Source of the DNA: Candidatus Thorarchaeota archaeon
GTDB lineage: Archaea > Asgardarchaeota > Thorarchaeia > Thorarchaeales > Thorarchaeaceae
Reading direction: 5' to 3'
DNA: 64,000 bases
NCBI GenBank assembly: GCA_003345595.1
Contig: PRDI01000099.1
Span: forward strand, 1-64,000
The translations under genes were made by a program, and so were the position numbers. The notes beneath the pieces are model-generated. The model was not told the origin of the DNA. It did no database searches and was given only the letters and a program-made list of their open reading frames with translations. Every line of letters begins with the position of its first letter. Positions within the stretch are counted from its first letter, which is position 1. This document shows, piece after piece, positions 1-64,000 of the stretch.

Positions 1-369
1 CTTATTTGCCTATCTGCAAGAGGGGTGCGGATATCAATGTGCGCACTACAATCATCCATCAATGCAGACGAGGATCACTCCATCGCACACCTCGGCATCT
101 TCTTCACGAGTTTCCTGCTCTCACCTCCAATCCCTAGGATGAGGTGTCAAGAGAGCATTGAAACCAGAATGAATCCGCAGATGGAAGGTATGGCTCGCAC
201 AGTATCTAGAGTTGTCAATAGTAGGACGCCTCCACCCTCTGGACTTCTTTTTCTTCTCCTTCCATTCTTGTTCGGATCGGTTGGCATGACGTCTGTCAGT
301 GATGGGCTGTCTCATCAGGTCTAGCTCTACCAAGCTGGTTTCAAGACCTCAGAACTGAGTGGGCCGACT

Positions 370-1221
370 TCACGTTTGTTGGTCTCTCTTAATCGAGTCA
401 ACTCCACCAGAAGCAAGACAAAGGAACTCAAACACCCCATAGGCTTCGGTCATGTTGGCTGCCGTAAACTCGACGGTGCGACCATCGATTCTCCTTACCA
501 AGGGAAGCAACTCAGCGGCATCGGCGAAGTACGTCGACTGAAAGACCACCCTCATCCTGACTGGACGGTCTGCGACGAGAGCCTTTGCTCTGTGCTCCTT
601 CAGATTCGCCATTGCGCTCTTCACACCTGCCCTGAGTTCCTTCTCTATTCTACCTAGCCCGAAGCTTCCTGCGGAGCTTCGACTGAGGGATCGTTTGAGC
701 GCAACAGTCACAGTCCATGGGGCGTACCTCTTCACATCGTCCTCAAGAAGCTGGTAATCCCCGGCGACGAGTATCACGGGCACCTTCAGGTCTCCTAGAT
801 AGTAACCATTGAGGAGGAACTCACTCACCTCGACGCGATTGATCTCTAGTCGGTGAACAGAGAGGCTGTTGTAGGTATGATCGAACGTAGACTTAGCAGT
901 GCCTGCCTTTGAGTGATATCCGAGGAAGAGCCCTGCGTCACATCCCTCTGCTCCAGCCACCATTGAGGAGGGCCTAGGGTAGCCTCTGATGAGTTCTACA
1001 TACTCAGGCAGCTCATCCACCAACAGATTGACCATCGGGCCGTGGCTGTCTGCAACAACTATCTCATCGGCTCCGTTGTTATGTAGCTCGTCCATAGCAA
1101 TGAGCGAAACCCTTGTAGCAATCTTTCTGGCCTCATCATACAGAGTGCCTTTCAGAGTCAAGTGTCCAGGTATGACAACATAAGGCATACCCTCAAGGTC
1201 AACTGAAATGAATACTCTCAT
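370..1221 (-). CDS. dppA: D-aminopeptidase, M55 (DppA) family
   Basis: N-terminal ISVDLEG, ADSHG, LGYH and FDHT zinc-ligand motifs, EVSE, VAGD. Confidence 0.93.
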   Translation of the reverse strand: MRVFISVDLEGMPYVVIPGHLTLKGTLYDEARKIATRVSLIAMDELHNNGADEIVVADSHGPMVNLLVDELPEYVELIRGYPRPSSMVAGAEGCDAGLFLGYHSKAGTAKSTFDHTYNSLSVHRLEINRVEVSEFLLNGYYLGDLKVPVILVAGDYQLLEDDVKRYAPWTVTVALKRSLSRSSAGSFGLGRIEKELRAGVKSAMANLKEHRAKALVADRPVRMRVVFQSTYFADAAELLPLVRRIDGRTVEFTAANMTEAYGVFEFLCLASGGVDSIKRDQQT

Positions 1222-1361
1222 AGGAAAGCCTCGGCATCTCCCGGATTAGTGCGTAGCTGACGAAAAAGCCTTCCGGACCAAAGGGAGCAATGTGGGTCGG
1301 ACCCATGGTCGAATCATTTATGGGCTGGGAGAATGGTGCGAATCGTGGAGGCTCAAGTGTA

Positions 1362-1682
1362 TTGAGTCTAAGTGGACCCCTCCGCCAGCGCAAGAGTTAC
1401 CTCAAGTTGGTTCTACGTCCTAGGGGCATCACGTTGGAGGACGTACGCAACAAGTACGTTTCAGAGGTCACATCCTTCTACGAGTTCGTCTGGGACACCC
1501 CGACAGGCGATCCTCTCATTGAGGCTCTCAGATCGGTGCTTCAGACGCGTATGCCTGACTTATCCTTCTTTGTAGTGATGAGCTCACTCAGAACCCAAGC
1601 GGTCACTTCGCAGAGAGGCCCAAAGACAGCTAGTCACAGATATCGGCACATTGCTGAGGTAGAAGTCACCAAGACTGTATGA
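1362..1682 (+). CDS. Hypothetical protein (~106 aa)
   Basis: ORF 1290..1682; TTG at 1362 preceded by GGAGG; fills the gap between dppA and the M14 gene; no family recognised. Confidence 0.55.
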   Translation: MSLSGPLRQRKSYLKLVLRPRGITLEDVRNKYVSEVTSFYEFVWDTPTGDPLIEALRSVLQTRMPDLSFFVVMSSLRTQAVTSQRGPKTASHRYRHIAEVEVTKTV

Positions 1683-1786
1683 GCGTTTGCGGCAGGCTGA
1701 ACGGTCAGGTGCCTTGTCTAGCTCGTGTTGCAGTTTCAAAAGGGTTATGTCTGGGTCAATGCGCCGGACCATCCAAGGTCAAGATA

Positions 1787-2824
1787 ATGCCTGAGAAACT
1801 CAAAGTCGGGACTGCGACTGCCAAGAGAGGCGAGCTGCAGAAAGGTATGATGAAAGGAATTGAGCTCAACACCACTACTAGCATCGACATCCCGGTTCTC
1901 GTGATGAATGGGATGAAGGACGGCCCCACCCTTCTCATAGTTTCCACGCAGCACGGAATCGAGATTCAAGGCACTGAGGTGGTCCTCAAGATCATGAGGG
2001 AGAGGATCGACCCAAAGAAGCTGAGGGGTGCGATAATCGGAATCCCTGTCGAAAACCCTCTCGCCTACATGCACCACCAGTATCTGTCTTGGATTGACAA
2101 CCTAGACTTGGGCGGCGGAGGAAGTGGAAGTCTGCTCACTGCCGACAGACCCCTGGGTGGAGCGACAGAAAGACTTGCCTACGCGTTGTGGCAGGAGGCA
2201 TGGAGTCAGGCTGACATTGTCATCAACATCCACTGCAATACTCGCCCCGATTCTCTATTCTTCCAAGAGATCAACACCGGCAACCCGAAGACGAGAGAGA
2301 AGCTTGAGCGAATGGCAAAGGCCTTTGGAGTGACAACCCTGATTGTCAACGAACCAGTGAAAGACGATGCACCTTCCACGTTGGCAAACATGGCGGCGAA
2401 GAAGGGTGTACCTGACATACTCATCGAACTGATTGATGGCCGCTGGATATCCGAGCCTTCCACTTCAGTGGGTGTGAGGGGCGTTATCAATATCATGAAG
2501 ACCCTCGACATGATCGACGGTCAGATAGAACCACAGCAGGGGATTCAGATCGTACAAGGGCCGTGTAAGGAATGGGGCATTGTTCGAGCCAACAGAGGAG
2601 GCCTGGTCCGTTTCCTCAAGAAGCCAGGCGTCTTCATGAAGAAGGACGAGGTCTTTGCAGAGATCTACGACCTGTATGGTGACGTGCTCGAGAGGGTGAA
2701 GATGCCGGTGGATGGATACACGTGGGCATACCCATGCGGCGACATCTTGGGCACCAACTCAAGTCTGCAGGCTGTTCAGACTGGTGCTAATGTTGCCTAT
2801 GTCTTCACAGAGGAGAACAAGTAG
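1787..2824 (+). CDS. Succinylglutamate desuccinylase/aspartoacylase (M14) family protein
   Basis: GPTLLIVSTQHGIE (HxxE), INIHC, IELIDG, C-terminal barrel-sandwich segment; start moved to MPEKLKVG. Confidence 0.88.
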   Translation: MPEKLKVGTATAKRGELQKGMMKGIELNTTTSIDIPVLVMNGMKDGPTLLIVSTQHGIEIQGTEVVLKIMRERIDPKKLRGAIIGIPVENPLAYMHHQYLSWIDNLDLGGGGSGSLLTADRPLGGATERLAYALWQEAWSQADIVINIHCNTRPDSLFFQEINTGNPKTREKLERMAKAFGVTTLIVNEPVKDDAPSTLANMAAKKGVPDILIELIDGRWISEPSTSVGVRGVINIMKTLDMIDGQIEPQQGIQIVQGPCKEWGIVRANRGGLVRFLKKPGVFMKKDEVFAEIYDLYGDVLERVKMPVDGYTWAYPCGDILGTNSSLQAVQTGANVAYVFTEENK

Positions 2825-2886
2825 GCTAGCAGGTCTTTGCTGGGAATCGACAGGTCATTGTGAACCTGCTGAGCTAGGTCTTGATG

Positions 2887-2921
2887 TAGCTCTGAGCCGG
2901 TTCGAGCGCGGCTCGGAGCTA
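2887..2921 (+). other. 13-bp stem-loop downstream of the M14 gene
   Basis: TAGCTCTGAGCCG / CGGCTCGGAGCTA with one G.U pair on the + strand, 9-nt loop GTTCGAGCG. Confidence 0.55.
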
Positions 2922-3040
2922 GTGCAATTCCTCATTGATCCTTCACGACACGAGTTGGAAAGAGGCATTCAAGGCCAGGGGGAGTACTTAATCCTTAATA
3001 CAACATGCACGAATGCTGCTCAACTGAGTGGAGCGCGAGG

Positions 3041-3550
3041 ATGTCCGTGAGCTCGTCTTCGCAGTCTGTGCAAAGGCCGATGATTTCCGGGTTTCTATTG
3101 ATACTGATAGTAGTCCTCCTCATTGTGCCGCACACACTCAAGATCGAGCTTTCAAACGGCACTGACAATTCCTATGTTAGGTGCGACCTGATTGCATTAT
3201 CATGGGCCCTGATTCGTGCTTATGGAAGGACGATTGCTGGACCCTTGAACACAGTAAGCCTTTCATTGCCAGACGGGATGGCACTTCTCTGGGGCGAACT
3301 TGCTCTTGCAGCGAGCATTCTTATCTTTCATGCAGTGCGACGGATTTCTCCTAGAGTCCCTGTTAGCAGACTCGGCTGGGCTGTTGTAGCTTGGGTCGTC
3401 CTTTGGGTTGTCATATTGCCCGGTGTGACGGTGATTGCAGCTGTTGAATTCTGGGCGCAGACTGTGATTCCCTTCGCACTGCAGCAAATCAGTACGGCCG
3501 TGGTTGCATGGTACTATCCTTCTGACAAACAGGAGGGTCGAGAAACCTAG
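3041..3550 (+). CDS. Hypothetical membrane protein
   Basis: Several hydrophobic helices; ATG at 3041 after a purine-rich RBS-like stretch. Confidence 0.65.
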   Translation: MSVSSSSQSVQRPMISGFLLILIVVLLIVPHTLKIELSNGTDNSYVRCDLIALSWALIRAYGRTIAGPLNTVSLSLPDGMALLWGELALAASILIFHAVRRISPRVPVSRLGWAVVAWVVLWVVILPGVTVIAAVEFWAQTVIPFALQQISTAVVAWYYPSDKQEGRET

Positions 3551-3717
3551 ACGCTCCCGCTTGACAACGCTTCATTGACCTTGAAATCACCACAGGTGAT
3601 ACGCACCGTGCGAAGTTTCGTTTTCGACCATTTCAGAGTGCCACCCTTTGTCATGCCCGCGGCGAATCCAAGATAGGCACATCTATCTGAGTTTCCCCCA
3701 TTTCAGCGCGAGTTGAG

Positions 3718-4419
3718 ATGAAGGCAATGAGCAAGGCCATTCGGAGCATGTTCGATGAGGTGTCGCCGACCTATGAGCTCGTCAACCACACCATCACGTT
3801 CGGCTTGGACACGGTATGGCGAAGATTGGCCGCTGTTTTCGCCGCAAGGAAAGGGGGAGCAGTCTGGGTTGATGTGTGCAGTGGGACCGGTGAGATGGCT
3901 CTGAGTCTTCGTCATTTTGCTGCTACACATACAAGGGTGATTGGAGTAGACTTCAGTACGCCTATGCTCAAGAAGGCCGCAAGCAAATCGGAGGCAGGCG
4001 GAGTGCTCTTCATGCTTGCCGATGTGAAGACGCTCCCCCTTCGCAGCAGCTCACTTGATGTTCTAACAGTCGCTTTTGCTATTCGGAACCTCCACATGTC
4101 GAAACGAGCGCTGGTTGGGACTCTCGAAGAGTTCCACAGAGTCCTGAAACCCGATGGGCTCTTTATCAGCCTAGAAACCAGTCAACCATCTTCCAAGTTG
4201 ATCCGATGGCTGTTTCGTTCCTATGTCAAGTGGCTCGTCAAAACGATAGGCCGCACAATCTCCAGTTCGAGCTCTGCTTATTCTTACCTATCATCTACTG
4301 TGCTTCGCTTCTATGGCGCAGAGGATTTTGCAGAGATCATTCGAGAGGCGGGATTCAGTCGTATCAGGTTCTATTCCATGATGTCCGGAATCGTCGCCAT
4401 TCATGAGGCCAGAAAGTGA
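3718..4419 (+). CDS. UbiE/MenG-family SAM methyltransferase
   Basis: MFDEVSPTYELVNHTITFGLDTVWRR, DVCSGTGE, AFAIRNL, RVLKPDG, AYSYLSSTV. Confidence 0.88.
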   Translation: MKAMSKAIRSMFDEVSPTYELVNHTITFGLDTVWRRLAAVFAARKGGAVWVDVCSGTGEMALSLRHFAATHTRVIGVDFSTPMLKKAASKSEAGGVLFMLADVKTLPLRSSSLDVLTVAFAIRNLHMSKRALVGTLEEFHRVLKPDGLFISLETSQPSSKLIRWLFRSYVKWLVKTIGRTISSSSSAYSYLSSTVLRFYGAEDFAEIIREAGFSRIRFYSMMSGIVAIHEARK

Positions 4420-4484
4420 TTGCCTTAATGCGTCCATTAGTCGCATCTGGCGAACAGAAGATGCTCCTATATGATTCTGCAATC

Positions 4485-5630
4485 TCATCTCTGCTTGGTC
4501 GACCGAAGCACGTCATCGATCATGAACTGGCGCTCTGTTCGCCACGAATGAGTGTTCTCGTCAAGTGTTTCGGGCCACACGTAGTACAGGTAGGAGTGCG
4601 TGTAGTCCAAGAGACAGACAGTCATCTGTTTCAGAGAAGAGAACAGATTGGTCAGAACTGGTGAAAGATGGCTCGGTTGGAGCCTGATGAACCAAAAGAG
4701 CTGGTTGCCGGACACTCTCATCGTAGACTCAAAAGGAATCGGATTTCTCACCATCTTCGTTCTTAGCCTTTGAAGAAACGCACTTCCACCTGTGCCCAGA
4801 ATCAGAACGTTTGTGTAGATGTCGAAGGCAGATGGATCGAAGGTCACACGGAAGCCATCTATACATTCGTCCCGTATCATGCGGTAGCGTCTGCTGAAGG
4901 TCTGAGGAGTGAAATATGTTCCATTCTTTCTGAGCGTTTCTATGAGGTCACTATTCTTTCTTCGAGCCCCTTTCATGAGCTCCTGCAGGATGGAGAGGTC
5001 ATTCTTTGTGAGCCAAGACAATGACTTGCCTGGCCACTCTTCTCTCTTCACTGGCTCGTCCACAATGGTTTCTGCTGTGAACCACTTATCCCAATCGAAC
5101 TTCCAAGTGAGTGTCTTTGAATCCCAACCATCAATCCTCAGGGATGAATAGACCGTGGGTTCGTCTTCCTCGGGAAGGAACCTGTAACCAGTCACTGCGC
5201 CCTCATCCGAAATCTGCTTGACCATCGCCTCTATGAGAGGACGTGTACCGACAGGTGTCCGAAACTGGAGAAGCTCTCCGTTCATAGCCCCGTAACAGCG
5301 ACTCCGATAGGCAGTGTACGGGTGTCTTGTCGCAATGTCTTCCAGTCTGAGAATTCCTTCAAGGTCATTGGTTTCCAGAAGCACATCAACAGACTCGTAG
5401 CCAAGGTTATGATGGCTGAGAAGCGGCTTGACCACGAAGTAGGCCATCTCTTCGGCCTTTCCCTTAGGGACAATGGCTGAACGTTGCCCCTGAAGCTCCC
5501 TGAGCCGCTTTGCAGCTGTCGGCTTGGAAACCCCTGCTCGACCGGCCAGCTCATCAATCGTGGCAAAGGGGTTTTCCTGTATCGCAATGAGGAGTGATAG
5601 GCTTTGACTGGGTAGCGCGTTCAGTTCCAT
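4485..5630 (-). CDS. Lrp/AsnC-like regulator with two HTH modules
   Basis: N-terminal HTH (ATIDELAGRAGVSKPTAAKRLREL); second HTH (LTKNDLSILQEL...FSRRYRMI). Confidence 0.75.
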   Translation of the reverse strand: MELNALPSQSLSLLIAIQENPFATIDELAGRAGVSKPTAAKRLRELQGQRSAIVPKGKAEEMAYFVVKPLLSHHNLGYESVDVLLETNDLEGILRLEDIATRHPYTAYRSRCYGAMNGELLQFRTPVGTRPLIEAMVKQISDEGAVTGYRFLPEEDEPTVYSSLRIDGWDSKTLTWKFDWDKWFTAETIVDEPVKREEWPGKSLSWLTKNDLSILQELMKGARRKNSDLIETLRKNGTYFTPQTFSRRYRMIRDECIDGFRVTFDPSAFDIYTNVLILGTGGSAFLQRLRTKMVRNPIPFESTMRVSGNQLFWFIRLQPSHLSPVLTNLFSSLKQMTVCLLDYTHSYLYYVWPETLDENTHSWRTERQFMIDDVLRSTKQR

Positions 5631-5676
5631 CCACTCACCATACTAATCGGTCAGGCAGACACGTTTCTGATTGTAG

Positions 5677-6171
5677 CTAGTACATCACTTCGACTGTCAG
5701 TATTTCAGCTAACGGCGGTCCTGGATCTCCACCTGTTGGTGGGTCAAACGCAACAGATGAAGAGCCATAATAAATGTTCGATTCCCCAATCAAGAATGAC
5801 AACACACTAAATGTGTACCAGCCCGATTCCGTGACTACATTCAACCATCCTATGGTGAGAGTGAGTTGTCGATACTCACCTTTGACTCCGATCACTAGAA
5901 TGAACCCGCTTCCAGACGGAAGAATCAGATGGCAGTAGATCTGGGTTCTCTTGAAAACAACCTCATCCGACAAGACTGTAATCCGAAAAGTGGTTACTAT
6001 GTCATCTTCACTGCCATCTCTATCCAGGTCACAGTAGTCAGCGTTCTTGATGACAACCTGCAGCGGGTCATCTTTCTGACCACTTCCGTCGGCGCGAGCC
6101 TGATTTGGCACCATGGCGAGAAAGCATGCTGCCACTAGTGCAAACACCAACATCCTTCTCAAACTTATCAT
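5677..6171 (-). CDS. Secreted hypothetical protein with DxDxDG motif
   Basis: Signal peptide MISLRRMLVFALVAACFLAMVPNQARA, DLDRDGSEDD, beta-rich; GGTG RBS before ATG 6171. Confidence 0.7.
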   Translation of the reverse strand: MISLRRMLVFALVAACFLAMVPNQARADGSGQKDDPLQVVIKNADYCDLDRDGSEDDIVTTFRITVLSDEVVFKRTQIYCHLILPSGSGFILVIGVKGEYRQLTLTIGWLNVVTESGWYTFSVLSFLIGESNIYYGSSSVAFDPPTGGDPGPPLAEILTVEVMY

Positions 6172-6286
6172 AAGCGACACCTGTCGATAGAAAAACGAAC
6201 CCGTTCGATGCTTCTTTTGCTTTTCTATCACATCCCCATTGCTGGGAATCTCAAGAACCAACCCGTCAGTGGGAGTAAAGTAAAAC

Positions 6287-6296
6287 CTTATATAAG
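6287..6296. promoter_or_regulatory. Palindromic TATA box CTTATATAAG between divergent genes
   Basis: Self-complementary AT-rich box in the 6172-6354 divergent intergenic region. Confidence 0.55.
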
Positions 6297-6354
6297 TTCG
6301 GTTTACATTACTACCACAACCATTTGGACAGATGACTCATTCGGTGATAGAATC

Positions 6355-6972
6355 TTGGGACTGAAAGATGATGGCCCTCTCAAAGGGCACAGAATATCCT
6401 CCTCTGAAGAACAGAAAACAGTCGTTCCCCGAGCAGATATCAAGAATCAAGCGCTGAGTGTGTCCGGTCCCTCCCAGATGTCGGTTGTTCAAACCGAACG
6501 CCTGCTGGCCTACGAAAGCCCAAGCAAGGCGCCTGACGGCCCGGGGCATGATCGCGGCCTATATGCATCCTCTTTGCAGTCTGTTCTGTCAAAGGGCTAC
6601 GAGCGTCGGCCGAGGATTGTCACTCCCAGAGATGTTCGCAAGACCAATGCGCTTGACCGACAAATGTGTGTTGAATCCATCGACCTACTAAAGAGCTATC
6701 TGGGCGGCCATCGGAACATCTCGTTAGCGGTCCGTATGGTAACCGGAAACGCAAAGCCCGTGATTCACGCAACGGTGAGCCTGGTTGTTATCAGCCCAGA
6801 TGGTGAACTGTCCCGGTTGTCAGAATCCACCGACGACAATGGCATTGCGTTCTTCAGGGTCAATGATGCAGTCCCGGGCGAATGGGGAGTCGTGGTCACA
6901 GAGGTCATTCACCCCTCATACATTTTCAGCAGATCTACTAGTGCCGAAGTGAGTAGGGCGGCCTTCCTTTGA
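6355..6972 (+). CDS. Hypothetical protein with C-terminal Ig-like/beta-sandwich domain
   Basis: KPVIHATVSL...STDDNGIAFF...PGEWGVVVTEV pattern; TTG 6355 after GGTGA. Confidence 0.55.
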   Translation: MGLKDDGPLKGHRISSSEEQKTVVPRADIKNQALSVSGPSQMSVVQTERLLAYESPSKAPDGPGHDRGLYASSLQSVLSKGYERRPRIVTPRDVRKTNALDRQMCVESIDLLKSYLGGHRNISLAVRMVTGNAKPVIHATVSLVVISPDGELSRLSESTDDNGIAFFRVNDAVPGEWGVVVTEVIHPSYIFSRSTSAEVSRAAFL

Positions 6973-7042
6973 CAAGCCTACGGGTTTCCTTCCCAAGCAG
7001 TTAGAATGCTCACAATTGAGAAACACCATCAATCTTAGTAGA

Positions 7043-7798
7043 CTAGGGCCATAGTATACTTGAGCCGGTTTCACGGTAGATGCACCGTTCGTCAGCTGCG
7101 AAAAACACACCCTCAAGTGTCTGTGAGAGGTCTAGTCCATCCAATTCGTCGACTGGATACCAGGACAATTGACTATGAGTCCACTCTTCATTGCCGTGGA
7201 CTGGCATTCCGAGGACTGGTTTTTCTTGGGCAATCATTTCGATCAAGAGAATGACCCCCAGCCTGCCATGCAGCTCACCTAGAACAGCTAAGAGGTGTTT
7301 TTCAGATGTCACTCCAACCGCAGCCTCTTCGGTGAGCTCTCTGGAACACGCTTTCTCCAGTGGGCCTTCCGCATCCTTTGCTTCAAGCATTCCACCGGGC
7401 ACCGAGAGGAAGAGGGGACAATACATCGAATCGCCTGCACGTTCTCCAATCAAGATACTCTGACGATCAGGCGACAGGAGGATTATTTGACAACCGAGGC
7501 AGCCATAGCCTGAAAGACCCAACCCAAGACTATCTAGGGTTACGACTCTTGAGAACCTGATTGTGCTAAGGTCAAGATGTACGCCGGTTGACGAAACCTG
7601 TAGCTCGTCTAGGACCAAGAGTGACCCATCGTACGCGCTGGGATGTTCCAGTAGGGCCTTTTTCCAGATGTCCTCTCTCTTTGCTTCCAGTCTGGGCTGC
7701 AGCAGAACCTCTTTGTTAGGATAACATCGCCACGACACATACTCAAGTGGTACACGTCCTTTCCAGTGAACTGTGAGCCGAAGCTGTGTATTGACCAT
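7043..7798 (-). CDS. NUDIX hydrolase
   Basis: Nudix box PGGMLE...ACSRELTEEAAV. Confidence 0.85.
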   Translation of the reverse strand: MVNTQLRLTVHWKGRVPLEYVSWRCYPNKEVLLQPRLEAKREDIWKKALLEHPSAYDGSLLVLDELQVSSTGVHLDLSTIRFSRVVTLDSLGLGLSGYGCLGCQIILLSPDRQSILIGERAGDSMYCPLFLSVPGGMLEAKDAEGPLEKACSRELTEEAAVGVTSEKHLLAVLGELHGRLGVILLIEMIAQEKPVLGMPVHGNEEWTHSQLSWYPVDELDGLDLSQTLEGVFFAADERCIYRETGSSILWP

Positions 7799-7908
7799 GG
7801 AATCACCGGGCCGCCGTCGTTTCTAATGGTCGTCAGTCGTTCTATGAGGACGTGTCGATTCGTTAGAGCCACGCCCTAGATGAAGTTAGAGTGCCTCTTG
7901 GCTTGCAC

Positions 7909-8661
7909 TCACAGACCGCCCGTGCCTTTGCCCTTGAGATCCCTCAGGAGATCGCGAATCTCACGCAGAGTCAACAGCATCTCATCATCAAGGCTGTCTT
8001 CCATCCTTGGCACGGGTTCCTCATGAGGAAGAACCACTTCAGTCCCGAGCGTGTAGGGCTCTCGGAACTTCCTCAGTTCTCTGAGAATGAAGTCCCTGAC
8101 TTCCTCATAGAACACTATTCCTTCGAGCTTCTGTTCGGGCCCCTGCTGCCTGGGCCCAGAGAAGCCCGCAGTTTCAATCTCGACCGTGCCTATCCCAAAG
8201 AGCCGATCGAATACTCCAGCCCTGCTCGAGATGTTTGTGATGGTCCTGAAGGGAACATGCTTTCTCGTCACGTTCAATATGCCCTGTTTCACGTAAACCT
8301 CGGGCATCGTTTCGCCTGACTCTGAGATGACCGAGTACTCTATCGAGTTGATGTAAATGGGCGTTAGCACGAGTGCCGGAATCAGCCATATCAGGTTGAA
8401 GATCCACACGCCGACGTTTATGAGTAGCGACCACTGACTGACCCACAGCCCATAAACAGTCACTTCGGGGTTTTCACCTGTCGACATCATGTATACTACC
8501 CCTAGGACCATCAGAATGATGAACGCCCAGAGTGCGACAGCTATTGAGATTTCAATCGTCCAGTTCTTGTTTCTGAACGCCTTTGATGGTCTGAAGACCT
8601 TCCCACTGAACATCTTCTCAGCAGGCGGCCTGATCACCTTCGTTTCCTCATCGTGTGTCAT
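7909..8661 (-). CDS. Membrane protein with bacterial PH (bPH_2, YdbS-like) domain
   Basis: Two TM helices, then VKQGILNVTRKHVPFRTITNISSRAGVFDRLFGIGTVEIETAG. Confidence 0.88.
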   Translation of the reverse strand: MTHDEETKVIRPPAEKMFSGKVFRPSKAFRNKNWTIEISIAVALWAFIILMVLGVVYMMSTGENPEVTVYGLWVSQWSLLINVGVWIFNLIWLIPALVLTPIYINSIEYSVISESGETMPEVYVKQGILNVTRKHVPFRTITNISSRAGVFDRLFGIGTVEIETAGFSGPRQQGPEQKLEGIVFYEEVRDFILRELRKFREPYTLGTEVVLPHEEPVPRMEDSLDDEMLLTLREIRDLLRDLKGKGTGGL

Positions 8662-8663
8662 GC

Positions 8664-9437
8664 TTATCTGCCTCCTCTCCTGTCGAGTTTCTCGTCCATT
8701 CTCTGGAGAATGTCCCTCATCTCGCGGAGAGTAATCAGTATCTCATCAGTGGTGGCATTCTCAGCTAAGGCCACAGGGCGCTCTTGAGCGTACCCGGTCT
8801 TCGTCGGTTGCACGACCTCCGTGCCAGTAACATATGGCGCGCCAAGCTTTCTGAGCTCTCTCAGTATGTAGTCTCTGAGCTCCTCATAGAAGACCACGCC
8901 CTCAATCTTCTCTTCGGGTTCTGTAGCTCCTGCTGCTCCCACTGAGGCACCTGCGGTTTCAATCTCGATATTGCCTATCCGAAAGAGCCGATCGAATGGT
9001 CCCGCCGTGCTTGCGATGTTTGTGATAGTTCTCAGGGGTACATGTTTCTTCGTGATGTCTATGATGCCTTTCTTGACATATATCTCGGGGAGACTCTCGC
9101 CCGACTGTCCCAACACAGAGTACTCAATTGAGTTCACGTAGACCTGAATTAATGCCGCGGTTGGAATGGACCAACAGGCATTGATGACCCAGATCCACCA
9201 GCTCATCTGGACCCACTGGTGCTCAAGCAGGTTCCAGAAATCCGGCAGACCCACAGACTGGAAGAGATATGCGATCCCGTAGAACATCAGAATCGTGATT
9301 GCCCATATTGTCACTGCGGTGAAAGCTACAGTGAACCAGTACTTATTCCTCAGCCGCTTCGATGGCCTGAATACTTTGCCGCTTGTCACCACTTCGAAAG
9401 GCGGCCTGATCACAGTCACACCTGTTTCGCCGTTCAA
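8664..9437 (-). CDS. bPH_2-domain membrane protein, tandem paralogue
   Basis: Same architecture: VKKGIIDITKKHVPLRTITNIASTAGPFDRLFRIGNIEIETAG. Confidence 0.88.
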   Translation of the reverse strand: MNGETGVTVIRPPFEVVTSGKVFRPSKRLRNKYWFTVAFTAVTIWAITILMFYGIAYLFQSVGLPDFWNLLEHQWVQMSWWIWVINACWSIPTAALIQVYVNSIEYSVLGQSGESLPEIYVKKGIIDITKKHVPLRTITNIASTAGPFDRLFRIGNIEIETAGASVGAAGATEPEEKIEGVVFYEELRDYILRELRKLGAPYVTGTEVVQPTKTGYAQERPVALAENATTDEILITLREMRDILQRMDEKLDRRGGR

Positions 9438-9976
9438 TTCTGCTCACCTGGCTCAGTCTTTCTCTTGTAACGCGGTACTTCTTTCGCTGCTAGCTTGTTG
9501 AAAATGGCAACAGACTGCAAGGTCATTGGCAATGCCTCCTCGTCAGGCCTGAGCGTTATGTCGTACTCCTGCATGATGGCGTCTAGAGTTTCTCTGCACT
9601 CGGGCTCCTTTGGACATTCAGGACATAGCTTTCCAGCGTAAGAATCATGTCTATACCATACTATTATTCCGAACTTCTCGGTAAAGACAATGTAGACCTG
9701 TGCATTCGCCTGATAGTCAAAGCCGATCAGCAGACCCTTGTAGTCAAGGAGGCTCTCGATATCCAACCGATGGCTGTTCGCATGGTCCCTGAGGGTCTTC
9801 GCAATCTTCTCTCTGGCTCGGTTCAAGACCCGAGATACATAGGCCGGGCTCCACTTCTCCTCACCGCTATCCTCGGCTATCTCGCTAGTGCTTTTCCCCC
9901 TCTGAAACTCGCGCCAGACGATTTCCTCATGAGCCGAGAGTAGTCCCACTCTGTTTTCCTCGCAGTCTTCAATCAT
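9434..9976 (-). CDS. HTH regulator (sigma70 region-4/LuxR-like) with C-terminal CxxCx5C motif
   Basis: LSAHEEIVW...STSEIAE...YVSRVLNRAREKI; CPECPKEPEC; 4-nt overlap with the next gene. Confidence 0.72.
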   Translation of the reverse strand: MIEDCEENRVGLLSAHEEIVWREFQRGKSTSEIAEDSGEEKWSPAYVSRVLNRAREKIAKTLRDHANSHRLDIESLLDYKGLLIGFDYQANAQVYIVFTEKFGIIVWYRHDSYAGKLCPECPKEPECRETLDAIMQEYDITLRPDEEALPMTLQSVAIFNKLAAKEVPRYKRKTEPGEQN

Positions 9977-10010
9977 CTACTGAGAGATGGTAATTCTTGA
10001 CCACGTAGAT

Positions 10011-10069
10011 GTAAAGATTTATATATAAAGTTCGTGGTCTATGATACCAAGATTCGGTAAACATTTACC
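10011..10069. promoter_or_regulatory. Bidirectional TATA box with two putative operators
   Basis: Palindrome TTTATATATAAA at 10018-10029; GTAAAGATTTAT at 10011-10022 and GGTAAACATTTACC at 10056-10069. Confidence 0.65.
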
Positions 10070-10071
10070 CG

Positions 10072-10854
10072 GTGATCTATGAAATGAAGAACAACGGAAT
10101 CTGTATTCGAACTGAGAAACTGAACAAGACTTTCGGGACGGTCCAAGCAGTGAGAGATCTGGACTTGGAGGTGTCGTCAGGAAGCCGCTTCGGCTTTCTA
10201 GGTCCCAACGGTGCAGGAAAGACAACAACTGTCCGCATGCTATCAGGACTGATGAAACCGACAAGTGGTGCTGCCACTGTCATTGGCTTTGACATCGAAA
10301 GGCAGAGGGATGACATCAAGTCCGTGACAGGCTTGCTCCCCGAGAGCCCGGGCCTATACTCCAAGCTCTCTGCAGTTGAGTTCTTGGAATTCATAGGGGC
10401 TCTGAAGGGCATGACTGGCGCAGTTTTGAACCGACGAATTGAGAAGCTGCTTTCGATGCTTGGGCTTGAGGGCAGACGAGATGACCTGCTTGAGTCCTAC
10501 TCATCAGGAATGAAGCAGAAAGTACTGATCGCTTCGACACTGCTGCACGAACCAAAGCTTGTCTTCCTTGACGAGCCGACTTCCCGTCTGGACCCGAGCG
10601 CTGCCGTTCTAGTCAAGGACATCATCCTGGTACTCGCAGAAGAAACCAGTACGACCTTCTTCATCTGCACACACCAGACCTCATTTGCGGAGGAGGTGTG
10701 TGACATGGTTGGAATACTCAATCAAGGCCAGCTTGTGACCACTGGTCCTCCTCATGCAATTGTCGAGTCCTCAGGAGCACACGACCTTGAGGATGCATAC
10801 CTGAAGATCGTTGGCGGCAAAGTCGATCGCGAGTCACTTCTCTCTTGGAGGTGA
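10072..10854 (+). CDS. ABC-2 type exporter ATP-binding protein
   Basis: Walker A GPNGAGKTT, signature YSSGMKQK, Walker B VFLDEP, H-loop. Confidence 0.95.
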   Translation: MIYEMKNNGICIRTEKLNKTFGTVQAVRDLDLEVSSGSRFGFLGPNGAGKTTTVRMLSGLMKPTSGAATVIGFDIERQRDDIKSVTGLLPESPGLYSKLSAVEFLEFIGALKGMTGAVLNRRIEKLLSMLGLEGRRDDLLESYSSGMKQKVLIASTLLHEPKLVFLDEPTSRLDPSAAVLVKDIILVLAEETSTTFFICTHQTSFAEEVCDMVGILNQGQLVTTGPPHAIVESSGAHDLEDAYLKIVGGKVDRESLLSWR

Positions 10855-10858
10855 AACT

Positions 10859-12523
10859 GTGGTCCATACATGGTACCACATAGCGAAGGCCGAGTACTTC
10901 GTTTTGACCAGCGGAATGAGGAAACACAGGGGCTCCCTAGCTGTGGCTCTGTTCCTTCTTGCGACCCTATGGGCAGTTGAGATCGCACCGGCAGTCATCA
11001 GTGCTGCCCTTGGTGCTCTCATCCCAATGTCGCAGCTCCGATTTCTACTGCTGATCATCTTCCCGGGAGTGATGCGTGCTGCCATGATGTTCCTGTGGAC
11101 CGCGCTCCTGCTCTTCCCGCTGTCGACAGCCCTCCAAGAAATCAAGGTTGGCCAATGGGAGCTATTCCTCTCACATAAGGTAAAGACGAGGGACATAATG
11201 ACTGGGACTTTCCTGGGCAAGATGCCACTGTACGGGCTACTGGTCCTTATCTTGTCCCCACTATTGATCTCGCCCTTCATGATGGCATTCGATGTGAGTT
11301 TCGCCGGCCAAGTACTAGTCTATGCGGTGATAGCACTCTTGACAATCACGACGATCTGGTTGTCGAACTTCATTACGGCTGTCGTGCAAGCCCGGCTTGG
11401 CGATTCCTCCCGAGGCAATGACATTGCCAAGGCTCTCTCCCTTATAGTGGCCATGGTTGTCATCATACCAATGTACGGGATGATGTTCTTCATGCAGACT
11501 CTATCTCAGATTCTTGGCATGAATCTGTTCCTGTTGATGCCCTTTGCTTGGACAGCAGATTTGGTCAGCTGGCTCACGATTGGCTTCAATGGCATTGGAC
11601 TGACTGAGTTGCAGATAGCGGCTTTCACGGGTGTGCTTCAGCTCAACATGTTAACGAACGCATTGTTGATGGGTGCCTTCGGGGTTCTGATTCTCATTGT
11701 CGGACTGACATTGGCGGACCGTGTGTTCACTATAAACGTTGGAGCTCGTACCGAGAAGGTCACGACAGTGGGTCGCGAGAACCTGCTGCTGCGTGGCATT
11801 CGTGCTATGGTCCGTGGACCTACGGGTGCTCTCATCGTTGTCAGTCTCAAGGACTTCGGCAGGAAAGCTCAGAATCTCTCCAAGGTGTTCTATGGATCAG
11901 TTCTAGCTCTAGTGATGCCGATAATGATGCGACAGGTGATGGAAGTGGAAGGCTCAACTCTCGAATTCGTCGGAATCCTGGCAGAGTTTGGCATGATGAT
12001 CGCGATTCTTGGTGTCATTCCCTTCGCCGGGAGCGGCTTCTTAGAGAGCAAGGACCAGCTATGGATGATTCAGAGTGCGGCAAAGGGCGCGTCGCATTTC
12101 ATGATGGCGCGACTGGCGTCAGCTCTGCTGATTGCACTCCCTACAGTCATTGTTCCTCTGGCTGCGGTGGTATACATCTTCGGACTGACTGTAACGGAGT
12201 CGATTCAGCTACTCATCTTTGCATGGGCAATTGTATCCGGGGCGGTGATGGTGAGCATTGGTGTCACAGCACGAAACCCGAACTATGAAGATACCAAATC
12301 ATCTGCTCACCAAGCAGTCATGATAGTCGCAACGATGTTGGTGATGCTCAGTATCCTGGCACCTATGTTCCTAGACATAATCTGCTTAGTGGCAGGCATC
12401 GACCTGTTCCAGCACGTCGGGCTAGAAGCACTCATGATGGTCGGCAGTCCTACAATCGTGTTCTTCGTCGGTCTTCTGATGATGCGTCTTGGGATCGGGA
12501 GTCTGTCGAAGCCTCAAACGTGA
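10859..12523 (+). CDS. ABC exporter permease (about 12 or more TM helices)
   Basis: Highly hydrophobic, two-halved; GTG 10859 after GGAGGTGA; directly follows the ATPase. Confidence 0.85.
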   Translation: MVHTWYHIAKAEYFVLTSGMRKHRGSLAVALFLLATLWAVEIAPAVISAALGALIPMSQLRFLLLIIFPGVMRAAMMFLWTALLLFPLSTALQEIKVGQWELFLSHKVKTRDIMTGTFLGKMPLYGLLVLILSPLLISPFMMAFDVSFAGQVLVYAVIALLTITTIWLSNFITAVVQARLGDSSRGNDIAKALSLIVAMVVIIPMYGMMFFMQTLSQILGMNLFLLMPFAWTADLVSWLTIGFNGIGLTELQIAAFTGVLQLNMLTNALLMGAFGVLILIVGLTLADRVFTINVGARTEKVTTVGRENLLLRGIRAMVRGPTGALIVVSLKDFGRKAQNLSKVFYGSVLALVMPIMMRQVMEVEGSTLEFVGILAEFGMMIAILGVIPFAGSGFLESKDQLWMIQSAAKGASHFMMARLASALLIALPTVIVPLAAVVYIFGLTVTESIQLLIFAWAIVSGAVMVSIGVTARNPNYEDTKSSAHQAVMIVATMLVMLSILAPMFLDIICLVAGIDLFQHVGLEALMMVGSPTIVFFVGLLMMRLGIGSLSKPQT

Positions 12524-12593
12524 AGGATGGCGAATTCGCCACCAAACGTCTAAGAGCGGCCAGGGGTACTCTACTGGTTGGGATATGCCAACA

Positions 12594-13355
12594 TCACTGC
12601 CGGGCGCGCACGACTAGGTCCCTGGCCGTCAGTCTCTCGAAGGGGGACTCTTGGTAATCGGAGAAGAAGTCTACAGAACGGAATCTGGCCGCGAGGACCG
12701 TACTCTTGATTGCCTCAGGATTGAGGTTCAGGACTCTCTGCGTAGAGGTTGCCGCTGACCACTGAGACCCGATCTTTGTGAAGGCAGAAATCACAAGCGA
12801 GGACGCCGTCCCGTCGGCCGAGTGTTCGAAGAATCTTGTGAAGACGGTTTCTTCTCCATTGGGCATTGTTCCTGCCTTAGTCGGGAAGAATCTAAAACCC
12901 GACTTACGAATCTCCTCGAAGTTGAGCACTTGAAAAACGAAGCTTCCTGCTGGAGCAAGCTTGAGGTAGACCGACGCGATTACTTGTCGAACATCCTCAA
13001 AGGTTGGTAGTAATGCAAGTGAGTTGCCCAAGCAGATGACCAAGTCGAGCTTGTGCTTCACCGCCTTCTCAACATCCCTCATGTCTGCCACCAGAAACTC
13101 TGCATTGACCCCTTCCTTCTCTGCAAGAGCTCGAGCTGCACTGATCATGCCTATGCTGCTGTCAAGGCCTATGACGTCTGCTCCTTTTTGTGCCAGAGCT
13201 ACTGCGTGTCTTCCGCTACCACACGCCATATCTAGTACCCTGGGGCGTTTCGACATAGGCAGGCATTTCAACAGGAAAGGCATTTCCTTACCCAGTCGGG
13301 CTGCCCAGTCGATTGAGCTGTCGTATGCGATGGAAACCTCGTCGAATGAGCTCAT
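12594..13355 (-). CDS. Class I SAM methyltransferase
   Basis: VLDMACGSGRH, GLDSS, DLVICLGNSL. Confidence 0.9.
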   Translation of the reverse strand: MSSFDEVSIAYDSSIDWAARLGKEMPFLLKCLPMSKRPRVLDMACGSGRHAVALAQKGADVIGLDSSIGMISAARALAEKEGVNAEFLVADMRDVEKAVKHKLDLVICLGNSLALLPTFEDVRQVIASVYLKLAPAGSFVFQVLNFEEIRKSGFRFFPTKAGTMPNGEETVFTRFFEHSADGTASSLVISAFTKIGSQWSAATSTQRVLNLNPEAIKSTVLAARFRSVDFFSDYQESPFERLTARDLVVRARQ

Positions 13356-14182
13356 GCTTTGTCGCTGTCTCCACTATCTCCCGTCAGGTGAATCTCTTCA
13401 GGCGCAAAGAGAACCCTTCCTTCCATTCCGCCCGCGATGGTAACAGCTTGACCGCTGATATGCCCTGATAGAACGTCAGAAGACAGGAACAGGATGGCAT
13501 TGGCGATATCTGCAGGCACTGCTGTCTTTCGCATTGGAATAGTCTGGAGTATCCTCTTGACCTTCTTGCTGTCCTTCAGGGTATCCTCAGACATAGGTGT
13601 CAACGTCCATCCCGGGTTGACAAGGTTCACCCGTCCTTTCGGCGCGAGATGCACTATCTCGTTCTTTAGACTCATCAACAGCCCATACATTGCAGCCTTG
13701 GAAGTTGAGTAGTCACAGAACCATGCTTCTCCAAACAGTCCTGCCGTCGAGCCTACAAGAATCAAGGACGCACACTCACTTCTGAAGCGCCCGAGGTTCT
13801 GGAAGAAGTACTTGGCAGACAGAAAAGTACCTGTGAGATTGACGGCAAGAGTGTTTTCCCATTGCTTGAGATCCATCTGATTAATGGGAGCCCTTTCCGG
13901 GTTTGCTATGCCTGCATTCGCGACGAGGACGTCGACCCTGCCGAAAGCCGTATTGGCTTGCTCAAAGAGTGACTTGACCTCGGTTTCATTCCGGATGTCA
14001 GCTCCAACCATTATCGCCTGTTTGGGCCAGTCATGTATGATGCGTTTCAGCTCAGTGGTTGAGCGATGATATGCAGCGGTCACCCGTGAGCCTTCGCTCA
14101 GAAACAGTCTGGCGAGCTCAATGCCAATTCCTCCGCTTGCTCCTGTAATCAGCACATGCTTGTTCTTCAGACCCGTTTCCAT
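13352..14182 (-). CDS. Short-chain dehydrogenase/reductase
   Basis: TGASGGIG, ANAG, YSTSK, NPGW. Confidence 0.93.
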   Translation of the reverse strand: METGLKNKHVLITGASGGIGIELARLFLSEGSRVTAAYHRSTTELKRIIHDWPKQAIMVGADIRNETEVKSLFEQANTAFGRVDVLVANAGIANPERAPINQMDLKQWENTLAVNLTGTFLSAKYFFQNLGRFRSECASLILVGSTAGLFGEAWFCDYSTSKAAMYGLLMSLKNEIVHLAPKGRVNLVNPGWTLTPMSEDTLKDSKKVKRILQTIPMRKTAVPADIANAILFLSSDVLSGHISGQAVTIAGGMEGRVLFAPEEIHLTGDSGDSDKA

Positions 14183-14352
14183 TGAGTTCTGCCACCACCA
14201 GTCGGTATGTTTCCATGAATTCTGAAACGCCTTTGAAGCATTCGCAGGATCTATCTCGGTTTCAGTTGAGGAGCGCGGTCAGATGCCAAGTCCAAGATTC
14301 GTAGTTGCAGCTTGACATGACCATGAGCGAGATGAAGTGACAGTCGCTGGTC

Positions 14353-14832
14353 CTAGCGTCCCTTCCACAGAATCGTATGGTAGCGATCCACCAAGACCTC
14401 TGGCCAGTTGCCTATTGACCTTAGCATTAGGTCCGCTGTCAGTGAAACGTCGGAATCAACTTGCAGGTCCTGAAGCTGAGGGCAGTGAAAGAGAGGAGAA
14501 ACGTCGATTCGCTTGAGCAGGTTGTTCTTGAGCACAATCTCCTGTAGGTCGCGACACTCGCTCAGGGGGGTTAAGTCGATTTCTTCCAGAAGATTGTGGT
14601 TGAGTTTCAGCCCCTTCAGGCGAACGCATTTGGCCAGTGGAGTGAGGTCTATCTCTGACAGACGGTTATACCGCAGGTTTAGGTACTCTAGGTCTGAGCA
14701 CCATATCAGAGGTAGCAAATCAACCGAAGCAGCATCGCGCAGGTCCAAGCTGACACTTGTTTCATCAGTCCGGAAGACTTCACATTCCTCGGTGCCTACA
14801 GTGGTTGAATACCTGATGAAGACCTCTGTCAT
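14353..14832 (-). CDS. Leucine-rich repeat protein
   Basis: Repeats LxxLxLxxNxLxxIDLxPLxxC. Confidence 0.9.
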   Translation of the reverse strand: MTEVFIRYSTTVGTEECEVFRTDETSVSLDLRDAASVDLLPLIWCSDLEYLNLRYNRLSEIDLTPLAKCVRLKGLKLNHNLLEEIDLTPLSECRDLQEIVLKNNLLKRIDVSPLFHCPQLQDLQVDSDVSLTADLMLRSIGNWPEVLVDRYHTILWKGR

Positions 14833-15017
14833 AGCGGAGCCCTCCGCCCAAGACTTTGGCTCTGACGACCAGTCTGCTGACTCATGAAGAGCAACCTACA
14901 TCTTCAAGAACCAGCACTTAAGGACTCCTCATCGGTTCCATGTCCGAGGCAAAAACGATATCATCCGCCTTGACGTACTTGGGGACCAGACGGCTTGAGA
15001 AGAAGGAGAGCGGCCGA

Positions 15018-15932
15018 ATGAGAAACAGAATGAGAAGTCCGGTCTATTGTGTTGCCTCCCCTCGTCTGTCCACGTTCTCGATAGTCGCAAGAGACGCTGA
15101 CAACGGTGATCTAGGTGTCGTAGTCCAGTCCAAGTTCCCTGCAGTCGGAGCTATAGTGCCCTCGGCAGCAGCCGGGATAGGCGCGATTGCGAGTCAGGCC
15201 TGGGCCAACTCATCGTATGGCCGTAGAGGTCTTGCACTGATGAAGAAGGGCCTAACGGCGACACAGACACTCAAGGGTCTTCTCAAGTCTGACAAGATGG
15301 CAGAGCATCGCCAAGTCGGCATTGTGGACTCCAAGGGTCGCGCTGCTGCACACACGGGCAGCGAGTGTATGGAGTGGGCAGGGCACATGGTTGGCAAGGG
15401 CTACAGTTGTCAGGGTAACATTCTAGCAGGCGAGTCTGTCGTAACAAGTATGGCTGAGGTCTTCGAACAGACCGAAGGTGATCTCATAGATAGACTGTTT
15501 GCAGGCTTGAAAGCTGGGCAAGCTGAGGGTGGCGACAGACGAGGAATGCAGTCTGCCGCGATACTGGTTGTCAGAGACAAAGGTGGATACGGCGGAGGAA
15601 ATGACAGATATGTCGATGTTAGAGTCGATGATAATCCACGTCCCATCGAGGAATTGGAGCGCATTTTCAAGATATACGAACTGTGCTTACTCAGCAGAGA
15701 ACCCTCAACCCGACTTGTCAGACTTGAGGGCGATGTTGCTCAGAAGGTCCAACAAGCTCTAGTCGCTCTGGATTACTTGACTGCCGTCGAGAAATCGGGG
15801 TTCCCACCCGAGGCCGCAGACGCTCTCCAGAAGTACATCAATGTCAGCAACTTTGAGAACAAGCTGCGCAGCGATGGAACTATCTGGCGAAGCGTCTTGG
15901 AGTATCTCTTAAATGAAGCAGGTCTGAGCTGA
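15018..15932 (+). CDS. DUF1028 (Ntn-hydrolase-like) protein with C-terminal helical domain
   Basis: TFSIVARD...GVVVQSKFPAVG, RQVGIVD, GGDRRGMQSAA, RVDD. Confidence 0.9.
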   Translation: MRNRMRSPVYCVASPRLSTFSIVARDADNGDLGVVVQSKFPAVGAIVPSAAAGIGAIASQAWANSSYGRRGLALMKKGLTATQTLKGLLKSDKMAEHRQVGIVDSKGRAAAHTGSECMEWAGHMVGKGYSCQGNILAGESVVTSMAEVFEQTEGDLIDRLFAGLKAGQAEGGDRRGMQSAAILVVRDKGGYGGGNDRYVDVRVDDNPRPIEELERIFKIYELCLLSREPSTRLVRLEGDVAQKVQQALVALDYLTAVEKSGFPPEAADALQKYINVSNFENKLRSDGTIWRSVLEYLLNEAGLS

Positions 15933-15963
15933 GCTACTCTGCATTTCATCTAGGTACAAAGAA

Positions 15964-16629
15964 CTACGAGTACAGCCGGTTTTCTCCTCTGATCAGCTCC
16001 AGTCCTCTCTGAAGGACGTACAGTTTCTTGTACTGACCTGTCTGTTTGGCCTCGGCCATCTCATCGACGAGAGTCTGCTCCACGTAGTGGCTCATGTCTT
16101 TCATCAAAGAGTCCTGTATCAGCTGGATTCTCTCAGGCCCCTTATGGCTTTCCAGCAGCTCCACAAACAGGGCATTCTTGATCTTCTCAATGACCAGAAG
16201 AGGATCCATCTCCTCATGACTTGTGAACCATCTCAGTCTGCGCTGTAGGCGCATCTCATCAAGTGGCCTCGGCCTACTCCTTCTTGCTCCGAGCTCCTGA
16301 TCTGCTACTATAACGACCACTGTATCCACATCGATATTAGCAAGATTAGGGCAAAAGAATAGGGGTGAGGCATCGATGCTGCGCAGCGGATTCACAATCA
16401 GTGACAGTCTGCGAAGTTCTTTGCATGTTATGAGTGGCCATAGGTCGACCTCTTCCAACAAGTTGTGCGACAGATCAAGAGTCTGGAGGTTGCCCAAACG
16501 TCCGACTGGCGAGAGGTCCACTGAGACGATTCGCTTGGACGACAGATCGATGACCTTAGTGTCAGGACTCAAACTTGAGCTAGTGTCAGCGCCATCTCTC
16601 GTTACATATCTGATGACGGAATCAGCCAC
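15964..16629 (-). CDS. Leucine-rich repeat protein with helical C-terminal extension
   Basis: LQTLDLSHNLLEEVDLWPLITC repeats; GTG 16629 after GGAGG. Confidence 0.82.
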   Translation of the reverse strand: MADSVIRYVTRDGADTSSSLSPDTKVIDLSSKRIVSVDLSPVGRLGNLQTLDLSHNLLEEVDLWPLITCKELRRLSLIVNPLRSIDASPLFFCPNLANIDVDTVVVIVADQELGARRSRPRPLDEMRLQRRLRWFTSHEEMDPLLVIEKIKNALFVELLESHKGPERIQLIQDSLMKDMSHYVEQTLVDEMAEAKQTGQYKKLYVLQRGLELIRGENRLYS

Positions 16630-16757
16630 GGATGAGCCTCCCGGAGTTGTGTCATGGCTGCTGATGATGGCACTCGAACTAGATTCTAACCTCCTAATAA
16701 CTAGTATCGATGATGGTCTGCAAGCCTTCAAATGGTCCTGCGTTAGAACGCTGTCAC

Positions 16758-17324
16758 TTATCTGAACGAGTAACGCTCTTCTCGCCAAGGGTCCGCTTCA
16801 TTGTGATAGCCTCTGACCTCCCAGTACCCGGGCTCGTCTGACTCGACGAACTTCAGCCCGACCAACCACTTGACGGACTTGTAGGCATAGATTGAGCTTA
16901 TGACGCTCCGAAGCGGGCCTCCGTGCTTTGGCTCCAGTTCCTTACCTCCCCACCTGTAGGCGAGGATTGTATCATCCCTCAGAAAGGCGTCGATTGGCGT
17001 GTTGCTGGTGTATCCTGAGTCAGCAATCATGACGACATGTCTCGCAGTAGGCCTAATCTTGGCCGCTTCACAGATGGTTCGCCCCAAGACGCCTTCCCAT
17101 TCATTGTCCAACCTGCTCCAACCAGTCACACAATGGAAGTCAGCAACCAGCTTGCATGAGGGCATGGCCAAGAACTGGTCCCAAGTCAACTCGAGGGGAC
17201 TATCGACTTCACCTGTGACTCGGAAGCGCCACTTCTGGCGATCAAACTTCATCGGCCGCTCAACGTTAAGAACCGGGAAGCCATCAGTCTTGTGCTGTCC
17301 AGGTGGGATTCTTTCTCTCTTCAT
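16758..17324 (-). CDS. Sulfite-oxidase-family molybdopterin oxidoreductase (cytoplasmic)
   Basis: RIPPGQ, DFHCVTGWS, HGGPLR, YKSVKW, GYWEVRGYH; no signal peptide. Confidence 0.92.
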   Translation of the reverse strand: MKRERIPPGQHKTDGFPVLNVERPMKFDRQKWRFRVTGEVDSPLELTWDQFLAMPSCKLVADFHCVTGWSRLDNEWEGVLGRTICEAAKIRPTARHVVMIADSGYTSNTPIDAFLRDDTILAYRWGGKELEPKHGGPLRSVISSIYAYKSVKWLVGLKFVESDEPGYWEVRGYHNEADPWREERYSFR

Positions 17325-17432
17325 CACAACCACATGCTGCTGATTTCCGGCTAATTTCAACCTGTTGAAGGGCTCCTTGTCAAGCAAAGTTGTATCGGAT
17401 GGGCTAAAAGGTGGAATTCCGAAGTCGATGGT

Positions 17433-17777
17433 GTGCCCATCGAGTCTGACTTCCGCAGGAAATGGATAATCTCCGACAGCCACAGAGGACATTCAGTCTG
17501 GGAAGTGAAGGGTGGCGACAAGGGCACAATCCACGGGACGAGGGTCGGAGTCCACATGAAGTCATGTATTGCCTGCATGAAGTGCTTGACTGCGTGCCCC
17601 ACGAGTGTCTTTGCGGAGTGGGAAGATGAATCCAACCGCCAAGTCGTGGACCCTGCGCGCGAGTTCGACTGCATAGAGTGTCTGATATGCGAACTCGTTT
17701 GCCCCACGCATGCGATTCACGTCGAAAGGGAACATGGCTCGGAGGCCACTCTGGACTCATTGCTGCAGGGCCGCTGA
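17433..17777 (+). CDS. Zinc-type dicluster ferredoxin (Zfx-like)
   Basis: HRGHSVW...IHGTRVGV extension, CIACMKCLTACP and CIECLICELVCP. Confidence 0.85.
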   Translation: MPIESDFRRKWIISDSHRGHSVWEVKGGDKGTIHGTRVGVHMKSCIACMKCLTACPTSVFAEWEDESNRQVVDPAREFDCIECLICELVCPTHAIHVEREHGSEATLDSLLQGR

Positions 17778-17917
17778 TGGCAGATGACATCATTGACCTG
17801 AAACTGGGACTCACCAGTATGATTGGACATTATGTATTTGTTCGTGAGGTCCGGCACTGGGAAACCCTAGAGTCTTTATTGCACGGTGTACAGTCAGATT
17901 GCTGTGGCGGCAGTGTT

Positions 17918-19180
17918 ATGTTCGAAGTACTGTTGACAGATAGTGAGAAGAGAATTCGCGATGAGGTGCGTGCCTTTGTCCGAGACAAGGTCGACAGGTC
18001 TTTGATTCTGAGCATGGACTCTCGCGAGAAAGAGTATCCATACGAGTTCGTGAAGGCCCTAGGGCAAGCAAACCTGATCGGGTTGCGTTTTCCTAAGAAG
18101 TATGGCGGTCGAGGTCTTGGATGGGTTTCCGAGATGGCGGCGATAGAGGAAGTTGGCGTCCTTGGTATTGCCCTCGGATGCGCCTACTCGTTACCAAGCA
18201 TAATCGGTGAGGGAATCAACAAGTTTGGGACTGAGGAGCAAAAGCGCAATTACCTGCTTCCTACACTGCGTGGCGAGAAGATATGTGGAGAGGGCTTGAC
18301 CGAGCCACGTGGTGGTTCTGACTTCTTTGGCACCAACACGGTCGCTGTCAAACGAGGGGAGAGGTTCGTGATCAACGGGGAAAAGCGTTTCGTGGCCGGG
18401 GGTGTTGGTGCGGACTACTTTCTGATATATGCGAAGACTGAATTCACTGGTCCGCCTCACAAGTCGTTGAGTGCCTTCTTGGTGAATCGCGATTCAGGAG
18501 TGAAAGTCGAAGAGGAGTACGAACTCATGGGATGCCGTGGAATGGGTGCAGCGAGAATAGTGCTAAACAACATTGAGGTTTCCGAAACAGATCTCGTTGG
18601 GGGCCCGAACGCAGGGAATGATGTGTTCAATGCAATGATGGTCCCCGAACGTCTGACTTCAGCAGCGGGGGCAATAGGAATGGGTCGAGCGGCGCTCGAG
18701 ATAGCGGTGAGATACTCTGACAAGAGGGAAGCGTTCGGCCAGAAGATAAGCCGCTTTGAAGGTGTGAGCTTCAAGGTGGCTGACTGTGCCACTCAGCTGG
18801 ACGCAGCCAGGGGACTTGTCTATCATGCGGCCAAGAAGGCAGACACAGGTGCCTGGTGCCGCAAGGAGGTATCTCAGGCAAAGGTGTTTGCAACCGAGGC
18901 AGGTTTTCAAGCCATCCACGAGTCGATGCAGATGCTCGGAGGGATTGGCTACACAAACGTGTACCCTATCGAGAGGCTGTTTCGTGACTCTCGGTTAGGA
19001 ATCACTTGGACGGGCAGCAATGAGGTTCAGCGCCTAATCATCCAGAATGAAGTGTACAAAGAGATTCTGTCCGAGGAACGAGGTCTCAAACGCGACGTTG
19101 AGTTAGACACTCCGGGTGCACACAAGACGGCTGAGAAGGTCTTCAGCGAACCCGCAGACAAGTACCTGAAATCATCTTAG
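17918..19180 (+). CDS. Acyl-CoA dehydrogenase
   Basis: YGGRG, FGTEEQK, LTEPRGGSD, INGEKRF, REAFGQKI, QMLGGIGY. Confidence 0.95.
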   Translation: MFEVLLTDSEKRIRDEVRAFVRDKVDRSLILSMDSREKEYPYEFVKALGQANLIGLRFPKKYGGRGLGWVSEMAAIEEVGVLGIALGCAYSLPSIIGEGINKFGTEEQKRNYLLPTLRGEKICGEGLTEPRGGSDFFGTNTVAVKRGERFVINGEKRFVAGGVGADYFLIYAKTEFTGPPHKSLSAFLVNRDSGVKVEEEYELMGCRGMGAARIVLNNIEVSETDLVGGPNAGNDVFNAMMVPERLTSAAGAIGMGRAALEIAVRYSDKREAFGQKISRFEGVSFKVADCATQLDAARGLVYHAAKKADTGAWCRKEVSQAKVFATEAGFQAIHESMQMLGGIGYTNVYPIERLFRDSRLGITWTGSNEVQRLIIQNEVYKEILSEERGLKRDVELDTPGAHKTAEKVFSEPADKYLKSS

Positions 19181-19302
19181 TTTCACGTGCTAGCCAAGAG
19201 TTTCCATCCGATTCATGTGCCCACAGCATCAACTTCATAAGGTCCTCTGGTTAAATATAGTTAAGACTGTGGAATCAGTCTAAGCCAATAGGTGTGAGAA
19301 GA

Positions 19303-19470
19303 ATGGCAAAGCTCGTATGTCAGAAATGTGGCCAAGAAGTAGCCGTACCGATTCATTGTGGAAAGGAGATGCATCAGGAGGGTCATGAGCTCGTATGCTG
19401 GATGGGGCCCGAGTGTGGGCATCAAGCGATCCCAAGACATCACGGTGTTCCGATGGTCTACAAGTCATGA
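19303..19470 (+). CDS. 55-aa Cys/His-rich metal-binding protein (not in ORF track)
   Basis: Translated by hand: MAKLVCQKCGQEVAVPIHCGKEMHQEGHELVCWMGPECGHQAIPRHHGVPMVYKS; AGGTG RBS and TTAAATATA box upstream. Confidence 0.85.
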   Translation: MAKLVCQKCGQEVAVPIHCGKEMHQEGHELVCWMGPECGHQAIPRHHGVPMVYKS

Positions 19471-19564
19471 ATGCTGACTTGTGAAACCATCCTCCCCCTA
19501 GATGTGACAGACCAAAACGCAAAGGGTTATCTCTTGGCGTGGTGGTGCTTCGGCAGGCGGTCCC

Positions 19565-19936
19565 ATGCTGTCCCAGGTGACGTCTGAGCTTTTCTTGATA
19601 CTATATGGCGTTCCTGCCCTCTTAATAGGACTCTTAGCTGGTTATAGTTTCGGGGGTCATAAGAGTCTCACACGGGCCGAGCGGCTTGGCTTTGGTCTTG
19701 TCATCTGTGTATTGAGCGGTCTAGTGATGACATTCCTTCTGGCTCCCTTTGCGCCTGTAGCCATGCCCAATGTCCTTGTGCAAGTGCTCTCCTTTTCTTT
19801 TGGCTACGTATTCGGGGCGTTTAACAACTGGGCCCCCATTGAGTCCCGAGCGCCAAAGCGCCATGTCGTCTTCGAACCCGAAGATGATGATGAGTTCGAC
19901 AAAGAGGTCGACAAGGCTCTCGGATCCAATCGTTGA
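19565..19936 (+). CDS. Small 3-TM membrane protein with acidic tail
   Basis: Three hydrophobic helices then FEPEDDDEFDKEVD. Confidence 0.75.
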   Translation: MLSQVTSELFLILYGVPALLIGLLAGYSFGGHKSLTRAERLGFGLVICVLSGLVMTFLLAPFAPVAMPNVLVQVLSFSFGYVFGAFNNWAPIESRAPKRHVVFEPEDDDEFDKEVDKALGSNR

Positions 19937-20050
19937 CACAGATTGCTCTGAGAACATGAGGATTGCATCAGTCCTAAGGTAGACCACAGAAGCGTTAATA
20001 GAGACCTTGGAGGAAGGAACTCCATCGTATCTCGTTAGGGGACACTGAAA

Positions 20051-21277
20051 ATGAGAAAGACCTTGCCGCCTCTGATTTCACTTCTGTTGGTCACATGCAT
20101 GTTGTGGTCTGCACTGATAGTGCCATTGGAGGCTGCGCCGCCACCGGGCTGGAGCGGCGATGACAACTTGGCATTCCTGCTCGAACTGAACGGGACATCT
20201 GCTTATTACTCCAATTCGAGCCATCCAATACCTGTCGACTTGTCGACCAACCTGACCATGGAACTCTCAATAGACGTAGGCGCCGCCCTGAAACTCTGGA
20301 GTGGTCTTTTTGTGATGAAGTACTTGGCCATACCCATAGTGAATCAGCCCTTCGAGTTCCTCGGGCTGTCATTGCCTGCAGGCTTGGAAGAAGTGTTGAT
20401 CAACACTTCGTTTCCGCTGTTGGGCGAGTTGGGTGGGCTTAATCTGATCACTGGAACAGTCGAAGGTGTGTTCTCATTTGTCTATGAACTTGATTCGGAT
20501 CCGGGGACGAACGTCACAGTGAGTCAGAACTTTGTTCTTCAGCTTGGGCCCGTTGGCCCGGCAGCACTCCTGTCTGTTGCCGGCCTCATAACTGTCGGGT
20601 TCACGATAACATCTGTCTTTGGTCTGCTGCTCTCACTCGATGAGTTTCAGCAAGGGATAATGGCCGCAAGGAAGATGAGAGGAGCCAAGAAGGCCTCTGA
20701 TGTTGGTATATTCCCACGTGCTGTCGTCCTCAGAAGGCATCCGAAGAAGGACACAGAGAAGGTCAGCAAGGAGGAACTCGTGAGGCGCGTAGGCGAGGCC
20801 GCCCGTGGAGGATGGGACGGGAAGCGATGCCCGAAGTGCGGCAAGAAGTGGACTCCTGAAACCACAAGCTGCCCCAAGTGCAAGCTGGATCGTCAGTCGG
20901 CAGTGGCCTACTTCTCTCAAGATATCGCGGAGTATGCTCCTAAGGCCCTCAACGTTGTGAAGCCAAAGTCCAAAATACCAGTTGGACGATTCTCAAGGCG
21001 ACTCAGACTGAAGCCCGAGAAGGGTGGGGCATTAGCCGCGGCGTTGACTGACATGGGTGTCTTCCAGACACGGAGTGTCAAGACTCCACTTATGAAAGTG
21101 GCACTGTCTGGGATGACCCTCTCCGGTGTGTACTTGAGCTGGACGCAGGTCATTGGTGGGGCCATTCCTTCCTGGCTAGACATATTGCTGTTCACATGCG
21201 CCGGACTAGTGATTTCGGTACTCGTGGCCTACTTCATGAAATGGCTTGCACGTATTCCAAAGCTTGGTTATGACTAG
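20051..21277 (+). CDS. Membrane protein: ectodomain, TM, zinc ribbon, two C-terminal TMs
   Basis: Signal peptide, N-glycosylation sequons, CPKCGKKW...CPKC, hydrophobic hairpin at the C-terminus. Confidence 0.8.
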   Translation: MRKTLPPLISLLLVTCMLWSALIVPLEAAPPPGWSGDDNLAFLLELNGTSAYYSNSSHPIPVDLSTNLTMELSIDVGAALKLWSGLFVMKYLAIPIVNQPFEFLGLSLPAGLEEVLINTSFPLLGELGGLNLITGTVEGVFSFVYELDSDPGTNVTVSQNFVLQLGPVGPAALLSVAGLITVGFTITSVFGLLLSLDEFQQGIMAARKMRGAKKASDVGIFPRAVVLRRHPKKDTEKVSKEELVRRVGEAARGGWDGKRCPKCGKKWTPETTSCPKCKLDRQSAVAYFSQDIAEYAPKALNVVKPKSKIPVGRFSRRLRLKPEKGGALAAALTDMGVFQTRSVKTPLMKVALSGMTLSGVYLSWTQVIGGAIPSWLDILLFTCAGLVISVLVAYFMKWLARIPKLGYD

Positions 21278-21371
21278 AGTGAGAGGGCTTTCACGGCCCT
21301 CTAGCCCCGGTCTAGAGGTGCTGCCACAGACCGACAATATGGCTGAGTGTCGAAGACCACCAGGATCCCCA

Positions 21372-22733
21372 TCAGGGAACGATTGTCAGTGTGATTTGCA
21401 GGAAGGTCTGTTCGAGCCAGAGGATGGTTGACGCAGTCACTACTTCCAGCAAAGATAGTACTGATCCAACCTTGAGGTACTCTCTCAGAGATATCTCAAG
21501 ACCCTTCCTTTTCATGGTTCCCAGCCACATGAGTATGGCCAGTGAGCCTAATGGAAAGAAGTGGGGTCCTAGGTTATTACCAATGATGTTGGAGAATATC
21601 AAGCTCGTACTGGCCTGTGCACTCAAGCCTGCAGTGGAGATCGCCTGCTCGACAGACAGGAGTCCCAGCATCGTCATTGGCCAGTTGTTCATAGCGCTTG
21701 CACCCACAGTGACGATGAGACTGGGGACCAGAACGGAGAGCACAGCGGGCAAAGTCAAGGACGCAAGAAAGAGAGCCGCAAAGAAGTCGATTGCACCCGC
21801 ATGCCTCAGCCCTTGGACCACAAGGAATATCGCAATCATAAAGAACAGGATGTCCCAATTGACCCTCCTCAACACATGCACTGGGCCATTCTCCACTCCT
21901 GTCGTTGTATGATTAACCCTGTATGTCAGGGCGTAGAGTGTAAGCAGAAAGACCGCACCGGAGAGTATGACGAACGAAACTGGTATCCTGTTGAGCGAGG
22001 TCAGAACATAACCCACATCTATGGCGATTAAGGTGACAATGCTCGTTCTCAGGTGCATGGGCTTAGGGCTGGTCTTGATCAGGTCCTCCACTGTTTCGGC
22101 TGCATAGGTTCGAGGAATCCGTTTCCTGAAGAATAGATAGACCACCAGAACGCTCTGGACTACTGTGACCAGTCCGACAAGACCCATGAACATCATATGC
22201 TGGATGAACGTGTATCCGAAGTAATCAGCACTCACAATGTTGACCGGGTTGCTCGTGATCAGTGGCATGGCCGCAGTGTCTGCGATGAGTCCCGCTCCGA
22301 ACAAGTAGGCCAAGCTGCCCTCTCTGCTTGTCTTCAGCTCCTTGACCATCTCCATGACTAGAGGTGTCAGTATCAACACTGCGCTATCATTTGCGAAGAG
22401 TATGCTGACCGAGGCTGTGAAGAAAGAAACGAAGAAGAATAACCTGATGCCATTTCCATGTGCTAGTCTTGCGACTCTGAGCGCAGCCCACCGGAAGAAG
22501 CCCATGGCATCGAGAGTGACTGACATCATCACTATTCCAAGAAAGGCGAGCGCCGCGTCCCATATGTTGCCCAAGGCATTCAGAGCATCAGTGATTGTGA
22601 CCGTGCCGACAAGAAGAGAAAGCAGTGCTCCTATTCCCGCCGCGACACCCAAGTTTATGCCTTTCGGCCGCCTGAGCATCAAGAAAAGGGTAGTAAGGAA
22701 TATGCCAATTGAAGCTGCCGCGGCGTAGTCCAT
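21372..22733 (-). CDS. arsB: ArsB/NhaD-family transporter
   Basis: GFFRWAALRVARLAHGNG, FANDSAVLILTP, IADTAAMPLITSNPVNIVSADYF, MNNWP, GSLAILMW. Confidence 0.85.
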   Translation of the reverse strand: MDYAAAASIGIFLTTLFLMLRRPKGINLGVAAGIGALLSLLVGTVTITDALNALGNIWDAALAFLGIVMMSVTLDAMGFFRWAALRVARLAHGNGIRLFFFVSFFTASVSILFANDSAVLILTPLVMEMVKELKTSREGSLAYLFGAGLIADTAAMPLITSNPVNIVSADYFGYTFIQHMMFMGLVGLVTVVQSVLVVYLFFRKRIPRTYAAETVEDLIKTSPKPMHLRTSIVTLIAIDVGYVLTSLNRIPVSFVILSGAVFLLTLYALTYRVNHTTTGVENGPVHVLRRVNWDILFFMIAIFLVVQGLRHAGAIDFFAALFLASLTLPAVLSVLVPSLIVTVGASAMNNWPMTMLGLLSVEQAISTAGLSAQASTSLIFSNIIGNNLGPHFFPLGSLAILMWLGTMKRKGLEISLREYLKVGSVLSLLEVVTASTILWLEQTFLQITLTIVP

Positions 22734-22937
22734 GCATTCTCGTGCCGAGGGATAGCGTGTATAATACTATCTGTGCCGTTGTCTAGACGCTAGTGGACCT
22801 GTCATGGTATGACTTAACAGCCCCTGCGTCAAATCAGTCGCTAGTTCGGTCTTCGGCTGCATCGGCTGTCTTGGCGTCATTGCCATGCCGGTTCGTACGT
22901 GCGCGAAGACTAGGACCAGAACGGGACTTGGTGTCAG

Positions 22938-23738
22938 ATGCGCAAATCCTTGCTACAGCACACGAGCGTATGGGAGAATGATGAGCTTCGAGTTGATGTT
23001 CCGTACAGTGCAGCCGGCGTGAGCACAACTGTCTTGCTGACGTCGAAGTTCACAGGCAAGATGATGCTGATGGACGTTGGCGACGGTGCTCTACGGGATC
23101 TACTCTCATTTGGCAGCACCGCGTTCGTCAATGAAGCTGATCCAATTGCTATCACACATGGTCACTTCGATCACATAGGTGGCATTCACACAATACTTGG
23201 ATTCATGAGGATGCTGAAACGTTCGAGTCCATTGAACATACTAGTTCCTGTTGGCTGCACAGAGGCGATAAGCTTGGTCGGAGCCTTCAAACAGTCGTAC
23301 GCTGGGAGTCACCCATTCAGAATCCAGATTCACGAGATTGAGGATCTTTCTGGTTTCGACACAGACTTCTTCAAGATTCAGGCCGTCGCAGTCGAGCACT
23401 ACGGCTTGGAGAACACATCCGACGAGGAGGTTCTGATGCCCGCTCTTGGTTTCAGAGTGAGAGTAGGCAACACAGTCGTGGGCTATACCGGCGACACCAG
23501 AATGTGTCAAGGCGCTGAGAGAGTGGTCAAGGACGTTGACATCGCAGTCATTGAAGCTACGAGGAAGGATACCGACCCCGTAGACATCCCTGTACACCTC
23601 TCGGAATCGGAGGCCAAACGTCTTGGAACGCTGGCCAAACAATACATTCTGATTCACAGGACTCCCACAATCGCAGAGTCATCTACCGGAAGCACCAGGG
23701 CCACTAGGTCAAAGCGAGAAAAGTGCACTCCTGACTGA
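22938..23738 (+). CDS. Metallo-beta-lactamase fold hydrolase (RNase Z-like)
   Basis: DVGDG, THGHFDHIGG, YTGDT, IEAT, HLS, LIH. Confidence 0.88.
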   Translation: MRKSLLQHTSVWENDELRVDVPYSAAGVSTTVLLTSKFTGKMMLMDVGDGALRDLLSFGSTAFVNEADPIAITHGHFDHIGGIHTILGFMRMLKRSSPLNILVPVGCTEAISLVGAFKQSYAGSHPFRIQIHEIEDLSGFDTDFFKIQAVAVEHYGLENTSDEEVLMPALGFRVRVGNTVVGYTGDTRMCQGAERVVKDVDIAVIEATRKDTDPVDIPVHLSESEAKRLGTLAKQYILIHRTPTIAESSTGSTRATRSKREKCTPD

Positions 23739-23755
23739 CATGCATGTCTGGACAG

Positions 23756-25540
23756 TCAATCCTCGACGACGGCTCGTATCCTCATCAGTCCTGCGCCGAT
23801 GCTGTCCTGTTTTGTGATTCTGAAATGCTTCAAGACTCCGGTGTGCTCAACGTGAGGCCCGCCACAGACCTCCTTACTGAAGTCATCTATTGTGTAGACA
23901 GAAACCTCATCACCGTAGGTTTCCCTGAAGAATGCAAGGGCTCCCTGTCTTACGGCCTCGTCCAGTTTCATGAACTCGTGAGTCACCGTCAAATCCTTCT
24001 TGATGGCCTCATTGACCAAATCCTCTACCTGTTTCAGTTCCTCGGTAGTGAGTTTCCTCGGGAAGGTGAAGTCGAACCGAAGACGCTCCTTCGTTATGTT
24101 GCTCCCGTTCTGACGCACTGAGTTTCCCAAGACTTTTCTGAGAGCTGCTTGAAGGAGATGGGTGGCCGTGTGGAGCTTTGTGATCTCTTCGCTGTGATCC
24201 GCCAAGCCGCCCTTGAACTTACCCTCCGTTGCCGTCCTCGATATGTCTCTGTGCTGCTCGAACTGCCTTCTGAACTCCTCCATGTCAATCTTGATGCTCC
24301 TCTCGGCTGCGAGTTCCGCCGTCATTTCTAGAGGCAGACCGAAGCTTGTGAACAAGACAAAGGCATCCTTTCCTGTGATAGTACCATTCTCTTCAAGTAT
24401 CTGTTCGAATTTCCTGAGGGCCTTCCCCAGAGTTCCCCTGAACTTGTCTTCTTCAGCCACAAGGTTTTGCATCACGAAGTCACGATTCCTTTGGACTTCT
24501 TCATACACGTCCTTGTAGAGCTCTACTACGACATCCGCTAGGTCTGCCAGGAACCCCTTACCCATACCCAGCTCGTCTGCGCAGCGTATTGACTTCCTCA
24601 GGAGTCTGCGTACGATATAACCGTGTTCCACGTTAGATGGAGAAATGCGTCTGTCATCAGACATAATCATGACAGCAGATTTCACATGGTCTGCTATGAT
24701 CCTAATCCGCCTTTGGTCTGCCTCAGTCAGCTCCCTCTTTCCCGAAAGCTGCTTTATCCGGTCTATGATTGGTGTGAACGCCTCGGTTTCATAGAAGTTC
24801 TGGACTCCTCTCAGGATGGCAATCGTTCGTTCCAGACCCATGCCGGTGTCGACGTTCTTCTGCTTCAGCAGCTCGTATCCTCCGTCCTCTCTCTTATTAT
24901 ACTGCATGAAGACATCATTCCAGATTTCCATGTAATGCCCACAGGAGCAGCCTGGTCTACAGTCAGGACCGCATTTTGGAGTCTGGCTGACCTCAATGAA
25001 CATCTCTGTACAAGGGCCGCACGGCCCAGTTGTGCCTGCAGGTCCCCACCAGTTGTCTGCCTTTGGAAGATAGAACACCCTCTCCTTGGATATCCCTAGA
25101 CCCATCCAAACACTCACAGACTCCTCATCTCGGGGCGCATCAGAATCACCAACAAACACGGTCACCGAGAGCGTGTCTGGATTGATACCAAGCCATTTCT
25201 TGGAGGTGAGGAACTCATAGCTCCAAGTGATGGCCTCCTTCTTCCAGTAGTCGCCGAGACTCCAGTTGCCCAACATCTCGAAGAACGTGAGGTGACTATT
25301 GTCACCGACGCTGTCTATATCGGTAGTCCGAATGCATTTCTGACAGCTTGTGAGACGCTTTCCTTGCGGATGTGGTTGCCCCAGCAAGTATGGAACCAAC
25401 GGATGCATGCCTGCCGTCGTGAACAACACGGTCGGATCATGTTCTGGCATCAGTGACGCAGAGCCAACCACTGCATGTTTCTTCTGCTTGAAGAACTCGA
25501 TGTACTTCCGACGCAGTTCGTCCATTCGCATAACTGTCAC
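23756..25540 (-). CDS. alaS: Alanine-tRNA ligase, short form lacking C-Ala
   Basis: DPTVLFTTAGM, FFEMLGNWS, EIWNDVFMQY, DTGMGLER, editing HTATH and CGGPH; ends at RIRAVVED. Confidence 0.96.
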   Translation of the reverse strand: MTVMRMDELRRKYIEFFKQKKHAVVGSASLMPEHDPTVLFTTAGMHPLVPYLLGQPHPQGKRLTSCQKCIRTTDIDSVGDNSHLTFFEMLGNWSLGDYWKKEAITWSYEFLTSKKWLGINPDTLSVTVFVGDSDAPRDEESVSVWMGLGISKERVFYLPKADNWWGPAGTTGPCGPCTEMFIEVSQTPKCGPDCRPGCSCGHYMEIWNDVFMQYNKREDGGYELLKQKNVDTGMGLERTIAILRGVQNFYETEAFTPIIDRIKQLSGKRELTEADQRRIRIIADHVKSAVMIMSDDRRISPSNVEHGYIVRRLLRKSIRCADELGMGKGFLADLADVVVELYKDVYEEVQRNRDFVMQNLVAEEDKFRGTLGKALRKFEQILEENGTITGKDAFVLFTSFGLPLEMTAELAAERSIKIDMEEFRRQFEQHRDISRTATEGKFKGGLADHSEEITKLHTATHLLQAALRKVLGNSVRQNGSNITKERLRFDFTFPRKLTTEELKQVEDLVNEAIKKDLTVTHEFMKLDEAVRQGALAFFRETYGDEVSVYTIDDFSKEVCGGPHVEHTGVLKHFRITKQDSIGAGLMRIRAVVED

Positions 25541-25679
25541 CAGACCATCAAGATGCCGATTTGTCGGCGTTCGACTTGTCGTATTTTAATGCTTTTGCTG
25601 GGTCGCATTCTATCAACAGGTGGAGCCGCTGTGCCATGGGCGAAGTATTGAAACAGTTCAGTACTCTGGCCAAAGAGTA

Positions 25680-26168
25680 TCAGACTAGTATGAGTCCGGA
25701 GGGCGACATCCTGTACCTTCTCAGCCTAGATGGCAGCCATGGAAACCTGTCAATCCAATCTAGGAACCTGTCATTGCTGACTATGTCTGCTCCCTTCTCC
25801 TCAGCGGTCCTTATGATCAGAAGGTCGTCATCAGTACCCTTTGGTGCCTGGATGACCTGTCTTTTGGATATCATGTCTGCAAGAGCTTCATCTCTGTCGA
25901 TTTGATGAATCAGGGCCCCTGAAACAACAACAATGGGGACAAACCCTACACTGGCAAGACTACGACTGGCGGTCACAATGTTCTCGAGTCTTGGCTGTCC
26001 GTCAGTGGAGAGGTAGTATGCCACATTGCTCCCATCGATGATGACTACCTTTCTCACGGCTCTTCCTCTGGGAGCATTTCTCTCCTGTCTGCACCGCATG
26101 ACATGCTCGTCCAACATGTCCCGACGGAAGAGCTTGTCGCAGTAAGGACATCGTGCCCGTTTTGACAA
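25680..26168 (-). CDS. Zc3h12a/Regnase-like NYN (PIN) ribonuclease with N-terminal C2HC zinc finger
   Basis: CPYC-x11-H-x3-C; IIDGSNVA, DDDLLII, IVSNDRFLDW. Confidence 0.88.
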   Translation of the reverse strand: MSKRARCPYCDKLFRRDMLDEHVMRCRQERNAPRGRAVRKVVIIDGSNVAYYLSTDGQPRLENIVTASRSLASVGFVPIVVVSGALIHQIDRDEALADMISKRQVIQAPKGTDDDLLIIRTAEEKGADIVSNDRFLDWIDRFPWLPSRLRRYRMSPSGLILV

Positions 26169-26337
26169 TGGCTCAGCCTCTCATACGTTGCGACCTACAG
26201 AGCTGTTCCCAATAAGAATCCGCTTGTGCTGGCGACGAGCGCAGCCCATGTCCAGTCACTCATCACATGAGCAGTTGAGCACCGGTTCCGGACGTGCTAA
26301 CTAAAGATAATTAAAGAAATGATTACATAACATCTTA

Positions 26338-26395
26338 GGCGTCCAATCTCCGTTGTGCTCGTCCTCCCGGCGGCATATCGCGGAGGCGGACGCCA
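26338..26395 (+). ncRNA. Candidate structured small RNA (57-nt irregular hairpin)
   Basis: GGCGTCC/GGACGCC, TCTCCG/CGGAGG, TGTGC/GCATA, CGTC/GGCG; G.U pairs favour the + strand; AT-rich TATA-like box about 25 nt upstream. Confidence 0.4.
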
Positions 26396-26446
26396 CCGTC
26401 TTCTTGTCAATTCCATAGAAATCGTGGAATTACTGTACACAGATTC

Positions 26447-27358
26447 TCACGGATGATTCCCGTAGGGGAGGTCTGCACATATGTCCCCCTCTACAAAGCC
26501 CGGTACCTCTACAGTATCGCCGTTGATGTCAATCTGGGCGACAGCCGCGCGGACTAGATCAGTGATTCCCTCGTCGGATGGTCTACCATACCCTAGAGGA
26601 ACAGTCAATGCCGTGATTGGCCCTATCTGCGCCTTCTTCCTGACATGGCTGTGACCAGAGATGGACAGTCTGACCCTAGTATCCTTCAGAAGAATCTTGC
26701 CTGTGCTTTCCGCTCCCATGAAGGCCGAGAAGAAATCCCATGGCAGTCTGCCCTTGTAGAAGGATAGCTCTCGAAAAGGAATGTGATGTGACACATAGAC
26801 TACGCGTTCAATTTCACCAGGCAGGTTAGAGAGGTCATACTCAAGTCTTCTGTTGAACAATTCTGTCGCCTCACAATCGCTAAAGTCCCACTCTATGCTG
26901 AAGGCATCAAACCAGACCTCTCCTCTGAACTCCTTCTGCTCATACGCGCTGTCAGGAATGCGCAGATCATGGCTTCTTAGCGAGTAGTCATACCAACCGA
27001 TGCTGCCCACAAACGCCAGGTCATCAACGATGTATGGATTGTCCGGTAGATGAATGAACCCATTTGCCCGACAAGTTTCTCCTATCACATGGGAATACTT
27101 CTCAAGTGAACTGAAGCGGTTGTCTTCCTCAAGCCACAGGTCGTGGTTGCCCGCCACGTAAAGATTCTCGCACTCTGGAATGCTAAGTTTCGCCAGTGTC
27201 TGCGAAAGCATTTGTGACCTGTCACTGATGTCTCCCGCTATGATAAACACGTCCGGTGACAACTCCTCAACGCGCGCCCGGATTCCGTCCACAAGTGCCT
27301 TGTCGCTTCCGTCGCTGCGGACATGTAGGTCTGAGATAGCTGCTATCCTCATGGTCAT
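26447..27358 (-). CDS. Calcineurin-like metallophosphoesterase
   Basis: SDLH, AGD, GNHD, SHH, GHSH. Confidence 0.93.
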   Translation of the reverse strand: MTMRIAAISDLHVRSDGSDKALVDGIRARVEELSPDVFIIAGDISDRSQMLSQTLAKLSIPECENLYVAGNHDLWLEEDNRFSSLEKYSHVIGETCRANGFIHLPDNPYIVDDLAFVGSIGWYDYSLRSHDLRIPDSAYEQKEFRGEVWFDAFSIEWDFSDCEATELFNRRLEYDLSNLPGEIERVVYVSHHIPFRELSFYKGRLPWDFFSAFMGAESTGKILLKDTRVRLSISGHSHVRKKAQIGPITALTVPLGYGRPSDEGITDLVRAAVAQIDINGDTVEVPGFVEGDICADLPYGNHP

Positions 27359-27527
27359 CCCTTCAGTTTCAGCAACATCCCTGAGCGTATGGCAACCATT
27401 CGGTGGGCGTCTTGGACCTGTTGGTGTGATACTGTTTCCCTATACAAGTTAGTAATAGGCGGACATACCACAGCTTTGATATCCTGTGCCCAGAGTGACC
27501 CCTGTCAATCGTTCGATGGTGGACACG

Positions 27528-29192
27528 ATGGCCAACGAGATCAGAGCATACAAGCCCAGAGATGCTGACTTATCGAAGATGAAGGTGGTCACAGACCCCA
27601 AGGAGATAGCTGACAGCTACGGGCTCTACCTTGATGATGAGTCTCATTCATTTGATGGCCATGCCGATCAGATAGTCTTTCCATCGACTGAGGAAGAACT
27701 GGCAACAGTTCTTAAGAACGCATATGGGCGTGCTCAGCAAATCACTATTCAAGGCGGGCGGACGGGTCTCACTGGAGGAGCAGTTCCACTGGGAGGAGTG
27801 GCTCTGAATCTGGAGAAGATGAAGCAGCTGCTCTATGTTAGTTACTCCTCCGAGGAGCAATTCTACTCAGTGGCAGCACAATCCGGGATGTCGCTTGAGG
27901 ACTTAATCAAGGCAGTCACATCAAAAGCACTTGGGGTTCTGAGGGGGAAGGGAACCAGAGAGCAGCAACAGGCACTTGAGAAGTTCCTTGCCGATCCTCG
28001 GAGCTATTACTTCCCTGTCGACCCAACGGAAACAACTGCTTGGCTGGGTGGACTCGTAGCCTGCAACGCATCAGGAGCGAGGACCTTCAGGTATGGGGCA
28101 GTCAGAAACTGGGTACGCAGAATCAAGGTCGTGCTGGTCAATGGTGACGTCCTAGATATCGAACGCGGTAAGGTGTTCGCTCAGGACCGCAAGTTCCGAG
28201 TGGTCCTCAGCAATGGGTCAAAGATCGAGTTCTTGGTGCCGAGCTATTCAATGCCGAAGACCAAGAATGCGGCTGGCCTTTACACAAAACCAGACATGGA
28301 CCTTATCGATCTGTTCATTGGTTCTGAAGGAATACTTGGCGTGGTCACTGAGGTTGAACTCATCTTGGCGGAGATGCCTAAGAACATAATGTCAGTCATG
28401 GCATTCTTCCCCAGTGAGGATGACGCGGTTGGTTTTGTCTACGATGCCAGATCTGACAGTTCAAAGGTGAGAATGGACTTCCTTGAGTACTTCGGACCTA
28501 CCGCCTTGAAGATGATTCGTGAAAAGGCCAGCTCAGCCGGAATCAAGGTCCCTGCAATGACCGACCGCACACAAGCAATCGTGTTTTTCGAGTTTCCATA
28601 TCGTGACGAGGAGATGGAGGAGAAAGTAATGGCTCTCGAAGAGATGCTGAATAGCCACAACTCCTCCTCTGAGTCAAGCTGGGCGGGACTCGACCGGACA
28701 GAGTTGGAGAAGATGAAGGTGGTGCGCCACTTCGTGCCTGAAACCATCAACGCCATCATCGCGAAGCGCAAGCAAGAGTATCATGAAGTGCACAAGATTG
28801 GAACTGACATGGCAGTCCCCGATCAGGCACTAAGAGAGTACCTCAAGTTCTATCACGATACACTTGAGCGGCAGGGCATGGAATACGTTGTTTTTGGTCA
28901 CATTGGGAATAACCACTTACACGTGAACATGATGCCACGAAACAATGAGGAGGTCGAACAGGGCATGGAAAACTACATGCTCTTCGCAAGGAAGGCAGTC
29001 GAGCTAGGCGGTACGGTCGCCGCCGAACATGGAATCGGGAAGCTGAAACGAGCCTTCCTCGAAATGATGTACGGCCCAAAGGGAATCTCTGAGATGCAGG
29101 CAGTGAAGAAGGCACTCGATCCGAAGTGGTTGCTCAATCCTGGCGACATGGTCCCAGTCCCGCGCGAGTTCAGCCAGAGGAAGGTCCAGTAA
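27528..29192 (+). CDS. FAD-linked oxidoreductase, GlcD/D-2-hydroxyacid dehydrogenase family
   Basis: GGRTGLTGGAVP, PVDPT, GSEGILG, GHIGNNHLH, AEHGIGK, LDPKWLLNPG. Confidence 0.92.
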   Translation: MANEIRAYKPRDADLSKMKVVTDPKEIADSYGLYLDDESHSFDGHADQIVFPSTEEELATVLKNAYGRAQQITIQGGRTGLTGGAVPLGGVALNLEKMKQLLYVSYSSEEQFYSVAAQSGMSLEDLIKAVTSKALGVLRGKGTREQQQALEKFLADPRSYYFPVDPTETTAWLGGLVACNASGARTFRYGAVRNWVRRIKVVLVNGDVLDIERGKVFAQDRKFRVVLSNGSKIEFLVPSYSMPKTKNAAGLYTKPDMDLIDLFIGSEGILGVVTEVELILAEMPKNIMSVMAFFPSEDDAVGFVYDARSDSSKVRMDFLEYFGPTALKMIREKASSAGIKVPAMTDRTQAIVFFEFPYRDEEMEEKVMALEEMLNSHNSSSESSWAGLDRTELEKMKVVRHFVPETINAIIAKRKQEYHEVHKIGTDMAVPDQALREYLKFYHDTLERQGMEYVVFGHIGNNHLHVNMMPRNNEEVEQGMENYMLFARKAVELGGTVAAEHGIGKLKRAFLEMMYGPKGISEMQAVKKALDPKWLLNPGDMVPVPREFSQRKVQ

Positions 29193-29463
29193 AGGAGCAC
29201 ACTTCATCCTCGACCTGTCTAATCTTATCACACAAGTCGGGTTCCTCTTGACACAATCGCTTCATATCCCTGATACCGACAGCAGTCCAGTATTGCTTCA
29301 AGGCGTTTTCAGTGCTCTGACAGCAGCCATCATGGCATTGTGAAAGACTGCTACGAATCTCGTCAACGATCTGGTCGATGGGCATCTTCCTGATTCTCAC
29401 TCGTGTCCAGTAGTCACAGTCCTTGCCTCGGCAGGGCCCTTTCACAATGACACACCAGGCCAT
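29170..29463 (-). CDS. Cys-rich hypothetical protein (97 aa)
   Basis: CVIVKGPCRGKDC, CHDGCC, CQEEPDLC; overlaps the convergent gene end by 23 nt. Confidence 0.6.
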   Translation of the reverse strand: MAWCVIVKGPCRGKDCDYWTRVRIRKMPIDQIVDEIRSSLSQCHDGCCQSTENALKQYWTAVGIRDMKRLCQEEPDLCDKIRQVEDEVCSFTGPSSG

Positions 29464-29712
29464 CAGATACCATCCCAGTGGGCTTACCAACCAAGGGAGA
29501 TGTTTCTTAAGCATTATTAACCAGACCGAGTCGGTTCTGATTCCTTCAGCGGGGCTCAGCTTGTCGTGCTGGACCAGCCTCCAATCTCCTTTTGCTGATA
29601 GCTAGGCACCGTGAAGGTACAACCGTTCTCACTTGGCGACAGGCCAAGAGCTACACATCTTGAAGCTCGTATTCTCATCATGGCCAAGTGCCTATTCGCC
29701 GCCCACAACACA

Positions 29713-29736
29713 TGTGACTGTGTGGAGGCAGTCACA
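29713..29736 (+). promoter_or_regulatory. Inverted repeat enclosing the RBS of the wHTH gene
   Basis: TGTGACTG-tgtGGAGG-CAGTCACA, 1 nt before ATG 29738. Confidence 0.5.
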
Positions 29737-29737
29737 C

Positions 29738-30043
29738 ATGATTAAATCAAATCCTCGAAGGCGTATTGTCCAAACAAAACAGGTGTTTGATGCAACTATG
29801 ATGGGAGATGAACAACTGGCGGCGGAGCTGAACAGTCGGAAGCTCACGAAGAGCCAGTCAATTGTGCTGCGCATCTTGCGAGAGAACGGCATGCGTGGAG
29901 CCACTCCAAAGCAGATCGTAGACGAGGTTTCTTTTGCCCCTCGAACCGTCAGATATGCTCTGAGAAAGCTTTTGAAACGAAAGCTGATTCGACGTATTCC
30001 GTGTCTGCAGGACATGCGCCAGTATCTATACTTCCCGGTATAG
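29738..30043 (+). CDS. Small winged-helix transcriptional regulator
   Basis: LTKSQSIVLRIL...TPKQIVDEVSFAPRTVRYALRKL...DMRQYLY. Confidence 0.85.
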   Translation: MIKSNPRRRIVQTKQVFDATMMGDEQLAAELNSRKLTKSQSIVLRILRENGMRGATPKQIVDEVSFAPRTVRYALRKLLKRKLIRRIPCLQDMRQYLYFPV

Positions 30044-30090
30044 ATTCCACAAGTGAGAGAGGACGGCATTTCAGACCGCAAGGTCCCCTC

Positions 30091-31506
30091 TCAGGCCTTG
30101 CGAATCTCGATTCTGCCCATTAGGCTATCTTTTCCAGCGAACAGCACCTTCCCGTGTGCCTTGACAAGCTCAGAATAGACATCTATTGGGTTGTCGATCC
30201 TCGCCAGCATGTCGGCACTGTAGGCACATATTGCAATCATTGGGATGTCGAGGAAAGTATGCAGTGCCTGCTCGTACTGAATGAGTTGGGGGACCATCTG
30301 ATGCTGAATGAAGCAGCCCGTTTCACCCGTGACCCTCATGCCCCGGAATCCATCTGTCATGGCCTCTCTGTAGAGATTGTCCCATGAGGTCATGACTTCT
30401 GGCATGCTGAACTCGCCGTTTCTAATGTAGAAGCCATCGTAGCTCAGGACATCAAGTGCACCAGACTTTTCGTACTCCCTTACTTCGACACCGAATTGCT
30501 CCATTCCTCGTCTTATTTCATCTGGGGTTTCTTCTGAACATATGTACTTCGCGGCCTCGCCGTTCTCCAAGCCTGCCTTGATGTAGTTGAAGAGCGTGTT
30601 CCGCTTTGCGACTTGAGAGTCGTAGACAAGGATCACATGGTCTCTCGGCCTGAGTCGTTTGAGTATACGAGTGATCTTCTCAGATGACGAGAGTCTGAAG
30701 GTCTTCCAGTCCGTTGAGGTTCGGAAGTGGTCTTCGAAGTCTCTCTCTATGAGCCCAAGCAGACTGCCATCACTGGTCCACAGACACTTGCCTTCTGCCG
30801 CCCCGCCTTCTGTGGACGTGACAATCATGGCCTCCCTTCCGTCGAACACAACGTAGCGACTAGGGAACCCATCACCGTACTTCAGAGAGAAAGAGTGTCC
30901 CGGGAAACATTTGTCCAGCGTCCTCGGAATCATCTGCTCGTCGTCAGGACAGTCCGTGAGGATGCGGACCTTGACGTTCCTACTCTTGAGTCTCCCGAAA
31001 TCGTCTGCATAGGATGAGAGGAGCCGAGCGACGTTCTCGCTTGAGTCCACAATGTCAATCGAACTCTTTGCACCTGCAATCAGAGAGGCGGTTCTCTTTG
31101 TCATTGCATCCCTCTCAGATATCAGCACGAAGTTTGAGATTTCCTCATTCTTGTCTATCTCCTCGTCGGTTCCCCTGAAGGTGCTCAGGACATCGTTCTT
31201 CTTGGCAGTCAGTTCCAGTATGTGCCTATCCGACTCCTCTTTCTTGCGTGCAATCAGTTTCGACAGGGCATCTTCAAGGGGCAAGGCCTTCACTTTGACA
31301 GGTCTGCCTAGCACTCTGTCTACCAATCCCCCCTTCTCGAGCTTCGGCAGAGTTCTGTAGACTTCCTCTCGACGAATCCTCGCGAGCTTTGAGATCCTAC
31401 CTGCGGAGGTCGTACCCAGCTTAACTACGGCCAGATAGACCTTGGCCTCATATGGTGTTAACCCGAAATCCGAGAGCATCTTGGCGCTCTGTTCCAGCTC
31501 AGACAA
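30091..31506 (-). CDS. TrmB-family regulator fused to a MEDS domain
   Basis: FGLTPYEAKVYLA TrmB HTH, effector domain (RYVVFDGRE), DHVILVY...RVTGE...AICAY MEDS. Confidence 0.9.
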   Translation of the reverse strand: MSELEQSAKMLSDFGLTPYEAKVYLAVVKLGTTSAGRISKLARIRREEVYRTLPKLEKGGLVDRVLGRPVKVKALPLEDALSKLIARKKEESDRHILELTAKKNDVLSTFRGTDEEIDKNEEISNFVLISERDAMTKRTASLIAGAKSSIDIVDSSENVARLLSSYADDFGRLKSRNVKVRILTDCPDDEQMIPRTLDKCFPGHSFSLKYGDGFPSRYVVFDGREAMIVTSTEGGAAEGKCLWTSDGSLLGLIERDFEDHFRTSTDWKTFRLSSSEKITRILKRLRPRDHVILVYDSQVAKRNTLFNYIKAGLENGEAAKYICSEETPDEIRRGMEQFGVEVREYEKSGALDVLSYDGFYIRNGEFSMPEVMTSWDNLYREAMTDGFRGMRVTGETGCFIQHQMVPQLIQYEQALHTFLDIPMIAICAYSADMLARIDNPIDVYSELVKAHGKVLFAGKDSLMGRIEIRKA

Positions 31507-31657
31507 GACAGAATCGACTCCTTGCAGCGAAAGTTATCCGAATAATGTATCACTGTGTATTTGAGAGTATTGGCTCAAGTTGTGTGAGAGTTTCTCTGGG
31601 CCTACCTAAGCAGAGGTTGGGCACCAACACTTATCTCTTGGACTCAGTTTATTCATA

Positions 31658-33436
31658 GTGGGCGGAAGGAAGTTGCCAAGGGAACCACGATACATCGCAC
31701 TCTTCATACTGTCAGTCGTTCTTGCATCGGCAATCTACATGGGCTGGTCTGCTGAGAGAGCTCTCGGAGAAGTCGCTGTGGGAGACTTCCAGATTGTTCG
31801 GGCGAATGGCAGAACCGTCGATTTCTCTGTTTTCAAGCCCCGCACACAGACCTATAGCGGTCCCTTGCCCGCAGTCTTGACCATCCATGGAATCTCTGCA
31901 TCAAGGGATGCCATGCTGCCCTTCAACACTGAATTGGCACGAAGGAACTTCACAGTCGTGTCTGTGGACCTGGCTGGCCATGGGGTGTCCTCTGAAACGT
32001 TCAGCTTCTCTACGTTCCTAGAGGTCGCCAAAGATGCTTACGAGGCTGTTCGCTATGTCCAGCTGAGCGATCCTGGCACCAGCAACTTCACCTATGGTGT
32101 CCTTGGACACTCACTGGGTGCTGGTGTCGCACTCCTCATGCAGGCGATGCCTGTACAGCCCAATGCCACAGTGATTATTGGTGGAGGGATAGGTGAGAAC
32201 TTCGGAGGACTGTCGTTGCCCCTCAATCAGACTCATCCTCAGAATCTCATGATTGCTTGCGGCCTGTACGACGAGCTGGTATCTCCGGCATCAGCCATCG
32301 AATCGCTGAAGACCGCAACCGGGCTGTCAGATGTCAATGAGAACACAACCTACGGCAGCTTTCTGAACGGGACCGCAAGGAAGCTTGTGCTGAGCAACAC
32401 CGATCATCTGTTCGAAATGTCTGATCCCGTGATTGTCACTCAGTCAGTTGACTGGATGGGACGTTCGCTTCAGGGAGTACACCAGCTCGAACAACACACA
32501 CTTTCACCATCTAGCCACATCTACCAGTACGCAACCATTGCCGTCGCGATTCAGTCATCATCTGTTCTGTTGGCAGTCCTTCCCCTATTCCTCATTACGT
32601 ACTCAATACTACCATTGAAGCTCAGGCCAACACGGGCACAAAATGACCTGCCCGAACTCTCGACGAGGAGGAGTCTTGAGTCCAGTTTCCTGATTGGAGT
32701 CTTTGCTGGCGTTCTGTTTCTTTCGATTATGCTGATGGGTCTCATGCTTGAGTTCGCCGGATTGGCCCTCATTCCGGTATCGTTTGGCACTACTCTAACG
32801 CTCTACTCCATAATCATGTACTTTGTCGTTGGTTTCTCCGTGAGATGGCTCCTTGGTAGAAAGCCGGAGCACGCCGGCGACGATGCAGGTTCCGACGACA
32901 GACGTAAGCTGGCACTCCATGACCTCTCCAGGTCGCTTGTCCTCTTGATTCCGGTCATAGTCTGGTTGTTTCTCTGGTCTTGGTTGTCTTCATCATTAGC
33001 TGGAATCAGGCTTGCCGCTACCCCTCAGACGACAGGAGCTGCCAGTCTAGAAAGAGCGGCATACACTGGGGTCTTGACTCTGACACTCCTCCCTCTTTTC
33101 TATGCAGATGCAGTGTGGCTAGATGGAGTAGCCAAAGTGACCTCGGGTTGGTCTTCGCTCTTCTCGTTGTCTAAGAAGTGTGTGGGTGTGATTGTTTACA
33201 GGTTGGCTGGATTCGGTATCGTGGTGGGACTGCTCTATATCCCGTTTCTTGCTGGGGCCCAACTGGGATTCATAATGTTCGTGGCACTACTCATGCTTCC
33301 CTTCGCTGTCCTATTCGGCTTTAGTGCACTGGTCACCCTATGGGTTGGAGGACTGACAAAGAACCTGTTGGCTGCCGCTCTGCTTAACGCATTTCTCTTG
33401 GCTATGATTGTGGCCAGCACGTTCGAGATCATCTGA
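31658..33436 (+). CDS. Membrane-bound alpha/beta hydrolase with multi-TM C-terminus
   Basis: IHG, DLAGHG, GHSLG nucleophile, YDELV, TDHL; N-terminal anchor, sequons, about 8 TMs. Confidence 0.88.
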   Translation: MGGRKLPREPRYIALFILSVVLASAIYMGWSAERALGEVAVGDFQIVRANGRTVDFSVFKPRTQTYSGPLPAVLTIHGISASRDAMLPFNTELARRNFTVVSVDLAGHGVSSETFSFSTFLEVAKDAYEAVRYVQLSDPGTSNFTYGVLGHSLGAGVALLMQAMPVQPNATVIIGGGIGENFGGLSLPLNQTHPQNLMIACGLYDELVSPASAIESLKTATGLSDVNENTTYGSFLNGTARKLVLSNTDHLFEMSDPVIVTQSVDWMGRSLQGVHQLEQHTLSPSSHIYQYATIAVAIQSSSVLLAVLPLFLITYSILPLKLRPTRAQNDLPELSTRRSLESSFLIGVFAGVLFLSIMLMGLMLEFAGLALIPVSFGTTLTLYSIIMYFVVGFSVRWLLGRKPEHAGDDAGSDDRRKLALHDLSRSLVLLIPVIVWLFLWSWLSSSLAGIRLAATPQTTGAASLERAAYTGVLTLTLLPLFYADAVWLDGVAKVTSGWSSLFSLSKKCVGVIVYRLAGFGIVVGLLYIPFLAGAQLGFIMFVALLMLPFAVLFGFSALVTLWVGGLTKNLLAAALLNAFLLAMIVASTFEII

Positions 33437-33535
33437 TCCTGGAAAGTAGTAGGCAGAAAGAGAACAGGCGCGTGCATCTGCTGTCGTTTCCTGATTGTGA
33501 TTCATCACACGCGCCAAGAGCCACAGTTGCGGACA

Positions 33536-34804
33536 CTACGTGCCTTCGGCATAGGCCGTCGCATATGCCGCCTGCTCTCGAGTGAGTCGATCGATTTTGA
33601 TGCCCATGGTTTCAAGCTTGGCTAGTGCAGTCTGCCTGTCTAGGTCCTTCGGGAACTCATAGACTGCAGGTTTCAGATTCCTCCCATTCACTGAGAGCCA
33701 GAGCATTGCATTGAGCTGGGCAGCAAAGGACAGATCCATCACTTCAGACGGATGCCCCTCTGCAGCGACGAGATTGACAAGCCTGCCTTCGCCCAAAAGG
33801 TAGAGGCGTCGCCCGTCCTTTAGCATATACTCATCAAGTGCCGGACGCACTCTCTTCTTTCCCTCACTCAGAGCTGCCAAATCGTTTGTATTGACTTCAA
33901 CGTTGTAGTGTCCAGCGTTGCCGAGGATAGCTCCGTCCTTCATCGCCTTCATGTGTTCACCAGTGATTATATCCTTCATACCAGTGGCAGTAATGAACAG
34001 GTCCCCCTCTTTTGCCGCTTGCTTCATCGGCATGACTCTGTAACCGTCCATCCGCGCCTGTAGTGCCCTGACTGGGTCTGCTTCTGTCACGACAACATCT
34101 GCGCCCAGTCCGCGCGCTCTGGTCGCGAGACCGTGTCCACAGAAGCCGTAGCCAGAAATCACAACGGTCTTACCGGCAATCAGTATCGCGGAGGCTCGCA
34201 GCACACCATCGAATGAGCTCTGTCCTGTGCCATAGACGTTGTCGAACATATGTTTCGTGTCGGCATCGTTGACGGCCATGATTGGATACTTGAGCGCTCC
34301 ATCCTCAGCCATTGCCCTGACCCTGATCACTCCAGTGGTGGTTTCTTCCGAGCCGCCATACAGCTCTGGTATCATCTCCTCATGCTTCCTATGAAGAGTG
34401 AAGATGAGGTCCGCGCCATCATCGAGTGTGAGGTTCGGACGATGCTCCAGTGTCTTTTCGATGCACCAGTAGTACTCTTCTTTGCTCAAGCCGTTCCAAG
34501 CAAAGACTGGTATGTCATTTGCAGCCATAGCGGCCGCGACCTTATCGTTGGTCGAGAGCGGGTTGCAGCCAGACCATGCGACCTCAGCGCCGGCTGCCCT
34601 CAGGGTTTCGACCAAAACTGCAGTTTCCTTGGTAACATGGAGACAACCTGAGATTCTCATTCCCTTCAGAGGTTTCTTCTCAGAGTGCTGTTTCCTCAAA
34701 TGCATGAGCACTGGCATGTGCTTTTCCGCGTAGTCAACGAGCATCCTGCCTTCTTCGGCGAGCTTGATGTCCCTGACCTTATAGTCCACCATATGATTCA
34801 CCAA
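33536..34804 (-). CDS. ahcY: Adenosylhomocysteinase
   Basis: GCLHVTKET, CNPLST, EETTTG, KHMFDNVYGTGQS, GRLVNL, GHPSEVMD. Confidence 0.98.
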   Translation of the reverse strand: MVNHMVDYKVRDIKLAEEGRMLVDYAEKHMPVLMHLRKQHSEKKPLKGMRISGCLHVTKETAVLVETLRAAGAEVAWSGCNPLSTNDKVAAAMAANDIPVFAWNGLSKEEYYWCIEKTLEHRPNLTLDDGADLIFTLHRKHEEMIPELYGGSEETTTGVIRVRAMAEDGALKYPIMAVNDADTKHMFDNVYGTGQSSFDGVLRASAILIAGKTVVISGYGFCGHGLATRARGLGADVVVTEADPVRALQARMDGYRVMPMKQAAKEGDLFITATGMKDIITGEHMKAMKDGAILGNAGHYNVEVNTNDLAALSEGKKRVRPALDEYMLKDGRRLYLLGEGRLVNLVAAEGHPSEVMDLSFAAQLNAMLWLSVNGRNLKPAVYEFPKDLDRQTALAKLETMGIKIDRLTREQAAYATAYAEGT

Positions 34805-34877
34805 ACATGAGCCGGAGTATGACTTATATGAATGCTACATCCACTTGTCGCATACAAAGCATCATGTTGGCTTGCGA

Positions 34878-35816
34878 ATGTCCCATTCTATCACGGAAGG
34901 CGAATCATCTCTTCTGAGGCTGCTGCTGAAGAGCTCTCGCTCGACCACGGATTACTTGGGCGACCAGCTTGGCAAGAGCCGCAACTGGATCACTCGCATG
35001 ATGAAACGCCTAGCAGAGAAACATGTCATAATGGCATACGTCACTGTGTTTGACCCGGCCCAAGTCTTCAGTGAGAAAAGCACTGTTCTCCTGATCAAGA
35101 CAAATCCACGGGAGCTCAGGCTGAGCAAAGCACTTCTAGAATTGCCAGAACTCGAATCGCTTGATGGTATCTCTGGAGAACACTCTCTGCATGGGCTCCT
35201 CAGATTCAGGAGTCCAGCAGGATTCGATGCGTTTCTCAACAGAATCGATCGAATGCTTGCCATTTCAGACTCCCGGACTTACAAGCTGGTTCAGGTTCTG
35301 GCCACATACAAGACTCGCGGTTTTGTCATCGATAAGCCGCAATCGAAACAGCCACCTCTTACAACAAGCGAGCTGGATCTGATACGGGTCATCTATAGAC
35401 AGTCACCCTCGGATGAGTTTCCGATGCCCCTGTCACAGGAGGAGATAGGCCACAGGATGGACCCAAAGTTGAGCCAGCCTGCCGTGTCGAGAATAATGAA
35501 GCGTCTTCAGGAGAGAAGCACAATCGTAGGCTACACTGTCGATATCAGCTTTGGGCATGTGGGGCTGCCCGTCAAGTTCTTCCTACAAATCAAGACTCGT
35601 CCGGGCACAATAGCTGAAACCGCACGCTATGTGAGCAGAATGGACGAAGTCTGGGACCTGCACAGGACCAGTGAGGACTTCAGCTTGTTTGCAACAGTGC
35701 GCACAGAGAATGTCGACCACTACAATAGATTTCTGAAGAACCTATACAACAACGAGTCTGTTCTTGACACTCAATCACAGGTTTCACTTGAGGAATGGTT
35801 TGTTCCTGTGAGATAG
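34878..35816 (+). CDS. Tandem (double) Lrp/AsnC regulator
   Basis: Two HTH + RAM repeats (ISGEHSL; TSEDFSL); divergent from ahcY. Confidence 0.85.
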   Translation: MSHSITEGESSLLRLLLKSSRSTTDYLGDQLGKSRNWITRMMKRLAEKHVIMAYVTVFDPAQVFSEKSTVLLIKTNPRELRLSKALLELPELESLDGISGEHSLHGLLRFRSPAGFDAFLNRIDRMLAISDSRTYKLVQVLATYKTRGFVIDKPQSKQPPLTTSELDLIRVIYRQSPSDEFPMPLSQEEIGHRMDPKLSQPAVSRIMKRLQERSTIVGYTVDISFGHVGLPVKFFLQIKTRPGTIAETARYVSRMDEVWDLHRTSEDFSLFATVRTENVDHYNRFLKNLYNNESVLDTQSQVSLEEWFVPVR

Positions 35817-35917
35817 CACAAGTGTCGTCCCGCTGGAAGTCCCTCAGAATGAAGGGAAAGGCCATATCGGTTCTCTCGTGATGTGCGAGTGTGATGAGCC
35901 ATTAGAGGAGGAGGACA

Positions 35918-36255
35918 TTGAAGTTCGATCCACTCTTCATAGGATTCTACTACCTTGAATCCTGACGGCCCTCTTCCTGACGCTTCTCTCGATGTCGCGC
36001 CGCGATAGCTCTGGCTCCACGAAGACATATGGATGGGGGTCAATTACGGCTTTCCTCACCGGTGGAGTCTCCTTCAGTGCTTTATCGCAAAGTCTTGGGA
36101 ACCACATTGGTACTATCGGTGGCTACTTCCTGATTCTTCTTGAAGTGTTCCAGTACTACTTTGACAGGCTGAAAAGTCGACGGGGCACGAAGGGAGTTTT
36201 TCACACTACCGGCCGGCATCCAGTCCAAACTAGGATGAACCAAGGTGGCTTGTGA
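35918..36255 (+). pseudogene. Probable frameshifted small membrane protein
   Basis: GGAGGAGGA then TTG MKFDPLFIGFYYL; hydrophobic helix continues as ILTALFLTLLSM only after a one-base shift at about 35957. Confidence 0.45.
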
Positions 36256-36411
36256 AGTTCAGTTTTGTGAAGCAGGATTCTTCTGCAGGGGCACTCTCCG
36301 AAGTTGAGCACACGTTCACCGAAACAAGGATGCTAATGGAGGCCTTGACAGTCCCGCACTGACCTGTTCTGCATACACTCCCGGACATGTGTACCTTCGG
36401 TGTTTTATCCA

Positions 36412-37011
36412 TCATTGAATAGGCTCGTTCGAGGAAGCGGATGACTCTCCTAACAGCATGTTAGTCCAGAGTGAATGTCTGCATTTCCAGGCGATACCTA
36501 GCAATGCTACTAGCATCACTGAGCTCACCAGAGAGTTTGCAAGAGCAAACCCTGCCTGCAGATCACCCTCTGGTGCCAAAAGCAAGACGAGTATGCCAAC
36601 TATTGTGTACGGGTCTATCCAAGGCCACAGAACCGGATTGAACCAGTGCATGGGCAGGTCAAGTGCAAGGTGGCCGAGCAGACCGACCAGGCATGACAAG
36701 TACAGAGCTGTGCCCAATGAGCAAGCTTTGTTCAGCCCGAGTCGCTCAACTCGGAATATGTTGGCAACCAGAGGGGGATACAGATAGTGCGTTATGAGCA
36801 CTGAGAGGAGCATTCCGAGAGTGAGCAGGCCCAAGAGACTGTGCAGAATCAGGTGATCAGGAACTCCACGATCGAAGACCCACAAGATGGGCACCTCAAT
36901 GTCTGGTATGAATGAGCCCACAATTAGGCCGGGTAATGGTAATCTTCCTTGCAGCCTGTGTAGACCATATGCAACTGGATAATGTAAAGGCGTTAGCGGC
37001 ACTGCGGTCAC
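36412..37011 (-). CDS. DUF4184-like membrane-bound metal-dependent hydrolase
   Basis: PLTPLH, GSFIPD, HSLLG, GHLALD, H motifs. Confidence 0.82.
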   Translation of the reverse strand: MTAVPLTPLHYPVAYGLHRLQGRLPLPGLIVGSFIPDIEVPILWVFDRGVPDHLILHSLLGLLTLGMLLSVLITHYLYPPLVANIFRVERLGLNKACSLGTALYLSCLVGLLGHLALDLPMHWFNPVLWPWIDPYTIVGILVLLLAPEGDLQAGFALANSLVSSVMLVALLGIAWKCRHSLWTNMLLGESSASSNEPIQ

Positions 37012-37108
37012 CTAGCCTGACACTTGCGTAACATCCTGAAATGAATAACTGGGACAGTCCTCAAGAGTCTTATAGAGCATGCGCCTCAGTACCGTTGGTG
37101 CCAGAGCG

Positions 37109-37642
37109 ATGGGCCTGTACAGATTTGATGGTAAGATGCCAAAGATACACCCGGGCGCATATGTTTCTCCTCGAGCAGCAGTCATTGGAGATGTTGAGAT
37201 TGGGGATGGAGCCAGCGTCTGGGAGTTTGCTGTGATTCGAGGGGATATGAACAAGATACGAGTTGGCAAGAACACTTCCATACAGGACAACTGCACAGTT
37301 CATGCCACATTCACTGAACCGACTACCATAGGCAATCTTGTGACTGCAGGTCACAACTCAGTGATCCATGCGTGTGAGATAGGTGACAACGTCGTTGTTG
37401 GCATCGGTGCGATAGTTCTCAATGGTGCCAAGGTTGGAAGCGGCAGCGTCATAGGTGCAGGTGCTGTTGTTACGGAAAACACGTTGGTCCCTGAGAATTC
37501 ATTGGTACTGGGAATACCCGGCAAGGTTGTGAAGGAAGTCTCAGCTGACATGCACGAAACCTTCACGACCAACGCAGAGCTCTACATTGAGCTTGGAAGG
37601 AAGCATAAAGAGGAATTGGAGCGGTCCAAGAAGAGCAAGTAG
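37109..37642 (+). CDS. Gamma-carbonic-anhydrase family protein (YrdA/PaaY-like)
   Basis: IRGD, IQDNCTVH, GHNSVIH, hexapeptide repeats. Confidence 0.93.
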   Translation: MGLYRFDGKMPKIHPGAYVSPRAAVIGDVEIGDGASVWEFAVIRGDMNKIRVGKNTSIQDNCTVHATFTEPTTIGNLVTAGHNSVIHACEIGDNVVVGIGAIVLNGAKVGSGSVIGAGAVVTENTLVPENSLVLGIPGKVVKEVSADMHETFTTNAELYIELGRKHKEELERSKKSK

Positions 37643-37814
37643 AGGAATCGCCGCCTGCTACAGGCATGCCTCTATTCATTCACGCGGCCATGCCTGCTCT
37701 TTGGTCAACAGAGGGGCCCGTTTTCTCAAGGTTCAGTAAGTAATCAAGCTGAAATCAGAAGCCTCTACCACGATTGGGTTTTTGCCAGAGCGCTACGTAA
37801 GGAGGCATGGGAAA

Positions 37815-37853
37815 TTGGAAGAAAAACGAGGAACGGGGCACACGTAGCCCCGT
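37815..37853 (-). terminator. Hairpin plus pyrimidine/T tract after the acyl-CoA ligase gene
   Basis: ACGGGGC-7nt-GCCCCGT followed on the - strand by TCCTCGTTTTTCTTCCAA. Confidence 0.6.
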
Positions 37854-37860
37854 CCGACAT

Positions 37861-39618
37861 CTAGGCCTTGATGCCTTTCTTGTCGAGTTCCTTCTTCCGG
37901 AGCTCTCGTCTGAGTACTTTGCCCACTTGGCTCAAGGGTAGTGACTCCACAAACTCGATTTCTTTGGGTCTCTTGTATCCTGCCAGTCTACTCTTCGCCC
38001 ACTCAAGAATCTCATCTGGAGTTGCGGTCTGTCCCGGTTTCAAGACCACGAAGGCCTTGACGTACTCATCACCCGGGTCATCTTTCTTGGGCACACCAAT
38101 GACAGCAGCCATGGCTATCTTGGGGTGCTCATAGAGCGCGTCCTCAATCTCACGCGGATAGGCCTTGAGCCCTCCTGCGTTGATCATTTCCTTCTTCCGA
38201 TCGCTGATGATGGTGAAGCCCTCATTGTCCATGTAGCCAATGTCACCTGTGAGGAAGAAACGCTTCCCACCTATGGTTCTGAAGACCTCCTCAGTTTCCT
38301 TCGGTTTGTTCCAGTATCCTTTCATCACTTGAGGGCCGCTGACAGCAATCTCTCCCTTCTCACCTATTGGCATCTCCTTCATGCCAGTTTCGACGTCGAG
38401 TATCTTGCAGATGGTGTCAGGTATTGGCAGTCCAATGGATCCAAACTTGCGGTCTCGCCGGTTTGTCGGGTTGATGTGTGTGACTGGCGAGGTCTCAGTG
38501 AGCCCGTAGCCTTCGAAGAGGATTGCACCAGTGGCTTCCTCGAATTTCTTGGCCAGCTCAGGAGGCAATGGTGCTGCTCCGGAACTGCATACCTTGATGG
38601 ACCTCAGATTGTACTTCTTGACGTCGGGATGGTTGACAACTCCCGCATAGAGTGCCGGCACGCAGTTGAATATGGTTCCCTTGTATTCTTGCAAGTCCTT
38701 CAGGAGCGCGGTCATCGGGGGTTTCCCGGCTCTGGGGTCTGGGATACAGACGATCCTAGACGAGAGGTATGTCCCCATTAGCATAGTCAGCGTCAAGCCG
38801 TAGCTGTGGTACCATGGCAGAGCTCCTACAAAGACTTCGTCCATCTCCTGGATCTTCGGAGGCGCCTTGATGTCTTCAGGCGACAGGTTCACCCACTCAT
38901 AGACCTGATGCACGTTGGAAACCAAGTTACTGTGCGTCAGTGCTGCACCCTTGGGGGTGCCAGTAGTCCCGCCGGTGTACAGGATCAGGGCCACATCGTC
39001 GGGGTTGACCTTGACGTCTGGCGGCTTAGGTTCCGATTTGGCAATGACATCATCGTAGAAGAATGTCACGTCGGCTTGATACGAGGGACTTTTCGGAATC
39101 TTACCAAGAGCGCCGCCGAGCACTGCCTTGGCTTTCGGCAAGAACGACTTGACGCTGCAAACGACTACAGTCTTGACATCTGTCCCCTTGATGGCCTCGT
39201 AGCACGTTGGTGTGAATGTCGGATGGTCAAGCACAAAGACGGCAGTTGCACCTGAGTCCTTGAGCTGGAAATTCAGTTCCGCCACCTTGTACATCGGGTT
39301 ACAGGTCACGACGGTTGCTCCAGCTTTCAGTCCGCCGAAGAACACAGCCGGGAAGTGGGGCACATTCGGCAGGAAGAGGGCCACCCTGTCGCCCTTCTTG
39401 ATGCCTCGGGATGCGAGGAAGTTCGCAATCCTGTTGGCGTGATCACGGATCTCGGCATACGTCTTCGAGGCGCCCTCGAACAACGTGTAGGGCCGAGTTC
39501 CATTCTTGTCTGCTGCTTTGTCCAGCATGGCATAGATTGGCTCTTTCGGATAGTCCAGTTTCTTGCGGGCTTCCTTTGGCCACTTGAACTTGTACCAGAG
39601 ATAGGTTTCTTCTACCAA
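37861..39618 (-). CDS. Long-chain acyl-CoA ligase (FadD/LcfA-like)
   Basis: YTGGTTGTPKG, EGYGLTE, TGDIG, DRKK, GKVLRR. Confidence 0.95.
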   Translation of the reverse strand: MVEETYLWYKFKWPKEARKKLDYPKEPIYAMLDKAADKNGTRPYTLFEGASKTYAEIRDHANRIANFLASRGIKKGDRVALFLPNVPHFPAVFFGGLKAGATVVTCNPMYKVAELNFQLKDSGATAVFVLDHPTFTPTCYEAIKGTDVKTVVVCSVKSFLPKAKAVLGGALGKIPKSPSYQADVTFFYDDVIAKSEPKPPDVKVNPDDVALILYTGGTTGTPKGAALTHSNLVSNVHQVYEWVNLSPEDIKAPPKIQEMDEVFVGALPWYHSYGLTLTMLMGTYLSSRIVCIPDPRAGKPPMTALLKDLQEYKGTIFNCVPALYAGVVNHPDVKKYNLRSIKVCSSGAAPLPPELAKKFEEATGAILFEGYGLTETSPVTHINPTNRRDRKFGSIGLPIPDTICKILDVETGMKEMPIGEKGEIAVSGPQVMKGYWNKPKETEEVFRTIGGKRFFLTGDIGYMDNEGFTIISDRKKEMINAGGLKAYPREIEDALYEHPKIAMAAVIGVPKKDDPGDEYVKAFVVLKPGQTATPDEILEWAKSRLAGYKRPKEIEFVESLPLSQVGKVLRRELRKKELDKKGIKA

Positions 39619-39667
39619 TCTAAACTCACTCCACTACTCTCTCTTGAGGATTCTTGACTCCGAGTAG

Positions 39668-39725
39668 CAGTCAAAGACTGTTTGCGCCTACACGTTCGTG
39701 ACTGATATCTCTTCTGTCAGAAGAG
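39668..39725. promoter_or_regulatory. Two inverted repeats in the ligase/dehydratase divergent promoter
   Basis: CAGTC-AAA-GACTG (39668-39680) and CTCTTCTG-T-CAGAAGAG (39709-39725). Confidence 0.45.
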
Positions 39726-39870
39726 GAACTGGCCTCAGACCGCAACATGCTCAATCTACGCTCCCCGGCTCTCCGATGGTCCAGATAGCACAACAGATAA
39801 GATGTGCCATGACGAACCATTCCTGTATTTGATGTTGTCACACGAAAGCCAATGACCGGGGATCGCCGAT

Positions 39871-41079
39871 TTGAGCTATGAGCAAGTAACCGTACAGTCC
39901 AATAGTCAGACGTTGAAGCCCACAGTGACAGACCGACTCACAATGGGCTATGTCTACCCACATGCCCCATTGGAGATCATCATGGCACATGGCCTGACTC
40001 CAACTCTGGTCCGCGCTCGACCAGGGATTGCTGGTGCGTTTGAAGCCAGTCTCCAGACGTTTGCCTGTTCCTATACCAGGAATCTGTTCAGTCAGCGCGC
40101 TAACGATCAAATGCCCGCCTCATCAGCACTCCTGTTTCCAGGCAACACGTGCGATTCTCTCCTGAACGTGGGTGATATCTGGCGTGTCCGCTTTCCTGAC
40201 GACATCATATTTCGGCTCACGTATCCTGCAGCGAATCAGGGCGAAGCAGCAGTCCACTATCTTGCAGACGAACTGAGAAGCCTGAGCCAGTCAATAGAAG
40301 CAGCATTTGGTCGCCCTTTCTCTGAGGAGGAATTCAGGGATGCTGCAGGTCTGACTCGGCAGTTTCGCAGTGCAGCCCAGTTCCTTTATGCAGCAAGGGT
40401 CGTAAGCCCTCAGGTACTCCGGTACTCTAAGCTGGCTGCACTGATACATACCTTTCTTCTGTCGCCTGACCAGAAGTCAGCTAACGAGATCACGAATGCG
40501 TCCACACAGGTTCAACGAGCCCTGGCTCGGTCGAGGCTTCTAGATTCTGCAAAGAAGATTCAGGAGCAACTGATCAAAAGGCATCTTACACCAGCGGCCC
40601 TCCCTCACGGTGCCAAGTCACCTCGAATCGCTATTGCAGGCGGCATGATTGATCCCGGTGCCATTGTTGCACTCTTCAACGCTGCGGGTATTCCTGAGGA
40701 TGCACTCGTTATGGATCTTTTCTCGTTCGGCTTCAAGACCGTGTTCACTCCACCCTGTGAAGTGGGACGAGACCCATTCGACAGCGTTGCAAGGTCTATC
40801 CTAGCATCACCCCTAGAACCAACCCAGGAGGGACTAGGAGTGCGTCTAGCTTTTCTGAAGGATGTCGTCACCAATCTGGCCGTCGATGGTCTAATCGTCT
40901 GTGAACAGTCCTTCTGCGACCCCGATGAATTCGAGGCGCCAAGTCTTGAGGCGGAGGCCTCTAAGTCAGGAGTGGCCGTGATGAGGCTCCCCATCGACCC
41001 CGAACTCTCAGACCGGGAGCGGCTGGGAGTTCGCCTTCAGAGCTTCCTCGAAACTATCAGTCCTAGGAGTGGGAGGTGA
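39871..41079 (+). CDS. 2-hydroxyacyl-CoA dehydratase subunit (HgdB/FldC-like)
   Basis: PLEIIMAHG, CSY, NTCD, VDGLI...FCDP, RLQSFLE. Confidence 0.88.
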   Translation: MSYEQVTVQSNSQTLKPTVTDRLTMGYVYPHAPLEIIMAHGLTPTLVRARPGIAGAFEASLQTFACSYTRNLFSQRANDQMPASSALLFPGNTCDSLLNVGDIWRVRFPDDIIFRLTYPAANQGEAAVHYLADELRSLSQSIEAAFGRPFSEEEFRDAAGLTRQFRSAAQFLYAARVVSPQVLRYSKLAALIHTFLLSPDQKSANEITNASTQVQRALARSRLLDSAKKIQEQLIKRHLTPAALPHGAKSPRIAIAGGMIDPGAIVALFNAAGIPEDALVMDLFSFGFKTVFTPPCEVGRDPFDSVARSILASPLEPTQEGLGVRLAFLKDVVTNLAVDGLIVCEQSFCDPDEFEAPSLEAEASKSGVAVMRLPIDPELSDRERLGVRLQSFLETISPRSGR

Positions 41080-42308
41080 CAACATTGGGACAGGAAGAAC
41101 GACATACTGAAGAGAAAGTGTACAGGCAGCTTCGCGCCAATTCACTACTCCAAGAGATCATGTTGCGCTACATGATGGAAGGCCAAGCCGCCAGTGAACA
41201 GGGCAAGCTGGCATGGGTTACGTCTGGCTTCCCCGTAGAGATTCCAGTGACAATGGGCGTCAATGTCAGTTACCCCGAGCAATACGGGGCTATCATCGGC
41301 TCACAGAAGGTTGGTCCGGAGATCTGCGGGTTTGCCGAAGAGTTGGGTTACTCCCAAGAGCTCTGCTCCTATGCCCGGTCTAGCATTGGTTCTGTGCGCT
41401 ATCCTGAGAAGAGCCCGTTGGACGGGCTGCCAAAGCCCCAAGCTCTGCTTGCATGCAACAACATCTGTGGAACAGTCCTTAGGTGGTACGACGCCGTATC
41501 CCAAATGACCGGCGCGCCTGTCTTTCTGTTTGACACTCCTCCCACGGAGGGCGACCAGCCATCACACCACAGGGAATACGTTCGCCAGAGCGTCCTGAGG
41601 CTCATTGATTTTCTTTCTCGTACCTTTCATACGTCCTTCTCAGAAGAACGCTTACGTAAGGTGGGTGAGCTATCAGGCGAAGCGATTGATCTGTGGACTC
41701 GCTCTCTGAAGGCTTGTCGCAATAGACCCAGTCCACTGAACTGCGCTGACAGGTTTCTTGCCATGGCTCCTATCGTAGCATTGCGTGGCACAGAACCGGC
41801 GATTGAGTTCTATCAGGCCCTCCTTGAGGAAGTGCAGGAACGCGTGTCGCAGGGTCTTGGAGCAATCCGAGATGAGAGAATACGTCTGCTGTGGGATGAT
41901 ATTCCTCCTTGGTTCACGATCTTCCGTTTCTTCAATGGCCTTGCAGCGAGAGGTGTCGTCTTCCCTGCAGACACTTACACTCACGCATGGTCCGGATCGC
42001 TCGCTGGTGCAGACCTGCTAGATAGTGTTGTGTCTGTCTATTCCAACGTCTACCTGAACAAGGGTCTCGAGGCCAAGGTCGACAAGATGTGCGAGTTGAT
42101 CAAGGAGTACTCACTCGATGGGTTCATCATGTTCTCAGTCCGTTCCTGCAAACGCTATTCCCTCGGGCAGCTTGTGTCAAAAGAGCTCGTCATGGAAAGG
42201 ACTGGCGTACCGGGAGTCGTGATTGAGGGTGATATGGTGGACAGTCGCCTCTTCAACGACGCACAGATTCAGACAAGGCTTGATGCGCTTCTTGAGATGT
42301 TTCTATAG
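41076..42308 (+). CDS. 2-hydroxyacyl-CoA dehydratase subunit (HgdA/FldB-like)
   Basis: FPVEI, YPE, ELCSYAR, CNNIC, RSCK, EGDMVDSR, TRLDALLE. Confidence 0.92.
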   Translation: MTTLGQEERHTEEKVYRQLRANSLLQEIMLRYMMEGQAASEQGKLAWVTSGFPVEIPVTMGVNVSYPEQYGAIIGSQKVGPEICGFAEELGYSQELCSYARSSIGSVRYPEKSPLDGLPKPQALLACNNICGTVLRWYDAVSQMTGAPVFLFDTPPTEGDQPSHHREYVRQSVLRLIDFLSRTFHTSFSEERLRKVGELSGEAIDLWTRSLKACRNRPSPLNCADRFLAMAPIVALRGTEPAIEFYQALLEEVQERVSQGLGAIRDERIRLLWDDIPPWFTIFRFFNGLAARGVVFPADTYTHAWSGSLAGADLLDSVVSVYSNVYLNKGLEAKVDKMCELIKEYSLDGFIMFSVRSCKRYSLGQLVSKELVMERTGVPGVVIEGDMVDSRLFNDAQIQTRLDALLEMFL

Positions 42309-42320
42309 GGTGGCACTGAG

Positions 42321-43103
42321 TTGGCAAGACGCACAACCATTGGAATAGGTCTCGATATTGGGTCGACAACGACGAAAGGTATACTTGTAGACTCATCAGG
42401 CACTGTGCTCGCGGCCTCGCTCGTGACCACTGGTGCGTCGGCCCCTATCGCCGCAAGACATGTCATGGATGAGCTGTCACAGACATCGGGTAAAGAGCTG
42501 ACAGGCTTGCCTATCATTACCACTGGCTATGGACGGACATCGGTCGAGTTCGCCCATGAAACCGTGACTGAGATAACGTGCCATAGTATGGGTGTTCATT
42601 CACTGAACCCCGACATTCGGCTCCTTATTGACGTGGGTGGCCAAGACTCGAAAGTGATACGGATTGGACCAAACGGGCGTCCAACGGACTTCGAGCTGAA
42701 TGACAAGTGTAGTGCGGGGACCGGCAGGTTTCTAGAAGTAATGGCCAGAGTGCTGGAAGTCTCAATTGACGATTTGGGTCCCCTTGCTCTACGCTCCACT
42801 TCTCCGTCCACAATCAGCAGCACATGCACAGTCTTTGCCGAGAGCGAAGTTGTAGGCAGAATCGGGACTGGTGCCGCGCCAGCCGACATCGCTGCAGGAG
42901 CCCACTTGGCCATGGCAGGGAAGGTTGCCACTTTAGCAAAGAGGGTTGGCTTGGTCACTCCCGTGGGTGTGACTGGCGGCGTGGCTCTAAACCCTGCGTT
43001 TCGCCACTATCTCTCCAAACAGCTGAATAGTTCTCTTTGGATGCCGGACAAGCCCCAGCTGACTGGGGCCCTTGGTGCAGCGATTCTAGCAGTCAAACGA
43101 TAG
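42321..43103 (+). CDS. ATP-dependent dehydratase activator (HgdC/BcrAD ASKHA family)
   Basis: GLDIGSTTTK, TGYGR, DVGGQDSK, NDKCSAGTGRF, CTVFAESE. Confidence 0.95.
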   Translation: MARRTTIGIGLDIGSTTTKGILVDSSGTVLAASLVTTGASAPIAARHVMDELSQTSGKELTGLPIITTGYGRTSVEFAHETVTEITCHSMGVHSLNPDIRLLIDVGGQDSKVIRIGPNGRPTDFELNDKCSAGTGRFLEVMARVLEVSIDDLGPLALRSTSPSTISSTCTVFAESEVVGRIGTGAAPADIAAGAHLAMAGKVATLAKRVGLVTPVGVTGGVALNPAFRHYLSKQLNSSLWMPDKPQLTGALGAAILAVKR

Positions 43104-43174
43104 GTTCCCATTTCTAGCGCTAGAGGCCGATTCAGCACAAATGCAGATTCATGATGTCATATCTGTCTGAACTC

Positions 43175-43732
43175 TCAGCTAGGGGCTTCGAGCGCCTTCT
43201 CACCGGCCTTGATTCCCAAGTCAAGAGCCAGGTGGTTGATCTTGACGAACTTCGGCCACCGTTCCTCCATCTGGTGTCTGAGGCCCTCGATCGACACGGC
43301 TTTCGTGATTGCAGCAAATGCCCCCATCATGACTACGTTGGCCGTCTGCTTGCTTCTAACTTCTTGGTCTGCGATGCGTGTGGCGGGAATACTATAGACT
43401 TTCACACCCTTCGGGAGTTCAGTTTCCACTTTGACAAGGTCACTGTCGATTATGAGTATGCCATTCTCTTTCAGACCGTGGACATACTCAAGATATGCTG
43501 CCCGGCTCATGACGACAAACACATCGGGTGCAAGGACCTTCGGGTAGTCGACCTCTTCATCACTGATGACTATCTCGCTCTTGCTTGCACCGCCTCGTGC
43601 CTCGGGGCCGTAAGACTGGGTCTGGACCACGTACTTCTTGTCGAAGAGAGCCGAGGCTTCCCCGATGACGACTGCCATAGTGACGATGCCTTGACCACCA
43701 AAGCCTCCTATCCTTACCCCATAGCGCACCAT
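43175..43732 (-). CDS. korC: 2-oxoacid:ferredoxin oxidoreductase gamma subunit
   Basis: GFGGQG, QSYGPEARGG, ANVVMMG. Confidence 0.92.
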   Translation of the reverse strand: MVRYGVRIGGFGGQGIVTMAVVIGEASALFDKKYVVQTQSYGPEARGGASKSEIVISDEEVDYPKVLAPDVFVVMSRAAYLEYVHGLKENGILIIDSDLVKVETELPKGVKVYSIPATRIADQEVRSKQTANVVMMGAFAAITKAVSIEGLRHQMEERWPKFVKINHLALDLGIKAGEKALEAPS

Positions 43733-43736
43733 GCAA

Positions 43737-44585
43737 TCACTTCCTGACCTTTGCGTGCATCTGTTTCAGGACATCAGTATATTCAGGCTTCTCAATATCG
43801 ACGAACTCACCGCAGACTATTCTCCTTGCGTAGTCGAGTTCTGCCTCGTGCGGTGGAAGGCCGTTCTGGATGTCAGTCACCTCTAGGAGGTGTTTGTGCA
43901 TATCGACGCCCTCGCCCAGCCTGTTCATCCTGCCATATGCAGTGGGACACGCGCCGACAATCTCAATGAAAGAGAGCCCCTGCTTCGTGATACCTTTTTC
44001 AATCGACTTTGTGGCACGACGAACCTGAACGGCTGTCCAACGTGCAACGAACGTCGCTCCAGAGGACGCGGCAAGCTTGACCAGATTGAAAGGATGTTCT
44101 ATGTTGCCAATCGGAGCTGGGCTCGTCTGTGTCCACTTCTCGTGCTCAGTAGTGGGTCCAAACTGGCCGCCTGTCATGCCGTAGTTGAAGTTGTTTATGC
44201 AGACAACAGTCATGTCGATGTTTCTCCGGCAGGCATGGATAAGATGGTTTCCACCTATTGCAGCAAGGTCTCCATCGCCTGCAACTACCAGAAGCTCGAG
44301 ATCAGGATTGGCAATCTTAACACCCGTGGCGAATGGGATGGCTCTGCCATGTGTCGTGTGAAATGTGCCTGTCTTGAAGTAGCCCGAAGTACGACCACTG
44401 CATCCAATGCCTGAGACGACGACCACCTTCGAGAAGTCGATGCCCAAGGTGTCGATGGCCCTTGTGATCATGCCTGTCACGATTCCTATCGAACAACCGG
44501 GACAGTAAATCCATGGCATCCGGTCCTCTCTGATGTACTTGGCCATCGGGTGCTTCAGTGTGACCTGCTCTGCTGTCGCAGTCAT
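43737..44585 (-). CDS. korB: 2-oxoacid:ferredoxin oxidoreductase beta subunit
   Basis: YCPGC, SGIGC, GDGD, NNFNYGMTGGQ, ACPT. Confidence 0.94.
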   Translation of the reverse strand: MTATAEQVTLKHPMAKYIREDRMPWIYCPGCSIGIVTGMITRAIDTLGIDFSKVVVVSGIGCSGRTSGYFKTGTFHTTHGRAIPFATGVKIANPDLELLVVAGDGDLAAIGGNHLIHACRRNIDMTVVCINNFNYGMTGGQFGPTTEHEKWTQTSPAPIGNIEHPFNLVKLAASSGATFVARWTAVQVRRATKSIEKGITKQGLSFIEIVGACPTAYGRMNRLGEGVDMHKHLLEVTDIQNGLPPHEAELDYARRIVCGEFVDIEKPEYTDVLKQMHAKVRK

Positions 44586-45718
44586 TTAGCATGGACCTCC
44601 ATGATCTTGCGTAGAATTTCGTCAGGTAGTTGAGGTGTCCCGGCAGGTTTTGTCATGAGATGAACAGGTGTAGGCGCTGCAAAAGCCCTGACCATATAGT
44701 AGACCTGCCCCATGTTCTGTTCAGGCACTATGATGTGCTTGACATCTGAGGCGAGCTGTGCGATGGGTTCTTCGGGGAAGGGCCAGACGGTCTTCAATCT
44801 CAACATTCCCGCCTTGATGCCTTTTGCTCTTGCATCCTTAACGGCTCTCCTGGCGCTTCTAGCTGGAGTCCCATAGGCGACGATGGCGATTTCTGCATCG
44901 TCCAAGAAGTATCTCTCTACCTCGGTTATCTCATCGATGTGCCTGAGTATCTTCTCGTTTAGTCGAGTCACGAGCTCAATCTGGACCTCGTCACTATCAG
45001 TAGGATATCCACGCTCATCGTGTGTAAGACCTGTGGCATAGAACTGGTACTTTGTACCGAGCAAGGCCATTGGCGGCACAAGATCATCATCAGGCTTGAA
45101 GGGGAGATACTCGGAGGGTTCGCTCTTGGGCATCTTCCTGCTTACAAGCTTCAAACTCTTCTCATCAGGTATCACTAGTGCTTCTCTCATGTGTCCGACT
45201 ATCTCATCGGCCAGCAGGAACACAGGAACTCTGTATTTCTCTGATAGATTGAAAGCCCTGACAGTGAGGTCAAACATCTCTTGGACGGATGCCGGTGTCA
45301 GTGCGATTATCTGATAGTCACCATGGCTGCCCCACTTTGCCTGCAGCACATCACCCTGCTGCCCACGTGTGGGTTGACCAGTACTCGGGCCGCCACGCAT
45401 TATGTTAACGATCACGATCGGAGTTTCCGTCATGACGGCAAGACCCACAGCCTCCATCATCAGGCTTGCACCCGGACCCGAGGTCGCGGTCATGGCCTTA
45501 ATCCCCGCCCATGAGGCCCCAATCACACTCGTTATGGAAGCGATTTCGTCCTCATACTGAACATATGCTCCGCTCAGCTCAGGCATCCTGACGGCCATCC
45601 ACTCAGCTATCTCTGTCGCAGGAGTGATCGGATAGCCACCGAAGTATCTGCACCCGGCGCTCAGAGCCCCTTCAGCACAAGCGATATCACCCATTGTGAA
45701 CATGGTTCGTTCGGGCAT
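44582..45718 (-). CDS. korA: 2-oxoacid:ferredoxin oxidoreductase alpha subunit
   Basis: GYPITP, EDEI, TATSGPG, RGGPSTG. Confidence 0.94.
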   Translation of the reverse strand: MPERTMFTMGDIACAEGALSAGCRYFGGYPITPATEIAEWMAVRMPELSGAYVQYEDEIASITSVIGASWAGIKAMTATSGPGASLMMEAVGLAVMTETPIVIVNIMRGGPSTGQPTRGQQGDVLQAKWGSHGDYQIIALTPASVQEMFDLTVRAFNLSEKYRVPVFLLADEIVGHMREALVIPDEKSLKLVSRKMPKSEPSEYLPFKPDDDLVPPMALLGTKYQFYATGLTHDERGYPTDSDEVQIELVTRLNEKILRHIDEITEVERYFLDDAEIAIVAYGTPARSARRAVKDARAKGIKAGMLRLKTVWPFPEEPIAQLASDVKHIIVPEQNMGQVYYMVRAFAAPTPVHLMTKPAGTPQLPDEILRKIMEVHAK

Positions 45719-46069
45719 TCAGTGGGCCTCCTCCTTCTCGTCCTTCTTTTGATACTCAGGGACAATCGTGCCCTCCTCCACTGTTCCTGCTTCAAGCGCC
45801 GCCTCCGCCACCTTCCTATCAACCAGAAAGATGGCCATATCGGGACAAATCAGTTCACAAAACTCGCAATTCACGCAGGCGTCAATATCACAGGCAGTGA
45901 CTGGATGGTATCCCTTGCGGTTGTACTTATCCTCTGTCAAGCACAGGACGTGCTTGGGACAGAATTCCACACACAGACTGCATGCCTTGCACTGTTCCTG
46001 CAGGATGACGAGGACTTTCTCTCTAGTCCTCGGGGGTTTGGGTGTGATCGGCTTGCGAACAGTTGTCAT
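45719..46069 (-). CDS. korD: 2-oxoacid:ferredoxin oxidoreductase delta (ferredoxin) subunit
   Basis: [24 protein letters not shown]; first gene of the operon. Confidence 0.9.
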
Positions 46070-46274
46070 TCAGGCGCACTCCGTTGACAGTCTGCCGTAT
46101 GTCTTTGTCCCTAGATGGACTGGTCTGGACAGAGCCCGGTCTTAGTTGAGGTTGACCAGAAGTAGCAGGTATATGAGCCTTACCTTAGTGCTGCCGCACG
46201 GGTCGTGAAGTATGACCACAGTTAAGAGGTAGCACTACAAATCAGACGACAACACGATGATGGTGTGGTAGGCC

Positions 46275-46745
46275 TTGTCCGACGACGAGCCAAACGAGGA
46301 AGAGCTGGCCAAGTCGTTGAAAGGCAGGACCTTGCGGGTCTACTGGTACATGCTGCGTCATCCTGTGCCGATGACTGCACGGGAGATTCAGCGTGGTGCC
46401 GCCCTTTCCAGTCCCTCGCTGTCTATGCACCACCTTGAACACCTTAGGCTGCTAGGATTGGTGGATAAGGATGTTCATGGTCAGTATACAGTGAGACGGG
46501 ACGTGCGTGTCGGGGTTCTCAAGCTATTCGTCGGGAGGGGTCGGCTCATGGTGCCCCGATTTCTCTTCTACGCGACCTTCTACACCTCTGTGACTGCTGC
46601 ACTTGCCACGATGATACTGGGCACCGGCCACACCGATTCGTACTTGATCGTTCTGCTTGTCCTTCTGACATCAGTCTGTGTGGTCCTGTGGTACGAGTCA
46701 ATGAAGATATGGAGGGAACAGCCATTTCCAGAGCAAGAAGACTAG
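46275..46745 (+). CDS. Membrane-anchored winged-helix regulator (wHTH + 2 TM)
   Basis: LKGRTLRVYWYML...AREIQR...SSPSLSMHHLEHL, then two TM helices. Confidence 0.85.
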   Translation: MSDDEPNEEELAKSLKGRTLRVYWYMLRHPVPMTAREIQRGAALSSPSLSMHHLEHLRLLGLVDKDVHGQYTVRRDVRVGVLKLFVGRGRLMVPRFLFYATFYTSVTAALATMILGTGHTDSYLIVLLVLLTSVCVVLWYESMKIWREQPFPEQED

Positions 46746-46828
46746 GTTCTAAGAGTAGAACTAATTGCCATATCGCGCAAGTCAATACGGACGGTTACTT
46801 TCCGGTGGTACTGTCCTGGAGTGAATCT

Positions 46829-47755
46829 ATGCACATCTTGCTCCGATCATTTGCCCTAGCTCCTATCCTGCTGCTCCTGCTGATAGGAGGAACACTGTTT
46901 CAGCCAAATCCTCTTTGTGCTACTGTCAGCGAGGAGTCCGCTGGTGGCGAAACCTTTGCCAACTATAGCGACAATCCGGATCTTTCACTCACGTATCACT
47001 CCCTATGGAACGAAACAGAAACCCCTGTTTATTCAGGTGACAGAATCTCGGGCGACAGGGTGGTTCTCACAGGTACTTGGTCGCCTTCTGGCACGGTTGC
47101 CGAGAGCTGGATTAACGTGAGCGCGACCGCAATCCCAATGAATATCTCTAGTCAGAACCCGTCCAGCTCAGTTTCGATTGACACGCGAGGGCTGGGGAAC
47201 AACGCCACCTGTATCATCACGGTCTTTGCATTGCTGCTTAACGGGTCCACTATCAATCAGACATTCAGCAATGTCTTCATTGGTAACTTCTTTGTTCCTC
47301 ATGTCAGGGTGCTATCTCCTAACGGTGGCGAGCACTGGACAGGCGCTAACAACGTGACCTGGTTTGGCTGGGACAACAACACTGACGAGTCACTGACCTA
47401 TGAAGTACTATTATCATCTGACTCAGGGACTAGCTTCCAGCTTCTTGCCACACATCTCTCGTCAACATCGTACCAATGGGATTGCACGGGTTTTCTCAAT
47501 CTGAGTACCTACATGTTCGAGGTTCGTGTCACAGATGGTATCTACGTGTCATTTGACAGGTCTGATGGGACTTTCACTGCAGGAAGCATTCCCATAACGA
47601 CGACCACTACTACTACGACCACGACCACAACCGCGAATACAACAACTACTACTATCGACAACAGTCTCATTGTTGGCTTCTTCATCTCTGCGGCCATGAT
47701 TTCGAGCGCGATTATGGCGCTCATAGTTTACTATGTGGCCAAGAGATGGTACTGA
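46829..47755 (+). CDS. Cell-surface glycoprotein: Ig/FN3-like domains, poly-Thr linker, C-terminal TM
   Basis: Signal peptide, many NxS/T sequons, VLSPNGGE...YQWD...VRVTDG, Thr run, TM + KRWY. Confidence 0.85.
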   Translation: MHILLRSFALAPILLLLLIGGTLFQPNPLCATVSEESAGGETFANYSDNPDLSLTYHSLWNETETPVYSGDRISGDRVVLTGTWSPSGTVAESWINVSATAIPMNISSQNPSSSVSIDTRGLGNNATCIITVFALLLNGSTINQTFSNVFIGNFFVPHVRVLSPNGGEHWTGANNVTWFGWDNNTDESLTYEVLLSSDSGTSFQLLATHLSSTSYQWDCTGFLNLSTYMFEVRVTDGIYVSFDRSDGTFTAGSIPITTTTTTTTTTTTANTTTTTIDNSLIVGFFISAAMISSAIMALIVYYVAKRWY

Positions 47756-47780
47756 TTCAATGCTTGATTGTCTGAACAGA

Positions 47781-48671
47781 TTAAAGAAATCTGTCAACAA
47801 GTGCATCTGTGCTGATGACATGTTTGTGAAGGCCAAGTTCCTCGGGATCTATCCCCATTGCCAGACCAAGCAGCTGCGTGTAGTAGAACACAGGAAGATG
47901 ATACCTGTCGCCAATCTCCTTGTTTAGCTGAGGTTGAGACATCTCGAACTGGAGGTGGCAGAACGAACAGACATCTACTATGCACTCCGCCCCTGCCTCA
48001 ATCATGTTGTCAAGCTTCTCACGTGCAATGTCTATGCTGACGGGCACATTTGACCCGCGGACTCCACCACCAGCGCCACAGCAGAGGAACTTCTCCTTGT
48101 ACTTCACACTCTCTGCACCCGTGACTTCGACAAGCTCATCAAGGAACGTGTATTTCTGAGTCTGCTTCCAAGGCCTGAGCTTGGTCGGCTTCAAGAGGTG
48201 ACACCCATAGTGTGTTCCGACCCTCAGCCCGTTCAGAGGGCGGGTCACCTTCTTGCGCAGGTTCTCCAACCCGAGGTTGTAGATGATCTCGACGAGGTGC
48301 TTTGCATCAGCCTTTGCCTCATACTTCACACCAACACTCTTGAGGATCCGCTGGACCTCCTTGAGCCTCTCGGGGTTCTCATGGACCACGTGGAGGGCCT
48401 CTTTGAATGTCCCATAGCAGCCATTGCAGCCTGTGAGTATGTCATGGCCTGCTGCTTCTGCGAGTGCGAGGTTCCGTGAGGCGAGGGCAAGCCATGTGGG
48501 CTCACTGAATGACCTGATCACCCCGGGGGCAGGACAGCAGCTCGCGCCCTGCAAGTCCTCTATGTCAATCCCAAGTTTCGGGAGCACAACCCTGATGCTC
48601 TTCTCCACATTGGGAAACCGGTTGGGCATGACGCATCCCAAGAAGAATGAATAGGTCTGAGCTTGCGTCAT
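47781..48671 (-). CDS. hdrB: Heterodisulfide reductase subunit B (copy 1)
   Basis: FLGC, CCPAPG, CNGC, GCH, CCGAGGG, CSFC. Confidence 0.95.
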   Translation of the reverse strand: MTQAQTYSFFLGCVMPNRFPNVEKSIRVVLPKLGIDIEDLQGASCCPAPGVIRSFSEPTWLALASRNLALAEAAGHDILTGCNGCYGTFKEALHVVHENPERLKEVQRILKSVGVKYEAKADAKHLVEIIYNLGLENLRKKVTRPLNGLRVGTHYGCHLLKPTKLRPWKQTQKYTFLDELVEVTGAESVKYKEKFLCCGAGGGVRGSNVPVSIDIAREKLDNMIEAGAECIVDVCSFCHLQFEMSQPQLNKEIGDRYHLPVFYYTQLLGLAMGIDPEELGLHKHVISTDALVDRFL

Positions 48672-48673
48672 CT

Positions 48674-49255
48674 CTAGTTAGCCCCTGCTCCCTCTCCCTC
48701 GACTAGAGCGTTGAACCCTGTCTGCCTCATTATCTCCTTGACCTGAGCGAGTGCCTGTTCGCTGGAGTGCGTTGTAGGAGGTATCTCGACGATGCCAAGT
48801 TCTCTCCGCATCTCTTGGTTTGCATCGTCTAGTGGGACTGCATGACCCGTCTGGAGCAGCTTCTGAGCCGACTTACGATGCTGTGGCAGCATGAACCCTT
48901 CCTTGACAGCCATGTTCCGCATTATGATGATTGCGTCTGTGACCTTGATCTGTCTTGGACACCTTTCGAGGCAAGTTAGGCATGTGGCACAAAGCCAAAG
49001 GTCGGGCGAACTCAGCACGTCCTCTTTGAGACCGAGCAGAGCCTTCCGCATGAGTTCACGTGTCCTGAATGCGGTTCGACGTCCGCTAGGGCAGACACTA
49101 GAACAAGTCCCGCATTGGATGCAGGTGCGTATTCTGTCTGCACCTGCTGCGACAATCTTGTCTACGAAGGTAGGGTCTATGTCTGCGCTCCGAATGGTTT
49201 CACGGCTGATGTCGCCCATTAGTATGTCCTTCGATGCAGTGGTGCTGTCAGGCAT
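48674..49255 (-). CDS. hdrC: Heterodisulfide reductase subunit C (copy 1)
   Basis: CIQCGTCSSVCP, WLCATCLTCLERCP, GHAVP. Confidence 0.95.
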   Translation of the reverse strand: MPDSTTASKDILMGDISRETIRSADIDPTFVDKIVAAGADRIRTCIQCGTCSSVCPSGRRTAFRTRELMRKALLGLKEDVLSSPDLWLCATCLTCLERCPRQIKVTDAIIIMRNMAVKEGFMLPQHRKSAQKLLQTGHAVPLDDANQEMRRELGIVEIPPTTHSSEQALAQVKEIMRQTGFNALVEGEGAGAN

Positions 49256-49309
49256 CTGAGTTTGCGTGATATAAGAGTGGTGCTGATGACAGAGCTCCTC
49301 AGAGTGCCC

Positions 49310-50395
49310 TCATTGGAAATTGTACTTCTCGCTTGACAGGAGACCTGCGTTTCCGATTCTGACATTAGTGAGGCCTGCGTCTTGAGCAGCCTTCACTGCC
49401 GCCTCTGCATGCGCTCTGCTAGTGCATGGCAGGTCACTCATCATATGGTGAGGGTAGAATCCTAGGAGCGCAGTCGGGACAGTTGGGTCGCAGGATGCAA
49501 TGAAGGCGGCAAGACTTCTGACCTCAGACAGGCCTATGTAGCCCGGGATGAGAAGTATGCTAGCAATGAGAAACTCTTCCTTGCGTTTCCTTCCCCGTTG
49601 CGCCAATGCTCTGAAGTTCCTGAGGACAGTCGTGTTGGACACACCTGTCAATGCAGTGTAGAGCTCAGGAGAGTACGCCTTCAGGTCGAACTTGATTGGC
49701 CCTCTGCTCTCCCAGACAACATCCGCAATCTGCTGTAGCCACTTGCCGGAGATCAGGCCATTGGTTTCATAGCATATCTTCACATCTCGTTCTTCGCGAA
49801 GGAGCTTCGAGGTTTCGACCGTGTGCCATGCATTACACGAGGGATCGCCGCCGAAATAGCAGACGCATGCGGTCCTGTCGTCAGCCACTGCCGCGAGTTC
49901 AGAGGGGGTCATCAGAGGAGTCCCTCTCCCCATCATGCCTCGATAGCTTATGTTCTGACAGAACAGACAGTCTGAGCTGCATGTGCCATAGAATACGGCG
50001 AGGTTTTTTAGATAACGTGCATAGGGGCTGTATGCCCCGTTGCAGTGAGTCAGCGAACATACCCAGTCTGCTACGCAGTTGGTGGGCAGCAGGTCGAAGT
50101 ACCACGACACAACTGCTTTGCCGGGATACCTCTCAGCGATTCGTGAGTCAGTAACGGTCCTCAGGTGACAGAATCCATTCTCGCCCTCGTCAAGCCTGCA
50201 ATGATTTGCACATTCCGGGCACACTATTGCGCCGCCCTTTGGGACTGTCGGGACTAAGCCATCGTTCTGTCTGCTGGCCCAATGCACTCTCATCACGCGT
50301 TTCAGAGATGCACTGTTCGCCTCTAGGCACTCAGGACAGCACCCTATGGACTTCGAAATGAGTCGCCCTTCAAGGGCGTGATTTGGACAAAACAT
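49310..50395 (-). CDS. Radical SAM protein, PflA/AmmeMemo-like, with Cys-rich N-terminus
   Basis: CSSDCLFCQN, FGGDP, ETNG, KFDLK, NVRIGN. Confidence 0.9.
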   Translation of the reverse strand: MFCPNHALEGRLISKSIGCCPECLEANSASLKRVMRVHWASRQNDGLVPTVPKGGAIVCPECANHCRLDEGENGFCHLRTVTDSRIAERYPGKAVVSWYFDLLPTNCVADWVCSLTHCNGAYSPYARYLKNLAVFYGTCSSDCLFCQNISYRGMMGRGTPLMTPSELAAVADDRTACVCYFGGDPSCNAWHTVETSKLLREERDVKICYETNGLISGKWLQQIADVVWESRGPIKFDLKAYSPELYTALTGVSNTTVLRNFRALAQRGRKRKEEFLIASILLIPGYIGLSEVRSLAAFIASCDPTVPTALLGFYPHHMMSDLPCTSRAHAEAAVKAAQDAGLTNVRIGNAGLLSSEKYNFQ

Positions 50396-50557
50396 CTCAC
50401 GTACCGTGCCATAGCTACTGACTCTCTCCAGTCTATCCTTTCCAATATATCAGTATCATGGCCGCGGCGCACGATTGAGGAGGCAGCAGGAAAAGCTGGA
50501 GACTCCAACCGAATGCATCCAAGCCAGACGTGACTACTACACGGTGCGCCTCAGCTG

Positions 50558-51004
50558 CTAGCTGGGCTTGTATGCCATCGCCCCGATAATGGCAATAATG
50601 GTACTGGCTAGGAGAGTTGAGACTGGAAGGGTATCTACCTCGGCCATGTCCCCGCCAAATCCGATTAGGAGCCCGAAGAAGATGCTCAGAATCCCAAACA
50701 GGAGACCGTAGTATCGTGCACTGTAGGTCCCTCCTGAACTCCACCTACTCTCAGTCACAGTATGAACGCCGTCGGATCTCTGCTGATATCGTGTAACGCC
50801 CACGTAGCCAGGTGCCACGTGTACGGTCTTACCAGTGATGGCACATTGGAGTCCCCTAATCAGAGCAAGCGACATTATGCAGACAACGGCGTTGATGGCG
50901 AGTGCTGTTCCGGAAGCGCCGACTGCAAAGGCAATTCCTAAAGAACCATAGACCAGAATCAGGCTGATCACGTAAAGATAGGTTGTAACCGGACTTGCGA
51001 CCAT
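50558..51004 (-). CDS. Hypothetical 4-TM membrane protein
   Basis: Two TM pairs separated by a polar beta-rich loop; ATG 51004 after GGAGG. Confidence 0.65.
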   Translation of the reverse strand: MVASPVTTYLYVISLILVYGSLGIAFAVGASGTALAINAVVCIMSLALIRGLQCAITGKTVHVAPGYVGVTRYQQRSDGVHTVTESRWSSGGTYSARYYGLLFGILSIFFGLLIGFGGDMAEVDTLPVSTLLASTIIAIIGAMAYKPS

Positions 51005-51315
51005 GGCTTCGTTGCCTCCCGTTGTGCGAAATGACGGCAGTCTGTCTTCGTGTACTCTTGATGAAACACATGAGGCTCGTACGCGAACAGGAGTCTGCAA
51101 TATTATCGCATTCTCATTCGGTCCTTTATACATTTTCCCATTTCCCGCAAGATTGGCCGCAAGAGCACAATGGCCTTAGTGTGATGAAACCTGTTTCTTC
51201 AAAGAATCAATCAACAGCCAGTTGCCTGATGTTTCCGACCTGACACTTGCAGCTGGGTTTGGATTGACACTTGCCACGAAGCAACGGATAAAAAGCCGAA
51301 ACGTCTGCTCCTCGG

Positions 51316-51903
51316 TTGCCTAGGTGGACAGACTTGACCGTGGCCGAAGAGAAACCTCCAGTCGACGTAGACACAGTGGACTTGGATTTCATCCAGATGA
51401 TCAAGAAGACAGGAGGGCCAAACATTCAGAGCTGTTATCAGTGCGGTACTTGCTCAGGATCGTGCCCCGCGGGTGCTCGCACAAACTATCTCGTCAGGGG
51501 AATCATCAGAAAGGCACTCCTCGGCCTGAAGAAGGAAGTCATCTCAGCTCCGGAACTCTGGTACTGCACCACATGCTACATGTGTACTGATAGATGCCCA
51601 CAGGACGTGAAGCCGACAGATGTCATCAAGGCGATTCGCAACGTTGCGGTCGAAGAGGGATATATGCTGAAACCCCACCAGGACGTTGCGAAGAAAGTCC
51701 TAGAGGCTGGACACGCGGTACCGCTCGACAAGGACACCTGGTCTGCTCTCAGGCAGAAGTCGGGTCTCGAGCCTCTGCCCCCCAACGGTTCGTCGAATCC
51801 AAAGGTGGCTGAAGAGATACGCAAGATGGCCAAGAAGAGTGGATTTGACAAGCTCATTGGATATAGCGATACACCTCCGCCGGCAGAGAAGAAGGAGAAG
51901 TGA
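51316..51903 (+). CDS. hdrC: Heterodisulfide reductase subunit C (copy 2)
   Basis: CYQCGTCSGSCP, WYCTTCYMCTDRCP, GHAVP. Confidence 0.95.
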   Translation: MPRWTDLTVAEEKPPVDVDTVDLDFIQMIKKTGGPNIQSCYQCGTCSGSCPAGARTNYLVRGIIRKALLGLKKEVISAPELWYCTTCYMCTDRCPQDVKPTDVIKAIRNVAVEEGYMLKPHQDVAKKVLEAGHAVPLDKDTWSALRQKSGLEPLPPNGSSNPKVAEEIRKMAKKSGFDKLIGYSDTPPPAEKKEK

Positions 51904-52838
51904 ACAACTTGTCGAAGAGGCCTGCGTACTATCATTTCTTGGGCTGCATCATTCCTCACCGGTATCCGAGCATCGAGAAAGCTGCCAAGTTGGTCTTCAA
52001 TGACCTCGGGATCGACTTGCTAGACATGGTGGGTGCTAGTTGCTGTCCTGCCCCCGGAGTCTTTGGTTCATTCGACAGGGTGATGTGGGCCACAATCGCG
52101 GCGCGCAATCTCACCATCGCAGAACAAGGCGGTCACCCACTTACCACAGGCTGCAACGGTTGTTTTGCCAGTCTCTGGGACGCGAATCACGAGCTGAAGG
52201 AAGACGAAGAACTTAGAGCGGCTGTCAACCGCAATCTGGCCGAGATTGGACGAGAGTTCAAAGGCACGACAGAAGTCACCCACTACATCGATGTTCTCTA
52301 CGGTGTTGCGGGTATGCAGAAGCTGAAGGAGCATGTCACACATCCATTCACTGGAGTGAGAATGGCACTTCACCCAGGGTGTCACTGGATGCGTCCAGCG
52401 TTGGTCAAGAAGAAGGACAATAGCGAGCGTCCTCACATATTCAGGGAGATCTGCGAGGCCACAGGAGCAAAATACGTTCACTACAAGGATGAGCTGATGT
52501 GCTGCGGAGCTGGTGGTGCAGTCCGCACAGCAGACGTCAAGATTGCGCTTGAATTCACAAAGCAAAAGTTCGACAGTATCCTCGCAGCCGGTGGTGCCGA
52601 TGTGATTGTGACTCCCTGCCCCTTCTGCCTCCTTCAACTGGACATGGGTCAAGTGGAGATTCAGAAGATCTTCGGGGTTGAGTACAAGTTCGACGTGATG
52701 CATGTTGCCGAGTTGCTCGCGTTGGCATTTGGGCATCAGCCAGAGGAGTTTGGGCTTGCGAGCCATCTACAGTACGCCCAGAGGAAGACCGAGCCAAACT
52801 GGCAGCGACTGAAACTGAGGGCCAAGGCAACCGCATAG
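51900..52838 (+). CDS. hdrB: Heterodisulfide reductase subunit B (copy 2)
   Basis: FLGC, CCPAPG, CNGC, GCH, CCGAGG, CPFC; GTGA overlap. Confidence 0.95.
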   Translation: MNNLSKRPAYYHFLGCIIPHRYPSIEKAAKLVFNDLGIDLLDMVGASCCPAPGVFGSFDRVMWATIAARNLTIAEQGGHPLTTGCNGCFASLWDANHELKEDEELRAAVNRNLAEIGREFKGTTEVTHYIDVLYGVAGMQKLKEHVTHPFTGVRMALHPGCHWMRPALVKKKDNSERPHIFREICEATGAKYVHYKDELMCCGAGGAVRTADVKIALEFTKQKFDSILAAGGADVIVTPCPFCLLQLDMGQVEIQKIFGVEYKFDVMHVAELLALAFGHQPEEFGLASHLQYAQRKTEPNWQRLKLRAKATA

Positions 52839-52886
52839 AACATTTATGAAGGTCCGTTTCTCTGTTAGGAACGAGGTCCAACTGCT

Positions 52887-53774
52887 TTGAGAAACTGGCT
52901 AGATGAGATGGACTACCTGAGCCTAGGAAGACGAGTTCGATTGCACCGTTTGATGTATGAGCATGGCCCGGGCAATGGGCACATGTTGTTACTTCCCATC
53001 GATCAGGGCCTTGAGCATGGTCCTGCCGATTTCATACCCAATCCTCCGTCAGGCGACCCAGATTTTCAGTTCAGGCTTGCTTTGGAGGGCGGCTTCTCGG
53101 GAATCGCACTCCATCTAGGGCTTGCTCAGAAGTACGCGACAAAGTATGCTGGAACCGTGCCAATCATCCTAAAACTCAACGGAAGGACGACGATTCCTCC
53201 CGAGAGCTATCCAATATCCCCTATGACCGCCTCAGTAGAAGACGCGGTACGAATCGGGGCAGACGCGGTGGGCTATACTCTATTTGTTGGCAGTCCAAGG
53301 CAGTATGACGACTTCAACCAGTTCAGGAAAGTAAAGGCTGATGCAGACCGATATGGAATGCCAGTCATCATGTGGGCGTATCCAAGGGGACAGGCAGTCG
53401 ATGCCAAGGGCGGGCGTGACTCTCTCTTTGCCGTGGACTATGCAGCACGTGTTGCAAACGAGCTCGGTGCTGACGCAGTGAAGATCAGCATGCCTGCCGA
53501 GGACCCCAAGACGAAGTCGCTTCAGCCAAAACCGTATGACACGCTGAAACTGAGCTATGAGAAGTCCGTAAGGAAAGTCATAAAGTCGGCAGGCAAGACA
53601 CTCGTCCTGTTCTCAGGTGGAGGCAAGATCAGCGATGAAGAGCTGTTGCGCAAGGCGAGCGTATGTCTTGAGGAAGGTGCGGCTGGTCTGATTTTCGGCA
53701 GGAACATCTGGCAACGTGAGTGGAACGATGCACTGGCGATGGCTAGGGCTCTCAAGGACTTGATGGGGGCCTAG
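52887..53774 (+). CDS. Class I (DhnA-type) fructose-bisphosphate aldolase
   Basis: PIDQGLEHGP, LKLNG, WAYPRG, GADAVK Schiff-base Lys, SGG, GRNIWQ. Confidence 0.92.
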   Translation: MRNWLDEMDYLSLGRRVRLHRLMYEHGPGNGHMLLLPIDQGLEHGPADFIPNPPSGDPDFQFRLALEGGFSGIALHLGLAQKYATKYAGTVPIILKLNGRTTIPPESYPISPMTASVEDAVRIGADAVGYTLFVGSPRQYDDFNQFRKVKADADRYGMPVIMWAYPRGQAVDAKGGRDSLFAVDYAARVANELGADAVKISMPAEDPKTKSLQPKPYDTLKLSYEKSVRKVIKSAGKTLVLFSGGGKISDEELLRKASVCLEEGAAGLIFGRNIWQREWNDALAMARALKDLMGA

Positions 53775-53859
53775 TGCAGTTCCGAACAAGATGTTCTAGA
53801 TAACAAACGTTTTATCGTGCTATCCAGAAGCCGCGGACTATCACCCTCCAAGAGGACAC

Positions 53860-56800
53860 ATGATGGCAGAGGCCTCAGTAAAACCCGTCGTTATCATAGG
53901 CGCTGGGATCGCAGGCATTCGCGCAGCCCTCGATCTCGCAGGCATGGGCGTCAAGGTGTACATGGTTGAGAAGCAACCATCTATCGGCGGGCACATGGCA
54001 CAGCTCGACAAGACATTCCCCACACTGGACTGCTCCATGTGTATCATGGGTCCGTGGATGGTCGACTGTTCCCGACACCCGAACATCACAATCATGGCCT
54101 ACTCGGAGGTTGTTGGCGTATCAGGGGAGCGAGGGGACTTCAAGGTGAAGGTCTTGAAGCACACTCGCCGTGTAGACCCCAGCAAGTGTACTGGCTGTGG
54201 TGAATGTCAACGCGTATGTCCCATCGAAGTTCCCAACGAGTATGACCTTGGCCTGAAGATGCGAAAGGCCGCCTACATTCCATTTCCTCAGGCAGTGCCC
54301 AATATCGCGACGATCGACATTGAGAACTGCATCCAGTGCATGACCTGCGTGAATACCTGCAAGGCCCAAGCCATCAACTTTGAGATTTCTGATGAAACCG
54401 TTGAGATCAACGCAGGCGCTCTGATCGTCGCCACTGGCTATGCGTTACTAGATGCTTCAACCGTGCCAGAGTACGGCTACGGCCGGTTTCCTAACGTTGT
54501 CACGAGCCTTGAGTATGAGCGGATGGTTTCCGCAAGTGGGCCCACTGGAGGAGTCTTGGTGCGTCCTTCTGACGGTCGGGAGCCTCATCACATCGCCTTC
54601 ATACAGTGTGTCGGCTCACGCGATGTGAATCACTGTGCTTACTGTTCTAGGATCTGCTGCACTTATGCCACAAAAGAGGCCATCATCACAAAGGAGCACA
54701 CGCCAGACGTGCACATTGACATATTGTACAATGACCTCCGCGTCTTTGGCAAGGGGTTCGAGGAATTTCTGGTCCGGGGCGAGAAGGAGTATGGGATTAC
54801 ATACGTCAAAGGCCTACCGAGCGAGATATCCGAGGACTATGAAACACACGACTTGTCCATTCGACACAGTGACACCAAGGGGCGGGAGGTACTGCAAGAC
54901 AAGTATGACTTAGTGGTCCTTTGTCCTGCAATGGTGCCCAACGAGAATGGCGCCCTCTTCAAGAAGCTCGGCATTCAAGTCGACAACTACGGCTACGTAC
55001 AGGGTCTCAGCGAGCAGATTGACAGCGTCCAATCAGGCGTGCCCGGAATCAGCATCTGTGGGACCGTGAACAGGCCAAAAGATATTCCTGATTCTGTGAC
55101 GCAAGGCAGCGCAGCTGCTGCACTTGCTGCACTCGACGTGGTCATACCTAAAGCCGCCGAAACAGAAGTCCTGACAGAGAAAGACCTCGATCTCATGACT
55201 GCGGAGCCGCGGATTGGCGTGTTCATCTGTTCCTGCGGTATCAACATCGCTGGGACCGTGGATGTTGCGGAAGTCACCCGATATGCGGGTACTCTGCCAA
55301 ACGTTGTTCACTCTCAAAATCTGCTATACTCATGCTCATCTGATGCTCAAGTCGTCATCAAGGACGCCATCAAACAGCACAAGCTCAACCGAGTAGTAGT
55401 CGCGTCCTGCACTCCAAGAACCCATGAGCCCCTCTTCAGAGCGACAATCGAGCAGGCAGGGCTCAACAAATATCTCTTCGAGATGGCCAACATCCGAGAG
55501 CATTGTTCATGGATTCACCAGTCCGTCAAGGATGAGGCCACCTCCAAGGCGATGGACCTCGTGCGAATGGCAGTTGCGAAGTCAAGGCTGCTAGAACCTC
55601 AGGAAGAGGCGGTAACGAAGGTAGAGCCCGCAGCCCTTGTCATCGGTGCAGGGGTAGCCGGCATGTCTGCTGCGGAGCTGATTGCAGGGAAGGGCTTCAA
55701 GGTCTATTTGGTCGAGAAGGAGAAGCGGGTCGGAGGACTCCTGAAGGATCTACGTACTGTGAGCTTCGATTTCAAGCCCGCTGCAGAAGTCATTGGAGAA
55801 CATGAGTCCTCGATCAAGAACGCGCCAGGCATTGAGCTGATGCTTGGCTCTGAGGTGACAGAAGCAAAGGGCTCGATTGGTGACTTTGAGGTCACCGTCA
55901 CAACGGGAAAGAAGCAGAAGCAGCTGAAGGTCGGAGTGGTCGTCGTAGCAACCGGGGCTGTTCAGCTTGACGAGAAAGGCCTCTATGGTCTTCACAAGAT
56001 TCCCGACGTGATGACGGAGCTTGAGTTCAACCAATGGCTCGGGCAAGAGGAAGCGATGCAGGACGACCAGACCTTTGCAGTCATCCACTGTGCAGGATCG
56101 CGGGAGGATGAGTCGCTCGAAGGTGCCCGGACATGGTGCTCTGCTGTTTGCTGTACTGTTGCTCTCGAACATACACTCGAGCTGCTTGAGAAGCACCCCG
56201 GCTCACGGGTGTTCCACATATACAGAGACCTCAGGGTTTCCTATGCAGGTGAGGACAAGTATCGCGAAGCCCGGAAGAAGGGTGTTGTCTTCATCAGGTT
56301 TGACAAGGACTCTCCGCCAGAGGTGAAGAAGGGGAAGAACAAAGCACTCAGGGTCGAGGTCACTGACCAGATACTCGGGGCCAAGCTTCTGCTAGATGTA
56401 GATCACGTGATTCTGGCCACTGCCATGGTCCCCCGCGAAACAAACAAGCAGGTTTCAGAGCTGTTCAAGGTGCCACTGAACATGTCCGGCTTCTTCATGG
56501 AGGCCCACCCCAAGCTGAGGCCTGTAGACTTCCAGACTGACGGTATTTACGTCGCTGGCACTGCCACTGCCCCGAAGTCAATCGACGAGGCAATCTCTCA
56601 AGGCAGGGGCGCTGCTGCGAGAGCCCTTGTGCCCTTGGTCAGCGGGATAAGAAAGGCTGAGGCTATAGTCTCTGTCGTGGACCCCGAAGTATGTGTTGGA
56701 TGCGGGACTTGCGAGATCAACTGCGCCTACAACGCGATTGAGGTGGTCCCGGGTGAGGGCGGACACGATTATGCGGTTTCGAATCCTGTTTTGTGCCAAG

Positions 56801-57315
56801 GGTGCGGCCGTTGCGCAGCGGGGTGCCCAAGTTCCGCTATCACAATGAAGCACTTTACCGATGACCAGATACTCGCCCAGATACGCGCCGCTCTTCAGGA
56901 TGTGCCTGCCAACCAGTCACGCATACTCACAATTGTCTGCAACTGGTGCAGTTATGCAGGAGCTGACAACGCAGGAGTATCGAGACTGCAGCAGCCGACC
57001 AACGTGCGCGACATCCGTGTGATGTGCACAGGGCGTATCAGTGTGACACACATTCTCGAAGCATTCAGGCTAGGGGCTGACATGGTCTGGATATCAGGTT
57101 GCCACATCGGTGACTGCCACTACGTGGACGGCAATATCGCATTTGAGAGACGGTTCGCCATTGCCAAGAAGATCATTGAGAAGGCTGGGCTTGAAACCGA
57201 GCGCCTGCAGTTTACTCATATCAGTGCGAGTGAGGGCTCAATCTGGGCTGAAACTGTCAGAAAGCTGTCTGAGCTTGCTGACAGACTAGGTCCTAGTCCT
57301 CTCAGGCAAAGGTAA
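53860..57315 (+). CDS. hdrA: Double HdrA-like protein fused to MvhD
   Basis: Two GAGxxG FAD domains, DKTFPTLDCSMC, two CxGSR...CSxxCC motifs, internal VFICSCG domain, two ferredoxin domains, C-terminal CNWC/MCTGR/GCHIGDCHY. Confidence 0.95.
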   Translation: MMAEASVKPVVIIGAGIAGIRAALDLAGMGVKVYMVEKQPSIGGHMAQLDKTFPTLDCSMCIMGPWMVDCSRHPNITIMAYSEVVGVSGERGDFKVKVLKHTRRVDPSKCTGCGECQRVCPIEVPNEYDLGLKMRKAAYIPFPQAVPNIATIDIENCIQCMTCVNTCKAQAINFEISDETVEINAGALIVATGYALLDASTVPEYGYGRFPNVVTSLEYERMVSASGPTGGVLVRPSDGREPHHIAFIQCVGSRDVNHCAYCSRICCTYATKEAIITKEHTPDVHIDILYNDLRVFGKGFEEFLVRGEKEYGITYVKGLPSEISEDYETHDLSIRHSDTKGREVLQDKYDLVVLCPAMVPNENGALFKKLGIQVDNYGYVQGLSEQIDSVQSGVPGISICGTVNRPKDIPDSVTQGSAAAALAALDVVIPKAAETEVLTEKDLDLMTAEPRIGVFICSCGINIAGTVDVAEVTRYAGTLPNVVHSQNLLYSCSSDAQVVIKDAIKQHKLNRVVVASCTPRTHEPLFRATIEQAGLNKYLFEMANIREHCSWIHQSVKDEATSKAMDLVRMAVAKSRLLEPQEEAVTKVEPAALVIGAGVAGMSAAELIAGKGFKVYLVEKEKRVGGLLKDLRTVSFDFKPAAEVIGEHESSIKNAPGIELMLGSEVTEAKGSIGDFEVTVTTGKKQKQLKVGVVVVATGAVQLDEKGLYGLHKIPDVMTELEFNQWLGQEEAMQDDQTFAVIHCAGSREDESLEGARTWCSAVCCTVALEHTLELLEKHPGSRVFHIYRDLRVSYAGEDKYREARKKGVVFIRFDKDSPPEVKKGKNKALRVEVTDQILGAKLLLDVDHVILATAMVPRETNKQVSELFKVPLNMSGFFMEAHPKLRPVDFQTDGIYVAGTATAPKSIDEAISQGRGAAARALVPLVSGIRKAEAIVSVVDPEVCVGCGTCEINCAYNAIEVVPGEGGHDYAVSNPVLCQGCGRCAAGCPSSAITMKHFTDDQILAQIRAALQDVPANQSRILTIVCNWCSYAGADNAGVSRLQQPTNVRDIRVMCTGRISVTHILEAFRLGADMVWISGCHIGDCHYVDGNIAFERRFAIAKKIIEKAGLETERLQFTHISASEGSIWAETVRKLSELADRLGPSPLRQR

Positions 57316-57366
57316 CGACTCCTCAAGAGTGTAGAAGGGGTCGGTTGAATCTCTCTCGGTGCAATC

Positions 57367-57402
57367 GTCTGCCCGGACAGGGCCTGGGGGCCCTGACCAG
57401 AC
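57367..57402. terminator. GC-rich hairpin between convergent genes
   Basis: CAGGGCC-TGGG-GGCCCTG, extended by GG/CC and GTCT/AGAC. Confidence 0.45.
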
Positions 57403-57428
57403 AGGTTGTCTACTCTCTGGGTGACTGT

Positions 57429-58034
57429 TTAGGGCATGCTACCAAGAAACGAACCCAGAATCAGTAGCCCGATAATGACTAGAAGAAAGAATATGATGCA
57501 GATGCAGGATCCACAGCCACCGCGTCCTTTGAAGAATATCCTGTCAACAACGACCGCAGACGCGACGGCATGTAGCCAGTCCATGTAGTCCCCTACTGAA
57601 ACACGGAACTGGTCCCTGACCGCCAGTATCTTCTTGTCAAGCCGGAAGGCGAATGCACCCACACTGTTGTTTGCCTCAAAACCCCATGCCAACAGTCCGC
57701 CTTGGGCTTTCAACACGTCGTCACGATAGAAGATCTTGAAGTTCTTGCGGAGAGCAATCCATGGCCGCGTGAGCTTCGCGATCGTCTTTCCCTCGCGATC
57801 CTTGAGCCAGAAGGTCTTGTCAAAGAAGCCTCCCTTTGCAGTGAGAATCTTATTGCCTTGAGCATCCTCGAAATTAACTGTTGACCTGAAGATGCTGAAC
57901 CAAGTTTGCCTTGCAATCGCGATCTTCTCACCTGTCTGTTCATCATATATCTCGAATACAGGTCGCGCCGCTATAATCTTCTGAACGACCTTGAAGTTAC
58001 GGTGCCCACCTGGTGTGCTTTTGCCTACTTCCAC
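57429..58034 (-). CDS. LURP-one/scramblase (Tubby-C-like) protein with C-terminal TM anchor
   Basis: FKVVQKI...FEIYDE, beta-hairpin repeats, VRDQFRV, ASAVVVD helix, CGSCIC + TM. Confidence 0.8.
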   Translation of the reverse strand: MEVGKSTPGGHRNFKVVQKIIAARPVFEIYDEQTGEKIAIARQTWFSIFRSTVNFEDAQGNKILTAKGGFFDKTFWLKDREGKTIAKLTRPWIALRKNFKIFYRDDVLKAQGGLLAWGFEANNSVGAFAFRLDKKILAVRDQFRVSVGDYMDWLHAVASAVVVDRIFFKGRGGCGSCICIIFFLLVIIGLLILGSFLGSMP

Positions 58035-58203
58035 TGATGATACCTCTCTTGTTGTCGCGCCTTACTATGCTATTAAACAATAGTCGTTTCTCTAGGTCCG
58101 AACCAAGCCCAGCGAGGTGTCTGCCCATCCCGGCGCGGCCAAGACACTACTGATATAAGAGGGCGGTTTTCCGTCGGCTCCGTCATTGCTCCGAGGTGGA
58201 ATC

Positions 58204-58725
58204 ATGGCGACTGAGACCTGGGGCCAGCTCAAATCCCTTGAAGGCAGCAAGCTCGAAATCCTTGACGCTGAGTTCACCAGAGAGGTGTCAAAGATTATCG
58301 GAGGTCAGGACCTCACTGCATGCTTCCAATGTGCGAAGTGCAGTGGTGGATGCCCCGTTTCTGACAAAGTGAATGTGCAGGTACATCAACTGATGAGGAT
58401 GCTTCTCTTCGGTCTTGAAGAAGTCCTCAAGACAGACATGGTCTGGCTATGCACAACTTGTTACCAGTGCCAACAGAGATGTCCTCAAGGTATCAACATC
58501 ACTGACATAATCTTCGGTCTCAAGAATATGGCCTTTCGTAAGGGCATTAACCCACCCGGCTATGTTGCATCACGGAAAGCACTGTACGACTCGGGCAAGC
58601 TCTATGAACCGACTGACTGGGAGCGAGATGACCTTGGTCTGGGTCCGGTCCCGCCTTTGGATGTCGCCGAGACAAGGAAGGTCTTAGACAAGACTGGGCT
58701 GATGAAACTCCGGGAGGGCGAGTGA
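58204..58725 (+). CDS. hdrC: Heterodisulfide reductase subunit C (copy 3)
   Basis: CFQCAKCSGGCP, WLCTTCYQCQQRCP; ATG 58204 after GAGGTG. Confidence 0.93.
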   Translation: MATETWGQLKSLEGSKLEILDAEFTREVSKIIGGQDLTACFQCAKCSGGCPVSDKVNVQVHQLMRMLLFGLEEVLKTDMVWLCTTCYQCQQRCPQGINITDIIFGLKNMAFRKGINPPGYVASRKALYDSGKLYEPTDWERDDLGLGPVPPLDVAETRKVLDKTGLMKLREGE

Positions 58726-58726
58726 T

Positions 58727-59602
58727 ACGACTCAGACCTATGAGGTGTTCCTCGGGTGCGCGATTCCCAATCGTTTCAATAACTATGAGGCATCAATGAG
58801 GGCGGTCGCGAAGGAGCTGGAAGTCGAGCTTCTGGACTTTGAGGGCGCATCATGTTGTGGGACGGTAGTTCTGAAGTCCATCGATGAACCTAGCTGGCTG
58901 GCCCTGTCGGGGAGGAACATCGCACTTGCGGAGAAGCGCGGACACGACATAGTCACCCCCTGCAATGGCTGCTTTGGATCGCTCAAGGATACTGCTCACA
59001 TCTTGAACCATGATGAGGCTGTGCGGAAGACGACTAACAAGACGCTGATGGCACTCGGGCTCAAGTTCACAGGCAGGGCCAAGATACGACACTTTGTCGA
59101 GGTTCTGTACGACATGAGAAACGAGATCAAGGGCAGAATCGTGAAACCACTCACTGGACTCAGAATTGCGTTTCACCCGGGATGCCATCTTCTACGACCC
59201 TCGACAGTTGCTGGTTTCGACGACCCTGAGCTTCCTCACAAAGTCGATGAGCTTCTGGAGCTGACTGGTGCGAGGAGCATACCTTGGGGGCTCAAGTTGA
59301 GATGCTGCGGTTCGCCTCTGCTCATTGCCAGCGAAGCCGTTGCTTCAAGCGTGCTGAAGGAGAAGATGATATCAGCGAGAGAGGCCGGCGCTAGTTGTGT
59401 CGTCACCAATTGCCCTGCATGTCACACACAGTTTGACGTTCAGGTCCTCGGACTGAAGGATGAGGGCGGTCAGCCACTTGAATTGCCCGCGCTGTTCGTG
59501 ACCCAAGTTCTTGGTCTGGCCATGGGTCTGGAGCCCGACAGCTTGGGCCTTCAACTGAATAGGGTTTCACTTGACCCAATTCGTGATGTGCTTGGTATCT
59601 AG
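58727..59602 (+). CDS. hdrB: Heterodisulfide reductase subunit B (copy 3); start uncertain (ACG 58727 or GTG 58745)
   Basis: FLGC, CCG, CNGC, GCH, CCGS, CPAC. Confidence 0.92.
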   Translation, partial: TTQTYEVFLGCAIPNRFNNYEASMRAVAKELEVELLDFEGASCCGTVVLKSIDEPSWLALSGRNIALAEKRGHDIVTPCNGCFGSLKDTAHILNHDEAVRKTTNKTLMALGLKFTGRAKIRHFVEVLYDMRNEIKGRIVKPLTGLRIAFHPGCHLLRPSTVAGFDDPELPHKVDELLELTGARSIPWGLKLRCCGSPLLIASEAVASSVLKEKMISAREAGASCVVTNCPACHTQFDVQVLGLKDEGGQPLELPALFVTQVLGLAMGLEPDSLGLQLNRVSLDPIRDVLGI

Positions 59603-59644
59603 GTTCGGAATAAGTGGTTTTGACCCAGATGGTCTACTTGTACA

Positions 59645-60214
59645 CTACGGGTTGAGCTTACTGTCACCATAGAATAAGTCTGCCAGGCGTCTTCTGGCAT
59701 CGCGCACGCATTCTTTCTTGCCACTCACCTGCAGGTGTCTGTCACCATCGAGCGATATACGAACGCGACAGTCCTCGGCGAGTTCTGAGATGACTTCGAC
59801 TGGTATCTCCTCAGGCAGTTTGATGCGGAAGAATGCGATATCTTTCTCTCTTGGGAGGTCAGTTATTGGTGTCTTGGGCTCCTCTGGCAGACGCCGACCC
59901 TTCCCTGCCACAGCATCATCGAATCTCCTCTCCCAAGTCCGACGAACTGCTTGACCGTCTTTCTGCTCGGCCCAGATCATCAGGGTTTCCTTGAGTCGGA
60001 GCATCCGGAGTTCCATCTCAGACCTCAGCTCTTCGTCTTGGCTGCCCTCAGAAGAAATCTCATGCTCGAATGCCCTGAGGTACTCAATGGACATCTTACT
60101 GTTCCTCAGGTCCGCGTAGGTGAGGTCGGGTATGAACACACCTTTGCTCCTCAGGTCGCCAAGCAGGTCATTCAGGACCATCCAGCCTGCAAGTAGAGCC
60201 TCTGCAGAAGTCAC
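59645..60214 (-). CDS. DUF2096-like protein
   Basis: WMVLNDLLGDLRSKG...DLRNSK, LPRE...FRIKLPEEIP...VSGKKECV pattern recalled for this archaeal family. Confidence 0.7.
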   Translation of the reverse strand: MTSAEALLAGWMVLNDLLGDLRSKGVFIPDLTYADLRNSKMSIEYLRAFEHEISSEGSQDEELRSEMELRMLRLKETLMIWAEQKDGQAVRRTWERRFDDAVAGKGRRLPEEPKTPITDLPREKDIAFFRIKLPEEIPVEVISELAEDCRVRISLDGDRHLQVSGKKECVRDARRRLADLFYGDSKLNP

Positions 60215-60267
60215 ATTATCACTCCTTCAGCATCGCTTCAATCTCTTGGATATGCTTGTCGGTTCAA

Positions 60268-60444
60268 TCACTTTCCAGAGCGGAGTAGACAGACAGCCAT
60301 GCCAATCAGGATGACTCCGGCGACGAGCGACAGAGCATTCCAAGTGGGGTCATAAGGAACCGTGCCCGGAGTGAACCCAGCAAGTATCACCAGTACAATT
60401 CCGAAAAGGACGAGCAGAATGCTCGGTAGCGCTAACCTTCTCAT
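60268..60444 (-). CDS. 58-aa 2-TM microprotein (not in ORF track)
   Basis: MRRLALPSILLVLFGIVLVILAGFTPGTVPYDPTWNALSLVAGVILIGMAVCLLRSGK; ATGA overlap with the upstream stop. Confidence 0.78.
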   Translation of the reverse strand: MRRLALPSILLVLFGIVLVILAGFTPGTVPYDPTWNALSLVAGVILIGMAVCLLRSGK

Positions 60445-61727
60445 GTTCCAATCGCCTTCGACTCGATTTCCTTTGGAGGTTCATGTGATTCCTCGTGCGA
60501 TTCAGGAGTGCTGTCTGACGACACGTACCTTCGTGTCCATAAGAAGCCGATCGATGCACAGAATAGGGACAGGAAACACACGACAGCTACATTCCCTATG
60601 GAGTTACGGGGAATGATCCCCCCACCAGATAACAGGGGGGATGGACGAAAGCTCTCTCCTGTACGTGCGTCCACTGAGTACTCAGATACACTCACTCCCC
60701 ACGGCCCGGTTACATTATACTCGAAAGTCCATGTGAGTCTGAACTCCCAAGATTGCGACGTAGGTATGGCATACGGCCAGGGCTCAAGCCGAAGGCATAC
60801 CCGTCTCTCCGAGTAGCTCGCCACATACGAGATTGCCACGTTTCTGGCAAGACTCACATCAACAAGCCCTTCTGTGCCAGCTTTCGGAATGTCAAGAGCC
60901 ATGTATCCAAAATAGAAGACTCGTCCAGTTATTGCGTCGATTTCTATCAGCACGCCTTGAAGCCACTTGACTGGAAAAACCTCACCGGTTGGTATCGCCA
61001 ATTCGATGTGGTATACCGGACGTGAGTAGTTCTCAGGCGGGCCGGGTTCTGTGTCGACCTGTCGGTACTCCAACCTAGTGTCAATCAACCTTGTAGAGCG
61101 GGGAAGTGTGTAGTTATGTGAATAGAGGAAGTCGCGAGAAATGACTCGTGCTTGGCTCGGGTCTATCACTCTGCCATCTGGGTTCATGGGGGTAAGAATC
61201 CAACTATGATGGGACGAGAACTCGGATGACCAAACCTCGTAATACATAGCGACCTTCCCTGACACAGAGTTCACAGAAACACGAACGTAGAGCCCATGGA
61301 GCATCATTGGCCCCGTATATGAGTCGTTAGTGAACGTGTAGTGCCAGAGTCGTCCTTCCATACCGCCCTGTGGATTGTCAAGGACTCCATCGCTGACTAG
61401 TGACTTGAGATTACTGTCGATGAAGGCATTTGCTAGATCAAGACCCGCAGTGTCCGAGATGGCTGGCTCATCAAGGGTCAACAGGTAGGTGTGTGAGAAT
61501 CCTAGGGCCTCCTGCCATTCACCAGTGAAGATGACCGAATCACTATCATTGGCCGCCAGCGATGCATACACAGTCTCCGATATCGGTTCCCCCGGCAGAG
61601 GGATTGTTAGGGCATCATTCCTGGTACTCTGATAGATTGTATAGGGAACTAGCATACCCATGACTACAGAAACAAGCAGTACGGCGGTGATGGGAGTCTG
61701 GAAGCCTACTGAAGACATAGGAATCAC
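60441..61727 (-). CDS. Doubly anchored extracellular protein with three PepSY-like repeats
   Basis: N- and C-terminal TMs; VSVNSVSGKV, IEIDAITGRV, YSVDARTGE; sequons. Confidence 0.75.
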   Translation of the reverse strand: MIPMSSVGFQTPITAVLLVSVVMGMLVPYTIYQSTRNDALTIPLPGEPISETVYASLAANDSDSVIFTGEWQEALGFSHTYLLTLDEPAISDTAGLDLANAFIDSNLKSLVSDGVLDNPQGGMEGRLWHYTFTNDSYTGPMMLHGLYVRVSVNSVSGKVAMYYEVWSSEFSSHHSWILTPMNPDGRVIDPSQARVISRDFLYSHNYTLPRSTRLIDTRLEYRQVDTEPGPPENYSRPVYHIELAIPTGEVFPVKWLQGVLIEIDAITGRVFYFGYMALDIPKAGTEGLVDVSLARNVAISYVASYSERRVCLRLEPWPYAIPTSQSWEFRLTWTFEYNVTGPWGVSVSEYSVDARTGESFRPSPLLSGGGIIPRNSIGNVAVVCFLSLFCASIGFLWTRRYVSSDSTPESHEESHEPPKEIESKAIGT

Positions 61728-61838
61728 GATTGCCTAACGATGCCGTATGTTGACGTGTGCGGGAATAACTCTATCATTAGAGCTGCCAAAGGCATCAATG
61801 ACCTAGTTTTAGAGCTGATCGGATTCATCACCATGAAT

Positions 61839-62333
61839 CTATGAACCAGTGCGCGCGTACCTCCAAAGGCTCAGAGTTTCAAACCAGAACACGCACACCG
61901 AAAACACCAGTACCACCGTGAGAAGGAGAAAGGCCGGTGTTGGAACCCAGTCAAAGAGCAGCAGAGTGGCTATCAAGAAGCACGTTGTGAAGACTGCGTA
62001 GAAGACGTAGCGTGGGATGAGGAGCCTTCCTATGACAACAAAGAATGTGAGTATCCCTGTCTTGACCACCTTGGCTGCAAAGAAGCCCTCTTGAACATCC
62101 CTTTCCACTAGGCCGAGTTTCTCCAGCTTGTCCAGATGATACAGAGCAAGGCTGGGGCTAGAGATATTGGTCCTGCGCTGAATCTCCCTCGCGCTAAGGG
62201 GCTTGTTTTGTCGCAAGAGAAAGATGTAGACCGCCAGAGTCCTGCCCTTGACCTGATCGACATTTCCTGGAGCGCCCAAACGAAACATACTCCCGCTTGG
62301 CGCCGGGTAGATAGACTGGAAACTTATGAGCAT
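61839..62333 (-). CDS. Membrane-anchored winged-helix regulator (wHTH + 2 TM), paralogue of 46275..46745; true start may be downstream
   Basis: VKGRTLAVYIFLL...AREIQR...SSPSLALYHLDKL...PRYVFYA + 2 TM. Confidence 0.85.
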   Translation of the reverse strand: MLISFQSIYPAPSGSMFRLGAPGNVDQVKGRTLAVYIFLLRQNKPLSAREIQRRTNISSPSLALYHLDKLEKLGLVERDVQEGFFAAKVVKTGILTFFVVIGRLLIPRYVFYAVFTTCFLIATLLLFDWVPTPAFLLLTVVLVFSVCVFWFETLSLWRYARTGS

Positions 62334-62509
62334 TCCGCATTTCCAGAGTTACGATTGTGCTCCAACTTCGAGCTGTACAAGCTAGGACAAAGAGCACACA
62401 CGCAAACTGATTACGGATGTCCACCCGCACGGCTCGGAATGTTGACCATATCCAAGTCAATCCATCTAGGGCCACAGCTGCTCGGGCGAAGTTTCCTAAT
62501 AAGCTAGGT

Positions 62510-64000
62510 CTATTCCTTGAGCATTGCCTCTATCTCTTCCATGTAGCTCTTCTCACGCCACCAACGCAAATCACGAGCACCTGTCGGGCAGATTGCAGCA
62601 CATGCACCGCAACCCTTGCACCTCATTTCATCGGTCACGCTCTTCTTGACCCCCGGCGAAACCTCCATCATGGTGATTGCGTCGTAGGGGCAAATCTCAG
62701 AGAAGTGACAAAGATCACAGCCGACACATAGATCCTGATCTACTTCTGCGGTGAGCAGTTCAATCTCGACCTTGCCTAGATTGAGCGGGATGCAGGTTTC
62801 ACTAGCCGCGGCACGACCCTGATTGATCGAGTCTGCCACGTTCTTCGCATATGTTGTACCCAAGAACACACCCGGTACTGTGGTTTCAACAGGTCGGAAC
62901 TTCATGTGCATCTCACGCAGGAACCCATCCTGTCCCCTGTTGATGCCCATGGCCTTCACGAGGTCAGCCACATCATGCGGAGCTTCAAGGCCCACTGCAA
63001 GCACAACCATATCTGACCTGATCTTGAATGCCTGCTGCGACAGAGTGTCATAGACTGTAACTATCGCCTCATCTGCGTCTGGCGCCTTCTCTACGGTGAC
63101 GGGCCTCTCACGGACCCATCGAAGATACGTGACGCCCTCCTGCCTGTTCTCACGCCACATCTCCTCCATTCCAGTTTCATAGGGCCGGATGTGCTCCTTG
63201 AAGGCTGAGAATACTCTGATGCTTGGAAACATCTCCTTGAGCTCATGCTGCATGGCCACAATCGCAGAACAACAGACTCTGGAGCAGTATCTGTTGCCCT
63301 CACCCGGATTCTGTCTTGAACCCACACAGTGTATGAAGATGGGGTTCTTGGGCGGTGTCTTGACCTCATCATTCCTGAGCTTCTTCTCAAGGTCTAGCGT
63401 GGTCATGACCCCCGGCACCTCACCCCACCCGTACTCGCCCTTCTTGGGCTGATAGGTGTCAGTGCCAACAGGCATGAGAATCGAGCCGACCTTGTACGTT
63501 GTTCGTTCCTTGGTCGCGACGTTCTCGACTGCCACATCGTAGTTCCCATACGCCCCTTCAAGCCCCATGGGTCTTGAGTTCAGAACAACCTTGATTCTCT
63601 TCTCTTTGCCCACGCGAGCCGTCAAATCGTCCACAATGTCCTTCGCAGACTCCATCTTCGGAAACAGTCGATGCAGTTCGTTAAGTCTTCCACCAAGGCG
63701 TTCAGACTTCTCAACTAGAATGACATCGAAGCCCCGTCTGGTGATATCCAGTGCCGCCGTCATCCCAGACACTCCGCCACCGACGACCATCGCGGTTCTG
63801 ACCACGTCGATGGACTTCATTGGGATGACTTCATTGTTGATTGCCTTTGCCACGGCGCTACGGATCATGTCCTGAGCTTTCTCTTGGCGTTCCTCAGCGG
63901 TCGCTCTGGCGTTCACAAGAGAGAGTTGTTCCCTCAGACCCACAGGACCGACGAAGTAGTATCTTGAGAGACCTGCTCTCTCCAGTACACCTCTGAAAGT
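62510..64000 (-). CDS. hdrA: Second HdrA-like protein, 5' end outside the window
   Basis: Frame open to 64000 (TFRGVLERAGLSRYYF...); GGGVSG, HCVGSR, CSRVCC, HMKFRPV, C-terminal ferredoxin. Confidence 0.9.
   Translation of the reverse strand, partial: TFRGVLERAGLSRYYFVGPVGLREQLSLVNARATAEERQEKAQDMIRSAVAKAINNEVIPMKSIDVVRTAMVVGGGVSGMTAALDITRRGFDVILVEKSERLGGRLNELHRLFPKMESAKDIVDDLTARVGKEKRIKVVLNSRPMGLEGAYGNYDVAVENVATKERTTYKVGSILMPVGTDTYQPKKGEYGWGEVPGVMTTLDLEKKLRNDEVKTPPKNPIFIHCVGSRQNPGEGNRYCSRVCCSAIVAMQHELKEMFPSIRVFSAFKEHIRPYETGMEEMWRENRQEGVTYLRWVRERPVTVEKAPDADEAIVTVYDTLSQQAFKIRSDMVVLAVGLEAPHDVADLVKAMGINRGQDGFLREMHMKFRPVETTVPGVFLGTTYAKNVADSINQGRAAASETCIPLNLGKVEIELLTAEVDQDLCVGCDLCHFSEICPYDAITMMEVSPGVKKSVTDEMRCKGCGACAAICPTGARDLRWWREKSYMEEIEAMLKE

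Follow-up and report, generated by a model that had tools for sequence, protein, structure and literature searches.

What does a very small membrane-tethered winged helix-turn-helix (wHTH) protein read, and what does it do to the gene for a surface protein that stands right beside its own? These questions are raised by a locus of a Thorarchaeota archaeon, lying in a stretch of 64,000 nucleotides that was analysed as a whole and is called the window below. The window holds two copies of this gene pair, each composed of a regulator and a partner, and their features are collected in Table 1.

Table 1. Genes and candidate regulatory elements of the two regulator-partner cassettes, in window coordinates.
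Feature	Position	Strand	Description
20-nt motif CCTAGATGGACTGGTCTGGA	46110..46129	+	About 165 nt upstream of regulator 1; within the genome common to copy 2 only
Regulator copy 1	46275..46745	+	156 aa, TTG start; predicted ArsR/MarR-type wHTH, beta-hairpin linker and 2-TM hairpin; both termini predicted cytoplasmic
6-4-6 palindrome GTTCTA-AGAG-TAGAAC	46746..46761	+	Perfect; right after the regulator 1 stop codon; candidate operator
TATA-like box TAATTGCC	46762..46769	+	Adjoins the palindrome; putative promoter of partner 1, from sequence
Partner 1	46829..47755	+	308 aa; signal peptide/TM, then a sequon-rich, possibly Ig-like ectodomain and a poly-Thr stalk, with a conserved TM at the C-terminus (VYYxAKR)
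58-aa 2-TM ORF	60268..60444	-	ATGA overlap with partner 2; possible third gene
Partner 2	60441..61727	-	428 aa; ectodomain of 350 aa that carries PepSY-like DAxTG motifs, flanked by TM helices at both ends
Cassette 2 box 2 AGCTCTAATGATAGAGTT	61767..61784	-	39 nt ahead of the partner 2 GTG
Cassette 2 box 1 AGCTCTAAAACTAGGTCA	61799..61816	-	22 nt past the regulator 2 stop
Regulator copy 2	61839..62288	-	149 aa counted from M16; same domain layout predicted as for copy 1; frame stays open to 62333
20-nt motif, second copy CCTAGATGGATTGACTTGGA	62451..62470	-	Upstream of regulator copy 2

The original prediction had read the open frames 46275..46745 and 61839..62333 as two paralogous wHTH proteins. 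Both frames exist, and their products are indeed paralogues, with 44% identity over 133 residues (BLASTP, E 8e-39). The start of copy 2 is more likely M16, at 62288, than 62333, as its orthologues agree, and the start of copy 1 is kept in position among its orthologues with TTG, ATG or GTG as the codon. The only Pfam families matched by the regulators are the wHTH families HTH_20, ArsR, MarR and LexA_DNA_bind; against the HTH_20 cut-off of 27, copy 2 scores 30.0 bits and lies above, and copy 1 scores 22.4 bits and lies below. Trans_reg_C found no match in the regulators, NCBIfam HTH_metalloreg gave all four paralogues of the genome 18-21 bits, below its cut-off of 55, and a sequence search of the PDB with the family profile returned nothing at E<=0.01.

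An AlphaFold model of copy 1 (pLDDT 93.2) places the wHTH at residues 8-73, a beta-hairpin at 85-94, and two TM helices at 95-117 and 122-147 with a connecting loop of about 4 residues, in agreement with the predicted membrane-tethered wHTH whose hairpin has almost no loop. The stretch from the wing to TM1 consists of residues 74-94 alone, about 20 residues that form one short helix and the beta-hairpin, and the hydrophobic helix pair is kept across 124 family members. Foldseek matches of this model are confined to the wHTH, and residues 6-96 align in VIA at Z 9-10 with CadC, CzrA, MarR-DNA and NolR-DNA; the fold matches listed comprise ArsR, MarR, IclR and other winged-helix proteins, and the OmpR/PhoB type is absent among them. 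Both an ectodomain and a ligand-binding domain are missing from copy 1. As the regulator has no other input domain, it would have to take up its signal within the membrane or at its surface.

The top VIA match of copy 1 (Z 10.4), residues 1-90 at the N-terminal end of a Rio2 kinase chain, does not come from a transcription factor. Winged helices are known to act also as protein-binding modules, and the protein could accordingly be conceived as a membrane adaptor, whose winged helix binds a protein in the insertion, glycosylation or sorting of the neighbour, with another factor sitting on the palindrome. We consider such a role improbable, given that the recognition-helix signature S-S-P-S-x-A-x-H-H-L-x-K-L fits the ArsR/HTH_20 profiles, that the cassette-specific palindrome has the symmetry of a dimer, and that the recognition helix, almost invariant family-wide, differs between clades in step with the half-site.

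The surface proteins next to the two regulators were predicted to be unrelated to each other, and a profile comparison bears this out (hhalign probability 1%). The ATG of partner 1 at 46829 has GGAGTG 8 nt ahead of it, and a GTG at 46805 is an alternative start. Its ectodomain has 3.1 sequons per 100 aa, and there is no Pfam or NCBIfam match to the protein. Its look-alikes according to a language model carry Big_13, Big_3_3 or TIG, at weak scores of <=0.82, and its residues ~105-305 match portions of giant ORFs, 1000-4600 aa long, from related genomes; together these faintly suggest an Ig-like ectodomain. The C-terminal TM of partner 1 is conserved (FI.AAxIxSAxxAxxVYYxAKR), whereas the signal peptide and the stalk vary. 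Partner 2 reaches the PepSY profile PF03413 below threshold (E 0.05, 14.4 bits, cut-off 24), and a D-A-x-T-G-x-V-x-x-F motif that resembles PepSY is kept in seven of its orthologues. The 58-aa ORF that overlaps partner 2 is retained solely at a locus of the same genus (L028), where it is truncated.

The regulator family comprises 622 clusters at E<=1e-10, whose names are uninformative, and ranges over the Bathyarchaeia, Nitrososphaeria, Methanomethylicia, Thermoproteia and Asgard archaea. When 120 Thermoproteia genomes were scanned with the profile, full-length family matches occurred solely in frames of ~150 aa; those weak matches in long frames that were examined as candidates for ArnR proved to be TrmB-like or a 5-TM wHTH protein. 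The genome under study codes for four paralogous regulator-partner cassettes. A co-oriented, membrane-anchored, sequon-rich gene downstream of the regulator had been predicted, and both copies in the window have one, but the order is not fixed, for the partner lies upstream of the regulator in two of the four cassettes. Across 24 other genomes of the family, cassette 1, with the regulator directly upstream, is kept in 22 of the 22 that have a partner 1 orthologue.

Enrichment of signal-peptide and TM genes immediately downstream of homologues had been put forward as a check on the pairing. Anchored neighbours are enriched on both sides: an N-anchored protein stands at -1 in 47/69 loci and at +1 in 47/73, vs 32% at positions +-3 to 6, these being figures for phylogenetically related loci with genes and TM segments called by a crude ORF and Kyte-Doolittle script. 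The +1 neighbour is co-oriented with the regulator in 64 of 73 cases. These observations support a link between the regulator and adjacent membrane-anchored extracytoplasmic proteins that is conserved and non-random across phyla. The partner families number at least six, mutually unrelated, and the class of the partner follows the clade of the regulator, with 27 changes on the tree vs 53 when shuffled (0/200 shuffles as low). The modularity that had been anticipated is thereby seen in a form where each partner family is bound to a regulator clade of its own.

Natural fusions occur in the family: some regulators have two additional TM helices, and others an ectodomain with a TM at the N-terminus. 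These fusions indicate that regulator and partner form one physical and functional unit. One of them (P0091) was modelled with AlphaFold in place of a co-fold, and its added half is of low confidence (pLDDT 50-70). The C-terminal halves of the fusions were no more similar to the free small 2-TM partners than a reversed-sequence control. A search for fused forms of >=371 aa found none, which is weak evidence, and a 408-aa ORF at 20051..21277, tried as a fused cassette, is not detectably related to the family profile (hhalign 0.2%).

Between the regulator and partner 1 lies the palindrome GTTCTA-N4-TAGAAC, which is perfect in 15 of the 22 orthologous cassettes, with its arm sequence kept and its spacer variable; three of the 22 have no box within the first 45 nt. 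Orthologues have TATTTA, TATGTA or TAATTA at the position of the TATA-like box, and the gap between the two genes seems to hold a separate promoter for the partner. The right arm of the palindrome overlaps the expected BRE/TATA position, so that part of the arm conservation could be due to the promoter itself. Related boxes of the form G(T/C)TC(T/A)AA-N2-4-TAGA(G/A)T stand 33-67 nt ahead of the partner start in all four cassettes of the genome, as they do at Asgard loci of classes B and C and at two loci of Bathyarchaeia; the two-box geometry of cassette 2 recurs in L028, L066, L053 and L024.

Weight matrices of the box were scanned over the 2.73-Mb genome, and the correctly oriented intergenic top matches fall at the cassettes. 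A matrix made without copy 1 ranks the copy 1 site 3rd-4th, and one made from other genomes ranks cassette 3 1st, cassette 4 4th and copy 2 22nd, and misses copy 1. The motif was first spotted by eye, partly in loci that were later scored; what supports it independently is copy 1 with 21 orthologues, the matrix that drew solely on other genomes, and cassette 4. Elsewhere in the genome, high-scoring matches are found within coding regions or ahead of one cytoplasmic gene (C49:9610), and a wider regulon is unsupported.

The palindrome starts right where the regulator coding sequence stops, and a stem of 6-7 bp is possible, as would suit a terminator or processing hairpin between the regulator and partner transcripts in place of protein-binding DNA. 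This we regard as highly improbable. At -6.2 kcal/mol (z -1.2; 24/200 shuffles fold as well) the stem is weak, and no T-run follows it; the arms are conserved in sequence and do not co-vary, with one-sided loss of pairing in L092 and L093, whose left arm is disrupted with no matching change in the right; and in class B cassettes a related box is found upstream of the first gene. Rfam has no RNA family in 45900..47900.

A further element, the 20-nt motif upstream of the regulators, is not conserved in L028, a 91%-identical orthologue, and for this reason it was dropped as a candidate operator; a third match to a 14-nt upstream motif, at 53107, is antisense within a gene and was taken as chance. 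The conserved palindromic box ahead of the partner gene is a new observation, and as read from the nucleotide sequence it would make the partner at least a regulated target.

Hence, we propose, with a probability of roughly 60%, that regulator 1 is a minimal transmembrane transcription regulator of its neighbour's promoter that takes its input from within the membrane. The ArsR/MarR-type winged helix would lie on the cytoplasmic side, kept against the membrane by the beta-hairpin linker of about 15 residues and anchored by the two-helix hairpin. A dimer of the regulator would bind the 6-4-6 palindrome, between its own stop codon and the neighbour's TATA-like box, and so set the transcription of the adjacent surface protein, which is predicted to be N-glycosylated and anchored at its C-terminus. 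The position of the site just upstream of TATA/BRE would suit an activator, and repression may be possible too. The most likely input would be contact with the unusually conserved C-terminal TM helix of the partner, and such contact would create a feedback loop on the supply of the surface protein; the alternative input within this proposal would be the state of the lipid membrane, as put forward for ArnR.

Two of these features, the very short linker from the wHTH to TM1 and the location of the candidate binding site at the gene of a membrane-inserted protein, could also be those of a passive tether, which would hold the surface-protein gene at the membrane and couple its transcription, translation and insertion (transertion) with no response to a signal. 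We deem a bare tether quite improbable: it leaves unexplained both why some regulators are fused to ectodomains or to additional TM loops and the need of each paralogue for its own partner class, and coupling needs no site at the BRE/TATA position.

The input might also be a general property of the membrane, such as lipid composition, potential or envelope stress, with the neighbour merely regulated and never contacted. The placement of the box ahead of the partner gene agrees with this, as does the acceptance among partners of unrelated TM segments and differing TM numbers. Such an input would be akin to that proposed for ArnR, whose signal has been suggested to come from the state of the membrane and which undergoes cleavage upon failure of lipid cyclisation (PMC12107092). 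We hold sensing of the membrane without contact to be rather unlikely, if worth serious thought, in that the regulator is stably fused to extra TM segments or ectodomains, regulator clade and partner class pair strictly one-to-one, and the C-terminal TM of partner 1 is strongly conserved.

Returning to the regulator that takes its input inside the membrane, we tentatively entertain a wider and distinctly less probable version of this proposal. The cassette might be an ancient, modular and kinase-free two-gene signalling unit of the TACK and Asgard archaea, in which the hairpin-anchored wHTH senses whether its cognate single-pass surface protein is there, or in what state, by helix-helix contact within the membrane and feeds back on the promoter of that protein via a family-wide box; specificities would change by exchange of the ectodomain partner and occasionally by its fusion to the regulator.

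The regulation of the cell surface in archaea, notably those of the Asgard group, is little understood. Here the family provides a very small and easily expressed regulator, a precise predicted operator and an obvious adjacent target gene. Megabase-scale contigs from Thermoproteia also carry members of the family; as these are possibly complete genomes of cultured species, EMSA, reporter assays and deletions could be within reach. If the hairpin does read the TM helix of the partner, it would constitute a simple and widespread alternative to two-component signalling and provide a handle for predicting individually regulated surface proteins.

Among bacteria, the pairs ToxR/ToxS, TcpP/TcpH, CadC/LysP and VtrA/VtrC each consist of a membrane-bound regulator and an adjacently encoded second membrane protein with which it works from the membrane, a logic that regulator 1 and its partner would share. 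Regulators of the ToxR/CadC type combine a wHTH of the OmpR/PhoB type with a single TM helix and a periplasmic domain; in contrast, the wHTH of regulator 1 is of the ArsR/MarR type, its anchor is a hairpin, and it has no outer domain, the whole ectodomain coming from the partner. The resemblance to ToxR/ToxS-type pairs is one of analogy rather than homology. The soluble repressors of the ArsR/SmtB and MarR families, which typically bind palindromic operators as dimers, have the fold and the recognition-helix signature in common with the regulator family. They differ in the C-terminal dimerisation helix and the metal or ligand site, both of which the regulator lacks, its chain running into the membrane.

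The original prediction knew of no characterised example. This is right for the regulator family itself, but ArnR/ArnR1 (PMC6396743) and a census of archaeal transmembrane transcription regulators (TTRs; PMC10269533) had been overlooked. ArnR and ArnR1 of Sulfolobus acidocaldarius are membrane-bound one-component regulators, each combining a wHTH at the N-terminus with a C-terminal pair of TM helices (PMC6396743), which control the promoters of the archaellum and of the Aap and Ups pili via defined boxes (PMC6396743, PMC12107092). Regulator 1 has the same arrangement of wHTH and TM helices, a likeness of architecture; in ArnR, however, HAMP-like and sensing domains separate the HTH from the TM helices, and the 156-residue regulator 1 does without them. 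The TTR census by Demey et al. 2023 reports about 4 TTRs per archaeal genome, with enrichment in Thermoproteota (PMC10269533). Copy 1, with its predicted DNA-binding domain and at least one TM region, falls within the definition of a TTR given there (PMC10269533). The census goes by domain content, and the regulator family, the gene-pair structure and the box are not described in the passages drawn on here (PMC10269533). The kind of regulator is thus already known, from ArnR and from the TTR census, and the regulator family is a new variant within that kind. Homologues of ArnR have been reported from Sulfolobales and Desulfurococcales only (PMC6396743, PMC12107092), whereas the present family spans TACK and Asgard lineages and forms a cassette with its target or partner.

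The prediction that the window encodes two paralogous proteins combining a winged helix-turn-helix (wHTH) domain with a two-helix transmembrane (TM) hairpin is borne out: both ORFs are present, with 44% identity over 133 residues (E 8e-39). In Pfam, both copies matched winged-helix DNA-binding families only (HTH_20, ArsR/HTH_5, MarR and LexA_DNA_bind), with the HTH_20 threshold exceeded by copy 2 and not reached by copy 1; NCBIfam matches to ArsR, SdpR and Lrs14 were weak and far under the cut-offs. The confident AlphaFold model of copy 1 (pLDDT 93.2; input alignment of 124 sequences) displays four helices and a two-stranded wing at residues 8-73, a short helix and β-hairpin at residues 80-94, and two long helices (95-117 and 122-147) connected by a segment of about four residues. 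Structure searches (Foldseek E ~5e-3; VIA-align Z 9-10) recovered matches confined to the first ~95 residues, namely ArsR/SmtB, MarR and IclR regulators, some of them solved with DNA. Given this restriction of the matches to the wHTH and the layout of the TM helices, the model places the winged helix and both termini of copy 1 in the cytoplasm, with no part outside the cell. A further window-encoded protein of 408 aa also ends in a 2-TM hairpin; hhalign detects no kinship between it and the wHTH-2TM family (probability 0.2%).

Coordinates of the cassette components and other features in the window
Feature	Position	Strand	Description
408-aa protein	20051-21277	+	signal peptide, ectodomain, TM helix, cytoplasmic CPKC..CPKC zinc ribbon, C-terminal 2-TM hairpin
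20-nt motif, cassette 1	46110-46129	+	CCTAGATGGAYTGRYYTGGA, TGGAY repeats 10 nt apart
Regulator copy 1	46275..46745	+	ORF, 156 aa
Box, cassette 1	46746..46761	+	perfect palindrome GTTCTA-AGAG-TAGAAC directly 3' of copy 1 stop codon
Partner 1	46829..47755	+	signal peptide/TM, ectodomain, Thr run, C-terminal TM helix and basic tail
58-aa ORF	60268-60444	-	two TM helices; ATGA overlap with end of partner 2
Partner 2	60441..61727	-	TM helix at both ends, 350-residue ectodomain
Regulator copy 2	61839..62333	-	ORF
20-nt motif, cassette 2	62451-62470	-	CCTAGATGGAYTGRYYTGGA, TGGAY repeats 10 nt apart

With a profile built from 18 members, a search of 1.84 billion representatives yielded 1015 clusters (50% identity) under the E<=1e-3 threshold and 622 under E<=1e-10, with named genome contigs from Bathyarchaeia, Methanomethylicia, Nitrososphaeria, Caldarchaeum, Thermofilaceae, Thorarchaeota and Promethearchaeota. 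There are four paralogues in the window's genome and 1-7 copies in each of the 24 other genomes of its taxonomic family (24/24), while about 60 of 120 sampled Thermoproteia genomes possess full-length members, some on megabase-scale contigs. Positions that hardly vary across the family fall within the recognition helix (S-S-P-S-x-A-x-H-H-L-x-K-L), where TM1 begins (P-R) and where TM2 ends on the cytoplasmic side (W-Y/F-E). The Thermoproteia locus L100 (G078:C4:230869-231762) codes for a different membrane-bound protein of 297 aa, with a wHTH at its N-terminus and five TM helices after it.

Both regulators adjoin membrane-anchored partners, which profile comparison indicates to be unrelated to each other, as originally predicted. 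In a survey of 84 loci, using a simple ORF and hydropathy script with crude gene and TM calls, the protein encoded at -1 began with a TM or signal segment in 47/69 loci and that at +1 in 47/73, versus 32% at positions ±3 to 6; the Fisher p of 5e-12 for this enrichment is overstated, as the loci are related. In 64 of the 73 loci, the +1 gene has the same orientation as the regulator. At least six mutually unrelated partner families can be distinguished: small proteins of 85-130 aa with two TM helices; ~240-aa N-anchored proteins encoded upstream of the regulator; the class to which partner 2 belongs, ~400-430 aa long with a TM helix at either end; ~630-aa N-anchored proteins, with a putative β-propeller read from sequence motifs, lying at +1 or divergently at -1; partner 1; and, in the fourth cassette of the window's genome, a protein of 605 aa that combines an ectodomain with five TM helices. 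When the regulators were placed in a quick maximum-likelihood tree, partner class tracked regulator clade (27 label changes versus 53 when shuffled; 0/200 shuffles that low), and both window copies share one clade with Thor- and Promethearchaeota sequences. A full-length partner-1 orthologue occurs in 22 of the 24 other genomes of the taxonomic family, and in all 22 it is immediately preceded by a regulator gene of the same strand. Hence, the predicted association with surface proteins is not a matter of random neighbors.

The partner 1 ectodomain carries 3.1 N-glycosylation sequons per 100 residues. A long ORF from 46688, overlapping regulator 1, was rejected as an over-extension; ATG 46829 has GGAGTG 8 nt upstream, an arrangement kept in a same-genus orthologue. 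In the same-genus locus L028, the partner is followed by a truncated homologue of the 58-aa ORF, and no homologue was found in more distant cassettes. At L003 (contig C11 of the window's genome, G000) and loci L039-L084 of class B, in which the partner lies upstream of the regulator, we observed a conserved trio coding for an N-anchored ~240-aa Thr-stalk protein, the regulator and an NreA-like DNA repair protein; the first gene is followed by a terminator-like GC-rich hairpin and T-run (GATGGGC..GCCCATC..TTTTATTT).

The cassette-1 palindrome, initially spotted by eye, is followed by a TATA-like TAATTG. It is perfect at exactly the same position in 15 of the 22 orthologous cassettes, and at least the right arm plus TA is retained in 18-19, with 4-nt spacers varying (AGAG, ACAA, AAAC, AAAA, AAAT, AGAT, AGAA, GAAA, TGAA and CGGT) and no conservation further 3'. 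A site for a dimeric protein fits these sequences better than an RNA structure, because the arms are conserved without co-variation, the left arm alone has decayed in two loci, and the potential hairpin would fold only weakly (-6.2 kcal/mol, z -1.2). Two related boxes (AGCTCTA-N4-TAGAGCT) accompany copy 2 and its relatives at L028, L066, L053 and L024, at conserved offsets of +4 to +24 and +54 to +57 past the regulator stop. In class B cassettes, including the third of the window's genome, the upstream partner is preceded by TGTTCA-N6-TGAACA and then (C)AAAACGTAGAGTCATAT; in the fourth cassette, CGTTCTAAAACGTAGATTCAT lies 33 nt upstream of the partner ATG, and two Bathyarchaeia loci show GTTCTGAAACGTAGAC immediately past the regulator. 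Regardless of gene order, the box faces the partner gene in every case.

Weight matrices were scanned over the whole 2.73-Mb genome. One built without copy 1 ranked the copy-1 site 3rd-4th genome-wide; another, from other genomes only, ranked cassettes 3 and 4 1st and 4th and copy 2 22nd, and failed to reach the copy-1 site in this genome. As the remaining high matches lie within coding regions, the box appears to be cassette-specific. Recognition-helix variants (S-M-H-H-L-E-H/R, A-L-Y-H-L-N/D/K-K and A-L-H-H-L-T/N-K) and half-sites (GTTCTA, GCTCTA and TGTTCA) both differ by clade; their parallel variation across few clades is only suggestive. An intergenic near-twin of the copy-1 palindrome, CGTTCTAGGATTAGAACT (C49:9610-9627), ~76 nt upstream of a gene for a 454-aa cytoplasmic protein, may represent an additional target or have arisen by chance.

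The system thus comprises a membrane-anchored wHTH protein encoded in a gene pair that is conserved, as is the palindromic box at the predicted promoter of the partner. From this computational evidence, we propose that the regulator binds the box as a dimer and thereby controls partner transcription; the position of the box just upstream of a TATA-like element would suit an activator. Being devoid of any other domain, the regulator must receive its input from the membrane. A possible contact between its hairpin and the partner is favored by two lines of evidence. First, the C-terminal TM helix of partner 1 (FI.AAxIxSAxxAxxVYYxAKR) is conserved far better than its signal peptide or stalk. Second, about 20 distinct proteins (e.g., P0038, P0064 and P0091) fuse the regulator to two extra TM helices and an outer loop of 50-90 residues, and in P0134 and P0163 an N-terminal ecto or membrane part and a TM helix precede it, which suggests that the regulator and its membrane partner work together as a single unit. 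The added halves resemble the free small partners in sequence no better than a reversed control, and in the fusion model the added half is too uncertain for judging helix packing. Co-transcription of regulator and partner is neither needed nor indicated. A separate promoter for the partner seems to lie in the gap, and in class B loci a hairpin with a T-run, resembling a terminator, stands between the genes.

Upstream of the regulator genes, the 20-nt motif CCTAGATGGAYTGRYYTGGA occurs exactly twice in the 2.73-Mb genome, ~165-180 nt before both window copies in the same orientation; it is retained in the same-genus cassette 1 orthologue and absent from the 91%-identical copy 2 orthologue. Within 46160-46274 and orthologues L089-L097, a TATA-like (G/C)TAT(A/T)(T/A)GAGCCTTACCTT lies ~100 nt, and CAGAGTTAAGAG ~50 nt, before the regulator 1 start codon. 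Taken together, these sequences suggest either an extended, conserved 5' leader or a pair of promoters in the interval shared with korD, which is divergently oriented.

According to a 2023 census (PMC10269533), transmembrane transcription regulators are common in archaea; together with ArnR, this makes the general kind of regulator an already known one. In the literature searched, we found no description of this family, its cassette structure or its box. The closest parallel is ArnR/ArnR1 of Sulfolobus, which share the end-to-end layout and likewise regulate surface structures (PMC6396743, PMC12107092); they are set apart by their described HAMP and sensor domains, both lacking here, and are reported from Sulfolobales/Desulfurococcales only. 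The ToxR/ToxS-type systems are analogous in logic but differ from this family in DNA-binding fold and topology.

Follow-up and report, generated by a model that had tools for sequence, protein, structure and literature searches.

A fused HdrA-HdrA-MvhD protein from a Thorarchaeota-type archaeon, a probable single-chain asymmetric HdrA dimer with one predicted bifurcating flavin

INTRODUCTION

The window analyzed here, a stretch of 64,000 nucleotides on a contig assigned to Candidatus Thorarchaeota, contains an ORF in which two HdrA-like halves are followed by an MvhD domain. The locus raises the question of whether one polypeptide takes the place of an HdrA dimer and whether one or both of its flavin sites bifurcate electrons. 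An earlier note, made from the sequence alone, had described an asymmetric double HdrA in which half 1 lacks the N-terminal cluster domain and half 2 lacks the DCxxC motif, the inserted ferredoxin, and the bifurcation lysine, and had proposed that the halves are complementary, with one bifurcating and one structural or repurposed flavin site. Many Hdr paralogues without assigned substrates are present in Asgard archaea, the nearest relatives of eukaryotes known so far.

The design is not new, as the architecture, the idea of a heterodimer within one chain, and the division into bifurcating and non-bifurcating flavins are all published for close analogues. Fused HdrA acting as its own heterodimeric partner, through complementarity of Cys197 and the N-terminal domain, was proposed for ANME (PMC9012536), and two bifurcation sites, with K409 and E356 as bifurcation residues, were proposed for type II HdrA (PMC12054007). 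[quoted passage not shown] The FAD of TrxR1 is bifurcating and has Lys280 at N5; that of TrxR2, where Gln768 is found, does not bifurcate and is mainly structural. [quoted passage not shown] A survey covering Thorarchaeota and Lokiarchaeota (PMC11237513) reports a pair of HdrA domains with MvhD attached, the same architecture in the same lineage as the protein described here; its passages on the fusion catalogue it without a residue-level or mechanistic reading.

RESULTS

Domain architecture of the fused ORF

The gene is a single intact ORF of 1151 aa (Table 1). Domains were mapped by alignment to the solved HdrA chains 5odc_A and 8rvu_a, in which aa 10-369 corresponded to HdrA 146-506 (TrxR domain plus inserted ferredoxin), aa 449-602 to HdrA 3-156 (N-terminal cluster domain), and aa 855-1014 to HdrA 494-652 (C-terminal ferredoxin). 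Pfam Pyr_redox_2/NAD_binding_8 regions at approximately aa 10 and aa 593 marked two TrxR-like FAD domains in one polypeptide. The chain therefore runs from flavin domain 1, with its inserted 2x[4Fe-4S] ferredoxin, through a linker into half 2 (aa 449-1015), which comprises in order an HdrA N-terminal cluster domain, flavin domain 2, and a C-terminal ferredoxin, and ends in MvhD. In the AlphaFold model, the two 10-residue blocks that span the linker (aa 431-450) had mean pLDDT values of 58 and 67, and few internal blocks scored lower. The MvhD domain was full length, matching Pfam FlpD (PF02662) at aa 1022-1144 over model positions 1-123 of 123 (E 1e-42), and the solved MvhD chains 7bkb_F, 9sw2_D, and 5odc_D matched aa 1020-1150 with E values of 1e-37 to 1e-40. 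The ORF, the alignments to solved chains, the Pfam matches, and the motif positions bore out the asymmetric double HdrA plus MvhD of the earlier note, and the motifs that it had named in both halves were found at those places in the 1151-aa translation.

Table 1. Features of the fused gene and its flanking hdrCB pairs, in window positions
Feature	Position	Strand	Evidence or context
Fused HdrA(half 1)-HdrA(half 2)-MvhD gene	53860..57315	+	ORF and translation, Pfam, NCBIfam, PDB sequence matches, AlphaFold
Half 1, TrxR-like FAD domain 1, aa 1-430	53860..55149	+	HdrA 146-506 alignment, fold match, conservation
Inserted ferredoxin of half 1, ~aa 101-180, 2x[4Fe-4S]	54160..54399	+	Pfam Fer4 at 104-172
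Linker between halves, ~aa 431-448	55150..55203	+	Low pLDDT, variable in alignment
HdrA N-terminal cluster domain of half 2, aa 449-585	55204..55614	+	Aligns with HdrA 3-156; conservation
Half 2, TrxR-like FAD domain 2, aa 586-932	55615..56655	+	Residue-level alignment to 8rvu_a; conservation
C-terminal ferredoxin, aa 933-1015, 2x[4Fe-4S]	56656..56904	+	HdrA 494-652 alignment; Pfam Fer4_7 at 945-993
MvhD domain, aa 1020-1150, [2Fe-2S] adaptor	56917..57309	+	Pfam FlpD; solved MvhD chains
hdrC1 (51316-51903), hdrB1 (51900-52838)	51316..52838	+	Upstream, co-oriented
hdrC2 (58186-58725), hdrB2 (58745-59602)	58186..59602	+	Second, more divergent HdrCB pair, downstream

Two existing family labels were considered and rejected. 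Canonical HdrA is a single chain of ~650 aa composed of an N-terminal domain, one insert-bearing TrxR domain, and a C-terminal ferredoxin, and the NCBIfam models for it were matched in three separate stretches that stayed below the curated cut-offs (NF041778/NF041891, 731.3 bits versus 1400 and 747.5 versus 1300), with the domain order permuted and duplicated. The HdrA2 model NF040770 was exceeded (1155.9 bits versus a cut-off of 1100), but only by summing three stretches drawn from two flavin domains, in a protein of 1151 aa rather than ~777. Methanosarcina acetivorans HdrA2 (NF040770; PMC5296606) likewise carries MvhD at the HdrA C terminus but has one flavin domain (model length, 777) where two are present here.

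Proteins of 1132 to 1217 aa that align end to end with the fused protein, over 97-100% of its length and with 47-96% identity, are encoded in more than 100 independent assemblies, and the fusion is therefore not an assembly artefact. The three parts do occur as separate adjacent genes on another contig of the same genome (C125), as would suit an origin of the long ORF by misassembly of hdrA, hdrA, and mvhD or by loss of a stop codon. These paralogous split genes are just 30-48% identical to the corresponding fused parts, and with the independent assemblies they leave an artefactual origin of the long ORF a negligible probability. The closest relatives were Asgard metagenome-assembled genomes (MAGs), and the host is apparently an Asgard archaeon of the Thorarchaeota type.

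Beyond these relatives, collinear double HdrA is present in many bacteria and archaea. The segment aa 10-1010 was collinear with ORFs of ANME-2, Methanoperedens, Methanosarcina sp. DH2, and Geobacter sp. UBA698 at 41-44% identity (42-44% for the type II HdrA fetched from ANME-2, Methanoperedens, and Methanosarcina). In 41 genomes sampled from the family to which a Geobacter MAG belongs, the yield was a single ordinary double HdrA and two unrelated NuoG-like fusions.

Complementary halves and the predicted bifurcating site

The first residues of half 1 lead straight into the Rossmann GxGxxG, and an unrelated aldolase gene lies 85 bp upstream, so the N-terminal cluster domain is truly absent from this half. 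Half 1 contains DKTFPTLDCSMC at aa 50-61 and CSRICCTYATK at aa 262-272. Its key residues, the DCxxC cysteines C58 and C61, Glu220, and Lys272, were invariant in the conservation set of 108 full-length relatives, and its [4Fe-4S] cluster is assigned to C250, C262, C266, and C267. C61 is the equivalent of HdrA Cys197, the cysteine that acts as a ligand in trans, and is the sole such cysteine of the chain. The eight cysteines of the inserted ferredoxin (C110, C113, C116, and C120; C157, C160, C163, and C167) were invariant as well, and this domain is the predicted low-potential exit to ferredoxin. Judged by these residues, the half-1 FAD domain is the predicted bifurcating flavin site.

The motifs of half 2 are ICSCG (aa 456-460), C492, C517, REHC (aa 546-549), and CSAVCCTVALE (aa 760-770). 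In its N-terminal cluster domain, C457, C459, C492, and C517 were invariant and C549 was variable; by the trans-ligation rule for Cys197 (PMC9012536), C61 of half 1 is predicted to supply the remaining ligand of the [4Fe-4S] cluster in this domain. In all 108 relatives the Cys197 equivalent was confined to the half without an N-terminal domain. The cysteines of the C-terminal ferredoxin (C945, C948, C951, and C955; C979, C982, C985, and C989) and five of MvhD (C1027, C1030, C1056, C1081, and C1086) were likewise invariant. The distribution of parts is thus complementary, with the N-terminal cluster domain, C-terminal ferredoxin, and MvhD in half 2 and C61 and the inserted ferredoxin in half 1.

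Flavin domain 2 keeps GxGxxG and the [4Fe-4S] cysteines C744, C760, C764, and C765. In the alignment to 8rvu_a, non-cysteine residues occupied the DCxxC positions, ~80 residues corresponding to the insert were absent, and HdrA Lys409 and Glu356 were replaced by Glu770 and Asn724, respectively. Across the 108 relatives, the lysine that contacts flavin N5 and its glutamate partner were invariant in half 1 alone, whereas the half-2 counterparts varied (lysine position, E48/D17/K14/N9/R7; glutamate position, N47/E27/S16/R13). The cluster cysteines of both TrxR domains and the glycines of the FAD motifs were invariant in both halves. The half-2 flavin is accordingly classed, from its residues, as a predicted non-bifurcating site.

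BamE, which functions with BamF in a class II benzoyl-CoA reductase, resembles the fused protein in these respects. From the description and residue numbers in the preprint, K272 can be likened to Lys280, C58-C61 to Cys59-Cys62, and E770 to Gln768, with seven [4Fe-4S] clusters in common; the pairing of Glu770 with Gln768 is by numbering and spacing only (488 residues from Lys280 to Gln768, versus 498 here). BamE was not among the PDB sequence matches of the fused protein. The one bifurcating and one structural or repurposed flavin site of the earlier note are hence supported by residues, conservation, and the published structure of BamE.

Bifurcation at both flavins, giving two events per chain, has been proposed for type II HdrA generally; most proteins of this type are stated to keep K409 and E356 in each of their flavin domains (PMC12054007), and the second flavin domain retained lysine and glutamate in 53 of 94 members of the wider family. 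Glu770 and Asn724 argue against such a scheme here, as does the variability of both positions in close relatives. Half 2 also lacks DCxxC, a second N-terminal cluster partner, and an inserted ferredoxin, leaving no low-potential outlet, and the BamE structure likewise speaks against two bifurcating flavins, so that double bifurcation in this protein is highly improbable. A second flavin domain without the bifurcating site is a feature of BamE and of the clade of the Thorarchaeota protein; loss of function in this half is not a rule of the family.

Structure model

The AlphaFold model of the whole chain had a pLDDT of 87.2 and a pTM of 0.87, the latter indicating that the relative placement of the halves is confidently fixed. 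In structural alignments of the model, half 1 (aa 5-430) matched 8rwn_A 149-575 (Z 32.2; rmsd, 1.6 A), and half 2 (aa 448-1014) matched HdrA 2-652 (Z 33). In the proposed reading, the halves would pack like an HdrA dimer.

Origin of the halves

Half 1 and half 2 shared only 22-30% identity. The C125 contig encodes, in order, separate adjacent hdrC, hdrB, hdrA (460 aa, half-1 type), hdrA (583 aa, half-2 type), mvhD, mvhG, and mvhA; half 1 was ~48% and half 2 was 30-35% identical to their split counterparts. A phylogeny of each half had been suggested as a check, and in the flavin-core tree half-1 units clustered with split half-1-type subunits and canonical HdrA, while half-2 units clustered with split half-2-type subunits; the deep nodes were weak (support, 0.17-0.59). 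Given these separate groups and the identity pattern, the sequences indicate that the halves derive from an old heterodimer pair and not from a recent internal duplication. Tandem duplication within the gene was rejected, as each half belongs to a different old clade and the two are so dissimilar.

The split set on C125 is a tandem HdrA pair with a separate MvhD. In tandem heterodimeric pairs of the HdrA5/6 type, Cys197 and the insert are found in a subunit without the N-terminal domain, and its partner carries that domain together with the C-terminal ferredoxin; the split half-2 subunit on C125 keeps the lysine and lacks the glutamate. Type II HdrA (HdrA3/HdrA4; ANME, Methanosarcina, and Methanoperedens; PMC9012536, PMC12054007) shares two TrxR domains and the complementary Cys197 and N-terminal domain with the fused protein. 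It differs in that MvhD is a separate gene, the second flavin domain mostly keeps lysine and glutamate, and the gene often lies close to those for FdhB and a molybdopterin protein, and it formed a clade apart from the Thorarchaeota protein in both halves (support, 0.94-0.98). A split hdrA-hdrA-mvhD operon may have given rise to the triple fusion in an event separate from the origin of the main type II HdrA clade.

Proposed electron path

The reading that we consider well supported, and probably correct, is a member of the fused double HdrA family that acts as a single-chain asymmetric HdrA dimer with attached MvhD and has one bifurcating and one structural or repurposed flavin. This widespread family goes under the names type II HdrA in methane archaea and BamE in class II benzoyl-CoA reductase. 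The predicted cofactors of the protein are two FAD, seven [4Fe-4S] clusters, and one [2Fe-2S] cluster. By homology, donor electrons would come in by way of the MvhD [2Fe-2S] cluster and the clusters of the C-terminal ferredoxin and pass to the half-1 FAD, whose N5 would be touched by Lys272, itself positioned by Glu220. After bifurcation at this flavin, the high-potential electron would pass through the half-1 [4Fe-4S] cluster to HdrC and HdrB, where a disulfide would be reduced, and the low-potential electron would pass to the cluster of the half-2 N-terminal domain, ligated in trans by C61, then to the two inserted-ferredoxin clusters, and on to ferredoxin. Half 2, in which FAD and [4Fe-4S] are kept but neither the bifurcation residues nor any low-potential branch remains, would therefore serve mainly as a structural partner contributing MvhD, the C-terminal ferredoxin, and the N-terminal cluster domain. 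The protein would then illustrate the asymmetric design in clean, compact form, each chain having its own adaptor and a single working bifurcation path, and might conveniently be expressed and studied structurally as one polypeptide.

Several features set this arrangement apart from the Bam complex. BamF is a separate, larger, selenocysteine-containing MvhD homologue, whereas the Thorarchaeota MvhD is fused and all-cysteine. Low-potential electrons from BamE reach the tungsten enzyme BamBC and those of high potential reach HdrD-like BamD, whereas the Thorarchaeota gene adjoins ordinary HdrB and HdrC genes; a BamB/BamC-type benzoyl-CoA reductase gene was not seen among the annotated flanking genes (~47.8-64 kb of the window).

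Flanking genes and host genome

Flanks were compared with GTDB loci by tblastn. The upstream hdrC1 and hdrB1 passed the cut-offs of TIGR03290 (187.9 bits) and TIGR03288 (376.9 bits), and the pair was conserved upstream of the fused gene in Thorarchaeota locus L003; it is likely the disulfide-reductase module of the complex. The downstream hdrC2 (105 bits) and hdrB2 (270 bits) scored under the cut-offs of the same models, and in L003 the hdrC2-hdrB2 pair begins 10 bp after the fused hdrA. A donor module was not found adjacent to the fused gene.

The two unlike pairs hint that the half-2 cluster may dock a catalytic module too. Half 2 would in that case be a working second redox arm, its FAD and [4Fe-4S] cluster linking a second HdrBC (HdrB2C2) without bifurcation and giving the chain two disulfide-reducing or thiol-oxidizing sites. 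HdrB1 and HdrB2 are 36% identical, and all HdrB paralogues, these two included, retain the ten CCG-domain cysteines of both non-cubane cluster sites; the flanking of the gene by two pairs both here and in L003, and the invariance of the four TrxR-cluster cysteines and FAD motifs of half 2, are equally in keeping with such an arm. The second FAD of the BamE structure is off the electron-branching path and mainly structural, the synteny concerns two loci only, and the extra hdrCB pairs could serve a second fused HdrA 5 kb away or other HdrA paralogues. On balance a second redox arm seems unlikely. The same low probability is given to the fuller version, a Thorarchaeota chain of independent fusion origin with two HdrBC modules, one per flavin domain, in which the domain without lysine and glutamate would be a non-bifurcating entry or exit; if true, two distinct thiol/disulfide substrates would be coupled on one scaffold in an organism that is not a methanogen.

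McrA (PF02249) was not found in the 83%-complete genome, and control genomes gave matches. A CoB-CoM heterodisulfide reductase in the functional sense belongs to a host that produces and consumes CoM-S-S-CoB, a methanogen or methanotroph bearing Mcr, and the fused protein is not given that name here. Besides the second fused HdrA 5 kb from the gene, the genome contains other HdrA paralogues. Recoding of an in-frame TAG was considered for a neighboring HdrA paralogue and rejected, the gene being an intact ORF of 1048 aa.

Architecture of the fused HdrA-HdrA-MvhD protein

Pfam matches in the fused protein comprised two Rossmann regions of the FAD/NAD(P) type, one near aa 10 and one near aa 593; 4Fe-4S dicluster domains (approximately aa 104-172 and 939-996); and an FlpD/MvhD domain covered in full (aa 1022-1144, E 1e-42). 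The match to methanogen HdrA structures in three pieces, together with the MvhD match (see table), gives the order TrxR1 (carrying the inserted ferredoxin), a linker of ~18 residues, N-terminal domain, TrxR2, C-terminal ferredoxin, and MvhD. An unrelated class I aldolase gene lies 85 bp upstream, and the first residues of the fused gene already form the Rossmann fold, so half 1 (aa 1-430) truly lacks the N-terminal domain. The ORF, Pfam domains, and structure-chain alignments confirmed the asymmetric HdrA-HdrA-MvhD fusion that the earlier note had described, and all motifs named there were located where it had placed them in the protein.

An AlphaFold2 model built with a 101-sequence alignment had a mean pLDDT of 87.2 and a pTM of 0.87 for the whole chain, with confidence dropping at the linker joining the halves; a pTM of 0.87 over 1151 residues requires that the relative placement of the halves be confident. 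By Foldseek/VIA-align, half 1 (5-430) aligned to HdrA 149-575 (Z 32.2, rmsd 1.6 Å, 48% identity) and half 2 (448-1014) to HdrA 2-652 (Z 33, ~559 residues aligned), the insert being the unaligned part.

Features of the fused protein (aa) and of its gene neighborhood (window positions)
Feature	Position	Strand	Basis or remark
Fused hdrA-hdrA-mvhD	53860-57315	+	single unbroken ORF, 1151 aa
TrxR-like domain with inserted ferredoxin	aa 10-369		alignment to HdrA 146-506, solved structures
N-terminal cluster domain	aa 449-602		alignment to HdrA 3-156, solved structures
C-terminal ferredoxin	aa 855-1014		alignment to HdrA 494-652, solved structures
MvhD	aa 1020-1150		matches to MvhD chains, E 1e-37 to 1e-40
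Third hdrB/hdrC pair	47781-48671, 48674-49255	-	both exceed NCBIfam cut-offs
Radical SAM gene	49310-50395	-	
hdrC1/hdrB1	51316-52838	+	upstream pair
Spacer	57316-58185		870 bp between fused hdrA and hdrC2
Orphan ORF in spacer	57429-58034	-	201 aa
hdrC2/hdrB2	58186-59602	+	downstream pair
Second fused double HdrA	62510-64000, on to contig position 65656 (L001:5511-8657:-)	-	1048 aa, without MvhD

Flavin-site residues and their conservation

Residues equivalent to Cys197, Glu356, and Lys409 of HdrA were C61 (in DCSMC), E220, and K272 in half 1. Half 2 had non-Cys residues at the DCxxC stretch, was missing the ~80 residues of the inserted ferredoxin, and carried N724 at the Glu356 position. E770 stood opposite Lys409 in the residue-by-residue alignment, and the absence of the half-1 Lys from half 2, as first read from the motifs, was borne out. 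GxGxxG and the TrxR-domain [4Fe-4S] Cys residues (C744, C760, C764, and C765) were retained in half 2.

A protein-collection search returned >100 full-length relatives (1132-1217 aa). Those from Thorarchaeota MAGs were 73-96% identical; identity was 47-52% for those from Loki-, Hel-, Hod-, Hermod-, and Baldrarchaeota and Bathyarchaeia. These relatives show that the fusion is real and place the host among Thorarchaeota-like Asgard archaea. C58, C61, E220, K272, and every cluster Cys were invariant in the 108 sequences aligned, whereas the half-2 Lys position (E48/D17/K14/N9/R7) and Glu position (N47/E27/S16/R13) varied; the constraint expected of a bifurcating flavin is thus limited to half 1. 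Invariance of the Lys and Glu in half 1 only, the single N-terminal domain, and the single inserted ferredoxin support the suggestion that the halves are complementary, with one bifurcating and one structural or repurposed flavin.

Proposed electron path and described analogues

From the observed domains and residues, we infer the cofactors, the electron path, and the packing of the halves. Electrons from a donor module would enter at the C-terminal ferredoxin clusters and be relayed by the MvhD [2Fe-2S] cluster to the half-1 FAD, where bifurcation would send one electron through the half-1 [4Fe-4S] cluster to HdrC and HdrB. The other would travel to ferredoxin by way of the N-terminal-domain cluster, for which C61 would supply the missing ligand, and the inserted ferredoxin clusters. 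Half 2 would act as a scaffold and contribute MvhD, the entry ferredoxin, and the N-terminal cluster domain, while its own flavin would not bifurcate.

The protein belongs to an already described family of fused double HdrA. The name type II HdrA was coined, and K409 and E356 were defined as bifurcation residues, in PMC12054007. A 2026 cryo-EM preprint (bioRxiv 10.64898/2026.04.10.717634) described BamE of class II benzoyl-CoA reductase as a fused HdrA dimer with the bifurcating FAD and Lys280 in TrxR1; the FAD of TrxR2, with Gln768, is mainly structural and does not bifurcate. Also described there were clusters E1-E7, an adaptor of the MvhD type, and a Cys59-Cys62 pair. Compared by description and numbering, K272, E770, C58-C61, and the seven predicted [4Fe-4S] sites mirror these features (Lys280-Gln768 spacing of 488 residues versus 498 for K272-E770).

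Complementarity of Cys197 and the N-terminal domain in tandem and fused HdrA was reported in PMC9012536, which assigned the N-terminal cluster domain of fused forms to the N-terminal HdrA. Fused proteins of Methanoperedens/ANME-2 (L027:7983-11045 and L032:9785-12907), however, were collinear with the protein studied here, so their first halves are without it; this would mean that there are further fused classes or that the published description is inverted.

The wider double-HdrA family

A GTDB scan with one genome per species found at least 598 loci, and among the best 80, which were retained, a collinear double HdrA of ~1010-1030 aa matching aa 1-1012 was widespread. Carriers among the matches listed were bacterial (Desulfobacterota, Chloroflexota, Planctomycetota, and a Geobacter MAG) and archaeal (Thermoplasmata, Methanomassiliicoccales, Bathyarchaeia, Methanosarcina sp. 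DH2, Methanoperedens, and ANME-2). In these matches, MvhD was mostly encoded by its own gene immediately downstream, and the three-part fusion occurred in Thor-, Sif-, and Promethearchaeia and a few bacteria. Both Glu and Lys were kept in the second flavin domain of 53 of the 94 wider-set proteins; their loss in half 2 of the protein studied here is clade-specific.

The codon at the C61 position was TGA in 28 mostly bacterial double-HdrA genes (L010, L012, L014, L018, L019, L024, and 22 other GTDB loci) that otherwise read continuously (DKTFPTNDCxM-[TGA]-I(L/V/I)(A/S)PK), and this TGA most likely encodes selenocysteine. The C1030 position was likewise TGA in six downstream MvhD genes; the window's fused gene has TGT and TGC codons instead. 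Proteins of ~1116-1137 aa in Geobacter-family genomes (L084 and L085) matched query aa 127-1017, had a NuoG/HydA-like 2Fe-2S N terminus, and were flanked by genes of the NuoF-like and possibly MetV-like kinds; they are a further HdrA fusion variant.

Public names of relatives varied between "hydrogenase iron-sulfur subunit" and "FAD-dependent oxidoreductase." Because the fused protein passed the cut-off of NCBIfam NF040770, the HdrA2 "exception" model, only by summing two flavin domains (1155.9 against 1100), double HdrA-MvhD proteins may be mislabeled as HdrA2 by automatic annotation.

Origin of the fused chain

Contig C125 of the same genome (L002:1535-12001) carried a split set in the order hdrC, hdrB, hdrA (460 aa, half-1 type), hdrA (583 aa, half-2 type), mvhD, mvhG, and mvhA, preceded by a 922-aa HdrA with a GltD/NfnB-like insertion. 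This split system includes a hydrogenase, and its adjoining genes share start/stop-codon overlaps. In a flavin-core tree, half-1 units shared a group with canonical HdrA and the split subunits of half-1 type, apart from half-2 units, which grouped with split half-2-type subunits (deep nodes weak, 0.17-0.59). Internal duplication was rejected as the origin, since the tree separates the halves and their mutual identity (22-30%) is lower than that to their split counterparts (~48% for half 1, 30-35% for half 2); grouping and identities argue for descent from an old heterodimer pair.

A single fusion was proposed for fused HdrA in PMC12054007. The Thor/Sif triple fusion fell outside the main fused-protein clade in the trees of both halves (clade support 0.94-0.98), which suggests instead that fusion occurred more than once. 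In the half-1 tree, it lay beside split pairs of Sif- and Promethearchaeia, ANME-2, and Thermoplasmata (weak support, 0.51).

Gene neighborhood, substrate, and electron donor

No McrA was found in the same genome (83% complete), so CoM-S-S-CoB is unlikely as the disulfide substrate. No hydrogenase gene adjoined the fused hdrA, the only Mvh genes seen being those beside the split set on C125. Two distinct hdrCB pairs flanked the fused hdrA in the window and in a related Thorarchaeota locus (L003). Because all HdrB paralogues kept the ten cluster Cys residues, the half-2 cluster may dock its own HdrBC, the main variant of the proposed path.

The third hdrB/hdrC pair and the radical SAM gene were divergent from hdrC1, an arrangement also present in L003. 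The second double HdrA was 38% identical to the first; it retained the second Cys of CxxC and the Lys in half 1 and had Ala at the Lys position with Glu retained in half 2. The genome search had marked an in-frame TAG at this locus, but it falls outside the ORF. The orphan ORF had no NCBIfam match and only a sub-threshold match to LOR/LURP-one. In L003, hdrC2 begins 10 bp after the fused gene.
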